In this document: positions 1 through 64,000 of the stretch, piece after piece
Layout of the letters: each line of letters opens with the position of its first letter
Position numbering within the stretch: position 1 is the first letter of the stretch
From: Acidobacteriota bacterium
Lineage (GTDB): Bacteria > Acidobacteriota > CAIWXX01
NCBI GenBank assembly: GCA_040755995.1
Contig: JBFMAF010000024.1
Coordinates: forward strand, 192,001-256,000
DNA: 64,000 nt
Direction: 5' to 3'
The notes under the pieces: generated by a model
What the model was told of the DNA's origin: nothing
The model's input: the letters and a program-made list of their open reading frames with translations, nothing else
Databases searched by the model: none
Position numbers and translations under genes: made by a program

Positions 1-1
1 C

Positions 2-3000
2 CTGATCCAATCGCAGACTGACGCGCGCGGGCAGCAGACGACCTACACGTGGGATCCCGTCTACCCGAACCTCAAGAAGACATCCGGCCCGGGTGGTAGA
101 GAGATCATCACCGAGGCCGGCTATTTCAATCACCTCATCAATGGGATCACAGGAACCGATGAGAGTCCGGCTCCTTCGCCGGGATTCGACATGCAAAGCA
201 CTCGCACCGACGAGCTTGGGCGCACGACGACTTACAAGTGGGAAGCCCGTGGTCCGGCCCCCGACTTTGCCCCGCTCTATCGCTCGACAACGACCGATTT
301 CGCGGGCCGGTCGACCCAGCGATACATGCACCCGCGCATCCGCGGGCTCGAAGTGCTTCGAATCGAGCCCGATGGCTCCAGGATGCGGAACACGTACGAT
401 GCGGAAGAGGGACGACTCGTGCTGAAAGTGGAAGACCTGAGCGAGGCCGAAGGGTTTCGCGTCAAGGCCCAGTACACATACGAGCCCGCCTTCGACAAGG
501 TCGCAACGAGCACGGATCTCGGCGGGCACACGAGGAGCTACTCGTATAGCGAGAAGGGTGATCTCATCTCGACTCTGGACCCGCTGGGAAACGCCACAAA
601 CATGGGTTACGATGAGAAAGGCCGGCTGGCCTGGATCAGGGATGCCGAAGGGGCGATCACGAGATTCGAATACGATGAACGTGGCAATCGGACGAAGATC
701 ATGGATGCGCTCGGACGAATTACGACGATGACGTATGATGCCGCAGGCAACATGACGTCGCTGACCGATCCAGGCGGGAAGGTCACTCGCTGGGAGTACG
801 ACCTGGCGGGTCGGGTGACCGGTGTCACCGATCCGGCGGGAGGGGGGACTGTATACGAGTACGAGCCTGGAGGCGGATGCGCGAGCGGGTGCGGCAGCGG
901 CGGGGGCAGGGGTCTGCTCACCTCAATCACGGATCCGGCGGGTAACAAGACCACGTTCGAGTATGACGCTGCGGGCCGCTTGACGGCCGTAGTGAATCCG
1001 TTGGGGGGCCGGCGGGAATACGTGTACGATCAAGCGGGACGCCTGGTGAAGTCCAGGAACGCTCGTGGACAAGAGATCACGTACCAGTACGACGCCTCGA
1101 ACAATCTTGTTAGAAAGACCCTGCCGGACGAAGGCGACGTGGAGTACGTGTATGACAGCCTCAACCGGCTCACGCAGATGAGCGACGCGGACTCGATTCT
1201 CAGGTACGAGTACGCGGCGTTCACCGGCGCGGGCCCATACTGGTCGGAGGTGGGCTCGCAGCTCAAGGGATCGAAGATCATGGAATCATTCGGTCTGAAG
1301 GACGACCCGCGCTACTCGAAACAGGCATCCGGTGTCGCCAAGTACGGGCAGCAGACGGACTTCCAGGACCAGTCCGGCAACTGGCAGACAAGAATCGAGT
1401 TACCAGCCAAGATCCTCATGTTGGTGGATGCGGACGCAGCGCCGGGCGGTGTCGTTGGGATGGATTCTCAGGCGGAGTACGACAGTGCCCACAGGATCCT
1501 CCGTTCGGGCAGCACGTGCCCGAACGCCTCGTTCACGTATGACAAAGTCGGTCGCCGGAAGACGATGGAAGTGAGGGCAAGCTTCATGTGCGACCCATGC
1601 CCGCTGGGTTGCCGGGCCATGGGAGCAACACCATCCCCATCGAGGTCAGCCGCCCGCTCGATGTTGTGGTGCACGGGAAACGAGTGGAACAAGACTGCCT
1701 ACGAGTACGACGCCGCTGGGCTGCTGCAATCAATCGCTCAGACCTACAAATCAGACGACGGAACGATTGTACCGCTGGCGACCTATAGCTACGGCTATGA
1801 TCTCGCGGGAAATCGCACGTCGATGACGGATATGTCCGGGACGCATTCATACGGTTATGACGCGCGCTATCAGCTTACATCAGCTACGCACCCGACAGAG
1901 CCGACGGAATCCTTCAGTTACGACGCCACGGGCAACCGCACTGCGTCGCACATCTCGCCGTTCTACACATACAACAGGGCGAACCAGCTTCTGGAGGACG
2001 CGGAGTTCACGTACTCCTATGATCTCGACGGAAACTGCATCGGCAAGGTGAGCAAGCTCAACGGCGAGCGCCACGAGTACATCTTCAACTCGGAGAACCG
2101 GATGACAGGCTACCGCAAGCATGACATGAACAACGTCCTGCTCACCTCCGCGAGCTACTTCTACGACCCCCTCGGCCGTCGCATTGCCAAGGAAGTCGAT
2201 GGACTGCTGACGCGATACGTGTACCAGAACGAGGATATCTGGATGGTGATCGATCCGTACGATGCTTTCACGAGGATCATCCACGGCCCAGGCATAGACG
2301 AGCCCCTCATTCAAGTGGCTGGTGGTCAGGATACCCCGCCACGCACCGAGGCGGAACTCACGTACTACTTCGCCGATGGCCTAGGCACGATCCGCAACAC
2401 GGTCACGAAGCGCTGCTTCCTGCCCACCCAGCTCACCGCCTACGCCTACGACTCCTTCGGCCGGCCCACCGCGAGCACGACGCTCCCGACGGCCGCCCCC
2501 GCCTACGCCTTTACCGGCCGCGAGTGGGACGCCGAAAACGGGACCTACTACTTCAGGGCACGGCAGTTCCTCCCAGGGCTCGGGCGGTTCAGCAGCCCGG
2601 ATCCAGTCCAGCCGCTCGCGCGAGACGTGTACGTGTATGTACGGAACGACCCTCTTGCGTACACCGACCCGATGGGCCTTTGGGTGGTCACCGATCTGAC
2701 CGACCCGAGCAGGAACACCATTGTGTGTGACGGGAACGGTCGGATTGCCATTCAGCTGGGGGACGCCCGCTATGGAGATGCCCCGGATGAATGCGAAGGC
2801 CTCATCAAGACCTGCATGACCGTGCATGAGGGTGTGCACAAGTACCACGCGTGGTTCGAGAATCCACGCCTCTGTGCGGGCAAGAGCCCCGGACTAGTGA
2901 TTGATGCTTCCACCGGAGCACAGCAGAGATCTACAGAGCAGATAGCGCACTCCGCCGAGATTCGGTGCTTGGACGAGATGATGGCGAACAGAAAACGCAA

Positions 3001-3079
3001 GCCGGTCTGTGACAAGTGCTACGGATGGTTGATGATGAGAAAGCACTTCGTCGAGACGGACCTATCCAACTACAGGTAG
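2..3079 (+). CDS. Rhs/YD-repeat polymorphic toxin (5'-truncated by window edge); C-terminal HExxH metallopeptidase-like toxin domain (2681-3079)
   Basis: Frame is open from base 2 (LIQSQTDARGQQTTYTWD...). Many YD repeats; Rhs core end FTGREWD...GRFSSPDP...PLAYTDPMGL; CT contains HEGVH and a downstream EQIAH..E. Confidence 0.93.
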   Translation: MIQSQTDARGQQTTYTWDPVYPNLKKTSGPGGREIITEAGYFNHLINGITGTDESPAPSPGFDMQSTRTDELGRTTTYKWEARGPAPDFAPLYRSTTTDFAGRSTQRYMHPRIRGLEVLRIEPDGSRMRNTYDAEEGRLVLKVEDLSEAEGFRVKAQYTYEPAFDKVATSTDLGGHTRSYSYSEKGDLISTLDPLGNATNMGYDEKGRLAWIRDAEGAITRFEYDERGNRTKIMDALGRITTMTYDAAGNMTSLTDPGGKVTRWEYDLAGRVTGVTDPAGGGTVYEYEPGGGCASGCGSGGGRGLLTSITDPAGNKTTFEYDAAGRLTAVVNPLGGRREYVYDQAGRLVKSRNARGQEITYQYDASNNLVRKTLPDEGDVEYVYDSLNRLTQMSDADSILRYEYAAFTGAGPYWSEVGSQLKGSKIMESFGLKDDPRYSKQASGVAKYGQQTDFQDQSGNWQTRIELPAKILMLVDADAAPGGVVGMDSQAEYDSAHRILRSGSTCPNASFTYDKVGRRKTMEVRASFMCDPCPLGCRAMGATPSPSRSAARSMLWCTGNEWNKTAYEYDAAGLLQSIAQTYKSDDGTIVPLATYSYGYDLAGNRTSMTDMSGTHSYGYDARYQLTSATHPTEPTESFSYDATGNRTASHISPFYTYNRANQLLEDAEFTYSYDLDGNCIGKVSKLNGERHEYIFNSENRMTGYRKHDMNNVLLTSASYFYDPLGRRIAKEVDGLLTRYVYQNEDIWMVIDPYDAFTRIIHGPGIDEPLIQVAGGQDTPPRTEAELTYYFADGLGTIRNTVTKRCFLPTQLTAYAYDSFGRPTASTTLPTAAPAYAFTGREWDAENGTYYFRARQFLPGLGRFSSPDPVQPLARDVYVYVRNDPLAYTDPMGLWVVTDLTDPSRNTIVCDGNGRIAIQLGDARYGDAPDECEGLIKTCMTVHEGVHKYHAWFENPRLCAGKSPGLVIDASTGAQQRSTEQIAHSAEIRCLDEMMANRKRKPVCDKCYGWLMMRKHFVETDLSNYR
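1919..2537 (+). repeat. Rhs core segment repeated at 5991-6609, partly at ~8158-8410 and degenerately at ~10335-10466
   Basis: Direct sequence comparison; most differences are synonymous. Confidence 0.9.
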
Positions 3080-3086
3080 CACAGCG

Positions 3087-3566
3087 ATGATCACGCCTGC
3101 ATTCGTTCTTGCGTTTGCTATGATCCAACTAGGTCCAGTCCCCGTCCCCCAGACGCAGGAGACCCGTGGAGAGCTGACCTTGACAGTCCGCGTCGACCCC
3201 AAACGGCCACTCACGCTCGATATCAGAATAGTGAACCTGGGCACCTCAGAGTTGGTGCTCGAGCGCGGGTGGCTACCCTGGGCCAGCAGGTATAACATGA
3301 AGCTGGTTGCGGTGAAGGACGACATATACCCAACGGTGCTTCGGCAGCGCTACAGCATCGACGATCCGCTCGGTGGGCACGTGAGGCTGCCACCTACGCA
3401 GGTACTCTCTGGCGAGATCGACTTGGCTAGGCGCTTCCCGGACATCGTGAAGGCACTCAAAGGGATCGACGTCATTCTCTTCTGGCACTGCGTCGTGAAG
3501 GACCCCGATGCGCGCCCGCTCGGCACGTTCGGTGGCTGGCTGCTTCTCCCGCAATGCCCGCGTTGA
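3087..3566 (+). CDS. Putative exported immunity protein for Rhs CT1
   Basis: Starts 7 nt after the toxin stop; hydrophobic N-terminal signal-like segment. Immunity role inferred from position only. Confidence 0.65.
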   Translation: MITPAFVLAFAMIQLGPVPVPQTQETRGELTLTVRVDPKRPLTLDIRIVNLGTSELVLERGWLPWASRYNMKLVAVKDDIYPTVLRQRYSIDDPLGGHVRLPPTQVLSGEIDLARRFPDIVKALKGIDVILFWHCVVKDPDARPLGTFGGWLLLPQCPR

Positions 3567-3678
3567 GCCCCTCGACGACCTCGGGTAACCAAGGCAACAA
3601 GACGACGTACGATTATCTCTGAGAATGTCAACCTCCTTTCTTGGCATGTTGTTGATTCTCTGTGGATTTCTCGTGGTT

Positions 3679-4296
3679 TTATCCGAGGGTCTCGGGGTGC
3701 CTCCGTAAGGCGGTTCGCAGGAGAGCCCTGTTGAGAGTGCGATGAGCGTATCGACGGGTATCGTTGCCTCGGCGAGGCTGAGCGGAGTTGACGAACATGG
3801 TCAGCACCGAGGAGGGATCTGCGCCGGTTTCGAGCATGGAGCAGACCCAGGCCCACTCGCGGCCTGATGGGCTGGTGTCGCGTCCAAGGACAGGAGAAGG
3901 TCGGAAGCTGGTTCGGGCACTCTGAAGGGCGGTGGGAATGCGGAGTGCCGGTGCAGGATTCCAGGTCCTGGGCGTTGCGGATGCCCCGAGCACGTTGACC
4001 CAGGTTCCGCTGCGCTTCCAGTTCTTGAATCCGGCCAGGCGTCCGAGATGCTCGCCCGATACTGAGCGAGGGTTCGAAGCGGTTCGGGCGGCCAGCCAAG
4101 CTTGCGCCGCTGTGCGTTCGCATTGGTCGAGGGCGCGGTCGGCGCGCAGCCAGAGGTGGCAGCCGCCCGCTGGCGAGGTGTGGACAGCGAGTGCGGCATA
4201 CGCTCGGATGACGCGGCGCGTCATAGCGATCGAGACGTCATCCAGGAAGAGCAGGGGCCAGGAGCAGTCGGGTGCGCTGCAGGAGACGCCGTTCAC
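3679..4296 (-). pseudogene. RepB'-type DNA primase (RSF1010-like AEP), N-terminally truncated
   Basis: Motifs LFLDDV, HTSP..CHLW, HLGRLAGFKNWK and YAHRTLNRA parallel RepB' LVDDL, ETSPKNYQAW, HYGRLAGFTNRK and YIERTVSKV. The 5' end overlaps the IS110 transposase tail. Confidence 0.75.
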
Positions 4297-5497
4297 CTGC
4301 GGGCAGTGTATTTACGGTGCGGGAGGGAGGTAGGCCCTCGCTGGAGTAGACCGCATTGAGAGCGGGGCGGAGCCGTGTCGGCTGGCCGCTGCCGCAGCAT
4401 GCAGGCTTCGGCTGACCCTTCGCGGGCCCAGTGCGGCGCGGCACCCCGGTGACACGGACCCGGAGTGCGCTGAGCTTGTTCTGAGTGGGCTGTGACTGGG
4501 CATAGCGGTAGGGCTCATTGTTCCGAAGCATGTGCCAGGCGACCGTCACCAATTTGCGAGCTGTAGCCACGACAGCCACATTGCGGTTCTTCCGCGCGGC
4601 GAGACGTCTGAAGAAGTGCCCCAGAGGTCCCGGGTGACTGGCCACGTGCTGCGCGGCCTGAACCAGCATCCAGCGGGCGTGGCTGCGGCCTCTCTTGGTG
4701 ATAGGTCCGTGGTAGACCTTGTCGTCGGAAGCCCGCGTGGAGGGAACGAGGCCGAGGTAGCCGGCCGCGCGATCCGGATTCTGGAAGCGGCTGATATCAC
4801 CGAGTGCTGACATCAGGCTCAGCGCCGCCGGGTAGTCGTGCCCGGGCAGCGTCATCAGAAGGCGCACACGGTCGTCCTGATATGCTCTCTCGGCGAGCAG
4901 CTGGTCATGCGCGGCGATCTCCTCCTCGGGGGTTGCGGGTTGTCGCCTCCACCGGTCCACCTCTATGCGCACCCCTTCAGGCAATGCCGCACTCGCGAGC
5001 CATTCGCGTCCCTTCTTGCTGAACAGATCGGCTACCGGCACCGGAATCAGTCTGCCGGCCAGTGCCGAATGGATCCGGTTCTTAAGACGCGTCCGGTCAG
5101 CAACCAGCGCAGCGTGGATGCTCATCTCTTTGCGAATTCCCTGAGCCCGCTCGTCCGGTTCCCACACCGCCGGCAGATACCCGCTCCGAAGTAGCCGAGC
5201 CAGAACAAGCGCGTCGATCTTGTCGGTCTTGATCTTCGCTGAGGCAATCGCGCGCGTCAGCAGCGGGTTGCTCACCGTCACCTTCCGGACGTACCGCTTC
5301 AGAATCGCGACTACAGCCCAGGTGTTGGTCGTTGCCTCCAGAACGACCTCGTCCTCAGGCCGCAGTCGATGCTTTGCAAATCTTTCGATCTGCTCCAGCG
5401 TGCAGGGAATCCGCGTCTGCACCTCCTCGGCACCCTCGCCCAAGATGCAGACCTGCGCCGTCTTCTTGTGGACATCCATTCCCACGTGGCGTACCAT
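4238..5497 (-). mobile_element. IS110-family transposase/recombinase (DEDD RuvC-like + Transposase_20)
   Basis: GMDVHK, VLEAT and KTDKIDA supply the DEDD residues; YLGLVPS..AS and AVVATARKL are present; ATG 5497 preceded by AAAGGAAG. The C-terminal end may be truncated. Confidence 0.92.
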
Positions 5498-5512
5498 TAG
5501 AGAGTCTTCCTT

Positions 5513-5723
5513 TCTGGGAGTGCGCGGGTGGCCTGGATGAACCACTGGCTCGTGAAGCCGCTGTGGTCCACCCTGGTTTGCGAAAGGGCCGAATGGCACC
5601 TATCTCTTCGAGCTTTGTGCTCACCCGGGTGGGCCGTTGGGGCGGCCAAATACGACGGCGGGCTTTGTGCCCATAGCTGAACTCGGCCGGCCCCGTGATG
5701 AACGGCCCCCTCGCACTCCCGGA
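5513..5723 (-). ncRNA. Candidate IS110 bridge-RNA-like structured non-coding region
   Basis: Closing stem GGGAGUGCG-A-GGG-GGCC / GGCC-A-CCC-G-CGCACUCCC; internal hairpins GGGC-ACAAA-GCCC, GAGC-ACAAA-GCUC and GGCU-UCACG-AGCC; lies directly upstream of the IS110 transposase. Confidence 0.55.
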
Positions 5724-5990
5724 TGTTTCGGCGTTTATCCATCACGCCCCTCTCCCGGTAATGGAAGAATGACGCAACAGGTCCCCGCCGATCAACCCGA
5801 GACGCAAGCCTGTAGAAAATCCTCTGCCGCAGTGCGTCATGCCCCCCCGTGCCCCCGCCCTCACCTCGCACTCTGCATGACCGCGGCACTCTGGTGCTCC
5901 CTATCCCACCTCCACGCCTCCATCCCCACACCGCGTGATCGCCTCCACACGCTCTCACCATCGCCAGTCGCATGGCATTCTCATACCAGG

Positions 5991-7178
5991 TACGACCCGA
6001 CAGGCAACCGGACCGCATCTCACATCTCGGCTTTCTACACGTACAACAGGGCGAACCAGCTTCTCGAGGACGCGGAGTTCACGTACTCTTATGATCTCGA
6101 CGGAAACTGCATCGGCAAGGTGAGCAAGCTCACGGGAGAGCGCCACGAGTACATCTTCAACTCAGAGAACCGGATGACAGGCTACCGCAAGCATGACATC
6201 AACAACATCCTGCTCACCTCCGCGAGCTACTTCTATGATCCCCTCGGGCGTCGCATCGCCAAGGAAGTCGATGGACTGCTGACGCGATACGTGTACCAGA
6301 ACGAGGACATCTGGATGGTGATCGATCCGTACGATGCTTTCACGCGGATCGTGCACGGCCCGGGCATTCATGAGCCCCTCGTTCACGTGGCTGGTGGTCA
6401 GGATACCCCGCCACGCACCGAGGCGGAACTCACGTACTACTTCGCCGATGGCCTAGGCACGATCCGCAACACGGTCACGAAGCGCTGCTTCCTGCCCACC
6501 CAGCTCACCGCCTACGCCTACGACTCCTTCGGCCGGCCCACCGCGAGCACGACGCTCCCGACGGCCGCCCCCGCCTACGCCTTTACCGGCCGCGAGTGGG
6601 ACGCCGAAAGCGAAACTTACTTCTATCGCGCGCGCCAGTACGACCCGCGCATCGGGAGATTCGCCAGCGAGGACCCGGTTGCGGTAGCACCTTTCTATGC
6701 CTACGCAGCAAGTAGTCCGACAATGTTCACTGATCCATCAGGCGGGGTCACTGTAGACGTCAAGCACCATTATCAAGTGGTTACCTGGATCGACATGCTG
6801 TGGCACTGCTACCCTGAACGAGCGCGCATGGGCGCTATAATGGGCAGTTTGTCCAGCTTCCCATGGGGATGCACCAAGTCGCGCATACGTGTCACCTGCG
6901 ACTGCTGCGGGAAAACCGCCAGCGTCTTCGTGAAAGGGAGAGTACAAGTGTGGGCATATGGCGGCCAAGTGTTGGCCGAAGAGGTGAGGGTGCACGCTGA
7001 CCCGCTTCTGAAGCAGCTAACGAGGATAGCCCTGAAGGGACAACTGGTGGAGGCTGTCAGCTATCCAACGCCTGAGGCCTGTGAGAGCGCTTGCCAGAGC
7101 TTCGAGGAATGGGCTTGGTGGTTCATCAACGTCGCCGGAAGCGCCGAGGCCGATCACCAGCGTCGTCCGCACAGCTGA
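5991..7178 (+). pseudogene. Orphan Rhs module 2: duplicated Rhs core 3' end + Cys-rich CT (6747-7178)
   Basis: 5991-6609 is a near-identical copy of 1919-2537; ends PTMFTDPSGG and then a different CT; no credible start codon. Confidence 0.88.
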
Positions 7179-7426
7179 AAACTTCGGATGCATATACCTG
7201 TGAGTCGGAGCCTTGTGCCGATCAAGCATGACCGGCACCCTTACCCTCGGCCTGGGATCGAGAGTCCGGACACGACCGTGGGCGTGGTTTCCAGTCACAC
7301 CGATGCCGAATCGCTTGCGGCATCTGGGCCATCTGCATCGGCTCTTTCGAGTCGTATAGGCAATGCGCCCGGATGGCCACCCTCCCGAACAACCACCAAC
7401 AAAGGCATGAGGAAGGAGCACGACGA

Positions 7427-8143
7427 ATGGATATCAGTCTGTTCCACATGACTGAGCACACACAAGTCCCGGGCCTGTTTCTGGGCCTCATCTCCTCGCT
7501 CCTCGTACTTGCTTGGGCGGTCTCCAGAGCCGTTCGCCAGCTGAGGTCCCGAACCGGTCCGTCTGATGTCGAATCATGGCCACTTACAGGCTTGTTGGCT
7601 ATGTCGACATCCGCAGCCTCTGCAATCGCCGACCTCCACTCCTGGCTCGCTGAGGTTGAAAAGTATGGGGTTCAACGGGACGTAGCGGCGATCGGATTGG
7701 CGCAGTCGCTGACCTTCCTGCTTTGGGGCCTGGTCTGCGCCGCCCTGGTCGCTTCAATGGGGGTGGCCGTTGCACGAGTGCAGGGACGGAGTAACGCGGT
7801 GCTGAACAGAACATCGGTGGCATCCCACCCCCTCCGACCGACTGCCATTCTTGGATCTCTCGTCCTACTCGCGGTAGTGGCTGATATTACGATCGCCCAT
7901 TGGGTGATTGCTGACTTCCGCATACCCACGATAGCCGGCGCACGACTTGTCTCAGCGTATGGAACCATCGGCCTCATATTCCTGTCGGGTGTCCTCGGTG
8001 CCATGTGCTGGTGTGGGATGAGCAAGTGGCCCACAGCTCACGGGCAAGTTACCAACGGGCGTCTGACCCGCTTGTTGACCGCGATTGCTGCTGTTGCATT
8101 CGCGCTGGCTGTCTACGTTTTCATTACCGTCGGCGGTGTGTAA
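7427..8143 (+). CDS. Multi-pass membrane protein, candidate immunity gene
   Basis: ATG 7427 with AAGGAG SD; about six hydrophobic segments; lies between orphan Rhs modules. Confidence 0.6.
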   Translation: MDISLFHMTEHTQVPGLFLGLISSLLVLAWAVSRAVRQLRSRTGPSDVESWPLTGLLAMSTSAASAIADLHSWLAEVEKYGVQRDVAAIGLAQSLTFLLWGLVCAALVASMGVAVARVQGRSNAVLNRTSVASHPLRPTAILGSLVLLAVVADITIAHWVIADFRIPTIAGARLVSAYGTIGLIFLSGVLGAMCWCGMSKWPTAHGQVTNGRLTRLLTAIAAVAFALAVYVFITVGGV

Positions 8144-8157
8144 GGGATACTCACGAG

Positions 8158-8869
8158 GCACGGGGCAAGCGTGACCCATGGCCCATATGTATGGTGCTCG
8201 GGATACCACGCAGCGCACCGAGCTGGACTACACGTATGTTTAGCCGATGGCCCAGGCACGATCCGCAACACGGTCACGAAACGCTGCTACCTGCCCACCC
8301 AGCCCACCGCCTACGCCTACGACTCCTTCGGCCAACCCACCGCGAGCACCACGCTCCCCACGGCCGCCCCCGCCTACGCCTTTACCGGCCGCGAGTGGGA
8401 CGCCGAAAGCGAAACCTACTTCTATCGGGCGCGTCACTATGACGCGAGAACGGGGAGGTTCACCGGAGAGGATCCACTTCCGGATGTCAATCTCTATGCA
8501 TATGTGAAGAACAACCCGGTCAAGTACATCGATCCATATGGTATGAGCGACTGCGCTCTTGAGTTCAGGAACTGCCTTTCCGATGCCAACGCAGCCTTTT
8601 CGGCGTGCATGGAAGGAGCACGCAGGGGATTCTTGATATGCTCCTTTGCAGCGGTGCTCATGTGTTCGACGCTGGGCCCAGAAGCGTTCCCGCTGTGCTT
8701 TAAGCTAGCCGAGGGCGCATGCATTGTAGGCTATACAGCCACTGTGGCGTTCTGTGGTGTCAAATTGGTCACAGACAACGCGATTTGCCTGGCGAACTAC
8801 ATCAAATGCCGTTATGAGGAGAAGCACGGGAAGTGCGAGATCAAGCAGCGCAGGGGCGGTAAGGCATGA
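8158..8869 (+). pseudogene. Orphan Rhs module 3: frameshifted core remnant + hydrophobic Cys-ladder CT (8546-8869)
   Basis: ADGPGTIRNTVTKRC...FTGREWD...NPVKYIDPYGM; the upstream HGASV/PMAH/DTTQRTE segments align to the core only with frameshifts. Confidence 0.85.
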
Positions 8870-8973
8870 GGCCAACCGCGCAGCAATCTGCCAGAGCCCG
8901 CCTGACTGCTATCGGGGCGAGCATGAGAGCTTTTGGGGTCCGGGACCACTGCCAGCGAGAGGAGTCATAAGAG

Positions 8974-9381
8974 ATGAAGATCCCGCAAAAGAGACTCTTC
9001 CTACTAATAGGATTCTTATGTGCAATCCTCGGATACGGCGTTGTGGCGCCGTTGATCCACTCGGGCTCCCTCTCGCCCCACGGAGAGGCCATTTTCGATC
9101 TGCTGCTACTGCTGGTTGTGTCGTGCCTTACCACGAGGTCACAGAAGGGCGTCATTTGCATTGTCATGGCGTGCATTGTCATCTACACCTATCAAGCGGT
9201 GGAGAGCCTCCTGCTTCCCCATTTCCCAAGCCTCGGCGTAGCGCTGCTGGGGTTGCTATCGGTCTTGGCAGGCGTCTTGATCGCGACGGGGGCCATCCAG
9301 ATACTGCTTGAAGTCGTCAGGATCATCAAAGGCCGTGGGGGCCCTCCTTTCGGGTCAACCCTGTCGGGCCCGCGCGTGTAA
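8974..9381 (+). CDS. Small 4-TM membrane protein, candidate immunity for CT3
   Basis: 135 aa with four hydrophobic stretches; downstream of CT3; GAGGAG upstream of the start. Confidence 0.6.
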   Translation: MKIPQKRLFLLIGFLCAILGYGVVAPLIHSGSLSPHGEAIFDLLLLLVVSCLTTRSQKGVICIVMACIVIYTYQAVESLLLPHFPSLGVALLGLLSVLAGVLIATGAIQILLEVVRIIKGRGGPPFGSTLSGPRV

Positions 9382-9422
9382 CCTGCATTCTGACAGGAGT
9401 AGCTGGTGACAGCGGGGTCAGA

Positions 9423-9713
9423 TCATGCCTGGTATGACCTTGGTCTGGGACGAGTGGTGGCCAGCGGAAGCTGCGTTGGCCTACCGGCCAGCGCTCTTTG
9501 GGATTCTTGAGGATCGACGAAGTCGGTCGTCTGATTCTTGGCGATGACGGCGTAGATGAGTTCGACCACCATCTCATGGTGGTGGCGGTGTAGTTGATCC
9601 ATCCTTCGGAGTCGTTCGAGTAACAAGACGCTCTTCACCGGCGGTTCTGGGTCGGCATCGGGCTTCCCGCGCAGCAGCGTGTCCACCGATACGCGAAGCT
9701 GCTCGACAAGCAC
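9423..9713 (-). pseudogene. C-terminal remnant of an XRE-family regulator
   Basis: LRVSVDTLL.G...LLERLRRMDQL....EMVVELIYAVI resembles XRE regulator C-termini; the N-terminal HTH is absent. Confidence 0.5.
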
Positions 9714-9771
9714 CGCATCCGGCGCGTCGTCCTGGCGCGCTGATCGAGAGCTCGAGCGCGAGCGGCTCCAG

Positions 9772-9945
9772 ATGAAAGTGCGCGGCCGCTATCCTGAAGC
9801 GTGCCAGGCGCGCGGGCTCGCCCCGAGAACGCTCGAAATGCGCCCGCCAGTACCTGCGACCACTCGCGCATCGACACAACCGAAATCTACACGCAGGTCG
9901 ATGTCTCCGACCTCTCCGACGTCCTCGCACGCACGCATCCGCGCT
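9772..9945 (+). pseudogene. XerC/D-like tyrosine recombinase with large internal deletion
   Basis: An N-terminal-like segment (ARGLAPRTLE) is joined to the box II tail HSRIDTTEIYTQVDVSDL..V...THP, which contains the catalytic Tyr. Confidence 0.7.
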
Positions 9946-10334
9946 GCAGACCGCAGCACTCATGGCAGCGAAAGAAAAAGCGGCAGGCGCTTGCCGAGGC
10001 ATCCGGAGCCGCGTATACTCGGCTCATCAGCAGCTGCAGGAGAGGCCAGGAGATGAGCTCCACATCGAGGATTGCTCATTCCTTCGCTGCGACCTCCGGA
10101 GGAGCGCTGCTTCCCAGTGGCGTCGGCAAGCGCGCCAGGGCTGGGGATCGCACCGAAGCTGGTGCCGCTTCATCTTCTTCTTTCGCTGCTCGCAGCGCTG
10201 TCTATGCCGCAGTGCGTCAGTCAGCAGAATCAACGACTTCGCCCGCAGCGCCGGGCGCTGCCGGCACCGTTCGTCCGAGCCAAGTGGTTGATTCTACGCT
10301 GTCGTGCGAGGCGGGAAGTTGCCTGCAGCATCTA

Positions 10335-10685
10335 AATCGCGCACGTTGTTATTCCGCCGTCAAAGGGCGCTAACTGTCGGAGGATCCTCTCGGATCCGGA
10401 GCCTGAGCATCGCTCTACCCCTATGCATCGAACAGCCCAACCAACATGCATGACCCATTTGGCCTCACCTCGCTTATCTTTGATCTTTCAAGTGGGAAAA
10501 TCCATGTCGATCCCGAGCGAGCGGGCATGGACAGCTACGCGCTGGACGCAACCTCGGGCAAAGGGGCTTGCATGAACAACAAGAAGTGCGTGGCAAACCG
10601 GAACGAAGCCCCGATGCCACCTGGTCACTACGTTGCGGACACGACGAACTTCGTTGAAAGTTTCCTACAGCTGGGATGCAAATGA
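10335..10685 (+). pseudogene. Orphan Rhs module 4: degenerate core end + truncated DUF2778/Tlde1-like CT
   Basis: NRARCYS..GR*LSEDP...*..LYPYASNSPTNMHDPFGL has two in-frame stops; the CT has SGKGACMNN.KC......PMPPGHY and then breaks off. Confidence 0.7.
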
Positions 10686-10801
10686 CCAACCGGTGTCTGA
10701 TGCGCTTGTTGATCGCAATCGCCGCTGTCGCTGGCACTGTCGCCGTCTACGTTTTCCTTACGCTCGATGGCCTGTGGAGGATCGGCCACAGAACGGGATA
10801 G
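10658..10801 (+). pseudogene. 3' fragment of a paralogue of the 7427-8143 membrane protein
   Basis: KFPTAGMQMTNRCLMRLLIAIAAVAGTVAVYVFLT versus KWPTAHGQVTNGRLTRLLTAIAAVAFALAVYVFIT (from 8024). Confidence 0.75.
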
Positions 10802-11029
10802 GCACGGGAACTCCGGGAGCTTCTCCCGAGACTTCGAATGATGTTCTTCGAGGACTATGGTGACGGGAACATGATGTCGGCCTATTCTGGACGCACGAGG
10901 GAGCTTGCTGCGAGAGGCTGGGCGGATCGTTGACCATTCCTCGGGAAGGGTGACCTTCGCTCGACCGAGCCTCTCTCCACGGGTACGCCCGCAGCGCGTG
11001 GCGGGCGAGCCGCCGTCAATGGCGGGCAA

Positions 11030-13021
11030 CTACTGCTGCCGATCCCCCTTGATCCTCTCGGCCAGCTGGGCCAGGAAGTCCGGATGGACCTTGAAGCCGA
11101 GGGACTTCGCTCGCTGAGCATGCTGCCAGGCGTCGGCGTACCGGCCGCGCCTGAAGTAGAGCACTGCCAGGTTGTTGTGGAATAGCGCACAGTCTGGGTC
11201 GGCCCCAACCGCGCGGCCGTAAGTTTCGATCGCGCGGTCCTGGTCGCCGATCTGCATGTACAAGGCCCCGAGATTCGTATAAGCGTCCCTGTTCCTCGGC
11301 TCGATGGCGAGCGATTTCTCGCACTGCTCGATCGCGTCGTTCGTACGTCCGGCCGCTGCGTAGGCCACTCCAAGGTTGCTGTATGCCGTAGCCGCACTCG
11401 GATCGAGCTCGATCGACTCCTTCGCCGCCGCAATGGCCTCGTCGATACGCCGCTGCTGCAGCATCGCCGTGCTTAGATTCACGCAGCTCTTCGCGGACCG
11501 GTACCCGAGCTGGTGTGCGTGCAGTATACGCTCGGCTGCCTGGGCCGGAGCCCCGTCGAGCAGATCGCAGTATCCCAGCGCAGCATGCGCCTCGCCGAGC
11601 TGCGGATTCAACGCGACCGCCTTCTCAAAGCACGCCCTCGCCTTCTTGCCCTGTCCGGCATCCAGGTAGCAGTTCCCCAGATTGAAGCTCGCCTTGTCTT
11701 GCTGGTCGTCCAACGATAGGGCCAGCTCGTACTCCCGCATCGCATCTTCCAGCCGGCCCTGCTTGTAAAGCACACCGCCCTTGACGTTATGGGCGGCGGC
11801 AAGCGCCGGGTTGAGCGCGATGGCCTTCTCGATCTCGGTGGCTGCCCTGAGCAGGTCGTTCTTTCTTGCGTAGGTCTCAGCGAGATTGCTATGAGCCAGG
11901 GCGAACTGGGGAGCCTCCGCGACGGCGGCTGCGAGCTCGCCCTCAGCCTTCTCCACCTCGTTTCTCCTCAAGTATATCTCTCCCAGATTGCAGCGGGCCG
12001 CAGCGTAGTTCGGCTTCAGCTCGATGGACCTCTGGTAGGCTGCAACCGCGTCGTCCAGTCTCCCGAGCTTGGCGTACGCTATGCCCAGGTTGTAGTACAC
12101 TTGAGGTTGCAGGGGCCTCCGGCCGAGTATCTCCTTGTAGATCAATACTGCCTCCTCGACATGCCCCGTCCGCCGCTCGATGATGGCCAGCACGTTCCTG
12201 GCTTCCAGGTTGTCCGGTGCGAGATAGGCGGCCTTGAGACACTCGCGGCGCGCATCCTGGTATCTCCGCAGCTCGAGGTAGACCTGGCTGAGCTGAAGAC
12301 CGGCGTCTTCCGGAGCGTTATGACGCTTCGTCCACGCGTGAGCGGCCGGGCCGAAGTATGACTTCACGGTCGATGGGTCGATCGAGTCGCTCACCTTCTG
12401 GTAAACCTTGGCAAGCTCAGCCAGGCGTTCGCTCGCAACCTGCGACTCCGGTGTGTTGAACTTCCGTTCGCGATTGAGCGAGATGATCTTCGACGTGATC
12501 TCGTCGAAGGACGTGCCCCGCCCCAGGATGTCCATCAGAGATGTCCGATCGAACAGGTGAACAGCGCCGAATACGTGGGCCATCTCGTGTCTCAAGTATC
12601 CGATCATCTCCGCCGTGTTCGCTTGTCTTACAGCGATCACGGCAGGCTCGGAGAGCGAGCATCCACGCAGCGTGTCCTTCAATCCGCGCTGCGCAGTGAA
12701 GACAACCAGCACCTCGAACTCCGCGCGTCCCGCCATCTGGTCGGCTCTCTCGGCCAGCAGGTCCAGCGAATCGAGATCGTCGGGGGATTGCCATTCCGCC
12801 TGGCGCGCGACGCGGAACTCGATGTGGAAAAGGCGACCGAACTCCCTGGACACTGCATCAATCACCTTGTCAACGCGTGGGCTCCAGCCATTGTCGTCCC
12901 GGAACTCCTCGTCCGCCAGCACCCCGAGGGCTATCTGCCGGTTACTCGATGATGCATGCGATACGAGAGCCGCCGATGCCAAGACAAGCGGCAGCATCGC
13001 AAGCGCCCTCGCCCCTTGCAT
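11030..13021 (-). CDS. Exported metzincin (reprolysin/M12-like) metallopeptidase with long C-terminal TPR array
   Basis: Signal peptide; HEMAHVFGAVH (HExxHxxGxxH) plus Met-turn SLMD; 10 or more TPRs; AGGAGG SD before ATG 13021. Confidence 0.85.
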   Translation of the reverse strand: MQGARALAMLPLVLASAALVSHASSSNRQIALGVLADEEFRDDNGWSPRVDKVIDAVSREFGRLFHIEFRVARQAEWQSPDDLDSLDLLAERADQMAGRAEFEVLVVFTAQRGLKDTLRGCSLSEPAVIAVRQANTAEMIGYLRHEMAHVFGAVHLFDRTSLMDILGRGTSFDEITSKIISLNRERKFNTPESQVASERLAELAKVYQKVSDSIDPSTVKSYFGPAAHAWTKRHNAPEDAGLQLSQVYLELRRYQDARRECLKAAYLAPDNLEARNVLAIIERRTGHVEEAVLIYKEILGRRPLQPQVYYNLGIAYAKLGRLDDAVAAYQRSIELKPNYAAARCNLGEIYLRRNEVEKAEGELAAAVAEAPQFALAHSNLAETYARKNDLLRAATEIEKAIALNPALAAAHNVKGGVLYKQGRLEDAMREYELALSLDDQQDKASFNLGNCYLDAGQGKKARACFEKAVALNPQLGEAHAALGYCDLLDGAPAQAAERILHAHQLGYRSAKSCVNLSTAMLQQRRIDEAIAAAKESIELDPSAATAYSNLGVAYAAAGRTNDAIEQCEKSLAIEPRNRDAYTNLGALYMQIGDQDRAIETYGRAVGADPDCALFHNNLAVLYFRRGRYADAWQHAQRAKSLGFKVHPDFLAQLAERIKGDRQQ

Positions 13022-13124
13022 GGCTCCTCCTCTTTGGCCCATTATAACCGCCCACACACCAGCCTTCCACCCTCGCCGCCGCCCAGAAGTACTGATCCCA
13101 TTAGCATGATCCAATTTCGTTGAA

Positions 13125-13224
13125 TGGACCGGTCCACTTTCTGACATCTGGATCTTGACTTCATTAGTACATTGACTTAGATTGAACATGGAGCCGGCCA
13201 ATGGTGATTGGCTGGTCAGCCAAT
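13125..13224 (+). promoter_or_regulatory. Sigma70-type promoter with MocR-type operator palindromes
   Basis: TTGACT(13155)-17 nt-TAGATT(13178); palindromes TGGACCGGTCCA (13125-13136) and ATTGGCTG-GT-CAGCCAAT (13207-13224). Confidence 0.65.
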
Positions 13225-13242
13225 TGAGACTTCGAAGGCGGC

Positions 13243-14745
13243 ATGAACATTCAGATTGACCGGGAGAGCCGGGTCCCGGTGTATCAGCAGATCAGCGGCA
13301 AGATCAAGGAGATGGTGCTGTCGGGGCGCATGCCGCCGGGGTATCGTCTGCCTCCTGAGCGGCGGCTCGCCGCGGCGCTGAAGGTGAATCGCAGCACGAT
13401 CCTGAACGCCTATCGCGAGCTCAAGGCCGGCGGGCTCGTGGACGCGCACGTCGGCCGCGGCACGGCCGTGGTTGCGCGACGCTTCGCCGGCGCCGAGCCC
13501 CAGAGAGCTCAAGTACTGCCGTGGCGGCAGTTCGCGAGGGCGGGCGTCTCGCGGGAAGATGATCCGCTGCTAAGGGATCTCCTGGAGCTCACCGAGCGCC
13601 GGGACCTGGTGTCGCTTTCCGTCGGCCTGCCTGCGCCCGAGCTCCTGCCGCTCGACACCGTGCGCGACATTCTGGGTCGGATCCTGGCTGATGTGGGTCC
13701 GCCGAGCCTGCTGCACTGTCCCACCGAAGGGCTCACCGTTCTGCGCGAAGCAGTCAGCCGGCAGATGGCATCGAGAGGTGTTCAGTGTGGCGCGCCCGAC
13801 GTGCTCATCACCTCGGGCTCGCAGCAGGGGCTGGACCTGATGGCCCGCATCCTGATCGATCCCGGAGACATGGTGGTTGTCGAGGAGCCGTCGTTTTTCG
13901 TTGCACTCCAGGTCTTTCGTTCCGCAGGAGCGCGACTCATCGGCGTGCCCGTGGACCAGGATGGAATTCGGACGGACGTGCTGGAATCGATCTTTTCTCG
14001 ATTTCACCCCAAGCTGGTCTACACGCTGCCGACGTTCCAGAACCCGAGCGGGGCCGTCATGAGCCTCGACCGCCGCCGCCACCTGCTCGCGATCGCGTAC
14101 CGCTACCAGATCCCGATCCTCGAAGATGATCCATACCACGACTTGCGGTACGACGGCGAGCCGCTCCCACCGCTCAAGGCGCTCGACATGTATGGCCACG
14201 TTGCCTACCTGAGCTCGTTCTCGAAGGTGCTCTTCCCTGGACTCAGGCTGGGATGGCTCGTAGCCCAACGCCCCGTCATCCGGCAGCTCGCGCTGGCCAA
14301 GCAGAGCCTGGATCTGCATTCCAACACGTTGGGCCAGCATCTGGTGCAGCGGTTCCTGGACGATGGTCACTACGACGATCACTTACGCCGGGTGCGCCCG
14401 GTCTACGCACGGCGCCGGGACGCGATGGACACGGTGCTTCGAGCGAACGCTCGCGATCATATGACCTGGAGGCGCCCGGACGGCGGGTTCTATTTCTGGT
14501 GCCAGCTACCGCCGTCCGTTTCGCTGGCTCGACTGCTGGCCGAGGCTGCCGAGGAGAAGGTGTCGTTCTTGCCAGGTGGAGCCTGTTTTGCGGGCGAGCC
14601 CGCCGAGCCTCATATCCGGCTCAATTTCAGTTTTCCGAGCGAGGAACAGATCGGGGACGGTGTGTTGGCGCTCATGCGCGCGATGCGACGAGCGATCGAT
14701 GAACCTGCACGGGGCAGGCACAGGGGCACGCCGCCGATTGTCTGA
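13243..14745 (+). CDS. MocR/GabR-subfamily GntR regulator (wHTH + PLP aminotransferase domain)
   Basis: PVYQQI...LPPERRLA..LKVNRST HTH; FQNPSG; SFSKVLFPGLRLG. Confidence 0.95.
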   Translation: MNIQIDRESRVPVYQQISGKIKEMVLSGRMPPGYRLPPERRLAAALKVNRSTILNAYRELKAGGLVDAHVGRGTAVVARRFAGAEPQRAQVLPWRQFARAGVSREDDPLLRDLLELTERRDLVSLSVGLPAPELLPLDTVRDILGRILADVGPPSLLHCPTEGLTVLREAVSRQMASRGVQCGAPDVLITSGSQQGLDLMARILIDPGDMVVVEEPSFFVALQVFRSAGARLIGVPVDQDGIRTDVLESIFSRFHPKLVYTLPTFQNPSGAVMSLDRRRHLLAIAYRYQIPILEDDPYHDLRYDGEPLPPLKALDMYGHVAYLSSFSKVLFPGLRLGWLVAQRPVIRQLALAKQSLDLHSNTLGQHLVQRFLDDGHYDDHLRRVRPVYARRRDAMDTVLRANARDHMTWRRPDGGFYFWCQLPPSVSLARLLAEAAEEKVSFLPGGACFAGEPAEPHIRLNFSFPSEEQIGDGVLALMRAMRRAIDEPARGRHRGTPPIV

Positions 14746-14768
14746 GAGGATTGAAAGGAGAGACCGCC

Positions 14769-16016
14769 ATGGTGATGGAGCTTGCGAGACGCGTGAAGGG
14801 GCTGAAGGCTTCCGACATCCGCGAAATACTGAAGCTGACGCAGCAGCCCGAGATGATCTCATTCGCCGGCGGGCTGCCGGCGCCGGAGCTGTTCCCGGCC
14901 GAGCAGATGAAGGAGGCCGCGATACGAGTCCTGGAGACCGCGGGCGCACAGGCTCTTCAGTACTCGAACAGCGAAGGGTATCTGCCGTTGCGGGAGAAGA
15001 TCGCGACCCGGATGCGGTCGAAGTTGTGGATCCGGGCATCGGCCTCCGAGATCCTCGTCACGGTCGGCTCGCAGCAGGGCCTCGACCTCTCCGGCAAGCT
15101 GTTCCTCGACGAGGGCGACATGCTGTTCTGCGAGAGCCCCACCTACGTCGGCGCCATCAACGCATTTCAGGTATTTCGGCCGCGCTTCGTGGAGGTGCCG
15201 ACCGATGAGGAGGGGATGGTGATCGCGGAGCTGGAGGCGCTGATAGCCAGGCATGGAAGGCCCAAGTTCATCTACGTGATCCCGGATTTCCAGAACCCAT
15301 CGGGCCGTACGTGGTCGCTCGACCGGCGCCGTCAATTCATCGATTTCATCGGGCGCAATCAGATCCCGGTGGTGGAGGACTGTCCGTACGCCGAGCTGCG
15401 TTACGACGGAACGCCGCTACCTCCACTCAAGGCGCTCGACACCCATGGGCTGGTCATCTTCCTCGGGACTTTTTCGAAAATACTCTCGCCCGGCTTGCGC
15501 ATCGGCTGGCTGTACGCATCGCGCGCGCTGTTCGACAAGCTCGTCGTGATGAAGCAGAGCGGAGACCTGCACAGCTCCACACTCTCGCAGATGCAGATCG
15601 CCGCCTATCTCGACATGTGCGACATCGAGAAGCACATCGAGACGCTCTGCCGTGTCTACCGCCAGAGGCGTGACGCGATGATCCGGACGTTGGAAGCGAC
15701 GATGCCGGAGAGCGTCGAGTTCACGCGGCCCGGGGGCGGGCTGTTCTCGTGGGTGGAGCTCCCCCAAGGGCTAAACGCGCGCGTTCTGCTCCGCAGTTGC
15801 CTCGAACGCAACGTCGCGTTCGTCCCCGGAGGCGGCTTCTTTCCGAACGGCGGCCATGAGCACGCAATGCGGCTCAACTTCTCCAACATGCCTCCCGCCC
15901 GCATCGAGGAGGGCATTGCACGCCTGGCCGACACGGTGCAGGAGGCACTCGAAGCAAGAGCGGCCGCGAGAGACGAACCGACCACTCTCGCACGGGCTGC
16001 CGCAGCGGCCCGCTAG
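14769..16016 (+). CDS. Class I/II PLP aminotransferase (2-aminoadipate transaminase-like)
   Basis: SDIREILK..ISFAGGLPAPELFP, FQNPSG, TFSKILSPGLRIG; AAGGAG SD. Confidence 0.92.
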   Translation: MVMELARRVKGLKASDIREILKLTQQPEMISFAGGLPAPELFPAEQMKEAAIRVLETAGAQALQYSNSEGYLPLREKIATRMRSKLWIRASASEILVTVGSQQGLDLSGKLFLDEGDMLFCESPTYVGAINAFQVFRPRFVEVPTDEEGMVIAELEALIARHGRPKFIYVIPDFQNPSGRTWSLDRRRQFIDFIGRNQIPVVEDCPYAELRYDGTPLPPLKALDTHGLVIFLGTFSKILSPGLRIGWLYASRALFDKLVVMKQSGDLHSSTLSQMQIAAYLDMCDIEKHIETLCRVYRQRRDAMIRTLEATMPESVEFTRPGGGLFSWVELPQGLNARVLLRSCLERNVAFVPGGGFFPNGGHEHAMRLNFSNMPPARIEEGIARLADTVQEALEARAAARDEPTTLARAAAAAR

Positions 16017-16260
16017 ACGATGGGATCGTTCCCTGTCGGGTACGCGAACGGGTACGGGCACGATCCGTGGGCACTGTCGAGATCGCTCGCACATGCGGCT
16101 GACCCCCGGGACGCGGCGGCCCATGGGCCAGGGCCGCCGCCCGGAGCCCGGTAGGCACCCCATCCACCACGCCGGGTTGACTCCGCTTCCTGAAACATAG
16201 AAGCTGTAGCCGGCTTGCGCGGTTTGGCGCGGCAGCCACTCGTGAATCTGGAGGCTGTGG

Positions 16261-18096
16261 ATGAGACGACTGCGGGTTATGGTCGCGCTGGGCTTTGGCT
16301 GGACGACGGCTGTTTGGGCGGCAGACCCCGGGACGGATTCGCCGGACCGCTCCTTCGTTCTCGACACAGAGGCCAAAGCCGTGATTGCCCTGGACGCGAT
16401 AACGGGCAAGACCTCCGGCTCGGTCCAGCTGGGCGGGCAGCCGGATACCATGTTCTGGGCCGCTCATGGAGAGAGACTTGTGGTCATCGATCCGGGCCCT
16501 GGGGAAATGACCGCCCGATCGGGATTCCGTCCGCGAGGAAGATCCTCGATCGCAGTGATCGACCCGACAGAGATGAAGCTCGCGGGACGCACGGAGATCG
16601 GGTGGAACCTCGAGGAGGCCTTTCTCGATCCGGGAGGCGATCGGCTCGTCGCGTTCTGCTCGGGATATCGATCCCAGAAACCGGGGGAGGCTCTGCCACG
16701 CGAGATCTATGTCGTCGACATTGTGCAGGGTCGCGTTGCCGCGCGTGCGAACATGCCTCGGCCGGTCGCCTCTCTCGTCCTCTCGAAGGACGGCCGGACG
16801 ATCATGGCCTTCTCGCCTGCCGAGGAGCCGCAGGAAGGATCATTCACTCCTGCCGAGCTCCGATTCCTGAGCGTCGAAACCGGCGAACTGCTGCTAGAGC
16901 TTCCGCTGAATGGAGACCCCGGGCCGCCCGCCCTTAGCCACAACGGGCATTGGCTATACATTCTGGATCCAGGGCGGCGGGACAAGAAGGACAAAATCGA
17001 CGGCAACCTCCAGGTCGTATCGACCAGCGACGGGACAATCCAGTCGCTGATCGACGTGGGTTCAGAACCAAGCGGCCTTTTCTTCGATGACTCGAGTGAT
17101 CGCGTTTTCTTGCTGAGCAACGGGGCGGCCGGCAAGGACGAGCAGCGCGGCCAGGGCGAGTTGCGCGTCATCGAAGGTGCCCTCCCGGCGGCCACCATCA
17201 GGGTTGGTCCGTCTCCATCGTTCGTGCGGATTTCACCGGACCGTAGCCGGCTTTACGTCCTCGCCCCGGGTCTGTTGACGGCGATCAAGATGCCTGCGCT
17301 GGAGCTCGAGTGGCAGATGGCGCTCGAGTCAGCCGAGGCGATCGTCGCCAAAGGAGGTCTGATCACTCCGCCGAAACACCCGTATCCCGTCGACGAGTTC
17401 GCGATCGCGCCGGACGGAAGATGCGGTTTCGTTCTATACGAAGAATCGAACAAGCTGCAGGTAGTCGACCTCGAGAAGCCCGCACCGGTGGCGACGGTAG
17501 AGACGGGGCGGGCTGCCGTCAGGTTCGCGAAATACCTCGGAGCCGTTGCGGCTACGGCCGCGTCGGCGGCCGCCTCTGCTTACGGCTGGTCACCGGGCGA
17601 CGTGTACACGGTGGCACCTGCCGACACATCGATGGCGATCAGACCGGACGGGAAGTACGTCTACGTGCTGAACACGCAGACCGAGGACGTCACCGTGGTC
17701 GATTCGGCCACAGCGCGGGTTGTTGCCAAGATCGGCGGCGGCGGGGACCGGCTTCAGCTGCTTGGAGGAGGCGACGTCCTCGCAATCCCAGGCTACTCGT
17801 CGCTGCACCTGATCGACACGCGAGCTCAGAAGGCACTCCCGGAGATCCCCATCGACGGGGTCTTGTGGAGCCTTCTGCCCTCTGAGGACGGCCGTCACGT
17901 TCTGGCGGTCGGCGAGAAGGAAGTCATCTGCCTCGACAGCTCCACGGGCCGCATTGTCGCAAAAGCCCGTGGCTTCAGACAAGCTGGTCCCGCGCTCTTC
18001 GATTACCCAAGGCGGCCCGCGCCGGAGCTGGTCGCGCAGACTCAGCCGTCGCCGCAGTCGCAGCCGTTTCCTCGGACGCAACCCGACGAGCAATGA
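16261..18096 (+). CDS. Exported beta-propeller (YVTN/YncE-like) protein
   Basis: Signal peptide; repeated (S/A)PDG..LYV / V.V.D......V..I blades. Confidence 0.8.
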   Translation: MRRLRVMVALGFGWTTAVWAADPGTDSPDRSFVLDTEAKAVIALDAITGKTSGSVQLGGQPDTMFWAAHGERLVVIDPGPGEMTARSGFRPRGRSSIAVIDPTEMKLAGRTEIGWNLEEAFLDPGGDRLVAFCSGYRSQKPGEALPREIYVVDIVQGRVAARANMPRPVASLVLSKDGRTIMAFSPAEEPQEGSFTPAELRFLSVETGELLLELPLNGDPGPPALSHNGHWLYILDPGRRDKKDKIDGNLQVVSTSDGTIQSLIDVGSEPSGLFFDDSSDRVFLLSNGAAGKDEQRGQGELRVIEGALPAATIRVGPSPSFVRISPDRSRLYVLAPGLLTAIKMPALELEWQMALESAEAIVAKGGLITPPKHPYPVDEFAIAPDGRCGFVLYEESNKLQVVDLEKPAPVATVETGRAAVRFAKYLGAVAATAASAAASAYGWSPGDVYTVAPADTSMAIRPDGKYVYVLNTQTEDVTVVDSATARVVAKIGGGGDRLQLLGGGDVLAIPGYSSLHLIDTRAQKALPEIPIDGVLWSLLPSEDGRHVLAVGEKEVICLDSSTGRIVAKARGFRQAGPALFDYPRRPAPELVAQTQPSPQSQPFPRTQPDEQ

Positions 18097-18413
18097 CGCC
18101 GCCAGGCGTGCCGGATGATTGACGGCCGCACCGCGCGCGAGGGAGGGTTTCGAGCTGGTGGTAACCCACCCTGTCCCGCTGTCCCAGCGGCAGCAGGGCC
18201 AGGGCTTGAAACGATCGCCGCCGCCAGCTAGAATGATTGGCTGGCATTTAGTAGATTCTAAGCAATGGGCGCGTGTCTTTCCTCGGGTTGGCAAGTAGGT
18301 GCTTATCGTCGAATCCTTGCCAAGATCTTGTCAGCGGTTCGGGCATGATCAGGACCTAGTATCCCTGTTCAGGCAGCATCGAATGTGTCTACGATCATGA
18401 CGGATAACCAACG

Positions 18414-19886
18414 TTGTTCGGCAGAGCCGCGGTATCGGTGAACATGATGGATCACACGGTTGAGGCCCGAAGGGGGCTCTGTCGGATGGCCAAGGTCAGA
18501 GACGGGGACGAATGCGTGTACGCGGAGATCCTGGAGAACATCAGTATAGGGGCACTGGCGGTGGATGTCATTCACAGAAGAGTCATTTTTCAGAACCGGG
18601 CAGCCACGATGATGCTCGAGGGAATGGTGCCTGGGGACTATGAGGCCCTGAGATCCGTCTTGCCTGAACTGGATGAGTGCATGCCGAGCGATTGCCAGAC
18701 TTCCCCCAGGGCCGCCAGCTACGCAGGCAGGGCCCTCGGCTACAGTATGTACAGGGCTATCGAGGGGTACTACTGGGTGTTCCTTCGCGACATCACGGAG
18801 CGCATCGCGAAGGAGCAGGAGCGTCTCCTCTTGACGGCGGCGGTGGAGTCCGCTGATCAGGCAATCGCGATTGCAGACAGAAACGGGATCATCAGCTATG
18901 TGAACTCGGCAGTCGCGCGGATCACCCGTCACGTAAGAGAGGAACTCATCGGTCAGCACATTCAGGTCCTCGTCAGAGACCGGGACAACGACGCTGAGCG
19001 CTTCCAGAAACTGTCGGCGATAATGGGGAAGGGCGAGGTGTGGAGCGACCGAATGACTGCGCGTGGAGGCGACGGGTCGCTCTACATTGCGGACATGACG
19101 ATCTCACCAGTTAGGGATGCATCCGGAGAGATCATCAATTACGTCGTGTTTCAAACAGATGTGACTGAGAAAGCCAGGCTGGAGTCCATTGCCGAAGCAG
19201 TCGACTTGATGAACAACGCGGGCTGCATCTTCGCGGGGATCAGGCATGAGATCGGCAATCCGATCAACTCGATAAAGATGGCGCTGAGTGTACTCAAGGC
19301 CAATCTCGACAGTTACTCCAGGGAGGCAACGGCGGTCTATGTCGACAGAGCACTGTGTGAGATCGCGAGGGTGGAGTATCTTCTGAGGGCTCTGAAGAGC
19401 TTCAACCTGTATGAGAGACTCAGCATTGAGGACGTACCGGTGGCGGTGTTCATGGCCAAATTCCTCTCGCTTGCACGGGGTGATTTCGAGAAGAGAGGCG
19501 TCCAGATACGGTGTGTCATTCATCCTGAAGTCGACGGCGTGCGCGCCGATCCCAGGGCGCTCCAGCAGCTCTTACTGAATGTCCTGGCCAATGCTTCGGA
19601 TGCCTTGGAAGGGGTCGATGAACCCAAAGTGGTCATTAGCATCTACCAAGTGGAAGGGCGGGTTAGGATGGCCGTCACTGACAACGGTCAAGGCATTGCA
19701 GAGGAGGACATGGACCAACTGTTCAAGCCGTTCTTCACTACGAAGACCAGCGGGACAGGGCTTGGCCTCATGCTCACGAGAAAGATGCTCGCGAAAATGG
19801 GTGGAACCATAGAGATCACAAGCTGCAGGGACGCGGGAACCATCGCGGAACTGGACCTGCCTGGATGCGAATGTGGGCAGCGATAG
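18414..19886 (+). CDS. PAS-domain sensor histidine kinase (start uncertain)
   Basis: PAS/PAC; RHEIGNP H-box; NVLANA, DNGQGI, PFFTTK, GTGLGL. Confidence 0.92.
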   Translation: MFGRAAVSVNMMDHTVEARRGLCRMAKVRDGDECVYAEILENISIGALAVDVIHRRVIFQNRAATMMLEGMVPGDYEALRSVLPELDECMPSDCQTSPRAASYAGRALGYSMYRAIEGYYWVFLRDITERIAKEQERLLLTAAVESADQAIAIADRNGIISYVNSAVARITRHVREELIGQHIQVLVRDRDNDAERFQKLSAIMGKGEVWSDRMTARGGDGSLYIADMTISPVRDASGEIINYVVFQTDVTEKARLESIAEAVDLMNNAGCIFAGIRHEIGNPINSIKMALSVLKANLDSYSREATAVYVDRALCEIARVEYLLRALKSFNLYERLSIEDVPVAVFMAKFLSLARGDFEKRGVQIRCVIHPEVDGVRADPRALQQLLLNVLANASDALEGVDEPKVVISIYQVEGRVRMAVTDNGQGIAEEDMDQLFKPFFTTKTSGTGLGLMLTRKMLAKMGGTIEITSCRDAGTIAELDLPGCECGQR

Positions 19887-21279
19887 GCCCCCAAAGACGC
19901 TGCTGCTCATCGATGACGACCAGCTCCTCTGCGATGCAATCAAGGATAGCATCGGCAAGGGGCAGATCGAGGTGCATGCGGTAAGGACCGGCGCAGAAGG
20001 GCTGGCCTTCTGTGCGCGCCGACGGGTAGACGTTGTTCTTCTTGACCAGAAGCTGCCGGACGTGAGCGGCCATTCTCTCTGCGCCTCCATCCTGAAACCC
20101 AACGAAATGACCAAGATCGTCTTCATCACCGGCTACCCCAGTATGGAGAATGCTGTGGAGGCCGTAAGGGCGGGGGCCTATGACTACCTCTCCAAGCCCT
20201 TCGAGCTGGAGGAGCTGCGGCTGGTTGTGGAGCGTGCCTTCAAGGCGCTGGAGATGGAAAACGCTATGGATCTGCAGAGCCACAGAAGCGAGAAGGAGAA
20301 TCAGGAGGCCGTGCTGGTGGGACGGGGGCTGGATAGCGTCCGCGTCCTGGTCAATCTGGCCGCGTCCACGCCCGGCGCCCCGGTTCTGATCACGGGCGAG
20401 ACTGGGACGGGAAAGAACGTCGTAGCGAAAGCCATTCACCACAAGGGACCGACCCACAGTAGCCCGTTCGTCGCGGTCAACTGTGCGGCTCTGCCTGAGA
20501 GCCTCATCGAGGCGGAGCTGTTCGGGTACGAGAGGGGCGCGTTCACCGGCGCGACCTCTGCCAAGAGGGGGCTGTTTGAGCTCGCTGAAGGCGGGTCTCT
20601 GCTTCTAGACGAGATAGCGGACCTGCCGCTTCATCTTCAATCAAAGCTGCTGGGCGTGCTGGAGGAGAGGGCCGTAAGAAGAGTGGGCGGCGAACTGGTG
20701 AGACCGGTCGACGTACGCGTCATCGCAGCTACGAACCGCAATCTGGAAGAGGCATTCGGCAGGGCTCTGCGAATGGATCTGTACTACCGCCTGAGTGTCA
20801 TGAGGGTACATATCCCCCCTCTCAGGGATAGGCGCGAAGACATACCGGAGCTCTGCCAGCACCTGCTCGAGAGAACCGCGGGCGGTGGCATGGTTCAGCT
20901 TCCCGACACGGAGCTGGAGAAGCTGATGCAATACGATTGGCCCGGGAATGTGAGGGAGCTGAAGAATATCCTGGAACGGGCTGTTGTTCTCCGGAAAGAG
21001 TCCCCGGTCTGGCCCTCAGAACTGCTCGGGATGACAGATGTTGCAAGGCCACCAATGACTGCGGCGGGCACGGTACTTCCTCTTGAAGAGGTGGAGAAGC
21101 GCAGCATCAAAGATGCCCTCGAAGCGCTCGGCTACAATTACACCAGAGCGGCGAAGGCCCTCGGAATCTCGCTCTCCACGTTGAAGAGGAAGGTAGGCCA
21201 CTACGGCTTGCGGCCGGGGACCGCGCAGGTCGAGAGGACTGCTGCCAGCCGACCCAGGATGAGCGGGCATCTAGAATGA
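19873..21279 (+). CDS. NtrC-family sigma54-dependent response regulator
   Basis: [29 protein letters not shown]; Fis-type HTH. Confidence 0.95.
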
Positions 21280-21329
21280 GCCATCCGAACTGACCTACCG
21301 CCGCGGCGGTCGGCAGGTCGGGCTGGGTG

Positions 21330-21387
21330 TAACTCGTTGATTCTGGCGGCTCGCCTTTAGCAAGACGGCCTTGGCATCCAACCTGCT
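21330..21387 (+). promoter_or_regulatory. IHF site and sigma54 (-24/-12) promoter
   Basis: 21330-21342 reverse complement AATCAACGAGTTA fits WATCAANNNNTTR; TTGGCATCCAACCTGCT at 21371-21387 has GG-N10-GC spacing. Confidence 0.65.
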
Positions 21388-21404
21388 CACTTGAATTCCC
21401 GAAT

Positions 21405-22577
21405 ATGGCAGCAGGTAGGGGCGCGAGAAGAGTACTGATCGTCGACGACGAGAATTCATTCCTTCTCAGCTTGTCCGAGGGGTTGGCTCGCTACGCCGAG
21501 AGATTCGAGGTAGTGACCGCCGAGAACGGAGATAGGGCGCTATCCATACTCAATTCGACCAGCATTGACCTCGTGGTTACCGATCTCAAAATGCCCGTGC
21601 TGAATGGGTTCGAGCTGTTGGCGCACCTCCGCAAGGAACACCCGAGAACGCCGGCCATCGTGATGACGGCATTTGGGGGCCCCGAGCTGGAGGCAAAGCT
21701 GATGAAATCAGGCATAATTCAGTACGTCGAGAAGCCGGTGGATTTCCAGGAGCTGGCAGACAGGATCCTTGAAACCCTTGAAGGGAAGTCCAAAGGATTC
21801 CTCCAGGGCATTCCGCTGTCAGCTTTCATACAACTCGTGGAAGTCGAGAAGAACACGTGCATCATAGGAGTTCGATCCGGTGAGAAGGTCGGCTATCTCT
21901 ACTTCGTCAAAGGCAACATGGTGGACGCGGAGGCCGGCGACAGCGTGGGGGAGGAAGCCGCATACGACATTCTCGCCTGGGAGAGCGTGGAGATAGAAAT
22001 GGCCCCCCTCCCGGGACGTCGTAAGAGGAGAATCGACCTCGCACTGAATCACATCCTTTTGGAGGCATTCAGGCTCAAGGACGAGAAGGCCCTGAGTATT
22101 GACACCGTCCAGGACACCGTAGTCGCCGCGGGAGACATCGATGAGTCGGATCTCCTGGGCCTGTGGGCAGACCGAAGAGCAATCGCATTACTAACAAAGG
22201 AGGCAGAGATGGCTCTCGAAAAACACATCCAGGTTCTCAAGGAAATCAAGGGGTACAAGGCCGCCGGCATCATGCAGTTCACCGGCGAGATGCTCGCACA
22301 CCATTCCGACGATCCCAACATCGATCTGGGCCTGGTGGGCGCCACGTTCAACGACATCTTCCGAACGGCCCATGAGGCGTCCAAGAAGATCGGGCTTGAC
22401 GCGTGCAGGGAGGCCACGATAGTGACCCCCAAGGGGATCGTCATCATGCGGTGCTCGGGAACCGACGCGAAGGTGCATTTCCACGTGATCGCGGTGCTTG
22501 CGGCGGACGGAAATCAGGCGCTCATGAAGATGCAGATCGACAAGCTAATCTCCCCTGCCATGGCCGAGCTTGCCTAG
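21405..22577 (+). CDS. Response regulator REC + DUF4388(PATAN)-like + C-terminal roadblock/LC7-like domain
   Basis: REC (VTDLKMP), GYLYFVKGNMVDA, then an MALEKHIQ... roadblock-like module that has its own SD and ATG at 22209. Confidence 0.8.
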   Translation: MAAGRGARRVLIVDDENSFLLSLSEGLARYAERFEVVTAENGDRALSILNSTSIDLVVTDLKMPVLNGFELLAHLRKEHPRTPAIVMTAFGGPELEAKLMKSGIIQYVEKPVDFQELADRILETLEGKSKGFLQGIPLSAFIQLVEVEKNTCIIGVRSGEKVGYLYFVKGNMVDAEAGDSVGEEAAYDILAWESVEIEMAPLPGRRKRRIDLALNHILLEAFRLKDEKALSIDTVQDTVVAAGDIDESDLLGLWADRRAIALLTKEAEMALEKHIQVLKEIKGYKAAGIMQFTGEMLAHHSDDPNIDLGLVGATFNDIFRTAHEASKKIGLDACREATIVTPKGIVIMRCSGTDAKVHFHVIAVLAADGNQALMKMQIDKLISPAMAELA

Positions 22578-22642
22578 GACCCCGGGACGTTGGGGAGGGG
22601 GCAGGATCTCCCTCCCCACCTCGGCACACGCGGGCCTGACCG

Positions 22643-22975
22643 GTGAATATCGTCGGAGAGATGAAGTGGTTCCTCGGTGACGACTACGCGCAGATCAGGT
22701 TCTCCGAGAGCACCCGCTCGTTCTCCGTCGACATTGTGATGGTTCCCGCTGCTCACCGCGGTCAAGGGATTGGCACCACGCTGATTCAGCACATCATCCA
22801 TCTCGCAGATTGCATGGGCAAGGATGTCTACCTCTCCGCGCGACCGATCGGGTCCTTCAGTGCCGAGAAGCTTGATCGGCTGGTAGCCTACTACCGGCGG
22901 CTCGGATTCGAGGTCATCGATACAGGTCTCACCGTCAGCCACATGCGAAGGGAGCCGGCCGCTCGCCCGGGGTGA
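22643..22975 (+). CDS. GNAT-family acetyltransferase
   Basis: VPAAHRGQGIGTTL acetyl-CoA motif; YYRRLGF. Confidence 0.8.
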   Translation: MNIVGEMKWFLGDDYAQIRFSESTRSFSVDIVMVPAAHRGQGIGTTLIQHIIHLADCMGKDVYLSARPIGSFSAEKLDRLVAYYRRLGFEVIDTGLTVSHMRREPAARPG

Positions 22976-23043
22976 GTCCGTCGGAGGGTGTGATACAAAG
23001 GCTTTGGTGAACGTCGATGGCGGGTATGCTTGCGAACCCGGGA

Positions 23044-23143
23044 ATCCGCAGATGACCCGGGTTTCGCGGATTTCGCAGAGGAGACCCCTTCTTGAAGGCG
23101 ATTTCCATCTGCTCAATCTGCCTGGTCTGTGCGATCTGCGGAT
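23044..23143. repeat. Inverted array of degenerate 9-mer repeats
   Basis: ATCCGCAGAT / ATCTGCGGAT perfect inverted repeat enclosing (T)CGCAGA/TCTGCG-type 9-nt units. Confidence 0.55.
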
Positions 23144-23169
23144 GTGTTCCCGTCGGTAGCTGGCTGGAG

Positions 23170-23400
23170 GGCCGACTCACCAAGGGCCAATGATCACACC
23201 CGTCGTCAGATTGGACCTTCCGCCCAACCTGCATTCTGTGGTAGAGTCGGCGCGGTTGAGACATGGTGTACCGGATGGCTTCGGCTGCTGCACGCTCGCG
23301 ACCGGTTGTTCGTCCTGTCGATCTCCGCGCGCCCGGTCGCGTCCCTGACGGCGTACAGGTCCACGTCAGATTCTTGAATCGATTCAGCGGACTCTGATCC
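23170..23400 (-). pseudogene. Degenerate minimal nucleotidyltransferase (MNT) remnant
   Basis: GS........ESDVDLYAV resembles the GS-x10-DxD motif; downstream stops. Confidence 0.3.
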
Positions 23401-23471
23401 GCGCCCCTTCCTCATTTTTCTTTTCAGCTGCACGTCAACCTTAGTTGTTCCTATCCTCTGGAGGTATTGCG

Positions 23472-24614
23472 ATGAGAAAAGTGGTGGTCTTGGGATGCGG
23501 CCTGGTCGGCGGACCGATCGCGGTGGACCTGGCAAAAGATTCCGCCTTCGGTGTCCTGGTGGCGGATATCAGCGCCGAGGCGCTGGAGAAGGTTGCCACG
23601 AGGGGGCCGGTAGCTACAGTCGTGGCGGACCTGCGCGATAGCCAGCGCGTGCGGGAGCTCGTTGCGGACTGCGAGATCGTCGTCAACGCCGTGCCCGGTT
23701 TCATGGGGTTCGATACGCTGAGGACGATCATAGGAGCCGGCAAGCCGGTCGTGGATATCGCCTTCTTTCCCGAAGATCCGTTCTTGCTGGACGCGTCGGC
23801 TCAGGCCAACTGTGTCACCGCTGTCGTCGACTGCGGTGTCGCGCCGGGCATGAGCAATATCCTGAGCGCCCACGCGTTGCGGAAGCTGGATACGGCCGAT
23901 GACATCGTGATCTACGTCGGCGGGCTCCCGCAGGTTCGCGAGTGGCCATACGAGTACAAGGCTGTGTTCTCCCCGCTGGATGTGATCGAGGAATACACGC
24001 GACCTGCGCGGTACGTCGAAGGAGGCCGCGAAGTCATTCGCCCGGCGCTGTCGGACCCCGAGTACATCAACTTCGCGGGTGTCGGCACTCTGGAAGCGTT
24101 CAACAGCGACGGACTGCGGACGCTCATCCGGACGATGCAGGTGACGAATATGAAGGAGAAGACGTTGCGCTACCCGGGCCACATCGAGAAGATCGCGGTG
24201 CTGCGCGAGACCGGCTTCTTCGGCAAGGAGCCGATCGAGATCCAGGGCAAGATGGTGCGGCCGCTCGATTTCACCGCCAAAGTGCTGTTCCCGAAATGGA
24301 AGCTGCTGGAAGGCGAGGGTGATGTGACGGTGATGCGCGTGACGGTCACCGGCGAGAAGAACGGCACGAAGGTCGTGTACACATACGACCTGCTCGACCG
24401 CTACGACACTGCAACCGGGACGACGTCAATGGCAAGAACCACCGGCTACACAGCCACCGCCGCGGTGCGCATGTGGGCTCAGGGGCTGTACAATCGCGTC
24501 GGCATTTCGCCGCCCGAGTACATTGGCGAGCGGACTGAGTGCGTCGAGTTCATGTTGAAGGATCTGGCTTCGCGAGGAGTGGTCTACCGCGAGACGAGCG
24601 AGATCAAAGGCTGA
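23472..24614 (+). CDS. Saccharopine dehydrogenase / lysine 6-dehydrogenase family
   Basis: GCGLVG Rossmann; DCGVAPGMSN; LEAFNSDGLRTL; EKTLRYPGH; SMARTTGY. Confidence 0.92.
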   Translation: MRKVVVLGCGLVGGPIAVDLAKDSAFGVLVADISAEALEKVATRGPVATVVADLRDSQRVRELVADCEIVVNAVPGFMGFDTLRTIIGAGKPVVDIAFFPEDPFLLDASAQANCVTAVVDCGVAPGMSNILSAHALRKLDTADDIVIYVGGLPQVREWPYEYKAVFSPLDVIEEYTRPARYVEGGREVIRPALSDPEYINFAGVGTLEAFNSDGLRTLIRTMQVTNMKEKTLRYPGHIEKIAVLRETGFFGKEPIEIQGKMVRPLDFTAKVLFPKWKLLEGEGDVTVMRVTVTGEKNGTKVVYTYDLLDRYDTATGTTSMARTTGYTATAAVRMWAQGLYNRVGISPPEYIGERTECVEFMLKDLASRGVVYRETSEIKG

Positions 24615-24735
24615 GCCGTAAGCAGGAGAGTGGGCGTGGCACAGCCGCGCCACTCCACTACTGCTGCCGGCAGCGCGGTTGTGCGTGGCAGAGGACCAGC
24701 ACGTAGCACCGCGCGGGACTGCGGTCTACCAGGCA

Positions 24736-25137
24736 CTACTCCTGAGCTGGCTGGAATCCGATCTTCTTCTGCACTGCGTCCGGCAGGCCTGCGAGAATCC
24801 GGCCATGATCCGCGAGAATCCGGCCCTGCTCCGTGAGAATGCGGCCATGGTCCGACAGAATGCGCGTGTGCTCGCTCAGCACGCTTATTACCTGGTCCAG
24901 CTTGACCTCGACAACATCCATGCGCCTCGCGAGTGCCAGCCATTCCTTGCGCAGTTCCGAGAGCTCGGCGTCATGCTCTGCATGGCGCATGATGAACTCC
25001 TTGCGGATCTCCGCAATCTCCGCATCATGCTCCGCATGCCGTTTGACTGTCCAGGCCTGCAACGCCAGCAGCTCCGACATCTGTTTCTCCAACAGATCCT
25101 GCCTGCCCCTTGACCCGCCGTTCCTGCGCGATGGCAT
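24736..25137 (-). CDS. Small coiled-coil heptad-repeat protein
   Basis: GGAGGTG SD; (E/D)(H/Q)xRIL x4 and RHAEHDAE x2; ends KKIGF. Confidence 0.65.
   Translation of the reverse strand: MPSRRNGGSRGRQDLLEKQMSELLALQAWTVKRHAEHDAEIAEIRKEFIMRHAEHDAELSELRKEWLALARRMDVVEVKLDQVISVLSEHTRILSDHGRILTEQGRILADHGRILAGLPDAVQKKIGFQPAQE
24793..24876. repeat. Four tandem 21-bp coding repeats
   Basis: GAGAATCCGGCCATGATCCGC-type units. Confidence 0.85.
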
Positions 25138-25202
25138 ACTCACCTCCGCATCAAGTATAGCCCACATACGACCCGTGTACCAAGGAGTCGAGCCACCGCG
25201 GC

Positions 25203-27761
25203 TCAAAGCGGGTCGTCGGGCTTGTCGACGTACTCCGGGTAGTGCTTCTGCATGCACTCCGGGCAGATACCGTGGCTGAATATGGCCTCGGAGTTGTCGC
25301 GGATATACGACTCGATCTGTCGCCAGGCGCCTGCATCGTCCCTAACCTTCTTGCAGTGGGCGCAGATAGGTAGGAAGCCGCGGAGGATCTTGACCTTGGC
25401 CATGGCTTCGTCGATCCCGCGCTGGAGCTCCACGGCCCGGCGCTGGAGGGCCCGAGTGCGGAGTCTGATGACGCCATAAATCGCCACGGCCAACATCAGC
25501 GCGAGCGCGGAGCGCGCCCACGCGGTATCCCACCACTGCGGTTCCGCGTAGACGCGCAGCGAGATGGGCGGGGACCAACCCTGTCCCTGGGTACTATCCC
25601 CGATCCTTGCGGAGACCTGCACCTCGCACCAGCCGCGCGGCAGGTTCTCGACTGACAGCTCTCGATCGAGCTGCGGCTCAGACCAGTCGGGCCGCCACGG
25701 AAAGACCCGGGTGCGGTATTCTACCGGCATCGGGGACAGCCAGGGGGCGGCCCACGCTATGCGCAGCGTGCGCTCGGAAGGGGACAGGTGAGCGGCACCG
25801 TCGGAGCCGAGCGGCGGAGTCGCTCGCCAGTGGCAGCGCAGGGGAGGAAGCGGCAGCGGCTTCAGCGTGGGGTCGAACCTGGCGAGGGATGCCATCGTCC
25901 CGACGTAGATTGCGCCGCCAGGGCCGATCCAGAGGCCATCAAGGTTGCACTCGTCCTCCAGCAGCCCATTCCTCGAATCATAGACCGACCACAGCCCGCC
26001 GGCGAAATGCCCCACGCCCTCGGAAGCACCGGCCCAGATGCTGCCGTCGGGCGCCCGAGCCAGCGAGTAGACCGTGTGTCCCGGGATTCCGTCCGCAGGC
26101 GTCAGCAGCTTCCAAACGTCGCCACGTCGCACCGCGATTCCACCTGTCCCCCCAACCCACACCTCTTCTTCCCCAACTTCCAACACGCAGTTGCACAGCT
26201 CCGGGAGTTGGGGGATCGCTTGCGACGTCAGCCATTGCGAGCTGTCCCCGCGAATCACGGCAAGACCACGCACCGTTGCGATCCAGAGCTCGCCGTTTCG
26301 CCGCCACGTCATTCCGCGGACGTTCTGGTCCTGCAGGCGGCTGTTGAGATCGGATGCAGGCTCCCAGGCCGAGCCCCATAGCACGTAGATACCGTCGCGA
26401 GATGATGCTGCGTACCAGGCGCCGTTCGGAGAACGGAAGATCCCGGTGACGAGCCCGGAGTCGAGGCGGAGCGTCTGGTGGAAGCGCGATCCGTCCCGGG
26501 CCTCGAAGATACCGTAACGCCCGCCGACTACAATGTGCCCCGGCCTGACTTCCACCGCGCAACGCACATCCTCGGTCAATCCCGCTTCCCTGCCGTACTG
26601 GGCGACGCGATGACCGTCCCAGCGCCAGATGCCTTTGGTGAAAACGGCAGCAAGGAAGCCGCCGTCATCCGTGCCTCTGATGCCGAAGACCTGGAGCCGA
26701 TCGCGATAGAAGGAGGTTGGAGACCAGACGGTACGGTGCAGCCACGCATCGTCGCAGAGCTGCAGCAATCCGGCGCCGTTGAAGCCGAGCCAGATCGTAC
26801 CTTCGCGGTCGGCGAGCAGCGACACTATGCCAGATGGCTTGAGGCCGTTCTCAGGCCCCCAGACGGTCCAGGCCGAGTGCTCTCCGCGAAAAGCCACAGC
26901 TCCCTCGCTGAAACCGGCCCAGATCCGGCCTCGTCGATCCTCCATGAGGGCACGCACGAATCCAGCGGACCCGGGAGCGGTGTACGCCGTTGTCCACGCC
27001 GACGACTCGCTGCGTGCGGCCAAGACGCGACCCGTCTTCGTCCCGATCCAACACTCCCCGCCCCTCGTGACCATCACGGCGGTGATTGGGCTCGGCGGGA
27101 CACTCCCGGGAGCGATCATAGTCACCCTGTTCTCGCGGATCCGCACGACCTGCAGCCGGAATGCGACCCACACCGATTCATCGCCTGGCGCGACGACTGC
27201 AACAGCAGGCCCGAGCTCCGAGGACGCCACCGCAGCGTGCCTGGGAGCCCCGCCGCCCGGGGCCGGCCAATACCAGAGCATTCCGTCCAGGTCCACGAAC
27301 CACACCGCCTCCTTGTCATCCTCTGCCAGCGATGTGACACCGCGACGCGTCGCTATGAAGCTCCATCGCGTCCCGTCGAACGTATGAATCCCCGCTGTGC
27401 CTCCGACATAGATCCCGCCACGACGCCTCGCAGCGAGCGCCTGGACAGCGCCGAAGCCCGGGAATCCGGGAGGATCGGGAATGGTATCGAGCTCGGCCCC
27501 GTCGAAGGTCGAGAGCCCGTCCATCGTCCCGATCCACAGAACGCCGTCGCGATCCTGCAGAAGCGCGTTTGGTGTTGACTGTGCCAATCCCCGGTAGGCC
27601 CGCCGGTCGAAAGACCTGAAAGCACGCACAGGAGTCGGTTCTGAGTTCGCGGGGGACTCGGCTGCAGCGGCACAGACGCCCACGAAGCCGCCGGCCCATG
27701 CAGAGACCGTCAGCAATCGTGCCAGGCTGCCGCGCCGCTGAGCGCAATCCAGCCGCGCCAT
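25203..27761 (-). CDS. Two-component-regulator propeller sensor (Reg_prop/Y_Y_Y-like) + TM + short CxxC...CxxC cytoplasmic domain
   Basis: DRDGVLWIGT-type blades; PQWWDTAW then TM; LPICAHCKKVRDD...SHGICPEC. Confidence 0.85.
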   Translation of the reverse strand: MARLDCAQRRGSLARLLTVSAWAGGFVGVCAAAAESPANSEPTPVRAFRSFDRRAYRGLAQSTPNALLQDRDGVLWIGTMDGLSTFDGAELDTIPDPPGFPGFGAVQALAARRRGGIYVGGTAGIHTFDGTRWSFIATRRGVTSLAEDDKEAVWFVDLDGMLWYWPAPGGGAPRHAAVASSELGPAVAVVAPGDESVWVAFRLQVVRIRENRVTMIAPGSVPPSPITAVMVTRGGECWIGTKTGRVLAARSESSAWTTAYTAPGSAGFVRALMEDRRGRIWAGFSEGAVAFRGEHSAWTVWGPENGLKPSGIVSLLADREGTIWLGFNGAGLLQLCDDAWLHRTVWSPTSFYRDRLQVFGIRGTDDGGFLAAVFTKGIWRWDGHRVAQYGREAGLTEDVRCAVEVRPGHIVVGGRYGIFEARDGSRFHQTLRLDSGLVTGIFRSPNGAWYAASSRDGIYVLWGSAWEPASDLNSRLQDQNVRGMTWRRNGELWIATVRGLAVIRGDSSQWLTSQAIPQLPELCNCVLEVGEEEVWVGGTGGIAVRRGDVWKLLTPADGIPGHTVYSLARAPDGSIWAGASEGVGHFAGGLWSVYDSRNGLLEDECNLDGLWIGPGGAIYVGTMASLARFDPTLKPLPLPPLRCHWRATPPLGSDGAAHLSPSERTLRIAWAAPWLSPMPVEYRTRVFPWRPDWSEPQLDRELSVENLPRGWCEVQVSARIGDSTQGQGWSPPISLRVYAEPQWWDTAWARSALALMLAVAIYGVIRLRTRALQRRAVELQRGIDEAMAKVKILRGFLPICAHCKKVRDDAGAWRQIESYIRDNSEAIFSHGICPECMQKHYPEYVDKPDDPL

Positions 27762-27817
27762 GCTTCCCCGACCTGGAGGCTCGTACCCCCGGGGCCCTGG
27801 CTCATCAGCGGGCTGCA

Positions 27818-28306
27818 TTACTGGCCGATCTTGTACCCGATCTTTCGGAGGAACCCGACACGCCAGGCCACCTCGGCCTCGTCCTCGACACCCTTCGTCT
27901 TGACACCGTCGATGACACCGAGGATACCCCGGCCCTGCTGGGTCTCCGCCAGGATCACCTCGGCGGGGTTCGCCGTGGCACAGAAGACGCGACAGACCTC
28001 CGGCACCATCTTCACAGCGTTCAGCACGTTGAGCGGGAAATACCCATCGCCGAGAAGGATTATGAAGGAGTGGCCTGCTGAGATAGCCAGGGCATTCTTC
28101 TTGGCCAGCTCCACCAGCTTCGCGTCGGTTCCGCTGGCGCGAACCAACGCCCGGCCCGACGATTCGCAAAAAGCCAAGCCGAACTTGATCCCGGGCACCG
28201 CCTGCACAAGGGTCTCATGCAAGTCCTCCACGGTCTTGATGAAGTGCGACTGGCCCAGAATGAAATTCAAGCCTTGATTCTCGACGGGGACGACGTGCAG
28301 TTCCAT
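27818..28306 (-). CDS. Adenosine-specific kinase family (DUF355) protein
   Basis: NFILGQSHFIKTVEDL, FCESSG, CATANP, RGILGVIDG. Confidence 0.9.
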   Translation of the reverse strand: MELHVVPVENQGLNFILGQSHFIKTVEDLHETLVQAVPGIKFGLAFCESSGRALVRASGTDAKLVELAKKNALAISAGHSFIILLGDGYFPLNVLNAVKMVPEVCRVFCATANPAEVILAETQQGRGILGVIDGVKTKGVEDEAEVAWRVGFLRKIGYKIGQ

Positions 28307-28419
28307 GGCGTTTCCTCCTTCTGTCAAAACGCGTTCGGAACAGGATCAAGCAAGGACTTCGCAACCGATGCTATTATAACCGGGCCGTGGCAACAGGCAA
28401 CATCGACACTCGTCCAGCA

Positions 28420-29568
28420 ATGCGGTGGTGTGCAACGCTGGTCGTTGTACTGGGGGCGACTGCCTGCCTGAGCATCTACGCAGCCTCCGACTACGCACGG
28501 GCGGCGGCTTTGGTGGCACGGGCGGCAGGCGTCGGCGACGGATGGATCGGCCGCCTCGCCCGTCTCTACGCACGCTCGTTCGTGACCAGCGAGCTCCAGG
28601 TTCAGACACGCAGCGGGCCGATTCGCGCGCGCCTGTATCGGCCTTCCCGCCAATCAGGCCGCACCACGCTCCTCGTGCCCGGCGTGCACGCCCTGGGAAT
28701 TGACGAGCCGCGACTCACCAGGTTCGCCGGGGAGCTGGCTCAGAGCGGCATGGGCGTCGTCACGATAGAGCTGCCGGATCTCTTGCAGTACCGGATCACC
28801 CCACGCTTGACCGATCAAATCGAAGACGCGGCCGGCTGGGTCAGCCATCAACCTGATCTCTCGCCGGATGGGCGGGTCGGGCTGATAGGCATCAGCTTCG
28901 CCGGCGGTCTGTCGGTCGTGGCGGCGGGCCGCCCGAGCGTCCGGAACCGTTTGGCTTTCGCGCTCTCGTTCGGCGGGCACGGCGATCTGCCTCGCGTTCT
29001 CAGGTATCTCTGCACGGGCGAAGAGCCCGATGGATCCAGGCGGCCGCCGCATGACTACGGTGTGGCTGTCATACTTCTCAACGCGGCAGACCACATGGTG
29101 CCTCCGGAGGAGGTCGACGGGCTGAGGAGGGGCATCCTGATGTTCCTGCACGCCTCGCACATGACCCTCGTGGACAAGCAGCGTGCCGAGTATGAGTTCA
29201 GCAAGGCGCGCGCAATGGAGGACAGCCTGCCAAGCCCGGCGAAGGAACTTCTCCATGGCGCGAATGCGCGCGACGTTGAGAGACTCGGCCCGCTGCTGCT
29301 CCCACAGATCGCGGGCTTCGCCGGCAGCGACGTGCTCTCGCCGAGTCGCAGCCCGGCCCCGGCCTGTCCCGTCTACCTTCTTCACGGGGCCGATGACAAC
29401 GTCATTCCGGCAATCGAGGCGCGCCTGCTGGCCGGCACGCTTGAGGGCCGCTGCCCGGTCCATCTCCTGATCACTCCGCTGATCACTCATGCCGAGGTCG
29501 ACAGGCGCCGGCGCCTGGGCGACATCTGGCGACTGGTGACGTTCTGGGAGCGCCTGATGGACGAGTAG
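28420..29568 (+). CDS. Alpha/beta hydrolase with N-terminal anchor
   Basis: GISFAG nucleophile elbow; HGADDNVIP; ITHA. Confidence 0.8.
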   Translation: MRWCATLVVVLGATACLSIYAASDYARAAALVARAAGVGDGWIGRLARLYARSFVTSELQVQTRSGPIRARLYRPSRQSGRTTLLVPGVHALGIDEPRLTRFAGELAQSGMGVVTIELPDLLQYRITPRLTDQIEDAAGWVSHQPDLSPDGRVGLIGISFAGGLSVVAAGRPSVRNRLAFALSFGGHGDLPRVLRYLCTGEEPDGSRRPPHDYGVAVILLNAADHMVPPEEVDGLRRGILMFLHASHMTLVDKQRAEYEFSKARAMEDSLPSPAKELLHGANARDVERLGPLLLPQIAGFAGSDVLSPSRSPAPACPVYLLHGADDNVIPAIEARLLAGTLEGRCPVHLLITPLITHAEVDRRRRLGDIWRLVTFWERLMDE

Positions 29569-29719
29569 GCCACGATGCGATCAGTTGCTCTCACGCACAC
29601 GCCGATTTCATTGGCAAACGCTCCGAGCAACGTTCACGAGCACAAGTGCCACGCCGCTGGATTCGGGTTGCACTTGAGCAGGTACGCTCAAGCCGGAGTG
29701 GGGTTATAATAGGGGGCAT

Positions 29720-32700
29720 ATGTCAGAGATGTCCTCCCTCGCGGGACGCGGTGCCGGGCGGGCATTGGCGGAGCCCGAGCTGCCGCCGCTCCCTCCGCGG
29801 ATGTCCAGCCAGCCTTTCGGCATCGATGAGACGGGGCGGGTCATCAGCCAGCTCAAGGGCTCCGTGATACGAATCCCAATCATGCTCATGCAGGATTCCG
29901 TTGCACGGCGGGCCGAAGCGGAAGCGCCGCCGGGCCATAGCGCGGAGGAGCGGCAGCGGCGGGGGGAGGCTGCGCGCGAGGCGGCGTTGGACCAGCTCAT
30001 CGAACGACTGAATGCCGCGATTCCCGACCGCCGTTACCACGTGACGCGCGAGCACCTCCTCAAGGAGGACCATCTCTACACTCACGAATTCAACGTCTAC
30101 GTGGTGGACTTCTGCAGCGAGATATCAGGTGATCCTGATTTCTTCTTCAAACGCGGGCGGCTAGGCGTGCCGCCTTACCTGATCAACATGGCCCGCCCAC
30201 TCACTCTGCGCCAGCTGTACACGCTGCTCCCGCTTTTCGCGGCGAAGGCATCGGACGCCGGGATCCGGGTTTCGAACGTCACCGACGGATCTGCGCAGAT
30301 CCGGTGGAGCCCTCGGCCGAGGCTCGGGCAGCTCCCGGCTGGCACGCACCAGCGGTACATACGGATGGCTTGCCGCGGATACCAGGCGGCCCTCGCGTAC
30401 CTCCCGACGCAGCACTCGGGGATTCCGAGCGCGAAGGTGCAGGAGACCAGATGCATGCTCAACGGGGAGGAGTGGTGTGAATGGACGCTTACGTGGCAGC
30501 CCGTGGGCTCCGGGAACCGGGTGGGTTTGTGGGCCGGCGCCGCGCTGTCGGCGACGATTCTCGCCGGGATTCTAGCGAGGGCGCCTGGGTGGCAGTACCT
30601 CACGCCGCTGGCCGGGCTGCTCCCGATCACATGCGTGTGGTTCTGGTCGAGGCTGAGGAGGCTGGCGGCCGACGCCGAGCATCAGCGCGGATTGCTCCTC
30701 GAGCAGCGCGAGAGAGCCGAGCAGCACTATGACGCGCTGCAGCAATCCCACGCGGACCTCCAGCTCTCGAACGTCGCACTCGAAGAGAAGATCTCGGAGC
30801 TCACCACGCTGCACGAGATCGGGAGGGCGACGAGCGCGACGCTGGAGCTGAACGAGCTCCTGGAAAGGTGCCTCCACGCGGTCTCCTCATACCTCGGCTT
30901 CGATCGCGCCGCCGTCATGCTGGCGGAATCGGACCGGCTGTGTGGGCGCAAGATCGTGGGCGCTTCTCCGGAGTCCGTCTCGCTTTTCGAGAGTTGCCGG
31001 CTGCAGCTGGGCGATGGGAATCTTCCGCTGGAGCGGGTGCTCCGGTCGGGGGAGCCGGCGGTGATAACCGAAGGCGGAATGGTGCCGGGTGACGCGGTCT
31101 CTTCAACGACGCCCTTCCTCGCAGTCCCGCTTGCAGCCAAGGGCCGGGCGCTCGGGCTGCTCCTCGTGGACAACGCCGCCACGGGTCGTCCGTTGCCTCA
31201 GGGGATACAGGCTCTGATGATGACGGCAGGAGGGTTGATCGCCAATGCCGTCGACAGCGCAATCGTTTATCACACGCTTGAGGAACGCGTGGCGCAGCGC
31301 ACGCGGGAGGCCGAGGAGGCTCGACGCGCGGCCGAGGAAGCGTCCCGCGCCAAGAGCGAGTTCCTGGCCAACATCAGCCACGAGATCCGCACGCCGATGA
31401 GCGCCGTCATCGGCATGGCTGAGCTGCTGCTCGAAACGCCACTCACCCCTGAACAGCAGCAGTACGCCGAAACTATCCGCAGCGGCGGCGACACGCTTCT
31501 GGCGATCATCAGCGACATCCTCGATTTCTCGAAAATCGAGGCCGCCCGCATCGATCTCGACCGGCGCCCGTTCAACCTCCGCGAATGCGTTGAGACGTCG
31601 CTCGACCTGGTCGCGGTCAAGGCCGTCGAGAAGGGCCTGGACATCGCAGCCTGGATCGATCCGGTGATACCAGAGAACATCGTCGGGGACGCCGGCCGGC
31701 TCCAACAGGTGCTGATCAATCTGCTCAGCAATGCGATCAAGTTCACGGAAGCGGGCGAGGTGATTGCCACGGTCGGTCTTGAGCCCGGTGGACCCTCGGA
31801 CACAAGCTCGCCGGAGCCGGCGGTGCGCTTCGGATCGTGTGTTCTGCGTTTCTCCGTTCGCGACACGGGCGTAGGGATAAGGCCCGGCGAATCCAGCAAG
31901 CTTTTCCAATCCTTCGCCCAGCTCGATGCCTCGGCTGCGCGCAAGTACGGCGGCACAGGTCTTGGACTGGCCATCAGCAGGCGTCTCGCAGAGGCCATGG
32001 GGGGCAGGATCTGGGTGGAGAGCGAAGGTGTGCCCGGCCGCGGCTCGACGTTCAACTTCACAATCGTCGCGGAGTGGGCCGCTGTGGACAAGGCGAGTCC
32101 ACTGGGCATGCCGCACCCGGCACTTGCTTCACGGCGGCTGCTCATCGTCGAGGACAACGACAGCTGCCGCGGGATCCTCGCCGCGCAGTGCAGACTTTGG
32201 GGGCTGCACGTCCAGGAAGCGGCTTCCGTCGCGGCGGCGCTGGAGAAGGCCAACGGCAGCGAGCCGCCGGACGCGGTGCTGGTCGACGTGAGCCTGCCCG
32301 AGCCCGATGCCCTGGTTCGGCTATCGGATATCAGCAGCATGGCAGGCCCCCATGCGATGCCGCTGATACCGATGGTCCCGATGGGGCGCCGCAAAACCGA
32401 CGCCCATGCCCCGCGCGATCAGCGGGCACTGTCAAAGCCCGTGAAGGCCTGGGCGCTCCAACAGGCTCTGCTTCAGGTCTTCAGTCCGGCGGCACCGCCG
32501 CCCAGGACCCACAGAACGCCCGCGGCCGCGCCGGCCCCCGCAGCGGGCCGCCCATTGCGGATCCTGCTTGCCGATGACAACGAGGTGACGCGCAAACTCG
32601 TACTGATTCTGCTCCAACGACTCGGATACGCGGCGGATGTAGCGGCGGACGGGAAGGAGGTCATCGAGGCGCTGGAGAGGCAGGACTACGACGTGATTCT

Positions 32701-32929
32701 CATGGACGTGCAGATGCCGAAAATGGACGGATTCGAAGCGACTCGCCGCATCCGCTCCGAGGCGCGTTGCAACCCGTACGTGATCGCGATGACCGCCCGC
32801 GCGATGCGGGGGGATCGGGAGCTGTGTCTGAGCGCGGGGATGGACGACTACCTGAGCAAGCCCATACGGCTCGAGAAGCTCCGCACCTCACTAGAGAGGG
32901 CGGCCGAGAAGGGACAAGGCAAGGCGTAG
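29720..32929 (+). CDS. Hybrid histidine kinase (V4R-like N-terminus, 2 TM, GAF, HisKA, HATPase, 2 REC)
   Basis: ETRC...G...[31 protein letters not shown]. Confidence 0.93.
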
Positions 32930-33045
32930 AGAGTAGAGAGTGGCGGTGGGGCGCCGGCGCCGCGCCACAAACTTGACTCGATCGCAACATTTTTTCGCCT
33001 CAAGGCCGCCACGCCTTTTCCGGGAGTGCCCCCGCAAAAGGTGGC

Positions 33046-33978
33046 TCACTCCATTCGTAGCCGGTCCCGGGCGCGTTCCACGATCTGAAGGGCGACGTCC
33101 AGGGCCCGCCGGGCCTCGATGGCTGTGCACGTCTCTACGCGGCGTGTAGCGATCGAGTCGAGGAACGCCGAGAACTGCACCTTGAGCGGTTCGTCTCTGG
33201 CTACCTCCAATGGGCTCAGCGAGATTGTCGGCCCCTGTTCCTGTCGTACTAGACGATATACCTCGCCCGCCTGCGCCTGGTAGTCCAGAGATATGTAGGC
33301 GTCGGGCTGGAAGACACGGACCTTCCGGATCTTGTCCTTGGAAACTCGGCTGGCCGTGACGTTGGCCACACAGTGATCGAACTCGAGACGGGCGTTGCAG
33401 ATGTCGATCCTCCGGCTGAGGATGGGGACTCCGACCGCCCGCACCTCCCGCGGCATCGCTCTGACCATCGAGAGCACGATGTCGATGTCGTGGATCATGA
33501 GATCGGTGACGACGTCGATGTCCAGGCTCCGTTTCACGAACGTTCCGAGGCGGTGGATTTCTATGAATCGCGGTTCCCTGACCAGATGAAGCGCCGCGGT
33601 CACCGCGGGGTTGAAACGTTCCAGGTGTCCGACCTGCAGCACGCGACCGCTGCGCTCGGCCGCCTCGATCAGGATGTCGGCCTCTGAAAGTGTTCCGGCA
33701 ATGGGCTTCTCCATCAAGCAGTCGATGCCGGACTCCAGCAGAGCCCTTCCCGTGCTCAGGTGGCTTTCGGTCGGCACCGCTACGACCGCGGCATCGACCT
33801 GTCCGATCACTTCTCGAGCTTCGGCCGACCATCGAGCGCCGTGCCGCTCCGCCACCTCCCGCGCCCGTTCGACATTCGTATCGACCACGGTATGGAGCAC
33901 GCAGCCCGGAGCACCGGCCACTACACGAGCGTGCTCCTTCCCGATATGGCCTGCGCCGACTACTGCTACCTTGGTCAT
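33046..33978 (-). CDS. Gfo/Idh/MocA oxidoreductase (GnnA-like by lpx context)
   Basis: GAGHIG, EKP, GHLERFNP, DLMIHDID; cotranscribed after lpxI. Confidence 0.88.
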   Translation of the reverse strand: MTKVAVVGAGHIGKEHARVVAGAPGCVLHTVVDTNVERAREVAERHGARWSAEAREVIGQVDAAVVAVPTESHLSTGRALLESGIDCLMEKPIAGTLSEADILIEAAERSGRVLQVGHLERFNPAVTAALHLVREPRFIEIHRLGTFVKRSLDIDVVTDLMIHDIDIVLSMVRAMPREVRAVGVPILSRRIDICNARLEFDHCVANVTASRVSKDKIRKVRVFQPDAYISLDYQAQAGEVYRLVRQEQGPTISLSPLEVARDEPLKVQFSAFLDSIATRRVETCTAIEARRALDVALQIVERARDRLRME

Positions 33979-34002
33979 TACCTGCCGTTCAGGCAAATCG
34001 TC

Positions 34003-34815
34003 TCAAGGCGACACGCCGATGACTGCGACGCTCTCTTTGTCCGCCCGTTTGACGACCCTGTCCTTGTCGAAGATGAGAGTGCGGCCGGCCTCGATCGCCA
34101 GGACCCTCGACCTGGTGTGCGCCATGACGTCTATGGTGTCGAGCCCGCAGACCGGGACATCGAAGCGGAAATCCTGGGCGGGCTTGCCGAGCTTGACCAC
34201 CACTGCGCCGGCACCACACAGCTTCGCTGCCCGCCGGATAGTCTCGTCAGTCCCCTCCATGGCCTCCACCGCCACGCATGCGCCAGCTTTCACCACGACC
34301 GTCTGGCCCAGGTCCAGGCGGGTCAGCTCGCGTGCGATCTTGATCCCGTATTCGACCGACTTCATTTCATCAGCTGTGGGTCTCGCCCTGGTAATGTTGC
34401 CCTTGGGTGCCAGAAGGTCCTTCAGAAAGACGGTCGAGTCGACGAGCTTGATTCCCTCCTCGTCGAGCACCTCGGCCACCGCGCCGATGATCGAATCCGT
34501 GTTCTTCTGGCGCAACCTCATCAGGACGGAAACAAGCTTGAGGTCGGGCTTGATCGAGCTGAAAATCGATCGGTGCTGCACCTTGCCGGCCATGATGGCT
34601 CGCCGCACGCCGGCTGCGTTGAAGATCCGGATGAGCTTGCTCAGCTCTCCGAGTCCAACCATGTGGAACTCGTCGGCCACGTCGCGCAGGGACTCGGTCG
34701 CTTCTCCCTGAATGCCGACGACGAGGACGCCGTGACCGCTGGCGCGGGCCTCCTTTGCGACCAGCACGGGGAACTGGGAGGCCCCGGCGATGATCCCGAT
34801 CTTCTCCGGCGGCAC
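34003..34815 (-). CDS. lpxI: UDP-2,3-diacylglucosamine diphosphatase LpxI family
   Basis: GIIAG..QFP, DLGQTVVV, AVEAMEGTD, QDFRFDVP; follows lpxA. Confidence 0.9.
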   Translation of the reverse strand: MPPEKIGIIAGASQFPVLVAKEARASGHGVLVVGIQGEATESLRDVADEFHMVGLGELSKLIRIFNAAGVRRAIMAGKVQHRSIFSSIKPDLKLVSVLMRLRQKNTDSIIGAVAEVLDEEGIKLVDSTVFLKDLLAPKGNITRARPTADEMKSVEYGIKIARELTRLDLGQTVVVKAGACVAVEAMEGTDETIRRAAKLCGAGAVVVKLGKPAQDFRFDVPVCGLDTIDVMAHTRSRVLAIEAGRTLIFDKDRVVKRADKESVAVIGVSP

Positions 34816-35627
34816 TAGTCCCCGCCTTCGCCACCCGCCCGCGTGTACGTGCCGCGTCTGCTCGTGCGTATGAAGTGCACCAGGTAGTCGACTTCAGGAT
34901 CCCCGGCCAGCTCACCTTCGATCTGATCGACCGCCTGCCGGGTGTTCAGGCCCGGCTGCAGCAGTCTGCGGAACGCCCTCTGCAGCGCAATAATGGACTC
35001 TGGTGAGAAGCTCTTTCGCCGGAGGCCGAGCGCATTCGGACCGTAGCAGCGCGTGCTGCGCGCGCCGACGGTCTTGGAGTAGGGCAGGACGTCCTTGGTG
35101 ATCACCGAGTAGCCGCCGATGAAGCAATGTCTTCCCAGGCGGCAGAATTGGTGGACTCCACAAAAGGCGCCCAGCGTCACGTGGTCCTCGATTTCGACGT
35201 GGCCCGCCAGCGTCGCGGCGTTCGCGAGGATGCAGTGGTTGCCCACGTGGCAGTCGTGGGCGATGTGAGCATAGGCCATCAGGAAATTGTCATCACCAAG
35301 CGATGTGACGCCCCCGCCGCCCTTTGTGCCCCGGTTCACCGTGACAAACTCGCGCAGGACATTTCTGTTGCCGATGCGGATCACGGTCATTTCACCGGCG
35401 TACTTAAGGTCCTGCGGAGGACCACCGATTGAGACGAACGCCGAGATGCGGTTGTCCTCGCCGATCTCGGTCCAGCCTTCGATATTCACGTGGGGACCGA
35501 TCTGGGTGCCCGCCCCGATCTTCACATTCTCGCCGATCGTGGTGAACGGCCCGATGGCAACCCCCTCGGCTACTTGCGCGGCCGGGTGGACCGCCGCAAG
35601 GCGGTCGATACAACTAGTCTCGATCAC
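34815..35627 (-). CDS. lpxA: UDP-N-acetylglucosamine O-acyltransferase
   Basis: Hexapeptide repeats; PQDLKY; HIAHDC; HQFC. Confidence 0.96.
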   Translation of the reverse strand: MIETSCIDRLAAVHPAAQVAEGVAIGPFTTIGENVKIGAGTQIGPHVNIEGWTEIGEDNRISAFVSIGGPPQDLKYAGEMTVIRIGNRNVLREFVTVNRGTKGGGGVTSLGDDNFLMAYAHIAHDCHVGNHCILANAATLAGHVEIEDHVTLGAFCGVHQFCRLGRHCFIGGYSVITKDVLPYSKTVGARSTRCYGPNALGLRRKSFSPESIIALQRAFRRLLQPGLNTRQAVDQIEGELAGDPEVDYLVHFIRTSRRGTYTRAGGEGGD

Positions 35628-35668
35628 GGCTGCTCCTGGGAAATGAAGTGCCCATCCGGCCGATTCGA

Positions 35669-36112
35669 TCAGATGTCCACCAGGGTCGACATGAACTCGG
35701 CCTCAGCCGCAAGCTGGTCGCCGACGAACGCCTCCCCCTTCATCTTGCAGAATCGAGCTTTCAGCTTGAGCACCTGGCACTGGATGCGGAGCTGATCGCC
35801 GGGCTCGACCGGTCTCCTGAATCGCGCTCCGTCAATGCCCGTGAAGTACACCAGCTTGTTGGCGCGTTCTTTGATTGTTCCGATGAGAAGAATCGCCCCG
35901 ACCTGGGCCATCGACTCGATGATCAGCACGCCCGGCATGACGGGCTTCACGGGGAAGTGCCCCTGGAAGAACGCCTCGTTGTACGTGACGTTCTTGATCC
36001 CTACGATCCGCTTCTCTTCTTCGAACTCGAGGATTCGGTCGACGAGGAGAAATGGGTAACGATGAGGAAGGCGATCCAGAATCGCCTTGATGTTCAGAAT
36101 CTGCTGTTCCAC
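35669..36112 (-). CDS. fabZ: 3-hydroxyacyl-ACP dehydratase
   Basis: LPHRYPFLLVD; FQGHFP..PVMPGVLIIESMAQ. Confidence 0.97.
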   Translation of the reverse strand: MEQQILNIKAILDRLPHRYPFLLVDRILEFEEEKRIVGIKNVTYNEAFFQGHFPVKPVMPGVLIIESMAQVGAILLIGTIKERANKLVYFTGIDGARFRRPVEPGDQLRIQCQVLKLKARFCKMKGEAFVGDQLAAEAEFMSTLVDI

Positions 36113-36136
36113 CCTCGAAACTCCTCCCGTCCCAGG

Positions 36137-36688
36137 CTACTTAGGCTGAGGTGGAGTAGCTGCCTCGGGCTTGGTCTCCTGATCAAGGAGCCTGATGATC
36201 TCGTCGGAGACGTCGAGGGACTCATCCGAGACGATGATTCCGGACCGGTTCTTGTCGAATACGAGCGCGTAACCGTTCTCACGCGCGAACTTTTCGATAA
36301 GAGGCAGCACTTTCAGGTTGACCTGTCGCAGGCCCTCCTCCTTCATGTCGTCGAGCTCGGCCTGCGCATCCTCCTGCAGCCGGCGCAGGTTCGTCGCCTT
36401 CTGTTCGACCTCCTTCTCCATCTTCATCCGCGCCTCGTCGTTGAGCGTCAGTGACTGGGTCTGAAGCTTGTTGCGCAGATCGTTGACCTCCTTCGTGACG
36501 GCATCGATTTCGCTCTGTTTCGAAGCCTGGAACTTGTTGAGCTTCTCCAACAGCTTCTTCCCTTCGACCGATCCTCGGATCACCACCTCCGCATCCACCA
36601 CACCCGTCTTCCCCGTCACCGCCTGCGCAGATGCTCCGTAAGCGCACGCGGCCACAATCATGAATGCCAGCGTAATTCTCTTCAACAT
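36137..36688 (-). CDS. skp: Skp/OmpH periplasmic chaperone
   Basis: Signal peptide, coiled-coil body, DVSDEII; upstream of fabZ-lpxA. Confidence 0.88.
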   Translation of the reverse strand: MLKRITLAFMIVAACAYGASAQAVTGKTGVVDAEVVIRGSVEGKKLLEKLNKFQASKQSEIDAVTKEVNDLRNKLQTQSLTLNDEARMKMEKEVEQKATNLRRLQEDAQAELDDMKEEGLRQVNLKVLPLIEKFARENGYALVFDKNRSGIIVSDESLDVSDEIIRLLDQETKPEAATPPQPK

Positions 36689-37041
36689 CTCAGCTCATGC
36701 TCCTCTCATTCGTCATACATTGCGAACACGGAACCGCCCGTCGCGGCGTATTATACGGAAAACAGGTTTCCGAGGGAAGACCTGGACGGGCCCAGCGTGC
36801 GTACCGGCTCTGGGGGCGGTGGCCATGGCTTCTACCTCGTACCCATGGACCGCGCTCGTGCCGCCACCCGAGAAGTACGGCTCGGAAAAGGGCACGGGTA
36901 CGACTCGATAGCGGCGGCCAAGCCCTGCCGCAAGTCCGTTGAGAGCCCATCTCGATATCTCGATCGCGTGCCTTGACGCCGAGCAGAAATTCACTCAGAA
37001 TTAGGTGCTTAGGATTCGCTGCCGCTCAGCTAGGAGGAACT

Positions 37042-37626
37042 GTGCTGGACAAACTCATGACGACCGAAGAGCTGGTCAAGTATCTAAATCTCGACCTCAG
37101 AACGATTTATGGATTCATCAAGAACAGGAAGATACCGGCTATAAAGATTGGCCGCGAGTGGCGATTCCGGAAACGGGACATCGACCAGTGGCTCGACGAA
37201 CACCGCGTGGTGCCGCTCAAGCCCCAGATGGTCAAGTGGAAGGTGCTGGTGGTCGATGAGGAGGAAGATATCCGGAACATCGTCAGCCGCACCCTCTCCA
37301 GAGCGGGCTACGAAGTCGAAGTGGCTTCCGACGGCGAGAGCGCAATCGAGCTCCTCAAGAAGAACTTCTACCACGTCCTCTTCACCGAGATTGGGCTGCC
37401 CGGGATCGGAGGCATCGAGCTGATAGAGGAAGGGCGCAAGTACCATCCGGATCTGCACGTCGTCATACTCACCGGCGCGCCGACCATGGAGAGCGCCATG
37501 GAGGCGGTCAACCTGGCCTGCTCCGGCTACCTCACCAAGCCCTTGAACGACATCAACGAAGTTGTCACGGCGGTGAACAACGCGGTCAAGTCCATCGGAC
37601 GGTCAGAGAAAGAGCAGGAAGGGTAG
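37042..37626 (+). CDS. Excisionase-like HTH (HTH_17) + receiver domain protein
   Basis: MTTEEL..YL....TIY......IPAIKIGREWRF followed by REC; AGGAGG SD before GTG. Confidence 0.85.
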   Translation: MLDKLMTTEELVKYLNLDLRTIYGFIKNRKIPAIKIGREWRFRKRDIDQWLDEHRVVPLKPQMVKWKVLVVDEEEDIRNIVSRTLSRAGYEVEVASDGESAIELLKKNFYHVLFTEIGLPGIGGIELIEEGRKYHPDLHVVILTGAPTMESAMEAVNLACSGYLTKPLNDINEVVTAVNNAVKSIGRSEKEQEG

Positions 37627-37673
37627 GATAGGTTCCTCGGTCGCGCGATCGACGTGCGGGTGAGGGGTGGCCC

Positions 37674-38327
37674 GTGCCCATACGCCGGTTTCCAGACCCG
37701 CGCGAAGCGAACCCGGACGGGATAGTCGCCCTCGGCGGCGATCTTCATCCCGAGTCGCTCATCCTCGCATACCAGTCCGGCATCTTCCCATGGCCGATCG
37801 GAGGCTATCCGCTGGTCTGGTTCAGCCCCGACCCGCGCGCGATACTCCGGTTCGATGAGATCCACGTTCCGCGGCGCCTCGCGCGGGTCCGGCGCCTCAA
37901 GCCGTACCGGCTGACTATCGATGGGGACTTCGACGGAGTGATCCGCGCCTGCGCGCGGGTCCACGCGGAGCGCTCGGACGGCACGTGGATTCTGCCGGAG
38001 ATGATCGAGGCGTACACCCGATTGCATTGGCTTGGGCACGCACACAGTGTCGAGGCTAGATCTGGAGGCGGGCTGGTCGGAGGCATCTACGGCGTCGACG
38101 CCGGTGGAGCCTTCGCGGCAGAGAGCATGTTCTACACGGCCCCGAACGCGTCCAAGCTCGCTCTGCTCCACCTTATCGAGCACCTCTCGAGCCGCGGGCT
38201 CGAGTGGCTGGACATCCAGGTAATGACGCCCCACATGGCACGGTTCGGAGCCCGCGAGATCCCGCGCGATGATTTCCTGCGAATGCTCGCCGAGAGCCGG
38301 GCCCGCGGTTTGAAGCTCTTCGGGTAG
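37674..38327 (+). CDS. aat: Leucyl/phenylalanyl-tRNA--protein transferase
   Basis: GGDL...LILAY..GIFPW, WFSPDPR, AHSVE, ESMF, NASK. Confidence 0.95.
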   Translation: MPIRRFPDPREANPDGIVALGGDLHPESLILAYQSGIFPWPIGGYPLVWFSPDPRAILRFDEIHVPRRLARVRRLKPYRLTIDGDFDGVIRACARVHAERSDGTWILPEMIEAYTRLHWLGHAHSVEARSGGGLVGGIYGVDAGGAFAAESMFYTAPNASKLALLHLIEHLSSRGLEWLDIQVMTPHMARFGAREIPRDDFLRMLAESRARGLKLFG

Positions 38328-38429
38328 GAGGCGCCGGCCTAGGCCGAGTCCGCACCCAGGTGGTGGTGGGCCTGGGAGGGGGTGAGGCGGCCCCGCCGCG
38401 CGATCAGCAGCCCGGGCCGGCCCACGCAC

Positions 38430-38475
38430 TTGAATCCCGTCTGCCGGCGCATTATGATGACTAATATTCGGGTCA
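38430..38475 (+). promoter_or_regulatory. Sigma70 promoter/operator of TA operon
   Basis: TTGAAT-17 nt-TATGAT; overlapping TGAC...GTCA inverted repeat. Confidence 0.5.
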
Positions 38476-38497
38476 ACCCGAAAGGAGGTCGTTGATC

Positions 38498-38767
38498 ATG
38501 AGGACTCTCTCTTTATCGGAAGCGAAGATGAAGCTCAGCAGCCTCGTCGACGAGATCCACGATCGGGACGAGGAGTTCGTGATCACTAGAAAGGGACGGC
38601 CGGCGGCGGTTCTGGTCAGCCCGCAGGAGTTCGAGAGCTGGAAGGAAACGGAGGCCGTTCGCGCCGATGCCAATCTCATGGCCGAGGTCCGGAAAGGCCT
38701 GGCTGCCCTCAAGCGGCGCGGCGGGAAGCTCTACACGCTCGATGAGCTCTTCCTCGGCCGGAGCTGA
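38498..38767 (+). CDS. Phd/YefM-family antitoxin
   Basis: LSEAKMKLSSLVD...VITRKGRPAAVLVS...ESWKET. Confidence 0.92.
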   Translation: MRTLSLSEAKMKLSSLVDEIHDRDEEFVITRKGRPAAVLVSPQEFESWKETEAVRADANLMAEVRKGLAALKRRGGKLYTLDELFLGRS

Positions 38768-38770
38768 TGC

Positions 38771-39055
38771 ATGCGGCGTGTCCGTATCCCGGCCGGCATT
38801 GCGGAGCTCGTGCGGGGCCTGCACCCGGAGCTGAAGCGAAAGGTACGCTCAGCACTGGATGAGATCCTGAGGCATCCGGACGGGGGCAAGGCGCTCAAGC
38901 AGGATCTCGCGGGTCTGAGGAGCTGGCGTCTGGGGCGCATTCGGATCATCTACCGAGAGCAGGGGACCGATGTGGTGGATGTGGTAGCTATCGGCCCACG
39001 ACGGACGATCTACGAAGAGACGATCAGGCTGATCCGGCGGGCCGGCCATCAATGA
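38771..39055 (+). CDS. RelE/ParE-family toxin
   Basis: GKALK..LAGLRSWRLGRIRIIY...IGPRRTIY. Confidence 0.9.
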   Translation: MRRVRIPAGIAELVRGLHPELKRKVRSALDEILRHPDGGKALKQDLAGLRSWRLGRIRIIYREQGTDVVDVVAIGPRRTIYEETIRLIRRAGHQ

Positions 39056-39080
39056 GCCTGGTGGCCGCCTGGTGCCGCTC

Positions 39081-39848
39081 TCACACGAAGAACGGGCCGA
39101 CCGCCTCGTATCGGCTTGCGACGTAGATCGGGAAGGGGCTGCCCAGGACGCTCCTGTGCTCGTCCATCGCCACGGACGGCTCGTTGTTCTCCCCCGAAAG
39201 ATGCGACAGGCATGCCCACTTCATCCGGCGTCCCGCCGAGCTCCTGAGCAGCTCGGCTGCCTCTATATTCGAGATGTGGCCGCGGGGCCCCACGATCCGC
39301 CGCTTGAGCCAATCGGGGTAGGATCCTCGCTCGAGCATCTCCGGGTCATAGTTGCTCTCGATGAAGACGGCGTCCAGGGAGGAGACGACGCCCGGAAGCT
39401 CGTAGAAGACGTGCCCGAGGTCGGTGAGGATGCCGAGTCGTTTCCCACAGGCTTCGATGACGCAGGCGACTCCGTCGGCCCCGTCGTGCGGCGTGGGAAC
39501 GGTCTCCACTCGCACCGAGCCGAATTGCAGCGCCTGACCGGCGCGGAAGAACTGCACACGATCGACCTGGCCCAGCGCACACCGTTCGGAGGCTGCGTGG
39601 AGTGTGGCTCGTGTCAGAAAGACGGGCAGGCCGAACTTGCGTTGAAACACGCCCAGGCGGCTCGCGTGGTCTGCGTGATCGTGCGTGATCAAGAGGGCGT
39701 CAACGTCGTGGATGCTGCGGCCATGCATTGACAGGCGCTGCTCGGCCTGCCGGCCGCTGATCCCGGCGTCGACGAGAAGTCGCGTGCCGGCGGCTTCGAC
39801 GTAGATGCAGTTGCCGCTGCTGCCCGACTGCAGGGCGATCGCGACCAT
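39081..39848 (-). CDS. MBL-fold metallohydrolase (YycJ/WalJ-like)
   Basis: SGSSGN; THDHADH; TDLG; ESNYD; GHISN; HLS..NN. Confidence 0.92.
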   Translation of the reverse strand: MVAIALQSGSSGNCIYVEAAGTRLLVDAGISGRQAEQRLSMHGRSIHDVDALLITHDHADHASRLGVFQRKFGLPVFLTRATLHAASERCALGQVDRVQFFRAGQALQFGSVRVETVPTPHDGADGVACVIEACGKRLGILTDLGHVFYELPGVVSSLDAVFIESNYDPEMLERGSYPDWLKRRIVGPRGHISNIEAAELLRSSAGRRMKWACLSHLSGENNEPSVAMDEHRSVLGSPFPIYVASRYEAVGPFFV

Positions 39849-40072
39849 GTCTCCTCCGAAGTGACGCAGGTGATGCTGTGTTGTCATCTGACTCACGCGA
39901 CATTGTATCATCCGTGGCGGACGCGCGGAGATCTGAACGGAGCGGCTCGCAGACGACCAAGGCGTCGAACGCAACGGCGATGCCACCAGACTATCCGAGG
40001 CCGGCCGGCCCGCCCGCCGGGGTTGACAGGTCCGCCGGGCGCTTCTAATCTTCTCCTAGAGGAACGGTTCGC

Positions 40073-41059
40073 ATGCCTGCTAATCTGTCGCCCGAATACA
40101 AGGCCGCCGACGCGCGTTTCAGGCAAGCTGTGACACCCGACGAGAAGCTCGAGGCGTTGCAGGAGATGCTCGCTACCATCCCCAAGCACAAGGGCACGGA
40201 GAAGATGCAGGCGGACCTCAAGAAGCGCATCGCCCGGATGAAGCTGGAAGAGGAGCAGCGGGAGAAGCATGGCAAGCGCGGCGGGCAGTTTCGTGTGGAG
40301 AAGCAAGGGGCGGGGCAGGCCGTGCTGGTGGGCTTCCCAAACGTTGGCAAGTCGTCGCTGGTCGCGGCGATGACGAATGCGCACCCCGAGGTGGCCGACT
40401 ACCCGTTCACAACGCACCTGCCCGGTCCGGGTATCATGCCGTTCGAGAACGTGCAGCTTCAGCTGGTGGACACGCCCCCGCTGACGGAGGACATCATGGA
40501 GCCCTGGCTGCCCGATCTGGTCCGGCGCGCTGACATCGCTCTGCTGGTGGTGGACGCCGGGAGCGATGATGCACTGGAGCAGGTGGAGATGGTGCGGAAG
40601 CGATTCGCGGCGATGCACGTCGACCTCACGAGCCGCGACCCCGGCGGCACGGACAGGCAGCATCTTCATCGCCGCACCCTGCTAGTCGCGAACAAGTCGG
40701 ATGCGGCCGGCGCGGAGGATCGGTTGGAGATTCTGCGCGAGATGTGCGGCGCCGAATTCACGATCCTTACGGTCTCGGCAAAGACGGGCCACGGCCTGGA
40801 GGACTTCCGGCGAAGCGTCTGGGAATTCATGGAAAAGATCCGCGTCTACACGAAGGTGCCGGGCAAGAAAGCGGACAAGGGCCAGCCATACGTGCTGCAG
40901 CGAGGCAGCACGGTTCTGGATCTCGCGTCTTCGATTCACAAGGACTTCGTGGCCGGCCTGAAGTCCGCGCGCATCTGGGGATCGGGCAGCCACGACGGCC
41001 AGCAAGTCTCCCGCGACCACGTCCTGAGCGAGGGGGACATCGTGGAACTGCACCTCTGA
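40073..41059 (+). CDS. DRG-like Obg-superfamily GTPase with TGS domain
   Basis: PKHKGTEK; GFPNVGKS; YPFTT; DTP; NKSD; C-terminal TGS domain. Confidence 0.9.
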   Translation: MPANLSPEYKAADARFRQAVTPDEKLEALQEMLATIPKHKGTEKMQADLKKRIARMKLEEEQREKHGKRGGQFRVEKQGAGQAVLVGFPNVGKSSLVAAMTNAHPEVADYPFTTHLPGPGIMPFENVQLQLVDTPPLTEDIMEPWLPDLVRRADIALLVVDAGSDDALEQVEMVRKRFAAMHVDLTSRDPGGTDRQHLHRRTLLVANKSDAAGAEDRLEILREMCGAEFTILTVSAKTGHGLEDFRRSVWEFMEKIRVYTKVPGKKADKGQPYVLQRGSTVLDLASSIHKDFVAGLKSARIWGSGSHDGQQVSRDHVLSEGDIVELHL

Positions 41060-41100
41060 GCGGCACGCGGGCCTGAGCTCGATCCCAGGGCTCACAGCCG

Positions 41101-41919
41101 TCATTGGGAGCTCACGGCGTCACGCGATTGCACGTCTGCGATCGAATCCAGCGGAGCCTGAGCGCGAGCGACCAATAGCTCCTCCAGTCTCAGCGCGGAT
41201 GGGTATTGATCGAGATGAAGACCCTGTGCGAGGAATCGTTCGAACCCGCCGCCGGCCTTCTCGGGCTCACCGCTGCATTTTTCACTCACACTGTCCAGCA
41301 CCCACCTCAGCACCGAAACGGCCTGTTCGGGTTCCTGTGCCAGGCCCAGCTCTCCGATCATTGCGCCCAGGGCATCGAGCGCCTCGAGCTTGACCTGCCC
41401 GGGTCCCATCGCGGCGAGGAAGCTCGTGAGTCCGATCAGGAGATCCCTGAAGTCCTCCAGCACCTGTCCGAACCATCCGTGCTCTCGCCACTCCACACGG
41501 TCCACCGTCTCGAACCAGGCACGGAATGATCGAGCCGGCAGGACCAACGGTTGCACCCTGGCCTGGTCGGTGCTCATCCCCGCTGCAATGTCGGTGGCCT
41601 TGAACAGGAGACGGCTCCAGAGGTTCGCATAGAACTGCTGCATCGGCGGTCCGAAGATGCAGCGCAGGAGGAACTCCCGGTCAGGCGACATCTTGATCCC
41701 CGTGTAGATTGCCTGGACCAGCGACTCGAGGACCGCCGCGCGACTGCCAGCGTCGCGAGAGCGTTCGACGGCCTGGAGCAGGTGCTGGATCGCTTCCTGG
41801 ATCGGACGCATCTCCGCCGGAAGCTCCAGGAACCAGCTAATACCATCCCTGACGCCCTGCACGTCGCCGGCAGAGGCGGCCGTCATGAGATCCCGCGGTG
41901 TCAGCATGAGTGTCGTCAT
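41101..41919 (-). CDS. Hypothetical alpha-helical protein (272 aa)
   Basis: GGAGGAGG SD before ATG 41919; no family recognised; preceded by the island motif. Confidence 0.7.
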   Translation of the reverse strand: MTTLMLTPRDLMTAASAGDVQGVRDGISWFLELPAEMRPIQEAIQHLLQAVERSRDAGSRAAVLESLVQAIYTGIKMSPDREFLLRCIFGPPMQQFYANLWSRLLFKATDIAAGMSTDQARVQPLVLPARSFRAWFETVDRVEWREHGWFGQVLEDFRDLLIGLTSFLAAMGPGQVKLEALDALGAMIGELGLAQEPEQAVSVLRWVLDSVSEKCSGEPEKAGGGFERFLAQGLHLDQYPSALRLEELLVARAQAPLDSIADVQSRDAVSSQ

Positions 41920-41978
41920 CGCAAGTCCTCCTCCAGAGGGCGAACCCGTTCGACCTGAGGGCGCCCTCATAATAGGTA

Positions 41979-42005
41979 GATTTGGCGAACAGGCCACATC
42001 TTGCG
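41979..42005 (-). promoter_or_regulatory. Island motif copy 1 (putative ECF promoter)
   Basis: Minus strand CGCAAGATGTGGCCTGTTCGCCAAATC; A/T tract upstream, ATGAGGG downstream. Confidence 0.7.
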
Positions 42006-42215
42006 TCCTCTGGCGAAAATTTTTTTCAGGCACCGGGCTCTGATCCGAGGGGTCCGTCACTCACCAGGCGGGAGGCGCTGGACACTGACACACGGAGACG
42101 CGGAGAGGAGGACCGGCTTCGCCTTCGCCTTGCCGCCACTTGAATTCCGGCCGCCCGCCTGCTAAGAATAATGCACGTCCCGGGTTCGTTTCGCTGGCGC
42201 CGATAACTGGGGGGG

Positions 42216-45200
42216 ATGATCGCGATGGAGGAGGGCTGCTCTCGCTCTGCACCCCCACACCGCCGGGCGAGGGCTCGGGTGCCTACCCAGGTGTGCTGTG
42301 GATCGGCCTTGTTGGCTGTGCTCGGTTCGCAGTCCGCCGATCTCTCGTCTCGGGCGCCCCGCGCCATTCATGTTGGAGAGACGCTTGAGGCGGAGATCGC
42401 GGACCCAGAACACGCCCGCCTCCGGCCTTCTTTGGGCCCAGGGCACCGGTTCATTTTCGACGGCAGGGCAGGGCAGAGGCTGACCATCGGCGTGGAGTCA
42501 TTCGAGTTCGATTCGTATCTGATTCTTTTCGACCCGGCAGGCCGCGAGATCGCATTCAGCGATGACAGCGCCGGTTTCTCCAACGCGTGCATTCGGAGGC
42601 AGCTCCCCGCGGACGGCGAGTATCTGCTTGTCGTCTGCGGCGCGACCGCTGATCACCTCGGGACGTACTGGCTCACGGTACGAGAACGCGATCACGAGCC
42701 GGATTACAGTGAGCGGGCAGCGACTGCGTACTACCGTCGAGGACTGGCATGGGCATCAAGCCGCGGGAGCCGGCGCGCCGAGAGCTTCCTCAATCTGGTC
42801 ATGGGCAGGTACTATCGCGAGCGCGGGCGCTGGGGGCAGGCGGAGGACTGCTATGCCCGGAGTCGCGCCGCGGCCCAGACAGCCGATCTTGAGGTCGCGT
42901 TGTGCGCGGCCGCAATCGAACGCGGCAGGCTGATGACTCAGCGCATGCGCTATGACGCGGCCATCCGGGAGTTGCTGCGCGCACTAAGGCTGAGCGCCTC
43001 GCTGCGCGCGGCTGAAGACGCGCAGGCACAGGCCTACGCGCAGATAGGTGACATTTATCGGTCCATCGGTCGCTCCCCCGTTGCTTCCGTCTGGTACCGC
43101 AAAGCCGCAGAAGCGACATCTCCCGACGGCCCGGCTTCGACCCGAGCCAGGGTTTATTCGTCCCTGTTCAAGTCATCACTTACATCCGACAGGGACGAAG
43201 CATTCGGGTATGCGAAGTCGTGCCTTGCGATGCGAGATGCAGTTGATCCCGTGCAGCGTGTCACGATCACCGCCGATTGGGCGCGTGTGGAAGGCGCGAG
43301 GGGGCAGCCAGAGGAAGCCCTCAGATTGGCCGAAGAGGTGTGTCGCGCAGCGCGTTCGCTCGGCTGCCGGGACATCGAGATCTCCGCGCTCTCACTTGAG
43401 AGCCTGATCGCTTGGTCTCTGCGCGACATGGATGGGACCATCAAGGCCGCCCGATCCGCCGCCGCCCTAGCTCGGCCGGAAGACGAAGATTCCGGGTCCC
43501 TTCGCGTCGCGCTCCAGATGCAAGCGAGCGGCGAGATGCTCCGGGGCGACTACCAGGCGGCCCTTGCGTCGTGCCTTAAGGCGCTCCCACTAGTGGAGCG
43601 AGGCTGGGAACGTGAGCCCGTTCCTGAAGTGCGGCAGGGCTATGCGTCGCAGACGAGGGGGCTTTGCACCCAAATCATAAGATGTCTGGCCGCTCTGAAT
43701 GCACAGGAGCCGAAGACGGGACATGCTCGCATGGCCTTTGATTTCGCTGAGCGCACCAGATGCCGGTCGTTGCTCGAGGAATTGCACCGTGACGAGTTCG
43801 AGCGTCAGGGGATGCGCGCAGCGCTCGAAGCTGAACAGACGCCACTGATGGTGCGCCTGTCCGCCCTCAGCCGTCAGCTCGCAGTCGCTCGTAGTGACGA
43901 TATGAGCGATCAGGGATTGCTGGACCGGCTGGAGGAAGATCGCGCGAGGCTCGTGGCGCAGCGTATGCTTTTGGAGGCGAGATGGAATGGGCACAGTACT
44001 TGCGAGAGGGCGAATTTGCCGGTCCCGCTGACCTGTGACCAGCTACAGTCAGGCTTCCTGCGGCAGCGGCCCAATACCGCCATCCTCGTCTACCAGCTGG
44101 GCGTCAAAGAGAGCTTCCTTTTCCTTCTCAGCCGGAGCGACGTGCGCCTCCTCACTCTGCCGGACTGGAACTGCATCGGTGGGCTCGTCAGGCAATGGCG
44201 TTCCGCCATCGTCCAACAGCTTCGCTCAGATGCCGGTGACGTGCTTCAGGTGCGCCACTACGAGGATATCGCTCACAAGCTCTATGCGACATTGGTGCAG
44301 CCGGTGGCGGACCACATACGAGGAAGAGATCTGGTTTTCGTCGCCGATGGAGTCCTGCACGAATTGGCGTTCGAGAGTCTCGTCACGTCCAGAGCTGATG
44401 ATGCGAGCAGCTATGCCGGCCTTCGTTATCTGGTTGAGGACCACGCGATCACCTATGCTCCGTCCGTCACGATTCTGGTCGAGGCCGAGCGCAGGGCAAA
44501 CGTGCGGCCTCCACCCGCCAGGAATCTGCTGCTGGTGGGCGACGCGGTGTTCACACCGGATGATCCCCGCGCCGGTGTTCCCCCGTCTACGCCGTCCGTG
44601 AGCTCCAACACGGGAGCAGGCAGAAGGGCGATGGCACTTCGTGCCGGCATCGGGAGGCTGCCGGCAACACGTCAAGAGGTCCTGGGCATCTCGGAGCTGG
44701 CCGAGAAGAGCAGTTGGCATTCGACACTCTGGATGGGATTCGACGCGGCGGAAGGAAGGCTCAAGACCACGCGGCTGTCGCAATTCCGCATCGTGCACTT
44801 CGCGACTCATGCAACCGCAGACCCAGTGGACGGCGAGTTCTCGGGCATCCTCCTTTCGTATGATCGCGACTCCTCGGACGAGGACGGGCTCCTTTCCGCT
44901 GCTGAGGTGAGAAGCCTGGATCTCGATGCCGAACTTGTCGTGCTCAGCGGCTGTTCCACGGCCGCGGGCCAGCGGACAGGCGCTGAGGGAGTAATTGGGC
45001 TGAGTCGCGAGTTCATGATCGCCGGGGCTGAGCGCGTGTGCGCATCGCTTTGGGATGTCGAAGACGGGTCCACACAGCGGCTAATGGGCACCCTATATGG
45101 ACACCTCCTCTCCAGAGGCGACCCCCCGGGTTTCGCGTTGCGGCAGGTGAAGATCGAACTCCTGTCCGCTGGTCTCTCACCCAGTCGCTGGGCCGCCTTC

Positions 45201-45221
45201 GTCTTGGCGGGAGCGCTGTAG
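42216..45221 (+). CDS. PPC + TPR-like + CHAT (caspase-like) protease
   Basis: PPC (FDSYLIL.DP.G..IA..DD); AFDFAERTRCRSLLE; HFATHA (His 44808) and VVLSGC (Cys 44952); ASLWDVED; WAAFVLAG. Confidence 0.92.
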   Translation: MIAMEEGCSRSAPPHRRARARVPTQVCCGSALLAVLGSQSADLSSRAPRAIHVGETLEAEIADPEHARLRPSLGPGHRFIFDGRAGQRLTIGVESFEFDSYLILFDPAGREIAFSDDSAGFSNACIRRQLPADGEYLLVVCGATADHLGTYWLTVRERDHEPDYSERAATAYYRRGLAWASSRGSRRAESFLNLVMGRYYRERGRWGQAEDCYARSRAAAQTADLEVALCAAAIERGRLMTQRMRYDAAIRELLRALRLSASLRAAEDAQAQAYAQIGDIYRSIGRSPVASVWYRKAAEATSPDGPASTRARVYSSLFKSSLTSDRDEAFGYAKSCLAMRDAVDPVQRVTITADWARVEGARGQPEEALRLAEEVCRAARSLGCRDIEISALSLESLIAWSLRDMDGTIKAARSAAALARPEDEDSGSLRVALQMQASGEMLRGDYQAALASCLKALPLVERGWEREPVPEVRQGYASQTRGLCTQIIRCLAALNAQEPKTGHARMAFDFAERTRCRSLLEELHRDEFERQGMRAALEAEQTPLMVRLSALSRQLAVARSDDMSDQGLLDRLEEDRARLVAQRMLLEARWNGHSTCERANLPVPLTCDQLQSGFLRQRPNTAILVYQLGVKESFLFLLSRSDVRLLTLPDWNCIGGLVRQWRSAIVQQLRSDAGDVLQVRHYEDIAHKLYATLVQPVADHIRGRDLVFVADGVLHELAFESLVTSRADDASSYAGLRYLVEDHAITYAPSVTILVEAERRANVRPPPARNLLLVGDAVFTPDDPRAGVPPSTPSVSSNTGAGRRAMALRAGIGRLPATRQEVLGISELAEKSSWHSTLWMGFDAAEGRLKTTRLSQFRIVHFATHATADPVDGEFSGILLSYDRDSSDEDGLLSAAEVRSLDLDAELVVLSGCSTAAGQRTGAEGVIGLSREFMIAGAERVCASLWDVEDGSTQRLMGTLYGHLLSRGDPPGFALRQVKIELLSAGLSPSRWAAFVLAGAL

Positions 45222-45277
45222 ACGCCTGCGGCGACACAGCCTCCACTCGATGCCGTCTCGGTTGATCACCGGTCGCG

Positions 45278-45466
45278 TCAGGGCTTGCTGGGACTACAGC
45301 AGTCCGCCCCGAACAGACAACAATCGTCGTCCAGCGTCATGGGTGGGTTGATTGTGCGCACTCCCGCTTGGTTGTGCTGCAAGGGGCTTGGTGACGGCGT
45401 CCACGCTGGCGAAGCCAGCAGAAGTGTACCCAGCAGTCCCAGAATGATCCATCGTACTACCGACAT
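45278..45466 (-). CDS. 62-aa secreted peptide precursor with C-terminal CC-x5-CC
   Basis: AAGGAGG SD; signal peptide MSVVRWIILGLLGTLLLASPAW; tail DDDCCLFGADCCSPSKP. Confidence 0.7.
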   Translation of the reverse strand: MSVVRWIILGLLGTLLLASPAWTPSPSPLQHNQAGVRTINPPMTLDDDCCLFGADCCSPSKP

Positions 45467-45579
45467 GGTTTCCTCCTTGTTGAATGAATGCCGTTGACCG
45501 ATCGCCTCGGCCGGCGGCGGTTGTGTTGTTTGACCGTGTTCCACCTGTAACCGTTGTTCATGTCCCTTCACCAAAGGAT

Positions 45580-45606
45580 GATTTGGCGAGAAGGGCACAT
45601 CTTGCG
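45580..45606 (-). promoter_or_regulatory. Island motif copy 2 (putative ECF promoter)
   Basis: Minus strand CGCAAGATGTGCCCTTCTCGCCAAATC, 24/27 identical to copy 1; A8 tract upstream, GTGAAGG downstream. Confidence 0.7.
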
Positions 45607-45636
45607 TGCGGAGCATAGTTTTTTTTCCAAGGCGTC

Positions 45637-45816
45637 GCGCGGGTGCTGGCGACCTCACAACGTCTGCCGCTGAAGGGCACTCTCCGAGTGCTGCTCGATG
45701 GCAAGGAAGCAGACCTGATCGAGGAAGTGAAGCCGCTTCGGGACCGCCTCCACGAGCTCCGATCCCGCATCGCGCCGCACAGTCGCACCACCGTCCTGGA
45801 TCTGGCCGGCGAGCCT
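45637..45816 (+). pseudogene. DUF3368-type (PIN-related) toxin 3' fragment
   Basis: AR..A....L...GTLRVLL.GK...LIEEVKPL.D.L.....RI.......VL.LAGE pattern. Confidence 0.6.
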
Positions 45817-45914
45817 GTAGCCGGGTCAGTGCGGGCCGCTTCGCGACCACCACACCAGCGGGCCGCCGTCCGCTGTTTCGGGGTTACGGCTGCGGACGAG
45901 GATGATGGATGGAC

Positions 45915-45962
45915 TTGCTCCGGGCCGATCTCGCTGATATCATAATGGAGAGTATGATATCA
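45915..45962 (+). promoter_or_regulatory. vapBC promoter and operator
   Basis: TTGCTC-17 nt-TATCAT; perfect inverted repeat TGATATCATA-8 nt-TATGATATCA (45935-45962). Confidence 0.7.
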
Positions 45963-45985
45963 AGGACACGGGGGAGGCAACTGGG

Positions 45986-46225
45986 ATGCGCACGATCATC
46001 ACTCTCGCGCCGGAAGACAAGGCGTGGCTCGACCGGGTGGCACGACAGCGTCACGTCCCGATGACTCGGATCGTCGCCCAGGCAGTCAAGGAGCTTCGAC
46101 GTGAATGGAGCTTTCTCGATCAGGATTTCGACCAGATACTTGACGAGACACGCGGCATCTGGAAACGAGCTGGCGGATTGACCTACCAGCGAATGCGCCG
46201 GGCCGAATGGGACAGGCGACAATGA
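45986..46225 (+). CDS. RHH/CopG-type antitoxin (VapB)
   Basis: MRTIITL..EDKAWLD; GIWK...GLTYQRMRRAEW; ATGA overlap with the PIN gene. Confidence 0.85.
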   Translation: MRTIITLAPEDKAWLDRVARQRHVPMTRIVAQAVKELRREWSFLDQDFDQILDETRGIWKRAGGLTYQRMRRAEWDRRQ

Positions 46226-46590
46226 GGCTGCTGCTCGATTCAGTGATCGTCATCGACCACTTCAACGGAGTCTCGAATGCTACAGCGTACCTCGCTGCCG
46301 TGCGAACGGAGGCTGCCGTGTCGGTGATAACTCGAGCGGAGGTCCTGGCGGGGCTCGATGACCTCGCTGCAGTCAAGGCCCAGCGTCTCCTCGACTGCTT
46401 CCCCACGCTGCCCATCGACAGAGAGGCGGCAGACCTCGCTGCGAGTCTCCGGCGCAGCCACCACTGGAGGCTCCCCGACGCATTTCAGGCTGCGCTCGCG
46501 CTCAGACACGGGCTCCTCCTCGTGACCCGGAACACGAAGGACTTCCCGCCTTCCAAGCACCGCTTCGTCCTCGTGCCGTATCGACTGTAG
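46222..46590 (+). CDS. vapC: VapC PIN-domain toxin
   Basis: LLDSVIVID; SVITRAE; LPDAFQAA; VTRNTKDF. Confidence 0.92.
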   Translation: MRLLLDSVIVIDHFNGVSNATAYLAAVRTEAAVSVITRAEVLAGLDDLAAVKAQRLLDCFPTLPIDREAADLAASLRRSHHWRLPDAFQAALALRHGLLLVTRNTKDFPPSKHRFVLVPYRL

Positions 46591-49500
46591 GTGTCCGGAG
46601 GATGCCCGCTCCGATCCAGCGAGCAGGAGCGTGGTCGCGCACGCAGCGGGTACCGCAGACGGGGCACGGAGGTGTGGACGCGGTCGTCGGCTGCCTGGAC
46701 CCGCCATGCACGTCCTCGCAGTTGTGCGACATCTCATTCTCGCCCCGGGCGCCGGTCACGACTCTGACTATGCTGAAGGTCGCGTCGCTTTCGTCCCACG
46801 GATCCTTGTCCAGGTCGCTCACTCGTGTGAGACAGTTCGTAGATGTCGGAGTCACGACCGGCCACTGGCAACTTCCCGTGTTGACGATTCCCGCCTTGAT
46901 CCGGCTCCAACTCTGCCCGTTGTTCCGAGAAATGTCAACGTTCACATTCCGCACGTTGCCGCCGGTCGTCCAGGCGATCGTTGCCGTCGTTCCCACCTTG
47001 AGCTGCTCGCCTCCGTTCGGCGATGTCACCGTGATGCTCGGCCGGATCGAGAACGGCTCCTTCGTCTCGCCGCAGAACTTCATGTTCGCAGCATCGCTCA
47101 CCCGCAGATAGCACTCCGCGGCCTCCGGCTCCGTCACGATCCAACTCAGGCTTCCCTCGTTCGTGTAGGTCGTGTTCTTCGGGTCGATGTGCTTCCAGTC
47201 GCCGCCATCCCGCTTGATCTGTATCTTCACGTTCTTCGGCGTCCCGGACGGGCTCCACTTGATCGTGTAGCTCTTCCCGTTCCTCAGCACATCGCCGCCC
47301 ACCGGCTTCTTGATCGTGAAGCCGTCGTTGATCGGGAACTTCGCATCGGAGGTGTCGGCTGTGACACCGCCGGCGTCTTTGATCTCGATCAGGCATTCGG
47401 TCGACGCTGGGCCCGTGACCGGCCATGGCAGCTCGCCGCTATTGGGCACCGATTCGCGCCCCGGATGCAACGACTCCGAGTAAGGCGCCTTCCCGGTGCG
47501 GCTCAGCGAGACCTTCACGTTCTGAATCCGAGTCATGTCGCCGGGGTTCCACTTGATGGTCTGCTTCGTCCCGATCGTTAGCCCGTCGTTCTTCCCATTC
47601 GGCCATTCCACCTTGATCACCATCTGCTGCGGCACGATCGAGAATGGCTTGCTCATGGCCGACGGATCGGCGTCCCCTGGATCTTGGATACGGACGCGCC
47701 AGCCGTCCCCAGAAAGGCCCTCGGGCACCGGCGGCACCTCGCACAGATAGTGCCCGCTGTTCTCGCAGGATGGCACGACTTCGATCGTCTCCAGATCGTG
47801 GTCGGGCAGGTTCTTGATGAGGTCGATCCTCACGTGTTGGCACAGCGACACGCTCGTGGCCACCCACTCGATCCTGTACTTGTTGCCGACACCAAGCAGC
47901 TCTCCTCCTTCGGGTCTGGTCACTCTCAGAGTCGCTGGCGCGGCCACGATGCGGAAGTGCTCGTCGCTCTCGTCCTTCACGCCAGCCGTGATCTCCTCCA
48001 CGCGGATCCGGTACGCGTTGCCCGGCGCGTCGTCAACAATCCACCGGCAGGAAGTCACATAGCCCTTCTCTGCAATGGGCCGCACGCGCTCCGGGCTGCT
48101 AGAGTCGTCCACAAGAGAGATCCTCAGTCCCTTGCCGCTCGCGAAGTGTCCGGTCAGCTCCCAGCTGATCATCACCTCGGTGCCCGCCTGAAATGTCTGC
48201 CGTTCCAGCTCGGTGTTGTGTGGGGGCACCCTGCCGCCGTTGGGATAGAGGACCTTGATGGCTCGATTCGACGGCTCGATCGTGAACGTGCCATCGCTCA
48301 GATCCTGTGTGTCTTCATTCCCGGTGTGAATCCGTATCAGGCACTGCTCGGATGGCGCGTTCGGCACGCTCCACTTGAACGACTTGCTCTTCGGATCGAG
48401 CGCGTTGGCTCCGTCCACCGCCTTCCAGTTGGTCCCGTTGTCTGTGGAGTACTTGATCGCCATCGTCTGCGTGCCGAAGTCACCATCGGCGATCCACACG
48501 ATGTTGTGCTCGGTGAGCGCTTCCCAGTGCTCACCGCCGTTCGGCTCACGCACGGTGAGCTTCTTCTGGACGATCGAGAACGGCGCATCGCTCGTGTCTT
48601 CCTCGGGCCCGGCCGTGTTGCTGATGCGGATGTAGCATCTCCCGGCGGCGGTGTCGGCAGTCCACTTGCACTGGCGTGCGGCCGCGTCGAAGGATGACTT
48701 GATGACCTTGATCTGAGTCGCGTTGCCCACCGAGATGAGCAGCTCGATACGCACCGTGGCGATGTTCGACGTGGCTCGCCACTTGATGGTGGTGGACTTC
48801 CCCACGATAAGCGCTTCGCCTCCGTTGGGGTACTCCACCACGATCTCGCCGGTCACAACGGTGCCCTGCGGAGACCTGTCCGTCTTGAGACGCATCCCGC
48901 GATCGTCGTAGAGGTAGCTCGCAAGGAGCGGCAGCTCTGCCGTGCCCGCGTCCGGTGTCGTGTCGCCGTCCATCTCGGCCAGCAAGCTCGACATGTCGCT
49001 GCCCGCCTCCGCATTCATCTTCCGCACCTCCGCGAGGCGGTTCTGATTGTCCCAGACATACTGGTAGACGCCGTCGGACTTGAGATTGCCGCGGCCGTCA
49101 TAGGGCAGGCCGATGATCTGGTTCTTCCCGTTGAAGGTCTGCACCAAGGGCGAGCTCGTGCCCTCGGTGATCTGCCGGGCATTTCCCAGTCCGTCATACT
49201 GGTAGGCGATCGACGGCACTCGGCCGGCGCTGTTCGGAGTGTACTCCACCTTGGTCAGCCGGTTCAGGTCGTCGTACTCGAAGGTCGCGTCGAGCTGGGG
49301 ATTGGTGTCGGTGATCGACGTGATGTTGTAGTTGCCGTCATAGCCGTATACAGCGCGATAGAGGTTCTTCGTGGAATTTGCGAGCCGGGCACTGCCCAGG
49401 TGACCTGTCTTGAGGTAGGCGGCGGTGAACGTGGTCCCGTTGGCGAACCCGATGCTGGTCGGCTGCTTGTAGTCCGCATAAAGCGCAGAGTCGACGATGC

Positions 49501-51300
49501 GCGCGCCGTTGCGCCTCACGCTGTCCGGGGCGTCGAAGCCGGTATTCGTGTACGTGATCCTCTGGCCATCCGGGTAGACGACTGCGCTGAGGTTGTTGCT
49601 GGCATCATGCTCGTACGCCAGCGTCTTTGCAGACATTCCCGGGATAGTGAGCGTCTCATGCTCGACAGACCCCAGCGGATTGTACGAGATGCCGGTCCGC
49701 TTCCACCCCTTCGTCGCGCTCTCGACCGAGCGGAGCGTCCCGTCGCCCGGGTCGTAGCCATAGTTCAGGTCATCGTCCCCGGAATTCAGGGTCTTGAGCT
49801 GGTTGAAAGTGTTGTAGCCGTAGTTGATTGCGGTGGTCGCCCAGACCTTCCGTTCGAGGTTGCCCGTGGTGGGGCTGTACGTGTAGCTGATCGTCCCGGT
49901 TTCCGGGTGGCTCTCGCTGGTGACATTGTCCATGCCGTCGTGGGAGTACCTCTGGGTCCGGCCGCCGCTGAGGTCGGCCCGCAGAAGCCGCCCGATGTCG
50001 TCATAGTAGTACGCCGTGGAGACGCCATTCGGTTCGGTGGTGAGCGTGATGCGGCCGGGCAGGCCGTCGTACCGGTATTTCCAATGCTTGCCGTTCGCGT
50101 CTGTCACATCCTTGAGGCCGTTCTCGAGACTCACGATCGTGGTCTTGTTCCGGGGGTCCGTGGTCTGCACAACGTCGCCGGCTTGATTGTAGATATAGCT
50201 GTAGACGTCCAGCGGGTCGGTGCTGCCCCTGGATTCCGCAACCACCCGGCCCTCCTTGTCCAGCTCCTTCCTGTACTGGAGCGTGGTGCCGGTCTTGAGG
50301 TCTTTCTCCGTGTGCCCAAGGGCGCGCCCGAGACCATCCCAGTACTTGACGATCTGCTTCTGCTCCTGAGTGACGGTTGCGCTTCTGCCGTTCTCGGCCC
50401 ATCGCACCGTGATGTTGGCGAACTGCCCGGGCATAGTGACGTCGGTCACGCGGCCCAGGTTGTCGTAGGAGAAGCCCATCGTCCCGCCGTGCTGATTGGT
50501 TTCCGTCAGAATCGAGCTGTCGTGCGGGCTGATGGTTCTACTGAATACGGTGAACCCATCCTGCCATTTCAGAAGCGACTGCACTCCGTGGTCGTACTTC
50601 GCGATCTGTTTGCCGGCGGAGCCCGGGAGGTCCGTCGTGATCGTGATCAGTGCCGGATTCGCCAGCTGGTTCTCGTAGCCCCAGGTAAGCCAGTTCCCTG
50701 ACCCCACCCACCGCTCGACCTGCGTGACGGCGCCCGTTGGGAAGTCGTACGTCGACTTCGTCTCCTTGAGCTTCCCCGACGATCCGGTCGTCGTCTGGTT
50801 ACTGACGTATGAGAGCATGTAGCTGTCTTTGAACCTCTGGTCGCTCTCGAATGCGTAGCTGTATGTGTCTGTGTAGCTGGCCGCGTGGGGGCCCGTGCCG
50901 CTCGAGTGCGTGATCGATGTGGGGAGCCCGCGCTCGTACGGCCCGGTGCGGTCGTAATAGTATGCGTCGATCGTGGTCTGAGCCGGAAGCGTTGTGCGCT
51001 TCACGCTCCTTCTGAGAGGAACCCATATGGGCGCACACTCGTTGAGATGATTGATATCGCCGATCACGTACCTCTGCCAGCCGTACCACTCATGATAGCT
51101 CGTGTCCCCGTACCACTTCTCCGTGATCACAGGGTCCAGCGTGACGTCGCCGGGCAGACCGTATTTGGCGTAGGCCTTCTGTGTGGCCGGTCCGGTCACA
51201 ACTACCGTGTCATCTCCTGCCAGGTTGAATCCTGGATACTCGTAGCTCCATTCCGCGGTCTCGCCCTCGCCATCGACGATGGCCCTCCGCCATACCACGC
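46502..51300 (-). pseudogene. Rhs/YD-repeat protein fragment with seven PNGGE-type Ig-like repeats; lacks own start and Rhs core end
   Basis: YD repeats (YDNLGRVT, HPETG, YDDLNRL, YLYDDRGMRLK), then seven repeats V..PNGGE....G....I.W...D.SD..F.I (46767-48847); no PxxxxDPxG motif. Confidence 0.8.
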
Positions 51301-52227
51301 GCGATCCCCATGGTCCGCTCTTACCACCGCGGTGAGCTCCGCGCGCTCGGGGCTCATCGCCACAATCGACAACAAGCACGCGACGCCGTCGAAATGCTCC
51401 TCCGGGTGGAACCTGAACGAAAGCCTCCCAGGCGCCGACTGTCTCACCGAATACGGCCCGGCCGTGGCTCCGGGCTCCGCGCTTGCGATGGCCAGCACAC
51501 GGTCGTCGTAGATCACATCGAACGACCCATACGACGGCCACACGCGCGCAGCGACGATCACACGCACGGAGAACTCCTCGCCTGCGGCCGTCTGGATCTT
51601 GCGCGGATCGAAGGCAACCGCCGCTCGCGCTGGAAGAACGTTTTGTACACTCGGCGCCGCGGTCGTCGGGACTGAAGGGGCCGGTGGGCTCGCACATCTC
51701 CGCTCCTCTGCGAGCACCGCTCCAGCACGCCCTCCGGCCGGCGCACCACCGCCAGCGACGGCCTCGAGTGGCTCCTCCATCGCTCGCAAGCGGATGGCGG
51801 CAATCTGGCGCTTCAAGAGGCCATGATCGTTGAAGGGATCCGTGCGGACGGCTTGCGCATACGCCTGGTATGCAGCCGCAAGCTGCTCCGAGCGCTCCAG
51901 CTCTTCGCCGCGCGCAATCAGAGCCTCCGCTCGCTGGGCGATGGCGGAAGCCAGAGCGGCCGAGTACTTCGGATCGCCTGGATCATGCTTCAGAGCTTCC
52001 TGCAGATACCCGATTGCATCCTCGTGCTGTTCAGCACGTTGCGCTCGCATCCCACTGTTGTAAGCACGCGACGCCGCGCACCCCGCGCTCGCGAGGAGCG
52101 CGAGTATCGTCAGCATGCACAAGCGGATACGGCGTCTTCTGGCAGATCCACCCGTGCCGCTGGGCCTCGCCGCGGACCTTTCGGCTCTCCCTACCCCTTC
52201 TGTCACCTCAGTCACATGTCCCCTCAT
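51202..52227 (-). CDS. Lipoprotein with TPR and cohesin-like domains (start uncertain; 3' end possibly disrupted)
   Basis: Lipobox LASAGC; TPR helices; GEEFSVRV.......FDVIYD..VL......G. Confidence 0.7.
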   Translation of the reverse strand: MRGHVTEVTEGVGRAERSAARPSGTGGSARRRRIRLCMLTILALLASAGCAASRAYNSGMRAQRAEQHEDAIGYLQEALKHDPGDPKYSAALASAIAQRAEALIARGEELERSEQLAAAYQAYAQAVRTDPFNDHGLLKRQIAAIRLRAMEEPLEAVAGGGAPAGGRAGAVLAEERRCASPPAPSVPTTAAPSVQNVLPARAAVAFDPRKIQTAAGEEFSVRVIVAARVWPSYGSFDVIYDDRVLAIASAEPGATAGPYSVRQSAPGRLSFRFHPEEHFDGVACLLSIVAMSPERAELTAVVRADHGDRAWYGGGPSSMARARPRNGATSIQDSTWQEMTR

Positions 52228-52233
52228 ATATAT

Positions 52234-52260
52234 AGTTTCGCGAGAAGGCCAATTCTCGCC
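52234..52260 (-). promoter_or_regulatory. Island motif copy 3 (divergent)
   Basis: Minus strand GGCGAGAATTGGCCTTCTCGCGAAACT, 19/27 identical to copy 2; T tract upstream, ATGAGGGGACATG downstream. Confidence 0.55.
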
Positions 52261-52407
52261 GGAGAAACAAAAAGAACTTTCCTGAGCAGAATCTGCAGCC
52301 GAAATTTGGCCCAGGGAATGGGCGCGCTTGTGGGAGGAAACGCCGGACTGTGCACTACCACTTGGCGCTAAGTTATGCATGACTATCATCTCCATCGCAC
52401 ACGATAC

Positions 52408-52436
52408 AATATAGTACTTGTGGAGACCTTTGTCAA
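52408..52436 (-). promoter_or_regulatory. Sigma70-type promoter
   Basis: TTGACA-17 nt-TATATT on the minus strand. Confidence 0.65.
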
Positions 52437-52854
52437 ATGCGATAAAGGCGCCCCGCGCAAGTTAGCACCATAGGGCGTATCGGCCTTTCGCTCCGCTGGT
52501 CGTGGGGGCTAATTCATAAATTAGGTTGCCAGCGGGCAACGACAACCATATACAACACTGTAGGTTCATTGTGGCTACCAATCATTCGGACGCTAGCCAT
52601 CTTCTCCTCCTGCAGGAATACGCGCAAAATACTACAACGCAGTCCGAGAACCTGTGACACGAATCACACGGGAAGGCGTCTGCGACCCACATTCATGGCC
52701 CTCGCGACGGCCCCCGATGATGGGGTTTCGCATCCGCGGTAGGGCGGCTCCCCGTGTCGACCCAGCGCAGATACTCCGGAGTCTACTCCTGATGCCGCGT
52801 GAGAAGATCGCTGAGGTACTGGTGCGAGTTCGCTGAATTCGGCAAGCAGTGCCT

Positions 52855-53649
52855 TCAGCTCGTCGATCGTTCGATTATCGCCTTCAGTCTCTCCGCCTGC
52901 CTCCGTAGCTCGCCGTTCGAATCGATGATCTTGCGGAGCTCGTCGAGTGCAGCATCGGGCTTGTTCGCGCCCAGGTATGCCAACGCCAGATAGTATCGAG
53001 CGCGTTCGAGAGACATTCCGGCGCTCGTTTCTGCGGCACGCTTCAACGGCCCAATTGCATCCGCGGCCTGACCCATGAGCACAAGAGAGACGCCCTGGTA
53101 GAAGTGCGCCTCAGCGTTCTCCGGGTCCAGCCTGGCTGTCACCTCCAGCTGTTTCGACGCGGACGCGTAGTCTTGTTTCAGGTACGAGGCCATGCCTTCA
53201 TCGAATGCCTCCCAGCCGCCGGCACCACGAAGCACTGGGCGGCTTGCTGGAGGTACATAGGCCGCCTTGGGCACGACCATCCCGGTCCAGAGCCTGGTCT
53301 CAGATCCTGATCCGCGGCCTGACAAGACGAAGTATGCTGTCACCGCCCCGCCGGCGACCAACAGAACGGAGGCTGCCAGTAGCGCCGCCCGCCCGCGCCA
53401 GGCCCATGCTGGCGGCATCCTTTGCGGCAGATCGACGGCTGGAATCTGCTCTGCCCGCGCTGCGCCGCGTAGCACGGCCTGGCGATGATTTCGCAGGGTC
53501 GCCATATGGGGGGCCATCGCGAACACCTCTTCGTGACAGTACGCGCATTCCCACATGTGATCGACGAAGGCCTCGCGCTCACCCTCGTCCAGCATGCCCA
53601 GCTCATAGCGGGTTATCAGCCGACCGACTGCAGGGTCAGTACATTTCAT
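52855..53649 (-). CDS. Zinc-finger (zf-HC2/ZAS) transmembrane anti-sigma factor with extracytoplasmic TPR
   Basis: HMWECAYC (HxxxCxxC); TM LAASVLLVAGGAVTAYFVL; VLRG; TPRs; directly downstream of the sigma gene. Confidence 0.88.
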   Translation of the reverse strand: MKCTDPAVGRLITRYELGMLDEGEREAFVDHMWECAYCHEEVFAMAPHMATLRNHRQAVLRGAARAEQIPAVDLPQRMPPAWAWRGRAALLAASVLLVAGGAVTAYFVLSGRGSGSETRLWTGMVVPKAAYVPPASRPVLRGAGGWEAFDEGMASYLKQDYASASKQLEVTARLDPENAEAHFYQGVSLVLMGQAADAIGPLKRAAETSAGMSLERARYYLALAYLGANKPDAALDELRKIIDSNGELRRQAERLKAIIERSTS

Positions 53650-53726
53650 AGGTCACTCCCTTCCTCTGGATCGAGAACCGCGATCTGTGCTGAAACGGCC
53701 TCTGCTCGGTCCCGGCACTATCGTCA

Positions 53727-54281
53727 TCATTGCGGCCTCCCAGAGAGTATCTCCCGCAGCGCCTTGCGGCACCGAAGCAGCCATTCGTCAACGCGGGCTC
53801 TCGGGGCCCCCAGACTCTCAGCCAGCTCCCGCACGCTCACCCCCTCGCATATTGCGAGAAGCAGCGCCCGGCACCGAGGCCTGCTCTCGCCCAGAAGCTC
53901 GATGGCGCGCCGGACTGCGGGGTACATCAGCGCGGCCTCGATCTGGGGCTCCTGCGACCTGCCCCGGTCAACGGACTCTGGATCGCCAGAATGCAGCTCC
54001 ACCTGTCGCCTCTTCCTTTGCCTCTCATAGTAGTAGTAATTGCCTATGATGTTTCGGAGCACAGCATCGGTATACTCCAGCAGCCCTTGGCGTGTCTGGA
54101 TTTCCGAGAAGTGCTCCTGGACCACCATCAATGTGTCATGTACGACGTCCTCTAAATCTCCCTCACTTACTTTAGATTTGGCGAGAAAGCGGTATCTTGC
54201 GCGCAAATACAAAAAAAGTTTCTCCCGGGCCTCCGGGTCGCCCGCCCGCGCCAGGTAGAAAAGGTCGGCGATCCTACCCAT
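53727..54281 (-). CDS. ECF-type RNA polymerase sigma factor
   Basis: ARAGD.EA.E.LF, DLEDVVHDT, LRN...NY (region 2); G.S.RELA..LG....V...L.RCR..LR (region 4). Confidence 0.9.
   Translation of the reverse strand: MGRIADLFYLARAGDPEAREKLFLYLRARYRFLAKSKVSEGDLEDVVHDTLMVVQEHFSEIQTRQGLLEYTDAVLRNIIGNYYYYERQRKRRQVELHSGDPESVDRGRSQEPQIEAALMYPAVRRAIELLGESRPRCRALLLAICEGVSVRELAESLGAPRARVDEWLLRCRKALREILSGRPQ
54175..54201 (-). promoter_or_regulatory. Island motif copy 4, inside the sigma CDS
   Basis: Minus strand CGCAAGATACCGCTTTCTCGCCAAATC, 22/27 identical to copy 2; T7 tract upstream, GTGAGGG downstream. Confidence 0.65.
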
Positions 54282-54612
54282 CGCAAGTCTGCTCTGTGGT
54301 CATCGCGTCTGATCTACCCTCCAGCAGGCCGGGGACCAGCGACTCCAACGGCGCTCCCGGGAGGCCGCAGCGGCGGCGGCGGACGCTCTCCTGTTCACAG
54401 CATTCCTCGGGGCATGGACAACGGCCGTATTCTAGCACCACTCGCGTGCCCCTGGTCGAACGAGCCTCGCCTCCTGGTCATCCTCGCTCCGGGCTGTTGG
54501 GGCCTGCTGCGGCGCATTGACAAGTGCGGCACATCTCTGGGAATCTAGGGACTGCAGGCGCGACTGGAGGTGTCGTTTGGAATCTGCGAGGTCGGGGCCC
54601 ACGCCGGAGGAC

Positions 54613-55491
54613 ATGCAGGCCGTCTCCGCGCGCCGTGAGCTGCGCCTTGCCCTCGCCTTCATGGTCCTCATCTGGGGAGCCGGCTACACCGTCGTCAAGG
54701 TCACGCTCCTGGAAATCGCACCCGCTAACATCGCCGCTGCGCGGGTATTGATCGCAACGCTCAGTCTGTTCCTGGTGCTCCGCGCGTCGGGCCGCAACGC
54801 CCGACTCGATATCCGCGCGGTCCCTATGATGGTGCTTCTCGGCTTCACGGGTGTCGCAGCAAACCAGCTTCTGTTCGTCGTCGGGCTGAACCTCACGGTC
54901 CCCTCTCATTCCTCGCTCGTCATCGCCACCGGTCCGGTCTGGGTGCTCCTGCTGGCGGTGGTGTTCCTGGACGAGCGGATCGGGCCGCAGAAGATCGCCG
55001 GCATCGTCCTGTCGTTCGCAGGGGTCGCCGCGCTCACCGTCCACTCCGACTTCAGCTTCGACCCGCATTATCTCGCAGGCGATCTCATCACCATGAGCGG
55101 CTCGTTCTCATTCGCGATCTTCACCGTCATCGGCAGGAAGACTGTACAGCGCTACGGAGTCCTGAAGTCCACGGCGTACTCGCATCTCTGCGGTGCACTG
55201 CTGCTTCTGCCCTTCGCCCTCATCATCCGGACTCCGAACCCGCGCCCCCTCACGGGTGTGGGCCTCTTCGGAGTGCTCTACCTCGCCATCCTCTCCTCCA
55301 CCGTCGCCTACCTCATCTTCAACCGCGGGCTGCGCGACCTTGGAGCCAGCAGCGTCGCGATCCTTAACTACTTCCAACCGCTCCTCGCGATCCTGATCTC
55401 GATCGCACTCGGCCAGGAGCCTCTCACGGCTCAGGTTTTCGCCGGCGGCGCCATGATCCTGGCCGGGATCTTTCTGGCGGAACGAGCCTGA
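54613..55491 (+). CDS. DMT/EamA-family transporter
   Basis: About ten TM segments; IWG....K, FLDERI, LGQEP motifs. Confidence 0.92.
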   Translation: MQAVSARRELRLALAFMVLIWGAGYTVVKVTLLEIAPANIAAARVLIATLSLFLVLRASGRNARLDIRAVPMMVLLGFTGVAANQLLFVVGLNLTVPSHSSLVIATGPVWVLLLAVVFLDERIGPQKIAGIVLSFAGVAALTVHSDFSFDPHYLAGDLITMSGSFSFAIFTVIGRKTVQRYGVLKSTAYSHLCGALLLLPFALIIRTPNPRPLTGVGLFGVLYLAILSSTVAYLIFNRGLRDLGASSVAILNYFQPLLAILISIALGQEPLTAQVFAGGAMILAGIFLAERA

Positions 55492-55493
55492 AC

Positions 55494-55952
55494 ATGAAGT
55501 TTCTCGCCGACTCCATGCTCGGTCGCCTCGCCCGATGGCTCCGCTTCGCCGGCATCGACTGCGCCTACCAGCCCAATCGGCGCGACGAGCCATTCCTGTC
55601 GCGCGCTCGCGCCGAAGGCCGGTTCATCCTCACACTCGATCGCGATCTCGCGGCCAAGGCCGGCTCGCTCGGCTTGCTCCTGCGGGCGTCGAACTACCTG
55701 GAGCAGCTTCGCGAGGTCTTCAAGAAGTTCCATCTGAGCGCCTGCCAGGCGCTCACACGGTGCGCCAACTGCAACGCCCCGCTCGCGCGCGTCGCGCGCG
55801 AGGACGTCTTCGCGCGCGTCCCGGCGCGAGTCTACGAGACAGCTCCCGCCTTCTACCTGTGTACCGGTTGCAGTCGCGTCTACTGGCCCGGCACTCACGC
55901 CGCGTCGATCGAGGAGCGAATCCGGCTTGCCTGCCAGCCCCCGCGCGAGTGA
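55494..55952 (+). CDS. Mut7-C RNase domain protein
   Basis: KFLADSMLGRLARWLR..G.D; RCANCN; CTGCSRVYWPGTH. Confidence 0.92.
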   Translation: MKFLADSMLGRLARWLRFAGIDCAYQPNRRDEPFLSRARAEGRFILTLDRDLAAKAGSLGLLLRASNYLEQLREVFKKFHLSACQALTRCANCNAPLARVAREDVFARVPARVYETAPAFYLCTGCSRVYWPGTHAASIEERIRLACQPPRE

Positions 55953-56055
55953 ATCCGGGCCGCTGATTGTGCCCCCCTCATCGCGTCTCCGCGTCGGATC
56001 GTGTAACGCCCACGGGCAGCCGCGGCAGCGCCCGACCCGGGCTACTGGAGCAGGG

Positions 56056-56616
56056 CTATTGGTACTCCGGGTTGGCCGGTACGAGGACGCGGAGCGAAAG
56101 CGAAGCGCTGGCGACGACCTTTCCGTCGCGGTTACGGAGCATCAGGCGGACGGAGTAGTTGCCCGGCTGATAAAAGTAGAAGTCGTTGCTGAACTCCCTC
56201 ACCATGGTGCTGGGCTGCGTCTGGTCCGCACACGGGCGGCTTCGGATCGATTTGTTGGTCTCGCGGTTGGTGAAGGTTTCGTACTGACGTTCGTACACCC
56301 ACTCTTCGGTCAGGCAATGGAGCGCCGGATCGGTGTCGGAGCCCCCTTCGAGCTTCGCCGTGATCGCGAATCGAGCCGGCGCGAAGAGGTTCTTCGAGCT
56401 CGACTCCATCTTGAGTTTCACCTTGTCGGCTGCTCCGACAGGCGCGGCGGCCGGAGGCAGAGCGAGTCCCACGGCCAGCAAAACCGGCCATCGTCTGGGC
56501 CCGCCGCGCCGGGTCCGTTGACTCGCCGGCCGCCCGTCCCCTACACTGTTCAATCTAGGCTCCGCGCGAGTGCATGAAGCGAAGGCGAGATCTGTGCATG
56601 TCTGACTGCCGACCAT
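56056..56616 (-). CDS. Hypothetical exported beta-rich protein (start uncertain)
   Basis: Signal-like VLLAVGLALPPAAA; PGNYSVRLML PKD-like tail. Confidence 0.55.
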   Translation of the reverse strand: MVGSQTCTDLAFASCTRAEPRLNSVGDGRPASQRTRRGGPRRWPVLLAVGLALPPAAAPVGAADKVKLKMESSSKNLFAPARFAITAKLEGGSDTDPALHCLTEEWVYERQYETFTNRETNKSIRSRPCADQTQPSTMVREFSNDFYFYQPGNYSVRLMLRNRDGKVVASASLSLRVLVPANPEYQ

Positions 56617-56766
56617 GGATCGATTCTACATGGTCCACCGAGGATTCTCAAACCACTCTCTACGCGAGGCGCGGTCAACGCAGCCTGGCATGGTTCAAAG
56701 GCCCGAGGCCGCGCCTCGCTGGTACTGTTGGACGGGGCGCCAGGATTCTGATGGAATAGGAACGGC

Positions 56767-57672
56767 ATGGAGAGACCAGGCTTGTTCGGGAAGCTGAAGG
56801 CGGGGCTGCAACGCAGCCGGGAGAAGGTAAAGGCATCAGTCGGGAGTCTCTTCGCAGGGCCCCGCAGGTTGGACCAGGCGTTTTTTGATGAGTTGGAGGA
56901 GCAGCTCATAGCGGCGGATGTGGGCGCGACTGCCTCGTCTCGCCTCGTGGCGGCGCTGCGTCAGAAGAAGTACGCCTCCGCGGACGAGGTGCTGGTGGAG
57001 CTGAAGCGCGAGATGGCGGCACTGCTCCTGCCCGCGCGGCCTCCGCAGGGGCCGCCGCCCCGATTGGTGATGTTCGTCGGCGTGAACGGCAGCGGCAAGA
57101 CGACGACGGTCGCCAAGGTGGGCCGGCTCTTGAAGGAGCAGGGATCGAGTGTTCTGCTCGTGGCGGCCGACACGTTTCGCGCGGCGGCGGGCGAGCAGAT
57201 CGAGATTTGGGCCGATCGCCTGGGCCTGCCGATCGTCCGGCAGGCTGCCGGAGCTGACCCGGCCGCGCTCGTCTACGACGGAATCAAGGCGGCCGAGGCG
57301 CGCGGGGCCGACTACATCCTCATCGACACGGCCGGCAGGATGCAGACGAAGAAGCATCTGATGGCGGAGCTCGGGAAGATGCGCCGCATCGCCTCTCGCG
57401 AGCTCCCCGGGGCGCCTCATGCCACCCTGCTTGTGCTCGACGCGACGGTCGGTCAGAACGGCCTGGTGCAGTGCCGCGAGTTCGGCCAGGCCGTGCCGCT
57501 CTCGGGCATCGTGCTCACCAAGGCGGACGGGACCGCGCGGGGAGGGATCGTGTTTTCCGTAGCCGAGGAGCTGCACCTTCCCGTAGAATACATAGGAGTA
57601 GGCGAGAAGGCAGAGGACCTGCTCCCGTTCTCGCCGGAGGGATTTGTGGAGGCGTTGTTTGAAAGCAGATAG
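56767..57672 (+). CDS. ftsY: SRP receptor FtsY
   Basis: GVNGSGKTTT; DTFRAAA; DTAGR; TKADGTARGG. Confidence 0.96.
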   Translation: MERPGLFGKLKAGLQRSREKVKASVGSLFAGPRRLDQAFFDELEEQLIAADVGATASSRLVAALRQKKYASADEVLVELKREMAALLLPARPPQGPPPRLVMFVGVNGSGKTTTVAKVGRLLKEQGSSVLLVAADTFRAAAGEQIEIWADRLGLPIVRQAAGADPAALVYDGIKAAEARGADYILIDTAGRMQTKKHLMAELGKMRRIASRELPGAPHATLLVLDATVGQNGLVQCREFGQAVPLSGIVLTKADGTARGGIVFSVAEELHLPVEYIGVGEKAEDLLPFSPEGFVEALFESR

Positions 57673-57679
57673 AACATCG

Positions 57680-58792
57680 TTGAGTTTCGATGAACGGATG
57701 ATGGCCGAGGCGCTTCGCCTGGCGAAGAAGGGCGAGGGGCAGGTCAGTCCCAATCCGCTGGTCGGAGCCGTGGTCGTGAAGAACGGCGAGGTGATCGCCA
57801 GAGGCTACCATCGGCGCGTTGGTGAACCGCACGCCGAGGTGATTGCGCTCGCGCAGGCCGGCGACCAGGCCCGCCAGTCGACCCTCTACGTGACGCTGGA
57901 ACCGTGCGCTCACCAGGGCCGAACGCCGCCGTGCGTCGATGCCATCATCAAGGCCGGAGTCGGGCGCGTGATCGCCGCCTTCCAGGACCCGAACCCGCTG
58001 GTCAACGGCGCGGGTTTCAAGCGACTGCGTGAGGCGGGGATCACTGTCGAGAAGGGCTGCCTGGAGCAGAAGGCGCGCGAGCTGAACGAAGTCTTCTTCA
58101 CGTTCACGACGCGGCGCCGCCCGTTCCTGATCGCAAAGGTGGCGATGAGCCTGGACGGCAAGATGGCCACCGCCACGGGCGAGTCCCGCTGGATCAGCGC
58201 CGGCGTGTCGCGGCACATGTCATTCAAACTCCGGCGGAGCGTAGACGCGATAATGGTCGGAGTCAACACGATCCTGGCTGACGACCCGCAGCTTCTCCGC
58301 GGACCCATCCGCGGACTGACGCTCCGCCCATTCACGCGCGTCATCCTCGACACCGAGCTTCGCACGCCGCCCTGGGCGAAGATCCTCAAGACCGCGCGGG
58401 CGCACCCGGTGCTGATATGTTGCGGGAGGAAGACCAATCCCAGGAGGCGCGTGGCGCTCGAGGGCAAGGGCGCAACTATCGTCCCGTGCAAGGAGCGCGG
58501 CGGGCGAGTCGACCTGGTTGCGGCCTGCGAGGATCTCGCCCGGCGCGAGATCGCTTCGGTGGTGATGGAAGGAGGCGCGGAGGTGCTGGGCACCGCGTTC
58601 GACCAGGGGCTGATCGACAAGGTCGTCTTCTTCATCGCGCCAAAAATCATCGGGGGCTCGCGCGCCCTCTCGCCTGTGGCCGGACGGGGCGCGCACCTGA
58701 TGAGCGACGCGATCCAGATTGCCGACGCGCGCTGGATGCGGTCCGGCTCCGACATCGTCGTCGTGGGTCACCCGAGGTACGGCGGGCGCTGA
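57680..58792 (+). CDS. ribD: Bifunctional deaminase/reductase RibD
   Basis: PNPLVG; HAE; TLEPCAHQGRTPPC; SLDGK; EGG. Confidence 0.96.
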   Translation: MSFDERMMAEALRLAKKGEGQVSPNPLVGAVVVKNGEVIARGYHRRVGEPHAEVIALAQAGDQARQSTLYVTLEPCAHQGRTPPCVDAIIKAGVGRVIAAFQDPNPLVNGAGFKRLREAGITVEKGCLEQKARELNEVFFTFTTRRRPFLIAKVAMSLDGKMATATGESRWISAGVSRHMSFKLRRSVDAIMVGVNTILADDPQLLRGPIRGLTLRPFTRVILDTELRTPPWAKILKTARAHPVLICCGRKTNPRRRVALEGKGATIVPCKERGGRVDLVAACEDLARREIASVVMEGGAEVLGTAFDQGLIDKVVFFIAPKIIGGSRALSPVAGRGAHLMSDAIQIADARWMRSGSDIVVVGHPRYGGR

Positions 58793-59424
58793 TGTTTTCC
58801 GGTATAATAGAGGCCGTGGGAAGCCTGGAATCGCTGGTGCGAACAGGCGCGGGCGCGCGGATGATCGTAGACGTCAGAGCGCTCGCGGTTCTACCCGCCC
58901 CCGGCGACAGCGTCGCCGTCGACGGGGCGTGTCTCACGGTGGAGCAGGTGAAGGGCACAAGGGTGGAGCTCGCGCTTTCGGAGGAGACGTTGCAGAAGAC
59001 GCGTTTCGCCGCCCTGCGGCGCGGCGCACGGCTGAACATCGAGCGGGCTGTGCGCGCGGACCAGGCGCTGCACGGGCACATCGTCACGGGGCACGTCGAC
59101 GGGATGGCGGATGTCGTCCGGGTGCAGCGCGGGCACGATTCTACGGTCGTAGAATTTTCGGTCGATCGACGCTTCGAGACGATGATCGTTCCGAAGGGAT
59201 CGGTCGCAATCAACGGGGTGAGTCTGACGGTGGCTTCGCTCTCGGGTCGGGCCTTTTCGGTGGCGCTGGTGCCCTACACGCTGCGCAACACCAACCTCCC
59301 CGACCTCTCGACGGGGGACAGGGCGCATTTCGAGGCGGACATCATCGGTAAGTACGTGCTGCGGTATCTGAGCACGCTGCCCATCACCCGGGACGATTTG
59401 CGGGAAAGGGGATTCGACGGTTAA
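58792..59424 (+). CDS. ribE: Riboflavin synthase (alpha chain)
   Basis: [30 protein letters not shown]. Confidence 0.95.
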
Positions 59425-60635
59425 TGGGTGCATCGGTATTCAACACGATTGAAGAGGCCCTGGAGGACTTCAAGAAGGGCAAGGTCATCATCATCTGCGA
59501 TGACGAGGACCGTGAGAACGAAGGGGATCTGGCGCTGGCGGCCGAGAAGGTGACCCCCGAGATCATCAATTTCATGGCCAAGCATGGGCGCGGGTTGATC
59601 TGCATGCCGATGATGTCGGAGCGGCTCGACGAGCTCCGGATACCGCTGATGGTCTCCGACAACACCTCCCCTTACCAGACTGCGTTCTGCGTCAGTATCG
59701 AGGGCAAGAAGAGGGTTACCACAGGCATCTCGGCGTACGACCGGGCGCAAACGATCCTGACGGCGATCGATCCGGCCACACAGCCGGGCGACCTGAGCCG
59801 GCCCGGGCACATGTTCCCGCTGCGCGCGCGGCGCGGAGGGGTTCTCGAACGGGCCGGGCAGACGGAGGCTGTGATCGACATGTGCCGGATCGCGCGCATG
59901 TATCCGGCCGGGGTCATCTGCGAGGTGATGAACGAGGACGGCACGATGGCGCGCGTGCCGCAGCTGCGCGTTTTTGCGGAACATCACAAGGTCAAGATGA
60001 TCACAGTCGCGGACCTGATCAAGTACCGGATGCGCAACGAGACGATCGTGAGGCCGGTGGCGGAGGCGAAGCTGCCCACCAAGACCGGCCTCTTTGCGAT
60101 CAAGGTATTCGAGAACATCGTCAGCCATGAGACTCACATCGCGCTGGTGATGGGCGACCTTGCCGGCGCCGGGCCGGTGCTCGTGCGAGCCCACAGCCAG
60201 TGCCTGACTGGGGACGTCTTCATGTCGGCGCGGTGCGACTGCGGCGACCAGCTCAGGAAGGCGATGGAGGCGATAGGGAAGGAGGGCCGCGGCGTGATCT
60301 TGTACATGAGCCAGGAGGGTCGTGGCATCGGGCTCGTGAACAAGATCAAGGCCTATCACCTGCAGGACAACGGGGTGGACACGGTCGAGGCCAACGAGCA
60401 TCTGGGCTTCAAGCCCGACCAGCGCGACTACGGTGTCGGCGCGCAAATCCTGCGCAGCCTCGGCGTTACGCACATGCGCCTGCTCACCAACAATCCTCGC
60501 AAGTTTGTCGCGATGGAGGGCTACGGGCTGAAGATCGTCGAGCGGGTGCCGATAGAGATCCCACCGTCGGATGCGACGAGGAAGTACCTGAAGACCAAGA
60601 AAGAGAAGCTCGGTCACTTGCTGTCGAAGGTGTAG
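59424..60635 (+). CDS. ribBA: DHBP synthase / GTP cyclohydrolase II
   Basis: [20 protein letters not shown]...[17 protein letters not shown]. Confidence 0.97.
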
Positions 60636-60636
60636 C

Positions 60637-61485
60637 GTGGGCGAAGGCGAAGCGGCTCTCGATGTAGAAGACGTACGGAGGAAGATCCAGCTGGAGCGCC
60701 CGCTGAAGCGGCGGGAGCTGCTCGAGAGCTTCAGCTCGCAGGCGGGCGAAGAGATCGACCGGCTGATCATGTCGTTCATCGACGACCCGTCGCCTGATGT
60801 GAGAAGGGCGGTTGTGGCAATGATGCGCCGGCGCGGATTCGAGAACAAGGATTTCTACGAGCGCGCGGCGCAGGATCACAGCGATGCGGTGAAGCGATCG
60901 GCCGAGGCGGCGCTGAAGAGCCTCGATAAGCTTCGCGAGCGCCAGCAGAGTCTCTCGTGGCAGGTCTTCCGCCGCGTCCCTACCGGCGGGGCCGAGCGGA
61001 CCAAGGACGAGGGGCATTTCAGCCGCTCGCTGCAGGCCCGAGACAAGCAGACGCGGCTGGAGGCGATCCAGAGGCTGGGGGCGGTGGAGACGCCTTGGGC
61101 CAACGAGCTGCTGCTGCGCGCGCTGACCGACGAGAGCTGGACGAATCGAATGGCGGCGGTGCAGATCCTTTCGAGGCGCAAGGACCTCGACGTCGAGGTG
61201 CTCCACCAGCTGCTCCACGATCAGCTCTGGTTTCTGCGGGCCTCAGCCGTCGAGATCCTCGGTCGCCGCGGCGACCAGGCTTCAACAGAGAAGATGACCG
61301 GCCTGGTGAAGGACTCGAACGTGGACGTTCGCCTGGCGCTGGCCGAGGCCCTGGGGCGCATCGGCGGCGCGGCCGCGGCCAAGCTTCTCGAGTTTCTGCT
61401 CCAGGATCCGAACTACACGGTGCGCGTGACGGCCCAGAACGCGATGAGCAACATCAGAAAACGTCACCAGGAGAAGGCTCAATGA
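60637..61485 (+). CDS. HEAT-repeat protein
   Basis: Repeated L.D....VR..A..AL units. Confidence 0.8.
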   Translation: MGEGEAALDVEDVRRKIQLERPLKRRELLESFSSQAGEEIDRLIMSFIDDPSPDVRRAVVAMMRRRGFENKDFYERAAQDHSDAVKRSAEAALKSLDKLRERQQSLSWQVFRRVPTGGAERTKDEGHFSRSLQARDKQTRLEAIQRLGAVETPWANELLLRALTDESWTNRMAAVQILSRRKDLDVEVLHQLLHDQLWFLRASAVEILGRRGDQASTEKMTGLVKDSNVDVRLALAEALGRIGGAAAAKLLEFLLQDPNYTVRVTAQNAMSNIRKRHQEKAQ

Positions 61486-61489
61486 TCTG

Positions 61490-61524
61490 CCACTCTCCAC
61501 TCTCAACTCCCCACTCTCCACTGT
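61490..61524. repeat. Five tandem heptamers (CCACTCT-type)
   Basis: CCACTCT CCACTCT CAACTCC CCACTCT CCACTGT. Confidence 0.8.
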
Positions 61525-61543
61525 GCCCACCGCGGGTGGTCGC

Positions 61544-62026
61544 ATGACAGAAGACCTGAGCCGCGGCGAGCAGATCCTCCAGCGAACGACACTCTTCCAG
61601 GGGCTGGACAACGACGAGATCGCCGGCATTCTGATGATCGGCGAAGTCAAGAACTACAATGCGGGCGCGGTGATTTTCGTGGAAGGGGCCCGGCCCGATC
61701 GCTTCTACGTGATTTACGACGGGCAGGTGCGCATAAGCAAGGTGGTGGAGGGGATGGGCGAAGAGGCCCTGGCGATTCTCAACGCCGGCGAATTTTTCGG
61801 AGAAATGGCGCTGATCGAGCAGGACTGCCAACGCTCGGCCCACGCGATCGCCCACACGGACGTCCGCCTGATGGAAGTGCCGATACCCGCGATGCTGGAG
61901 CTCCTCGACAACGACAAGGCGCTGGCCTACAAGTTTCTCTGGAACTTCTGCCGAACGCTCTCGCGCCGCCTGCGCGAAACCAGCGGCAAGATCTCCTCGC
62001 TGTTCTTCCTGTCCATGCACAGCTGA
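61544..62026 (+). CDS. Stand-alone cyclic-nucleotide-binding domain protein
   Basis: IFVEG, FYVI..GQVRI, FFGEMALI....RSAHA; no HTH. Confidence 0.9.
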   Translation: MTEDLSRGEQILQRTTLFQGLDNDEIAGILMIGEVKNYNAGAVIFVEGARPDRFYVIYDGQVRISKVVEGMGEEALAILNAGEFFGEMALIEQDCQRSAHAIAHTDVRLMEVPIPAMLELLDNDKALAYKFLWNFCRTLSRRLRETSGKISSLFFLSMHS

Positions 62027-62066
62027 GCTCCAGAGACCGGCCTGACGTCGGCCGCGTGTCGCAGGG

Positions 62067-62203
62067 CAGTTGTCAGTCGACAGCCGACGGTTGTCAGCGC
62101 AGAGTTGCCAGCTTGCAGGCCAGGCCCGCTTGGCGGTTGTGTACCGGATGAGACTCCGGACGCTCGTGCGTGAAACTGACAACCGACAACCGCCAACCGG
62201 TAA
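62067..62203. repeat. Inverted heptamer arrays
   Basis: CAGTTGT/CAGTCGA/CAGCCGA/CGGTTGT ... CTGACAA/CCGACAA/CCGCCAA/CCGGTAA. Confidence 0.7.
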
Positions 62204-62217
62204 CATGTTGATTCCGG

Positions 62218-62245
62218 TTGACATTCTGATATCATGAAGTAAAAT
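62218..62245 (+). promoter_or_regulatory. Sigma70 promoter of ffh-rpsP
   Basis: TTGACA-16 nt-TAAAAT. Confidence 0.65.
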
Positions 62246-62296
62246 GCCCAGTTGCCCTTGGTGTGCACGGGCAGGGTAATACCGGAGTAGGCATAG

Positions 62297-63625
62297 TTGC
62301 TCGAAGGATTGTCGGAGAAATTTCAGCGGATAATCAAGAAGATCCGCGGGGAAGGCACCCTCACTGAAGCCAACATGGAGGAGGCTCTGCGCGAAGTGCG
62401 CCTGGCACTCCTCGAGGCCGACGTCAACGTGCGCGTCGTGAAGGATTTCGTCGAGCGCGTGAGGGAGAAGGCGAAGGGTCAGGAAGTCATACTGAGCCTC
62501 TCGCCTGCCCAGCAGCTCATAAAGATCATCCACGCCGAGCTGGTCCAGCTGCTCGGAGGAGGCGGCGAGGCCGGCCGCGGACGCGACACCATTTCGCTCA
62601 AGGAATTCCCTTCAGTCCTCATGCTGGTCGGGCTGCAGGGCTCGGGCAAGACAACCACTGCCTGCAAGCTGGCGCTCCACCTGAGCAAACGCGGCCGCAC
62701 GGCCTTGCTCACCTCGACCGACCTCCAACGCCCGGCGGCGCGCGAGCAGCTCAAGATACTCGCCGCACAACTTGCGCTCCCCTACTACGAAGGCACCGCC
62801 TCGACCGGCGTCGGCCTCGGCCGCGAGTGCGTCCAGCAGGGCCGGCTCAAAGGCTACAATCCTGTCATCATCGACACGGCCGGCAGGCTCCACATCGATG
62901 ACACGCTCATGAACGAGCTTGTCGAGATGCGCGACGCGCTGCGCCCGACAGAGATCCTGTTCGTCGCCGACAGCATGACCGGGCAGGACGCCGTGCGCAG
63001 CTCGCAGGCGTTCAACGAACGCCTCAACCTCACCGGCGTTATCCTCACCAAGCTCGACGGCGACAGCCGCGGCGGCGCGGCGCTCTCGGTGCGCGAAGTC
63101 GCCGGCAAGCCGATCAAGTTCGCCGGCACAGGCGAGAAGCCGGGCGACTTCGAGGTGTTCCAGCCGGAGCGTATGGCGTCGAGAATATTGGGCATGGGCG
63201 ACGTCCTGGGCCTCATAGAGAAGGCCGAAGAGACCATCACGGCGAAGGAGGCCGAGAAGCTGCAGGAGAAGCTCCGGCGCAACGCCTTCACCCTCGACGA
63301 CATGCTCGACCAGATCAGACAGATCAAGAAAATGGGCTCCCTTGGCGAGATCCTGAAGATGCTACCCGGAGGCATGCGGCTTCCGGCGGACATGGATCTC
63401 GACGACGGGCAGCTGCTGCATACCGAGGCCATCATCCAGTCGATGACGCCGCTCGAACGCGAGAACCCGTCGGTGATCGACGGCAGCCGGCGGCGCCGGA
63501 TCGCAACCGGCAGCGGGCGTCCCGTACAGGAAATCAACCAGCTGCTGCGCTCGTTCGCCGAGATGAAGAAGATGATGAAACGCGCTCGCCTCGGGAAGCG
63601 CATGGGCAATTTACTACGAATGTAG
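62297..63625 (+). CDS. ffh: Signal recognition particle protein
   Basis: ALLEADV; GLQGSGKTT; DTAGRL; RILGMGDV; M domain. Confidence 0.97.
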   Translation: MLEGLSEKFQRIIKKIRGEGTLTEANMEEALREVRLALLEADVNVRVVKDFVERVREKAKGQEVILSLSPAQQLIKIIHAELVQLLGGGGEAGRGRDTISLKEFPSVLMLVGLQGSGKTTTACKLALHLSKRGRTALLTSTDLQRPAAREQLKILAAQLALPYYEGTASTGVGLGRECVQQGRLKGYNPVIIDTAGRLHIDDTLMNELVEMRDALRPTEILFVADSMTGQDAVRSSQAFNERLNLTGVILTKLDGDSRGGAALSVREVAGKPIKFAGTGEKPGDFEVFQPERMASRILGMGDVLGLIEKAEETITAKEAEKLQEKLRRNAFTLDDMLDQIRQIKKMGSLGEILKMLPGGMRLPADMDLDDGQLLHTEAIIQSMTPLERENPSVIDGSRRRRIATGSGRPVQEINQLLRSFAEMKKMMKRARLGKRMGNLLRM

Positions 63626-63650
63626 AGCATACACTAGCGACGGAGGCACC

Positions 63651-63887
63651 ATGGTTACCATCAGACTCAAGCGGCTCGGGCGCAAGAAAACGCCCTTCTA
63701 TCGGATCGTCGTCGTCGAACGGCGCCAGAGTCGGGCGGGCAGGGTTCTCGAGACCCTCGGACACTACGACCCACTCCCGGCTACCCCAGCCGTCGAGCTC
63801 GATCGCGAGCGCGCCACCTACTGGATCTCCAAGGGAGCAGGCGTGTCCCCGACGGTGAGAACCCTTCTGGCTACGCGACAGGCCTAG
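63651..63887 (+). CDS. rpsP: 30S ribosomal protein S16
   Basis: MVTIRLKRLGRKKTPFYRIVV; follows ffh. Confidence 0.97.
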   Translation: MVTIRLKRLGRKKTPFYRIVVVERRQSRAGRVLETLGHYDPLPATPAVELDRERATYWISKGAGVSPTVRTLLATRQA

Positions 63888-63905
63888 CGGCACCGGCTGG
63901 GCATG

Positions 63906-63937
63906 GCGCCGGCGCCGCCGGCGCCAGGCTCTTTTTC
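63906..63937 (+). terminator. Putative intrinsic terminator
   Basis: GGCGCCGGC/GCCGGCGCC hairpin followed by a T run. Confidence 0.5.
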
Positions 63938-64000
63938 GAATAGAGGCGAGTGTTCTGCCCCACGTCGGGCAAGCGGATTCTCTTTTTCGGCGCTAAATCA

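Follow-up and report, generated by a model that had tools for sequence, protein, structure and literature searches.

In an Acidobacteriota genome, the gene for an ECF sigma factor is found together with a predicted anti-sigma gene and the gene for a TPR-CHAT protease, and a bipartite 27-bp motif recurs among them. This raises the question of which sigma factor reads the motif, and which role is played by the copy that lies within the sigma gene. The window analysed here is the whole 64-kb stretch of DNA carrying these genes (Table 1). A first-pass annotation had described four copies of one motif as promoters of a regulon local to this island, without remarking that the copy at 54175 falls inside the sigma ORF 53727-54281. 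The motif could be confirmed, although it proved to consist of two motifs and to extend beyond the island. On the sequence evidence presented below, the three exact copies are probably promoters for this sigma factor and the fourth is probably a promoter of a paralogous one; the internal copy would drive the anti-sigma gene in a negative feedback.

Table 1. Features of the window (positions within the 64-kb stretch)
Feature	Position	Strand	Remarks
272-aa helical-repeat-like hypothetical protein	41101..41919	-	no family
Candidate class A site before the 272-aa hypothetical gene	41979..42005	-	exact-word scan
TPR-CHAT (caspase-like) protease, 1001 aa	42216..45221	+	His865/Cys913 at expected dyad motifs
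Cys peptide, 62 aa	45278..45466	-	hydrophobic N-terminus, CC-x5-CC tail
Candidate class A site before the Cys-peptide gene	45580..45606	-	exact-word scan
TPR lipoprotein-like gene behind the class B site	51202..52227	-	ORF
Candidate class B site, GGCGAGAA-N9-TCGCGAAACT	52234..52260	-	matches element in paralogous sigma gene G000:C36:197745
Near-consensus sigma-70 promoter-like site, upstream of the class B site	52408..52436	-	TTGACA-17-TATATT
Predicted anti-sigma factor, 264 aa	52855..53649	-	zinc-finger motif 31-38, one TM segment ~90-109, TPR C-terminal part
ECF sigma factor (sigma A), 184 aa	53727..54281	-	TIGR02937 passed, no subfamily cut-off
Candidate class A promoter-like site within the sigma gene	54175..54201	-	codons 27-36, region 2.1 helix
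UP-like A/T tract of the internal site	54203..54222	-	encodes Glu20-Leu26

The sigma factor, the anti-sigma factor and their neighbours

Sigma A fits the ECF group (group 4), with sigma2 and sigma4, no sigma3 and a length of about 180 aa. It scored 57.1 bits against TIGR02937 (cut-off 42.9), the sigma profile search matched E. coli sigma-E at 2.8e-10, and the best Foldseek match of its structure model (pLDDT 89) was 1or7. None of the NCBIfam subfamily cut-offs was reached, the score for the CASP-sigma family NF041236 being 20.5 bits against a cut-off of 100, and a word-based protein search returned the query alone. The cognate anti-sigma factor is predicted to be encoded by the next gene (+1). 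In 68 of 78 homologous loci an ORF directly follows the sigma gene, mostly of the anti-sigma type as judged by eye, and zf-HC2 was found in four of six such downstream genes scanned. A sigma-70 -10 hexamer was present upstream of 20/63 sigma genes, compared to 12/63 in two controls.

No class A or class B site is aimed at the TPR-CHAT gene, and the CHAT protein of the window contains no clear hydrophobic signal segment, so that its access to the membrane anti-sigma factor is hypothetical. Homologues of the Cys peptide adjoin the CHAT gene in related cassettes. For the 272-aa protein no family was found, and atlas matches were uninformative.

Two classes of sites in the window

The class A motif, CGCAAGAT-N9-TCGCCAAATC, occurs exactly, on the minus strand, at 41979-42005, 45580-45606 and 54175-54201, and the same three sites alone were obtained from both strands of the window when up to three mismatches were allowed. 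The core of the copy at 52234 is identical (18/18) to an element within the gene of a paralogous sigma factor on another contig (C36, here sigma B), as opposed to 12/18 against class A. Thus, three of the four copies described earlier belong to one motif, and the fourth is a perfect class B member rather than a weak class A site. The identities given for them relative to the 45580 copy (24, 22 and 19 of 27) were reproduced, as were the A/T tract upstream and the RTGARGG-like stretch downstream of all four. The 52234 copy had been called divergent; it lies on the minus strand like the others, and the divergence is one of sequence (19/27). An in-frame ATG of the TPR lipoprotein-like gene is located 6 nt after this site, where a leaderless start is possible.

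A reading as sigma-54 promoters was rejected, because the spacing of the motif does not fit the sigma-54 consensus spacing. Neither a hairpin nor a dyad is conserved in the class A sites or across the sigma family.

A site inside the sigma gene

In the internal site, the -35-like box covers Arg27-Tyr30 and the -10-like box Leu33-Ser36. The predicted +1 lies near 54166, about 517 nt ahead of the anti-sigma start. The site, probably a cognate one, lies within the sigma coding region and faces the anti-sigma gene. The sigma B gene holds a class B site over the same codons. No class A site was identified upstream of the sigma A gene, and therefore positive autoregulation is not expected. By eye, a comparable internal element was absent from all remaining anchored sigma-like ORFs of this genome (46 of 48).

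The codon choice of the family is under synonymous constraint at both boxes. When the 170 columns of 75 homologous sigma genes were ranked by rare-codon use, the top five fell on the two boxes and the next codon, while the spacer codons between the boxes are flat. On the boxes, GTA was used in 30/34 cases, AGR for Arg in 54/62 and AAA for Lys in 56/58 (backgrounds 9%, 12% and 36%), and a neighbouring Arg was encoded by AGR in 0/57. The 26 genes below 50% identity keep the pattern (17/22 and 17/17, neighbouring Arg 0/14). Since the rare-codon peaks are confined to the two boxes, a DNA element is conserved beneath the protein code; in the tree, 15 of 63 rows do not have an element-like sequence. 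A promoter on the opposite strand, serving the divergent CHAT gene, was considered and discarded, because the element is retained whether the CHAT gene is divergent or downstream and the outside copies fix the polarity.

Distribution in the genome

In the genome, the class A motif was found six times exactly, nine times with up to one mismatch and 12 times with up to two, and the totals are 11 class A and seven class B sites. The first-pass annotation had seen the motif in the island only; eight of the 11 class A sites are found beyond the window, which does not support a regulon local to the island. Apart from the 54175 copy itself, its 7+7 word occurs ten times in the 7.7-Mb genome, with 0.03 expected, and the recurrence is therefore not due to chance. 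With matrices built such that their own seed sites are included in the scored set, the 11 class A sites scored 35.6-44.4 bits and the next best 20.4, and the weakest class B site (21.6 bits) is barely over the background of 20.5.

The sigma-A internal core matches all 11 class A sites at 16-18 of 18 positions, compared to 10-12 for the sigma-B core. For class B this is reversed, all seven sites matching the sigma-B core at 15-18 and the sigma-A core at 12-13. The intergenic copies of both classes are oriented toward genes, with their boxes at fixed spacing, and a 5'-side A/T tract of at least 0.58 AT precedes seven of ten intergenic class A and six of six class B sites (genome background 2.2%). 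Outside the window, class A sites mostly precede signalling genes. A class A site immediately precedes each of two sigma-like genes, the near-twins C3 and C56.

The earlier proposal of ECF promoters read by the island sigma factor is thus supported indirectly for the three class A copies, by their orientation, the one-sided A/T tract, the lack of a required dyad and the identical core in the sigma gene. It is not supported for the 52234 copy, which matches the C36 paralog instead.

The recurrence of gapped words was also compared among the sigma genes. Raw counts were dominated by GC-rich words, and a background-corrected test was used instead. Its top match is a tandem repeat (C28), the class A site that precedes the C56 gene gave rise to a tie, and the word of ORF C49:6926 has 14 copies.

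Homologous loci

At 12 of 44 loci, the own internal variant was among the best 5% of the 48 variants compared for nearby A/T-preceded sites, as opposed to 3/44 in the reversed control; 32 of 44 loci are without such a site nearby. A generic-matrix test favoured the own variant in just four of eight loci. The arrangement of an internal site with matching sites is also seen in L054 and in G001, where the internal core is identical to two other sites and one outside copy is identical to the internal site over 26 nt, spacer included. The same-family sigma G001:C43 is without the element, though G001 has eight exact copies of its cassette's motif. In G018 and G035 the internal copy stands alone, and five internal variants searched in five distant genomes gave two plausible intergenic copies in total and no large regulons. 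By mutual information, covariation between the -35 bases and region 4.2 of the sigma factor was top-ranked; a tree test of it could draw on no more than one to two independent pairs.

A proposed circuit and its alternatives

In the proposed circuit, sigma A would be held by the membrane zinc-finger anti-sigma factor until a signal, probably via the linked TPR-CHAT protease, destroys the latter. Freed sigma A would then transcribe about ten outside targets, including those for the Cys peptide, PAS/hybrid kinases, CheW, an ion channel and the two further sigma-like proteins. The internal promoter would yield fresh anti-sigma factor without extra sigma factor, which would end the response.

Alternatively, the sites might be ECF promoters of which the internal copy mainly gives a shortened competitor sigma factor, with its first helices missing, or holds polymerase and damps full-length transcription. 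The internal site is indeed far from the anti-sigma start, and an in-frame ATG or GTG follows the -10 box at a distance of about 7 nt in G001, G002, L048, L049 and L054. However, neither the window's sigma factor nor sigma B has an in-frame start there, GTG accounts for 26 of the 51 Val codons at +4, which is close to the background of 44%, and the later Met is not conserved, so that this explanation is considered unlikely. It is very unlikely that the motif is the operator of a separate dimeric regulator repressing the sigma gene and the targets. While the conserved core is long (18 positions) and class B cores form inverted repeats, though imperfect ones (4-7 of 7 pairs), the left box of class A is invariant and its would-be mirror variable (3-6 of 7 pairs). 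In addition, the polarity with the A/T tract is strictly one-way, no conserved regulator gene was seen in the cassettes, and each class matches the sigma gene carrying it.

An effect at the level of RNA or translation, by a rare-codon pause or a hairpin, with the outside copies as remnants of the sigma gene, would agree with the clustering of rare codons at the element and with the G001 copy that shares the spacer. It is highly improbable in view of the specific bases constrained in two boxes around a free spacer, next to an Arg that is never AGR. No consensus fold was obtained for class A, the outside class A spacers are more alike one another than the sigma-A spacer (2-6/9), and class D site flanks are not sigma-like when translated. 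Finally, the genome contains about 60 sigma-like ORFs, and a different one could read the promoters, for example C3 or C56, whose upstream class A sites are in the classic autoregulation position. This can hardly be the case, since the internal element is conserved in the family, the two paralogs differ in step with the two site classes, and the near-twins cannot account for classes B, D or the relatives.

Returning to the internal copy as an anti-sigma promoter, a wider picture can be offered tentatively. A CHAT-linked, cross-phylum ECF family might carry its own promoter in the region 2.1 codons as a specificity barcode that changes with the recognition helix. The Acidobacteriota cassette might then be a peptide circuit, in which the CC-x5-CC peptide, induced by the sigma factor and secreted, exerts feedback on the caspase-like protease, the internal promoter resets the switch, and two paralogous circuits are cross-wired on shared targets.

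Comparison to known systems

ECF promoter motifs are normally inferred from DNA upstream of the sigma gene, and the motif of this family would escape such an approach because the site sits inside the gene. If the interpretation is correct, the recognition sequence of each member could be read from its own codons, and dozens of natural sigma-promoter pairs would be available to examine the way in which residues of regions 4.2 and 2.4 determine specificity, and as orthogonal parts for synthetic circuits. It would also be a clear case in which a protein sequence and a DNA signal evolve on shared bases, and the first predicted regulon for CHAT-protease/ECF cassettes beyond Myxococcus and CRISPR type III-E. 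In the literature searched, with subscription papers outside its scope and the ECF survey supplement (PMC7826278) covered in part, neither a CHAT-linked sigma family of this kind nor a region-2.1 site was found. Nor did this literature contain a fixed dual-coded site near the gene start that tracks sigma specificity across an unclassified CHAT-linked ECF family.

The logic of an internal anti-sigma promoter is already known from E. coli rseA P3 and Corynebacterium PrshA. RshA is of the zinc type, like the anti-sigma factor predicted here, but soluble. In the available text on Corynebacterium glutamicum, PrshA is a SigH-dependent promoter within sigH, giving an anti-sigma-only transcript, and lies no more than 301 bp ahead of rshA and hence in the later part of sigH (PMC3489674). 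The promoter-in-sigma-gene logic is shared; C. glutamicum has no CHAT protein or peptide in this system, and that text reports no family-wide fixed codon position for PrshA. For E. coli rpoE-rseABC, the sections available describe rseA P3 as a sigma-dependent promoter inside the sigma coding region, which starts 228 nt ahead of rseA and yields a transcript for the anti-sigma factor but not for sigma, with a further sigma-E promoter upstream of rpoE (PMC8595263). Both are promoters within a sigma gene that serve the anti-sigma gene, here by prediction. The differences to the excerpted description are the position at codons 27-36, the leader of about 517 nt (twice that of rseA P3), the lack of an upstream copy and the other boxes.

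For Myxococcus xanthus DdvS/DdvA, the available parts of two papers describe a TPR-CHAT module fused to the anti-sigma factor DdvA and a DdvS promoter, GTAA-n16-CGT, upstream of ddvS, with positive autoregulation and control of CBASS/CRISPR (PMC6061681, PMC11506125). An ECF sigma factor, a zinc-finger transmembrane anti-sigma factor, a TPR-CHAT module and several cognate promoters (here predicted) are common to both systems. However, the 264-aa anti-sigma factor is without CHAT, which is a separate gene here, and the targets are mostly signalling genes. The class A and B boxes differ from those of DdvS; relatives have GTAAG, then CAA after 16 nt. As far as described in the portion available, the type III-E CASP system (Csx29, Csx30, CASP-sigma; PMC10028731) likewise combines a TPR-CHAT protease, an anti-sigma factor, an ECF sigma factor and several motif copies in the locus, but Cas7-11 and Csx30 are absent here and NF041236 stays below its cut-off. 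ECF54, in the portion of the survey available, is actinobacterial, encoded near TPR-CHAT proteins without an anti-sigma factor, and has the predicted boxes GTATCAG/CTCC (PMC7826278). The location near TPR-CHAT is common to both, whereas the family described here is Acidobacteriota-linked, has an anti-sigma factor and uses other boxes.

Promoter-like motifs in the window and in the genome

The exact motif CGCAAGAT-N9-TCGCCAAATC, designated class A, occurs three times in the window, and no fourth copy was identified there with up to three mismatches allowed. The first-pass annotation had counted four same-strand copies; the copy at 52234 is also located on the minus strand, but is diverged and seeds a separate class B. 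The identities to the second copy (24, 22 and 19 of 27) were correct on recount, and every copy has an A/T tract on the 5' side and a purine-rich stretch on the 3' side as described. The motif is not confined to the island: the 7.7-Mb genome contains six exact matches, nine when up to one mismatch is allowed and 12 with up to two.

A class A matrix of 11 sites, seeds included, scored its own sites at 35.6-44.4 bits, with the next best match in the genome at 20.4. The class B motif is GGCGAGAA-N9-TCGCGAAACT with an AT run after it; a matrix from three seeds, among them the 52234 copy, revealed four further sites, the weakest barely over background. Intergenic copies of both classes point toward genes, and an A/T tract (at least 0.58 AT) lies 5' of 7/10 class A and 6/6 class B copies, compared to a background of 2.2%. 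Judged from sequence, the sites are likely ECF promoters.

Beyond the window, class A sites precede genes for a PAS hybrid kinase, CheW, an ion channel, two sigma-like proteins and, judged from sequence, two kinase-like proteins. The two sigma-like genes are related and start right after their sites, which suggests a sigma cascade. Class B sites lie before genes for PKD/Ig lipoproteins and a hybrid kinase and before that of a second Cys peptide, among others, and a 223-aa gene beyond the window has class B and class A sites in tandem. The 272-aa class A target in the window belongs to no family, is predicted to be helical-repeat-like, and fills the spot of the sigma gene in related cassettes, divergent from the gene for the TPR-CHAT protease. 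Promoter-like pairs were also seen back to back around one shared central A/T tract, typically between hybrid kinase and peptide genes.

Features of the cassette and of related loci (contigs C3 to C56 belong to the same genome as the window, G001 is another genome, L numbers are homologous sigma loci)
Feature	Position	Strand
Class A sites	41979, 45580, 54175	-
Class B site	52234	-
Sigma-70 promoter-like site	52408-52436	-
Sigma A gene (184 aa)	53727-54281	-
272-aa gene	41101-41919	-
CC-x5-CC peptide family	45278-45466; L024, L022, L023, L044, L049, L050, L054, L056, L057, L059, L124	
Inverted repeat	about 45937-45962	
VapBC-like pair	45986-46590	+
Rhs-repeat/Ig-domain ORF	46502-51697	-
Sigma-like genes after class A sites	C3:106888-107520; C56:36108-36932	
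Sigma-like ORF with gapped word	C49:6926-7492	
Paralogous lipoprotein genes	C28 ~14150; C31 ~142190	
Back-to-back pairs	C36:193583/193651; G001:C43:5387/5445; G001:C140:27880/27930; G001:C287	

The copy inside the sigma gene

Sigma A was assigned as an ECF sigma factor by TIGR02937, by a profile match to E. coli sigma-E and by its predicted fold. The site at 54175 overlaps its codons 27-36, which encode the helix preceding the DVV motif, known as region 2.1. Contig C36 contains a paralogous cassette of peptide, CHAT, sigma and anti-sigma genes, where codons 27-36 of the sigma B gene are likewise overlapped by a site, here of class B. Compared with the 18-position core inside the sigma A gene, each of the 11 class A sites agrees at 16-18 positions, against 10-12 for the core inside the sigma B gene; for each of the seven class B sites the agreement is 15-18 with the sigma-B core and 12-13 with the sigma-A core.

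In an unbiased count of all 7+7 words from the 61 sigma-like ORFs of the genome, the sigma-A word recurred 10 times (0.03 expected) and the sigma-B word three times (0.01 expected); ranked above or between them were a tandem repeat, the class A site that precedes the C56 gene, and a gapped word in another sigma-like ORF, on C49, that recurs 14 times (0.35 expected). By eye, a comparable element was absent from the same position in 46 of 48 anchored sigma-like ORFs, and the genome scan found no class A site upstream of the sigma A start. Readings of class A as a dyad or a hairpin both failed on the class A sites.

Codon constraint in the sigma family

Homologues of the sigma factor are rare yet scattered, with 45 representatives at E<=1e-10; within the phylum, 13 out of 401 genomes contain one. 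They were found in 27 genome loci, with titles from Acidobacteriota, Zixiibacteriota, Ignavibacteriales and others, and 80 of 122 metagenome loci were kept. An ORF lies immediately 3' of sigma in 68 of 78 loci, mostly beginning like a zinc-finger anti-sigma factor, and a CHAT gene is present in 34 of 51 loci of at least 4 kb, where it is either divergent or located downstream.

The element is held by four of five same-family sigmas. After removal of duplicate, truncated and unmappable loci, 72 and later 75 genes were analysed. The top five of 170 columns for excess of rare synonymous codons are the two left-box codons and the three at and after the right box, with the spacer codons flat. In element columns, Val is GTA in 30/34 (background 9%), Arg is AGR in 54/62 (12%; neighbouring Arg 0/57) and Lys is AAA in 56/58 (36%). 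The pattern holds in reduced sets of 40 (<60% identity) and 26 genes (<50% identity).

Internal variants and outside sites

Exact copies of the internal core of G001 lie before two other genes of that genome, and A/T-preceded near-copies of the own variant lie before peptide or secreted-protein genes at L054, L075, L124, L132, L139 and L049. With 48 variants tested per locus, the own variant was in the top 5% at 12/44 loci compared to 3/44 for a reversed control, kin not being independent. Several results count against such a prediction: a generic matrix favoured the own variant in only 4/8 loci, five distant genomes yielded only two plausible outside copies in total, and in genomes G018 and G035 the internal copy is the sole exact match. 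The sigma of the G001:C43 cassette lacks the internal element, yet eight exact copies of that cassette's motif, GGAAGGA-N12-CGAAACT, are present in G001 (on C43, C140 and C235) and none in four other genomes; six of seven viewed are intergenic and A/T-preceded. Thus, conservation is highest at the internal site, although a sigma gene of this family can do without it, and regulons as large as that of the window's genome are the exception.

By mutual information, the bases of the -35 box pair best with region 4.2 residues 165-169, and the last -10 base pairs best with residues of regions 2.3-2.4; the tree test of this contained one to two independent pairs, too few for a decision.

Other features of the cassette

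The peptides of about 60 aa are of secreted type with a CC-x5-CC tail, match no Pfam family, and are encoded tail-to-tail with CHAT; they are candidates for a signal or a protease inhibitor. The VapBC-like pair, in which a PIN-domain gene overlaps that for a putative antitoxin of 79 aa, directly follows the inverted repeat. The Rhs/Ig ORF overlaps the lipoprotein gene at the 3' end of the latter, seems to lack the beginning of a gene, has no recognisable C-terminal domain at its end, and looks rearranged.

Proposed circuit

An ECF sigma factor is kept bound by its anti-sigma factor until the latter is destroyed. Here, the predicted anti-sigma factor combines a zinc motif with TPRs and a single membrane segment; the CHAT protease of the window carries His865 and Cys913, and its sequence shows no clear signal segment. 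By analogy to DdvA and Csx29/Csx30, CHAT may trigger destruction of the anti-sigma factor, and freed sigma A would fire the class A promoters. Transcription from the internal site would supply anti-sigma, but the sigma message would lack its 5' part, making the response self-limiting, with basal sigma probably provided by a housekeeping promoter. On sequence grounds, ECF promoters with such internal negative feedback are a fairly likely reading. Through the class B site at 52234, the TPR lipoprotein gene would come under sigma B; a near-consensus sigma-70 promoter-like site adjoins the class B site before this gene. Two paralogous lipoprotein genes have TTGACA-type AT-rich upstream regions too, and an Rhs-like gene follows at least the one on C31.

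Comparison to known systems

In the openly accessible literature searched, neither this sigma family nor its motif was found described, nor was a fixed site in region 2.1. The DdvS promoter (GTAA-n16-CGT) is located upstream of ddvS itself (PMC6061681), CHAT-triggered anti-sigma destruction was proposed for DdvA (PMC11506125) and shown for Csx29/Csx30 (PMC10028731), and ECF54 is CHAT-linked without an anti-sigma factor (PMC7826278); the sigma A system belongs to none of DdvS/DdvA, CASP and ECF54. Promoters that depend on the sigma factor, lie within its gene and provide the anti-sigma factor are already known for E. coli rseA P3, 228 nt before rseA (PMC8595263), and for C. glutamicum PrshA (PMC3489674), and the internal site would work like these, with anti-sigma supplied from inside the sigma gene.

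Follow-up and report, generated by a model that had tools for sequence, protein, structure and literature searches.

A promoter-like motif inside the coding sequence of an ECF-type sigma factor gene, facing a probable anti-sigma gene in Acidobacteriota and other phyla

The gene of an ECF-type sigma factor in the window, a 64,000-nucleotide stretch of DNA from an Acidobacteriota bacterium, carries a copy of a two-box motif within its own coding sequence, and the match of this copy to the others in the genome is beyond chance. Comparison with relatives indicates that the internal site is real, selected at the nucleotide level and a feature of the whole family. We believe, with a probability of roughly 0.7, that this sigma factor reads the motif as its promoter, and that the internal copy fires together with the targets and would thereby resupply the anti-sigma factor without amplifying the sigma factor.

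The internal site and its surroundings in the source genome

The sigma factor is of the short ECF (group 4) type, a sigma70-family protein that has only regions 2 and 4. It matches TIGR02937 with 57.1 bits over residues 17-179, above the cut-off, and no NCBIfam subfamily cut-off is reached among the matches listed. The core of the internal site, GCAAGA-N12-GCCAAATC (54175-54200, minus strand; Table 1), lies within codons 27-36 (bases 54174-54203, minus strand), which correspond to nucleotides 79-108 of the coding sequence and encode RARYRFLAKS, in agreement with the preliminary description, which had placed a motif copy about 80-107 nt into the gene. The AT-rich codons, the T tract and the GTGAGGG 3' of the -10-like box (54160-54166, minus strand) that it had pointed out are likewise present, and the GC content around the site is 0.45, against 0.63 for the genome. 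A second AT-rich patch, at about 54000-54080, encodes NIIGNYYYY and holds no copy of the motif.

Table 1. Features of the window discussed in the text (positions count from the first letter of the window)
Feature	Position	Strand	Remarks
ECF-type sigma factor gene	53727..54281	-	184 aa; PF07638 (E 2e-5), TIGR02937
Internal class A motif	54160..54217	-	T tract, -35-like box, -10-like box and GTGAGGG; codons 22-41
-35-like box GCAAGA	54195..54200	-	codons Ala28-Arg29; putative -35 by its spacing
-10-like box GCCAAATC	54175..54182	-	codons Ala34-Lys35-Ser36; putative -10
T7 tract 5' of the -35 box	54211..54217	-	A/T tracts also in non-coding copies; possibly UP-element-like
Predicted internal transcription start	54166..54169	-	presumed from the usual ECF spacing
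Extended -10-like element TGCTAGAAT	54429..54437	-	5' of the sigma gene; candidate housekeeping promoter
Probable anti-sigma gene	52855..53649	-	N-terminal CHCC zinc motif, one hydrophobic stretch, C-terminal TPRs
Class B copy	52219..52276	-	upstream of TPR protein gene
Class A copy	45565..45622	-	upstream of peptide ORF
62-aa ORF	45278..45466	-	signal-peptide-like N terminus, CC-x5-CC; likely target
TPR-CHAT protease gene	42216..45221	+	1001 aa; convergent with peptide ORF; HFATH and SGCST motifs
Class A copy	41964..42021	-	upstream of 272-aa ORF of no known family (41101-41919)

Besides the internal site, the window contains three further copies of the motif, all on the minus strand. A matrix made from these three found about 18 sites of two kinds in the 7.7-Mb genome; on this first-pass matrix the internal site ranked 14th, and the gap at the low end was unclear (18.3 against 17.8 bits). 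The sites outside sigma genes were split by eye into 10 of class A and 6 of class B, with one matrix per class, and both class matrices are separated from the background by wide gaps. When held out, the internal site scores 44.9 bits on the matrix of the 10 other class A sites, and the best non-member elsewhere among 15,465,530 genome positions reaches 11.5 bits, which is why we consider the internal site a real copy of the motif. All 16 class A and B sites precede plausible gene starts, some of them overlapping mechanical upstream extensions of ORFs. The distance from the five-base -35 core to the four-base -10 core is 17 nt in both classes and in the sister clade described below, and the layout is that of an ECF-dependent promoter, with two boxes and a free spacer of fixed length 5' of target genes. 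The window thus holds three class A copies and one of class B; the latter had been counted in the preliminary description as the same motif, but it scores 60.2 bits on the class B matrix and 2.3 on that of class A.

The two classes match two sigma factors. A second close sigma factor of the source genome, on contig C36, is 39% identical to the window sigma and has a site of class B in the corresponding codons (59.7 bits on B and -3.3 on A, held out), whereas the internal site of the window sigma, also held out, reaches only 16.7 bits on B. The C36 cassette is of the same kind, with an anti-sigma gene, a TPR-CHAT gene and a convergent peptide ORF with CC-x5-CC. Judging by the motif scores, the gene of each paralog holds the class seen before its own peptide gene, with one motif class per paralog. 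Predicted from codons 28-36, the regulons of the two paralogs comprise 11 and 7 sites in this one uncultured genome. The first genes behind 11 sites were scanned for domains: four encode PAS hybrid kinases, one each CheW, CheR, a protein with sigma region 2, an ion channel and a PKD protein, and two have no match.

Some sites are arranged in ways that go beyond this pattern. The TPR gene after the anti-sigma gene has, upstream, both its class B site and an 11/12 sigma70-like promoter (52408-52436, minus strand), and the systems of the window and C36 paralogs look cross-wired at this gene. On contig C33 of the source genome (L003, about 8550-8700, minus strand), sites of class B and class A stand in tandem, 102 nt apart, before one secreted-looking 223-aa ORF with no Pfam match. 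On contig C3 (L207:1892-2488, minus strand), the gene behind a class A site encodes a 199-aa protein that matches sigma70 region 2, a possible sigma cascade.

Upstream of the window sigma start there is no class A or class B site of at least 10 bits, by either matrix in the whole-genome scan, as the preliminary description had stated for the window. The neighbouring gene on this side is divergent. The extended -10-like element TGCTAGAAT is 234 nt away from the internal -35 box; a two-box promoter scan made no call at it. Comparable extended boxes are present in five out of five loci of family f17 (see below), and upstream housekeeping -10 boxes are enriched in two clades (4/6 and 5/5, with 1.0 and 0.8 expected), but not in the sister clade (4/20, 2.4 expected). 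In several loci such -10-like boxes lie only 50-100 nt before the internal -35 box.

Downstream, the site faces a gene for a 264-aa protein that is probably a ZAS-type (class I, zinc) anti-sigma factor, as suggested by its N-terminal C/H..HxxxCxxC pattern and its position adjoining the sigma gene. Its domain matches are to TPRs, and zf-HC2 stays just short of the cut-off (21.9 against 22.2 bits). Among 30 downstream proteins, which were chosen by an HxxxCxxC-like pattern, H31, C35 and C38 of the C..HxxxCxxC motif are invariant and C3 is present in at least 90%. Profile matches are to 3hug_B, RsiW and, weakly (E 0.014), DdvA. The gene starts 551 nt downstream of the -35 box (430-600 nt in the family), and the 77-nt gap between the two genes contains an SD-like sequence. 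With a lenient pattern, used without a control, such a sequence is present in 38 of 47 loci, so that the anti-sigma factor could be translated independently from a transcript begun inside the sigma gene. The scan for terminators called no such site in the stretch from the motif to the anti-sigma gene.

The peptide gene of the window has counterparts throughout the cassettes seen. In all five, an ORF of 60-80 aa that begins like a signal peptide and contains CC-x5-CC is convergent with the TPR-CHAT gene and lies behind a motif copy (besides the window, L001:7848-8042, plus strand; L028:496-693, plus strand; L029:15448-15681, minus strand; and, read by eye, L031 at about 5600-5790, plus strand). 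The window peptide has no Pfam match; it is a candidate signal, substrate or inhibitor of the CHAT protease. In three cassettes, back-to-back divergent motif copies or part copies (L001:7570-7700, L028:250-400, L029:16250-16350) occupy the interval that separates the peptide gene from a gene for a PAS hybrid kinase. In the window, the interval between the anti-sigma side and the peptide gene is occupied by a 1731-aa ORF with RHS repeats followed by Ig-like repeats (46502-51697, minus strand) and a PIN-domain gene (46207-46590, plus strand).

Codon choice and co-variation in relatives

Homologue searches with single proteins returned the query alone or nothing. For scanning loci, an 8-row alignment was not strict enough, and a 4-row alignment was used instead; it gave 58 loci, mostly distant ECFs, of which 15 were inspected and 5 carried into later analysis. 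Within the phylum, 401 genomes were scanned and matches found in 31. A scan of genome contigs yielded 32 loci titled Acidobacteriota, Zixiibacteriota, Ignavibacteriales, LCP-89 and others. Together with 11 earlier stretches these gave 50 sigma matches, of which 36 were kept after 10 with low scores or gaps and 4 near-duplicates had been dropped.

Throughout this family, the internal site is found at one fixed place at the 5' end of the gene, and homologues conserve the nucleotides there as well as the residues. The Arg codon in the -35 box is AGA or AGG in 31 of 32 loci, compared with 103 of 451 Arg codons in the gene body and 9 of 54 in nearby N-terminal codons. The Lys codon in the -10 box is AAA in 29/29, a weaker test because AAA is frequent among N-terminal Lys codons anyway (37/50). 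In the sister clade, with 20 loci and pairwise protein identities down to 35%, the codons are fixed as GAA (20/20), AGG (20/20) and GCA (18/18) against backgrounds of 0.27, 0.03 and 0.03, and the motif columns are the top four of the 126 columns tested. Family f17 (L037, L038 and L040-L042) likewise has rare codons fixed at the motif positions, a strong codon signal; a relaxed scan found 14 and 10 matches against 6 and 1 in controls, and the search for a non-coding target copy brought up no clear one.

A few genes do without the site. It is absent in two of the 36 loci (L031 and L168) and has a degenerate -10 box in L162, so that by this comparison it appears dispensable in some members. One of these genes is a second sigma gene of genome G001 (L011, L031; L031:9145-9813, plus strand), with GC-rich codons at the place in question: its GC3 there is 0.79, compared with 0.38-0.54 in six genes that keep the site. 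The L031 cassette, a natural control, retains the anti-sigma, CHAT and peptide genes and a peptide-side motif of another -35 type.

The internal site also changes together with the non-coding copies. The first G001 sigma has its -35 box altered to GAGAGA, with an Ala to Glu change in the protein, and the three exact matches in that genome are the sigma coding sequence and two non-coding sites with the same altered -35 box. In genome G002, a hybrid pattern (A-type -35, B-type -10) has exactly two matches, one in the sigma coding sequence and one upstream of the peptide gene, and none in the control. In the sister clade, internal sites reach 25-36 bits on the same strand in a leave-one-out analysis, in which none of the 20 loci has an upstream same-strand site above 2.9 bits; a second copy of at least 10 bits lies downstream in 13/20. 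These downstream copies are at the end of the anti-sigma gene, some 25-50 nt before an SD and ATG, where a promoter is ordinarily found.

For the family as a whole, a whole-locus test for the best match was noisy, the internal site being no better than control codons in most loci, and narrower tests were therefore used, with a test interval that was picked after the whole-locus test. With each gene's own site as template, and at least 13 of 17 bases required between 340 and 60 nt upstream of that site, 10 of 34 loci have a match on the opposite strand and none of 34 on the sense strand (two loci had too little flank). A blind test, in which the two variable -35 bases were masked to avoid circularity, found a divergent upstream partner in 10 of 32 loci and none in the tested interval of the other 22. 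Of the masked bases, 19 of 20 match the internal site (permutation p 1e-4), and 13 of 14 still do after four close kin are collapsed to one (p 0.002), p-values that overstate the case because kin are not independent. Loose sense-strand hits of at least 8 bits occur in two of 32 loci, neither with the gene's own variable bases. By these comparisons, the -35 variant of a gene recurs in the non-coding copies close to it. The divergent cognate copies (L143, L148, L149, L153, L156, L157, L159, L161, L165 and L167) are on the opposite strand, 160-260 nt upstream of the internal site, and several stand before genes whose products look secreted and are very large (about 570-1730 aa).

At least seven -35 variants exist across the family, scattered on a tree with many unresolved forks. 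A link between the variant and residues of region 4.2 is only suggestive and is confounded by kinship. The preliminary description had named kept nucleotides, low GC3 at the site and co-variation with regulon motifs as signs by which dual coding could be recognised in homologues, and these are what the relatives display.

The proposed circuit and its alternatives

The preliminary description had read the internal copy as a dual-coded promoter for the anti-sigma gene that provides negative feedback. The zinc-motif protein encoded downstream and its SD-like sequence fit this, and we retain the reading in conditional form as to the firing of the site and its main job. We propose that the sigma and anti-sigma genes are transcribed at a basal level from a promoter that the sigma does not read, probably a housekeeping one. 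The membrane anti-sigma would then be inactivated, probably by proteolysis; the gene for a TPR-CHAT protease travels with the pair in the family. Free sigma would turn on its targets together with the internal site, and newly made anti-sigma would recapture the sigma. The internal transcript would start about 115 nt into the coding sequence, with a leader of about 520 nt, and yield anti-sigma only. Because of this start, it could not give full-length sigma; presumably it lacks the first 38 or so codons, including helices of domain 2. If activation destroys the anti-sigma, as it does for DdvA and RseA, resupply would reset the switch.

Two features sit less easily with this. The leader of 430-600 nt is long compared with 62-66 nt in Corynebacterium glutamicum and 228 nt in Escherichia coli, and simple resupply leaves the constant 5' placement of the site unexplained. 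That placement would be accounted for by the main rival explanation, in which the site is a cognate promoter that chiefly brakes transcription of full-length sigma: holoenzyme bound 80-110 nt into the gene would occlude or collide with polymerase, and the anti-sigma mRNA would be a by-product. The upstream -10-like boxes that come close to the internal -35 box in several loci agree with such a brake, but the candidate box of the window is distant. Moreover, the site faces an anti-sigma gene that has its own SD-like sequence, and it is as near to consensus as ordinary target promoters, which suits firing. As the chief function we consider a brake unlikely, though it can coexist with resupply.

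It is considerably less probable that the motif serves a different factor, such as a dimeric regulator, as operator or promoter and puts the pair under its control. Class B sites do show partial palindromy (4-7 of 7 bases), and PAS hybrid kinases are encoded beside or under several sites. Palindromy is, however, weak in class A (3-6 of 7) and in the family (1-6 of 7), so that a palindromic operator is not a general explanation; in addition, all clades have the two-box layout with a free spacer, and the motif class tracks the sigma paralog. We hold it to be just as improbable that the purpose of the internal transcript is an N-terminally shortened sigma of about 133 aa or a regulatory leader RNA acting as a decoy or sponge. 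An in-frame TTG/ATG does occur about 40 nt past the predicted start, and 13 of 36 loci combine an in-frame ATG or GTG at this place with an SD-like sequence, but the window and 23 of 36 loci have no such SD, so that a truncated sigma is not general, and the SD-like sequences that were found mostly arise from Gln-Glu codons. For a leader RNA, there is no Rfam family match (one hit, E 0.64).

The 5' ends of coding regions are often AT-rich, and N-terminal Lys codons are frequently AAA, but that the motif merely results from protein constraint combined with such codons is highly improbable and largely refuted by the Arg codons, the 33-bit gap to the background, the GC-rich codons of L031 where the site is lost, and the co-variation with non-coding copies, including the masked bases.

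Relation to known systems and significance

The closest known arrangement is that of sigH-rshA in C. glutamicum. As described in PMC3489674, sigH-rshA is transcribed from four housekeeping promoters, and a SigH-dependent promoter within sigH serves rshA only, from a start 62-66 nt before rshA; the authors propose that this allows fast shut-down of the response, and state that the arrangement differs from those in S. coelicolor and M. tuberculosis. The systems would share a cognate promoter within the sigma coding sequence that faces a ZAS anti-sigma gene, and the family resembles sigH-rshA in having no cognate promoter upstream of the sigma gene (in the genome-wide scan of the source genome, in 0/34 family loci and in 0/20 sister-clade loci). 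They differ in that the site in C. glutamicum is at the 3' end of the sigma gene, whereas here it occupies codons 27-36, 430-600 nt before the anti-sigma gene, at one fixed place across records of Acidobacteriota, Zixiibacteriota and Ignavibacteriota. The anti-sigma factor here also has a predicted membrane stretch and TPRs.

In E. coli, the promoter rseAP3 is located within rpoE, at a distance of 228 nt from rseA; it is conserved and read as negative feedback (PMC8595263, PMC1312014, PMC12633294). Here too, the cognate promoter would be within the sigma coding sequence, with a membrane anti-sigma and a long leader. E. coli, however, also has an upstream sigmaE promoter that forms a positive loop, of which no counterpart was found here, and the position and motif of rseAP3 differ from those of the present site. 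A housekeeping promoter lies inside sigM of B. subtilis, for which our literature search gave no confirmation. Other intragenic promoters are the subject of PMC5758882 and PMC13171946.

A third point of comparison is DdvS-DdvA of Myxococcus xanthus (PMC11506125). Both systems combine an ECF sigma, a CHCC zinc anti-sigma, a membrane span and TPR-CHAT chemistry; the CHCC centre is described in DdvA and RsiW (PMC11506125). DdvA is fused to CHAT, however, whereas no fusion is found here and CHAT is encoded by the separate 1001-aa gene. According to the same source, ddvS is expressed from its own promoter upon ddvA deletion. The putative targets found here are signalling genes and a peptide, as opposed to CBASS/CRISPR.

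The logic of negative feedback itself has thus been published, for sigH-rshA and in part for rseAP3 (PMC3489674, PMC8595263, PMC1312014). What appears new in the sequences is the fixed 5' position, the breadth over phyla and the co-variation with each member's targets. Our search of papers outside subscription journals brought up none that deals with this family or describes a cognate promoter in this 5' position, and the accessible part of the PMC7826278 supplement gave no match for Zixibacteria or internal promoter. That study predicts ECF target promoters from motifs upstream of the sigma gene (PMC7826278), and a family with internal sites would therefore be scored as without a promoter. 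Given the fixed position and the co-variation, a member's promoter can instead be read from its coding sequence.

A bolder view, which we put forward tentatively and regard as doubtful, is that the family inverts the self-amplifying loop of ECF sigma factors. The promoter template would be kept in one fixed helix and would serve for resupply and as a brake, and amplification would be moved outside the cell by a sigma-driven Cys-rich peptide and a caspase-like protease. If this is true, a change of specificity must alter residue 28 along with the DNA-reading residues of the sigma and its targets, and ten codons would suffice to read any member's promoter.

The natural matched pairs of sigma and promoter, with at least seven -35 variants, may be of use for work on specificity and for orthogonal switches, and the family offers a clean case of dual coding in which the protein sequence of a regulator is tied to the DNA it would read. 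Negative-only wiring has so far been known from C. glutamicum; our data suggest that a family can have it as a fixed design.
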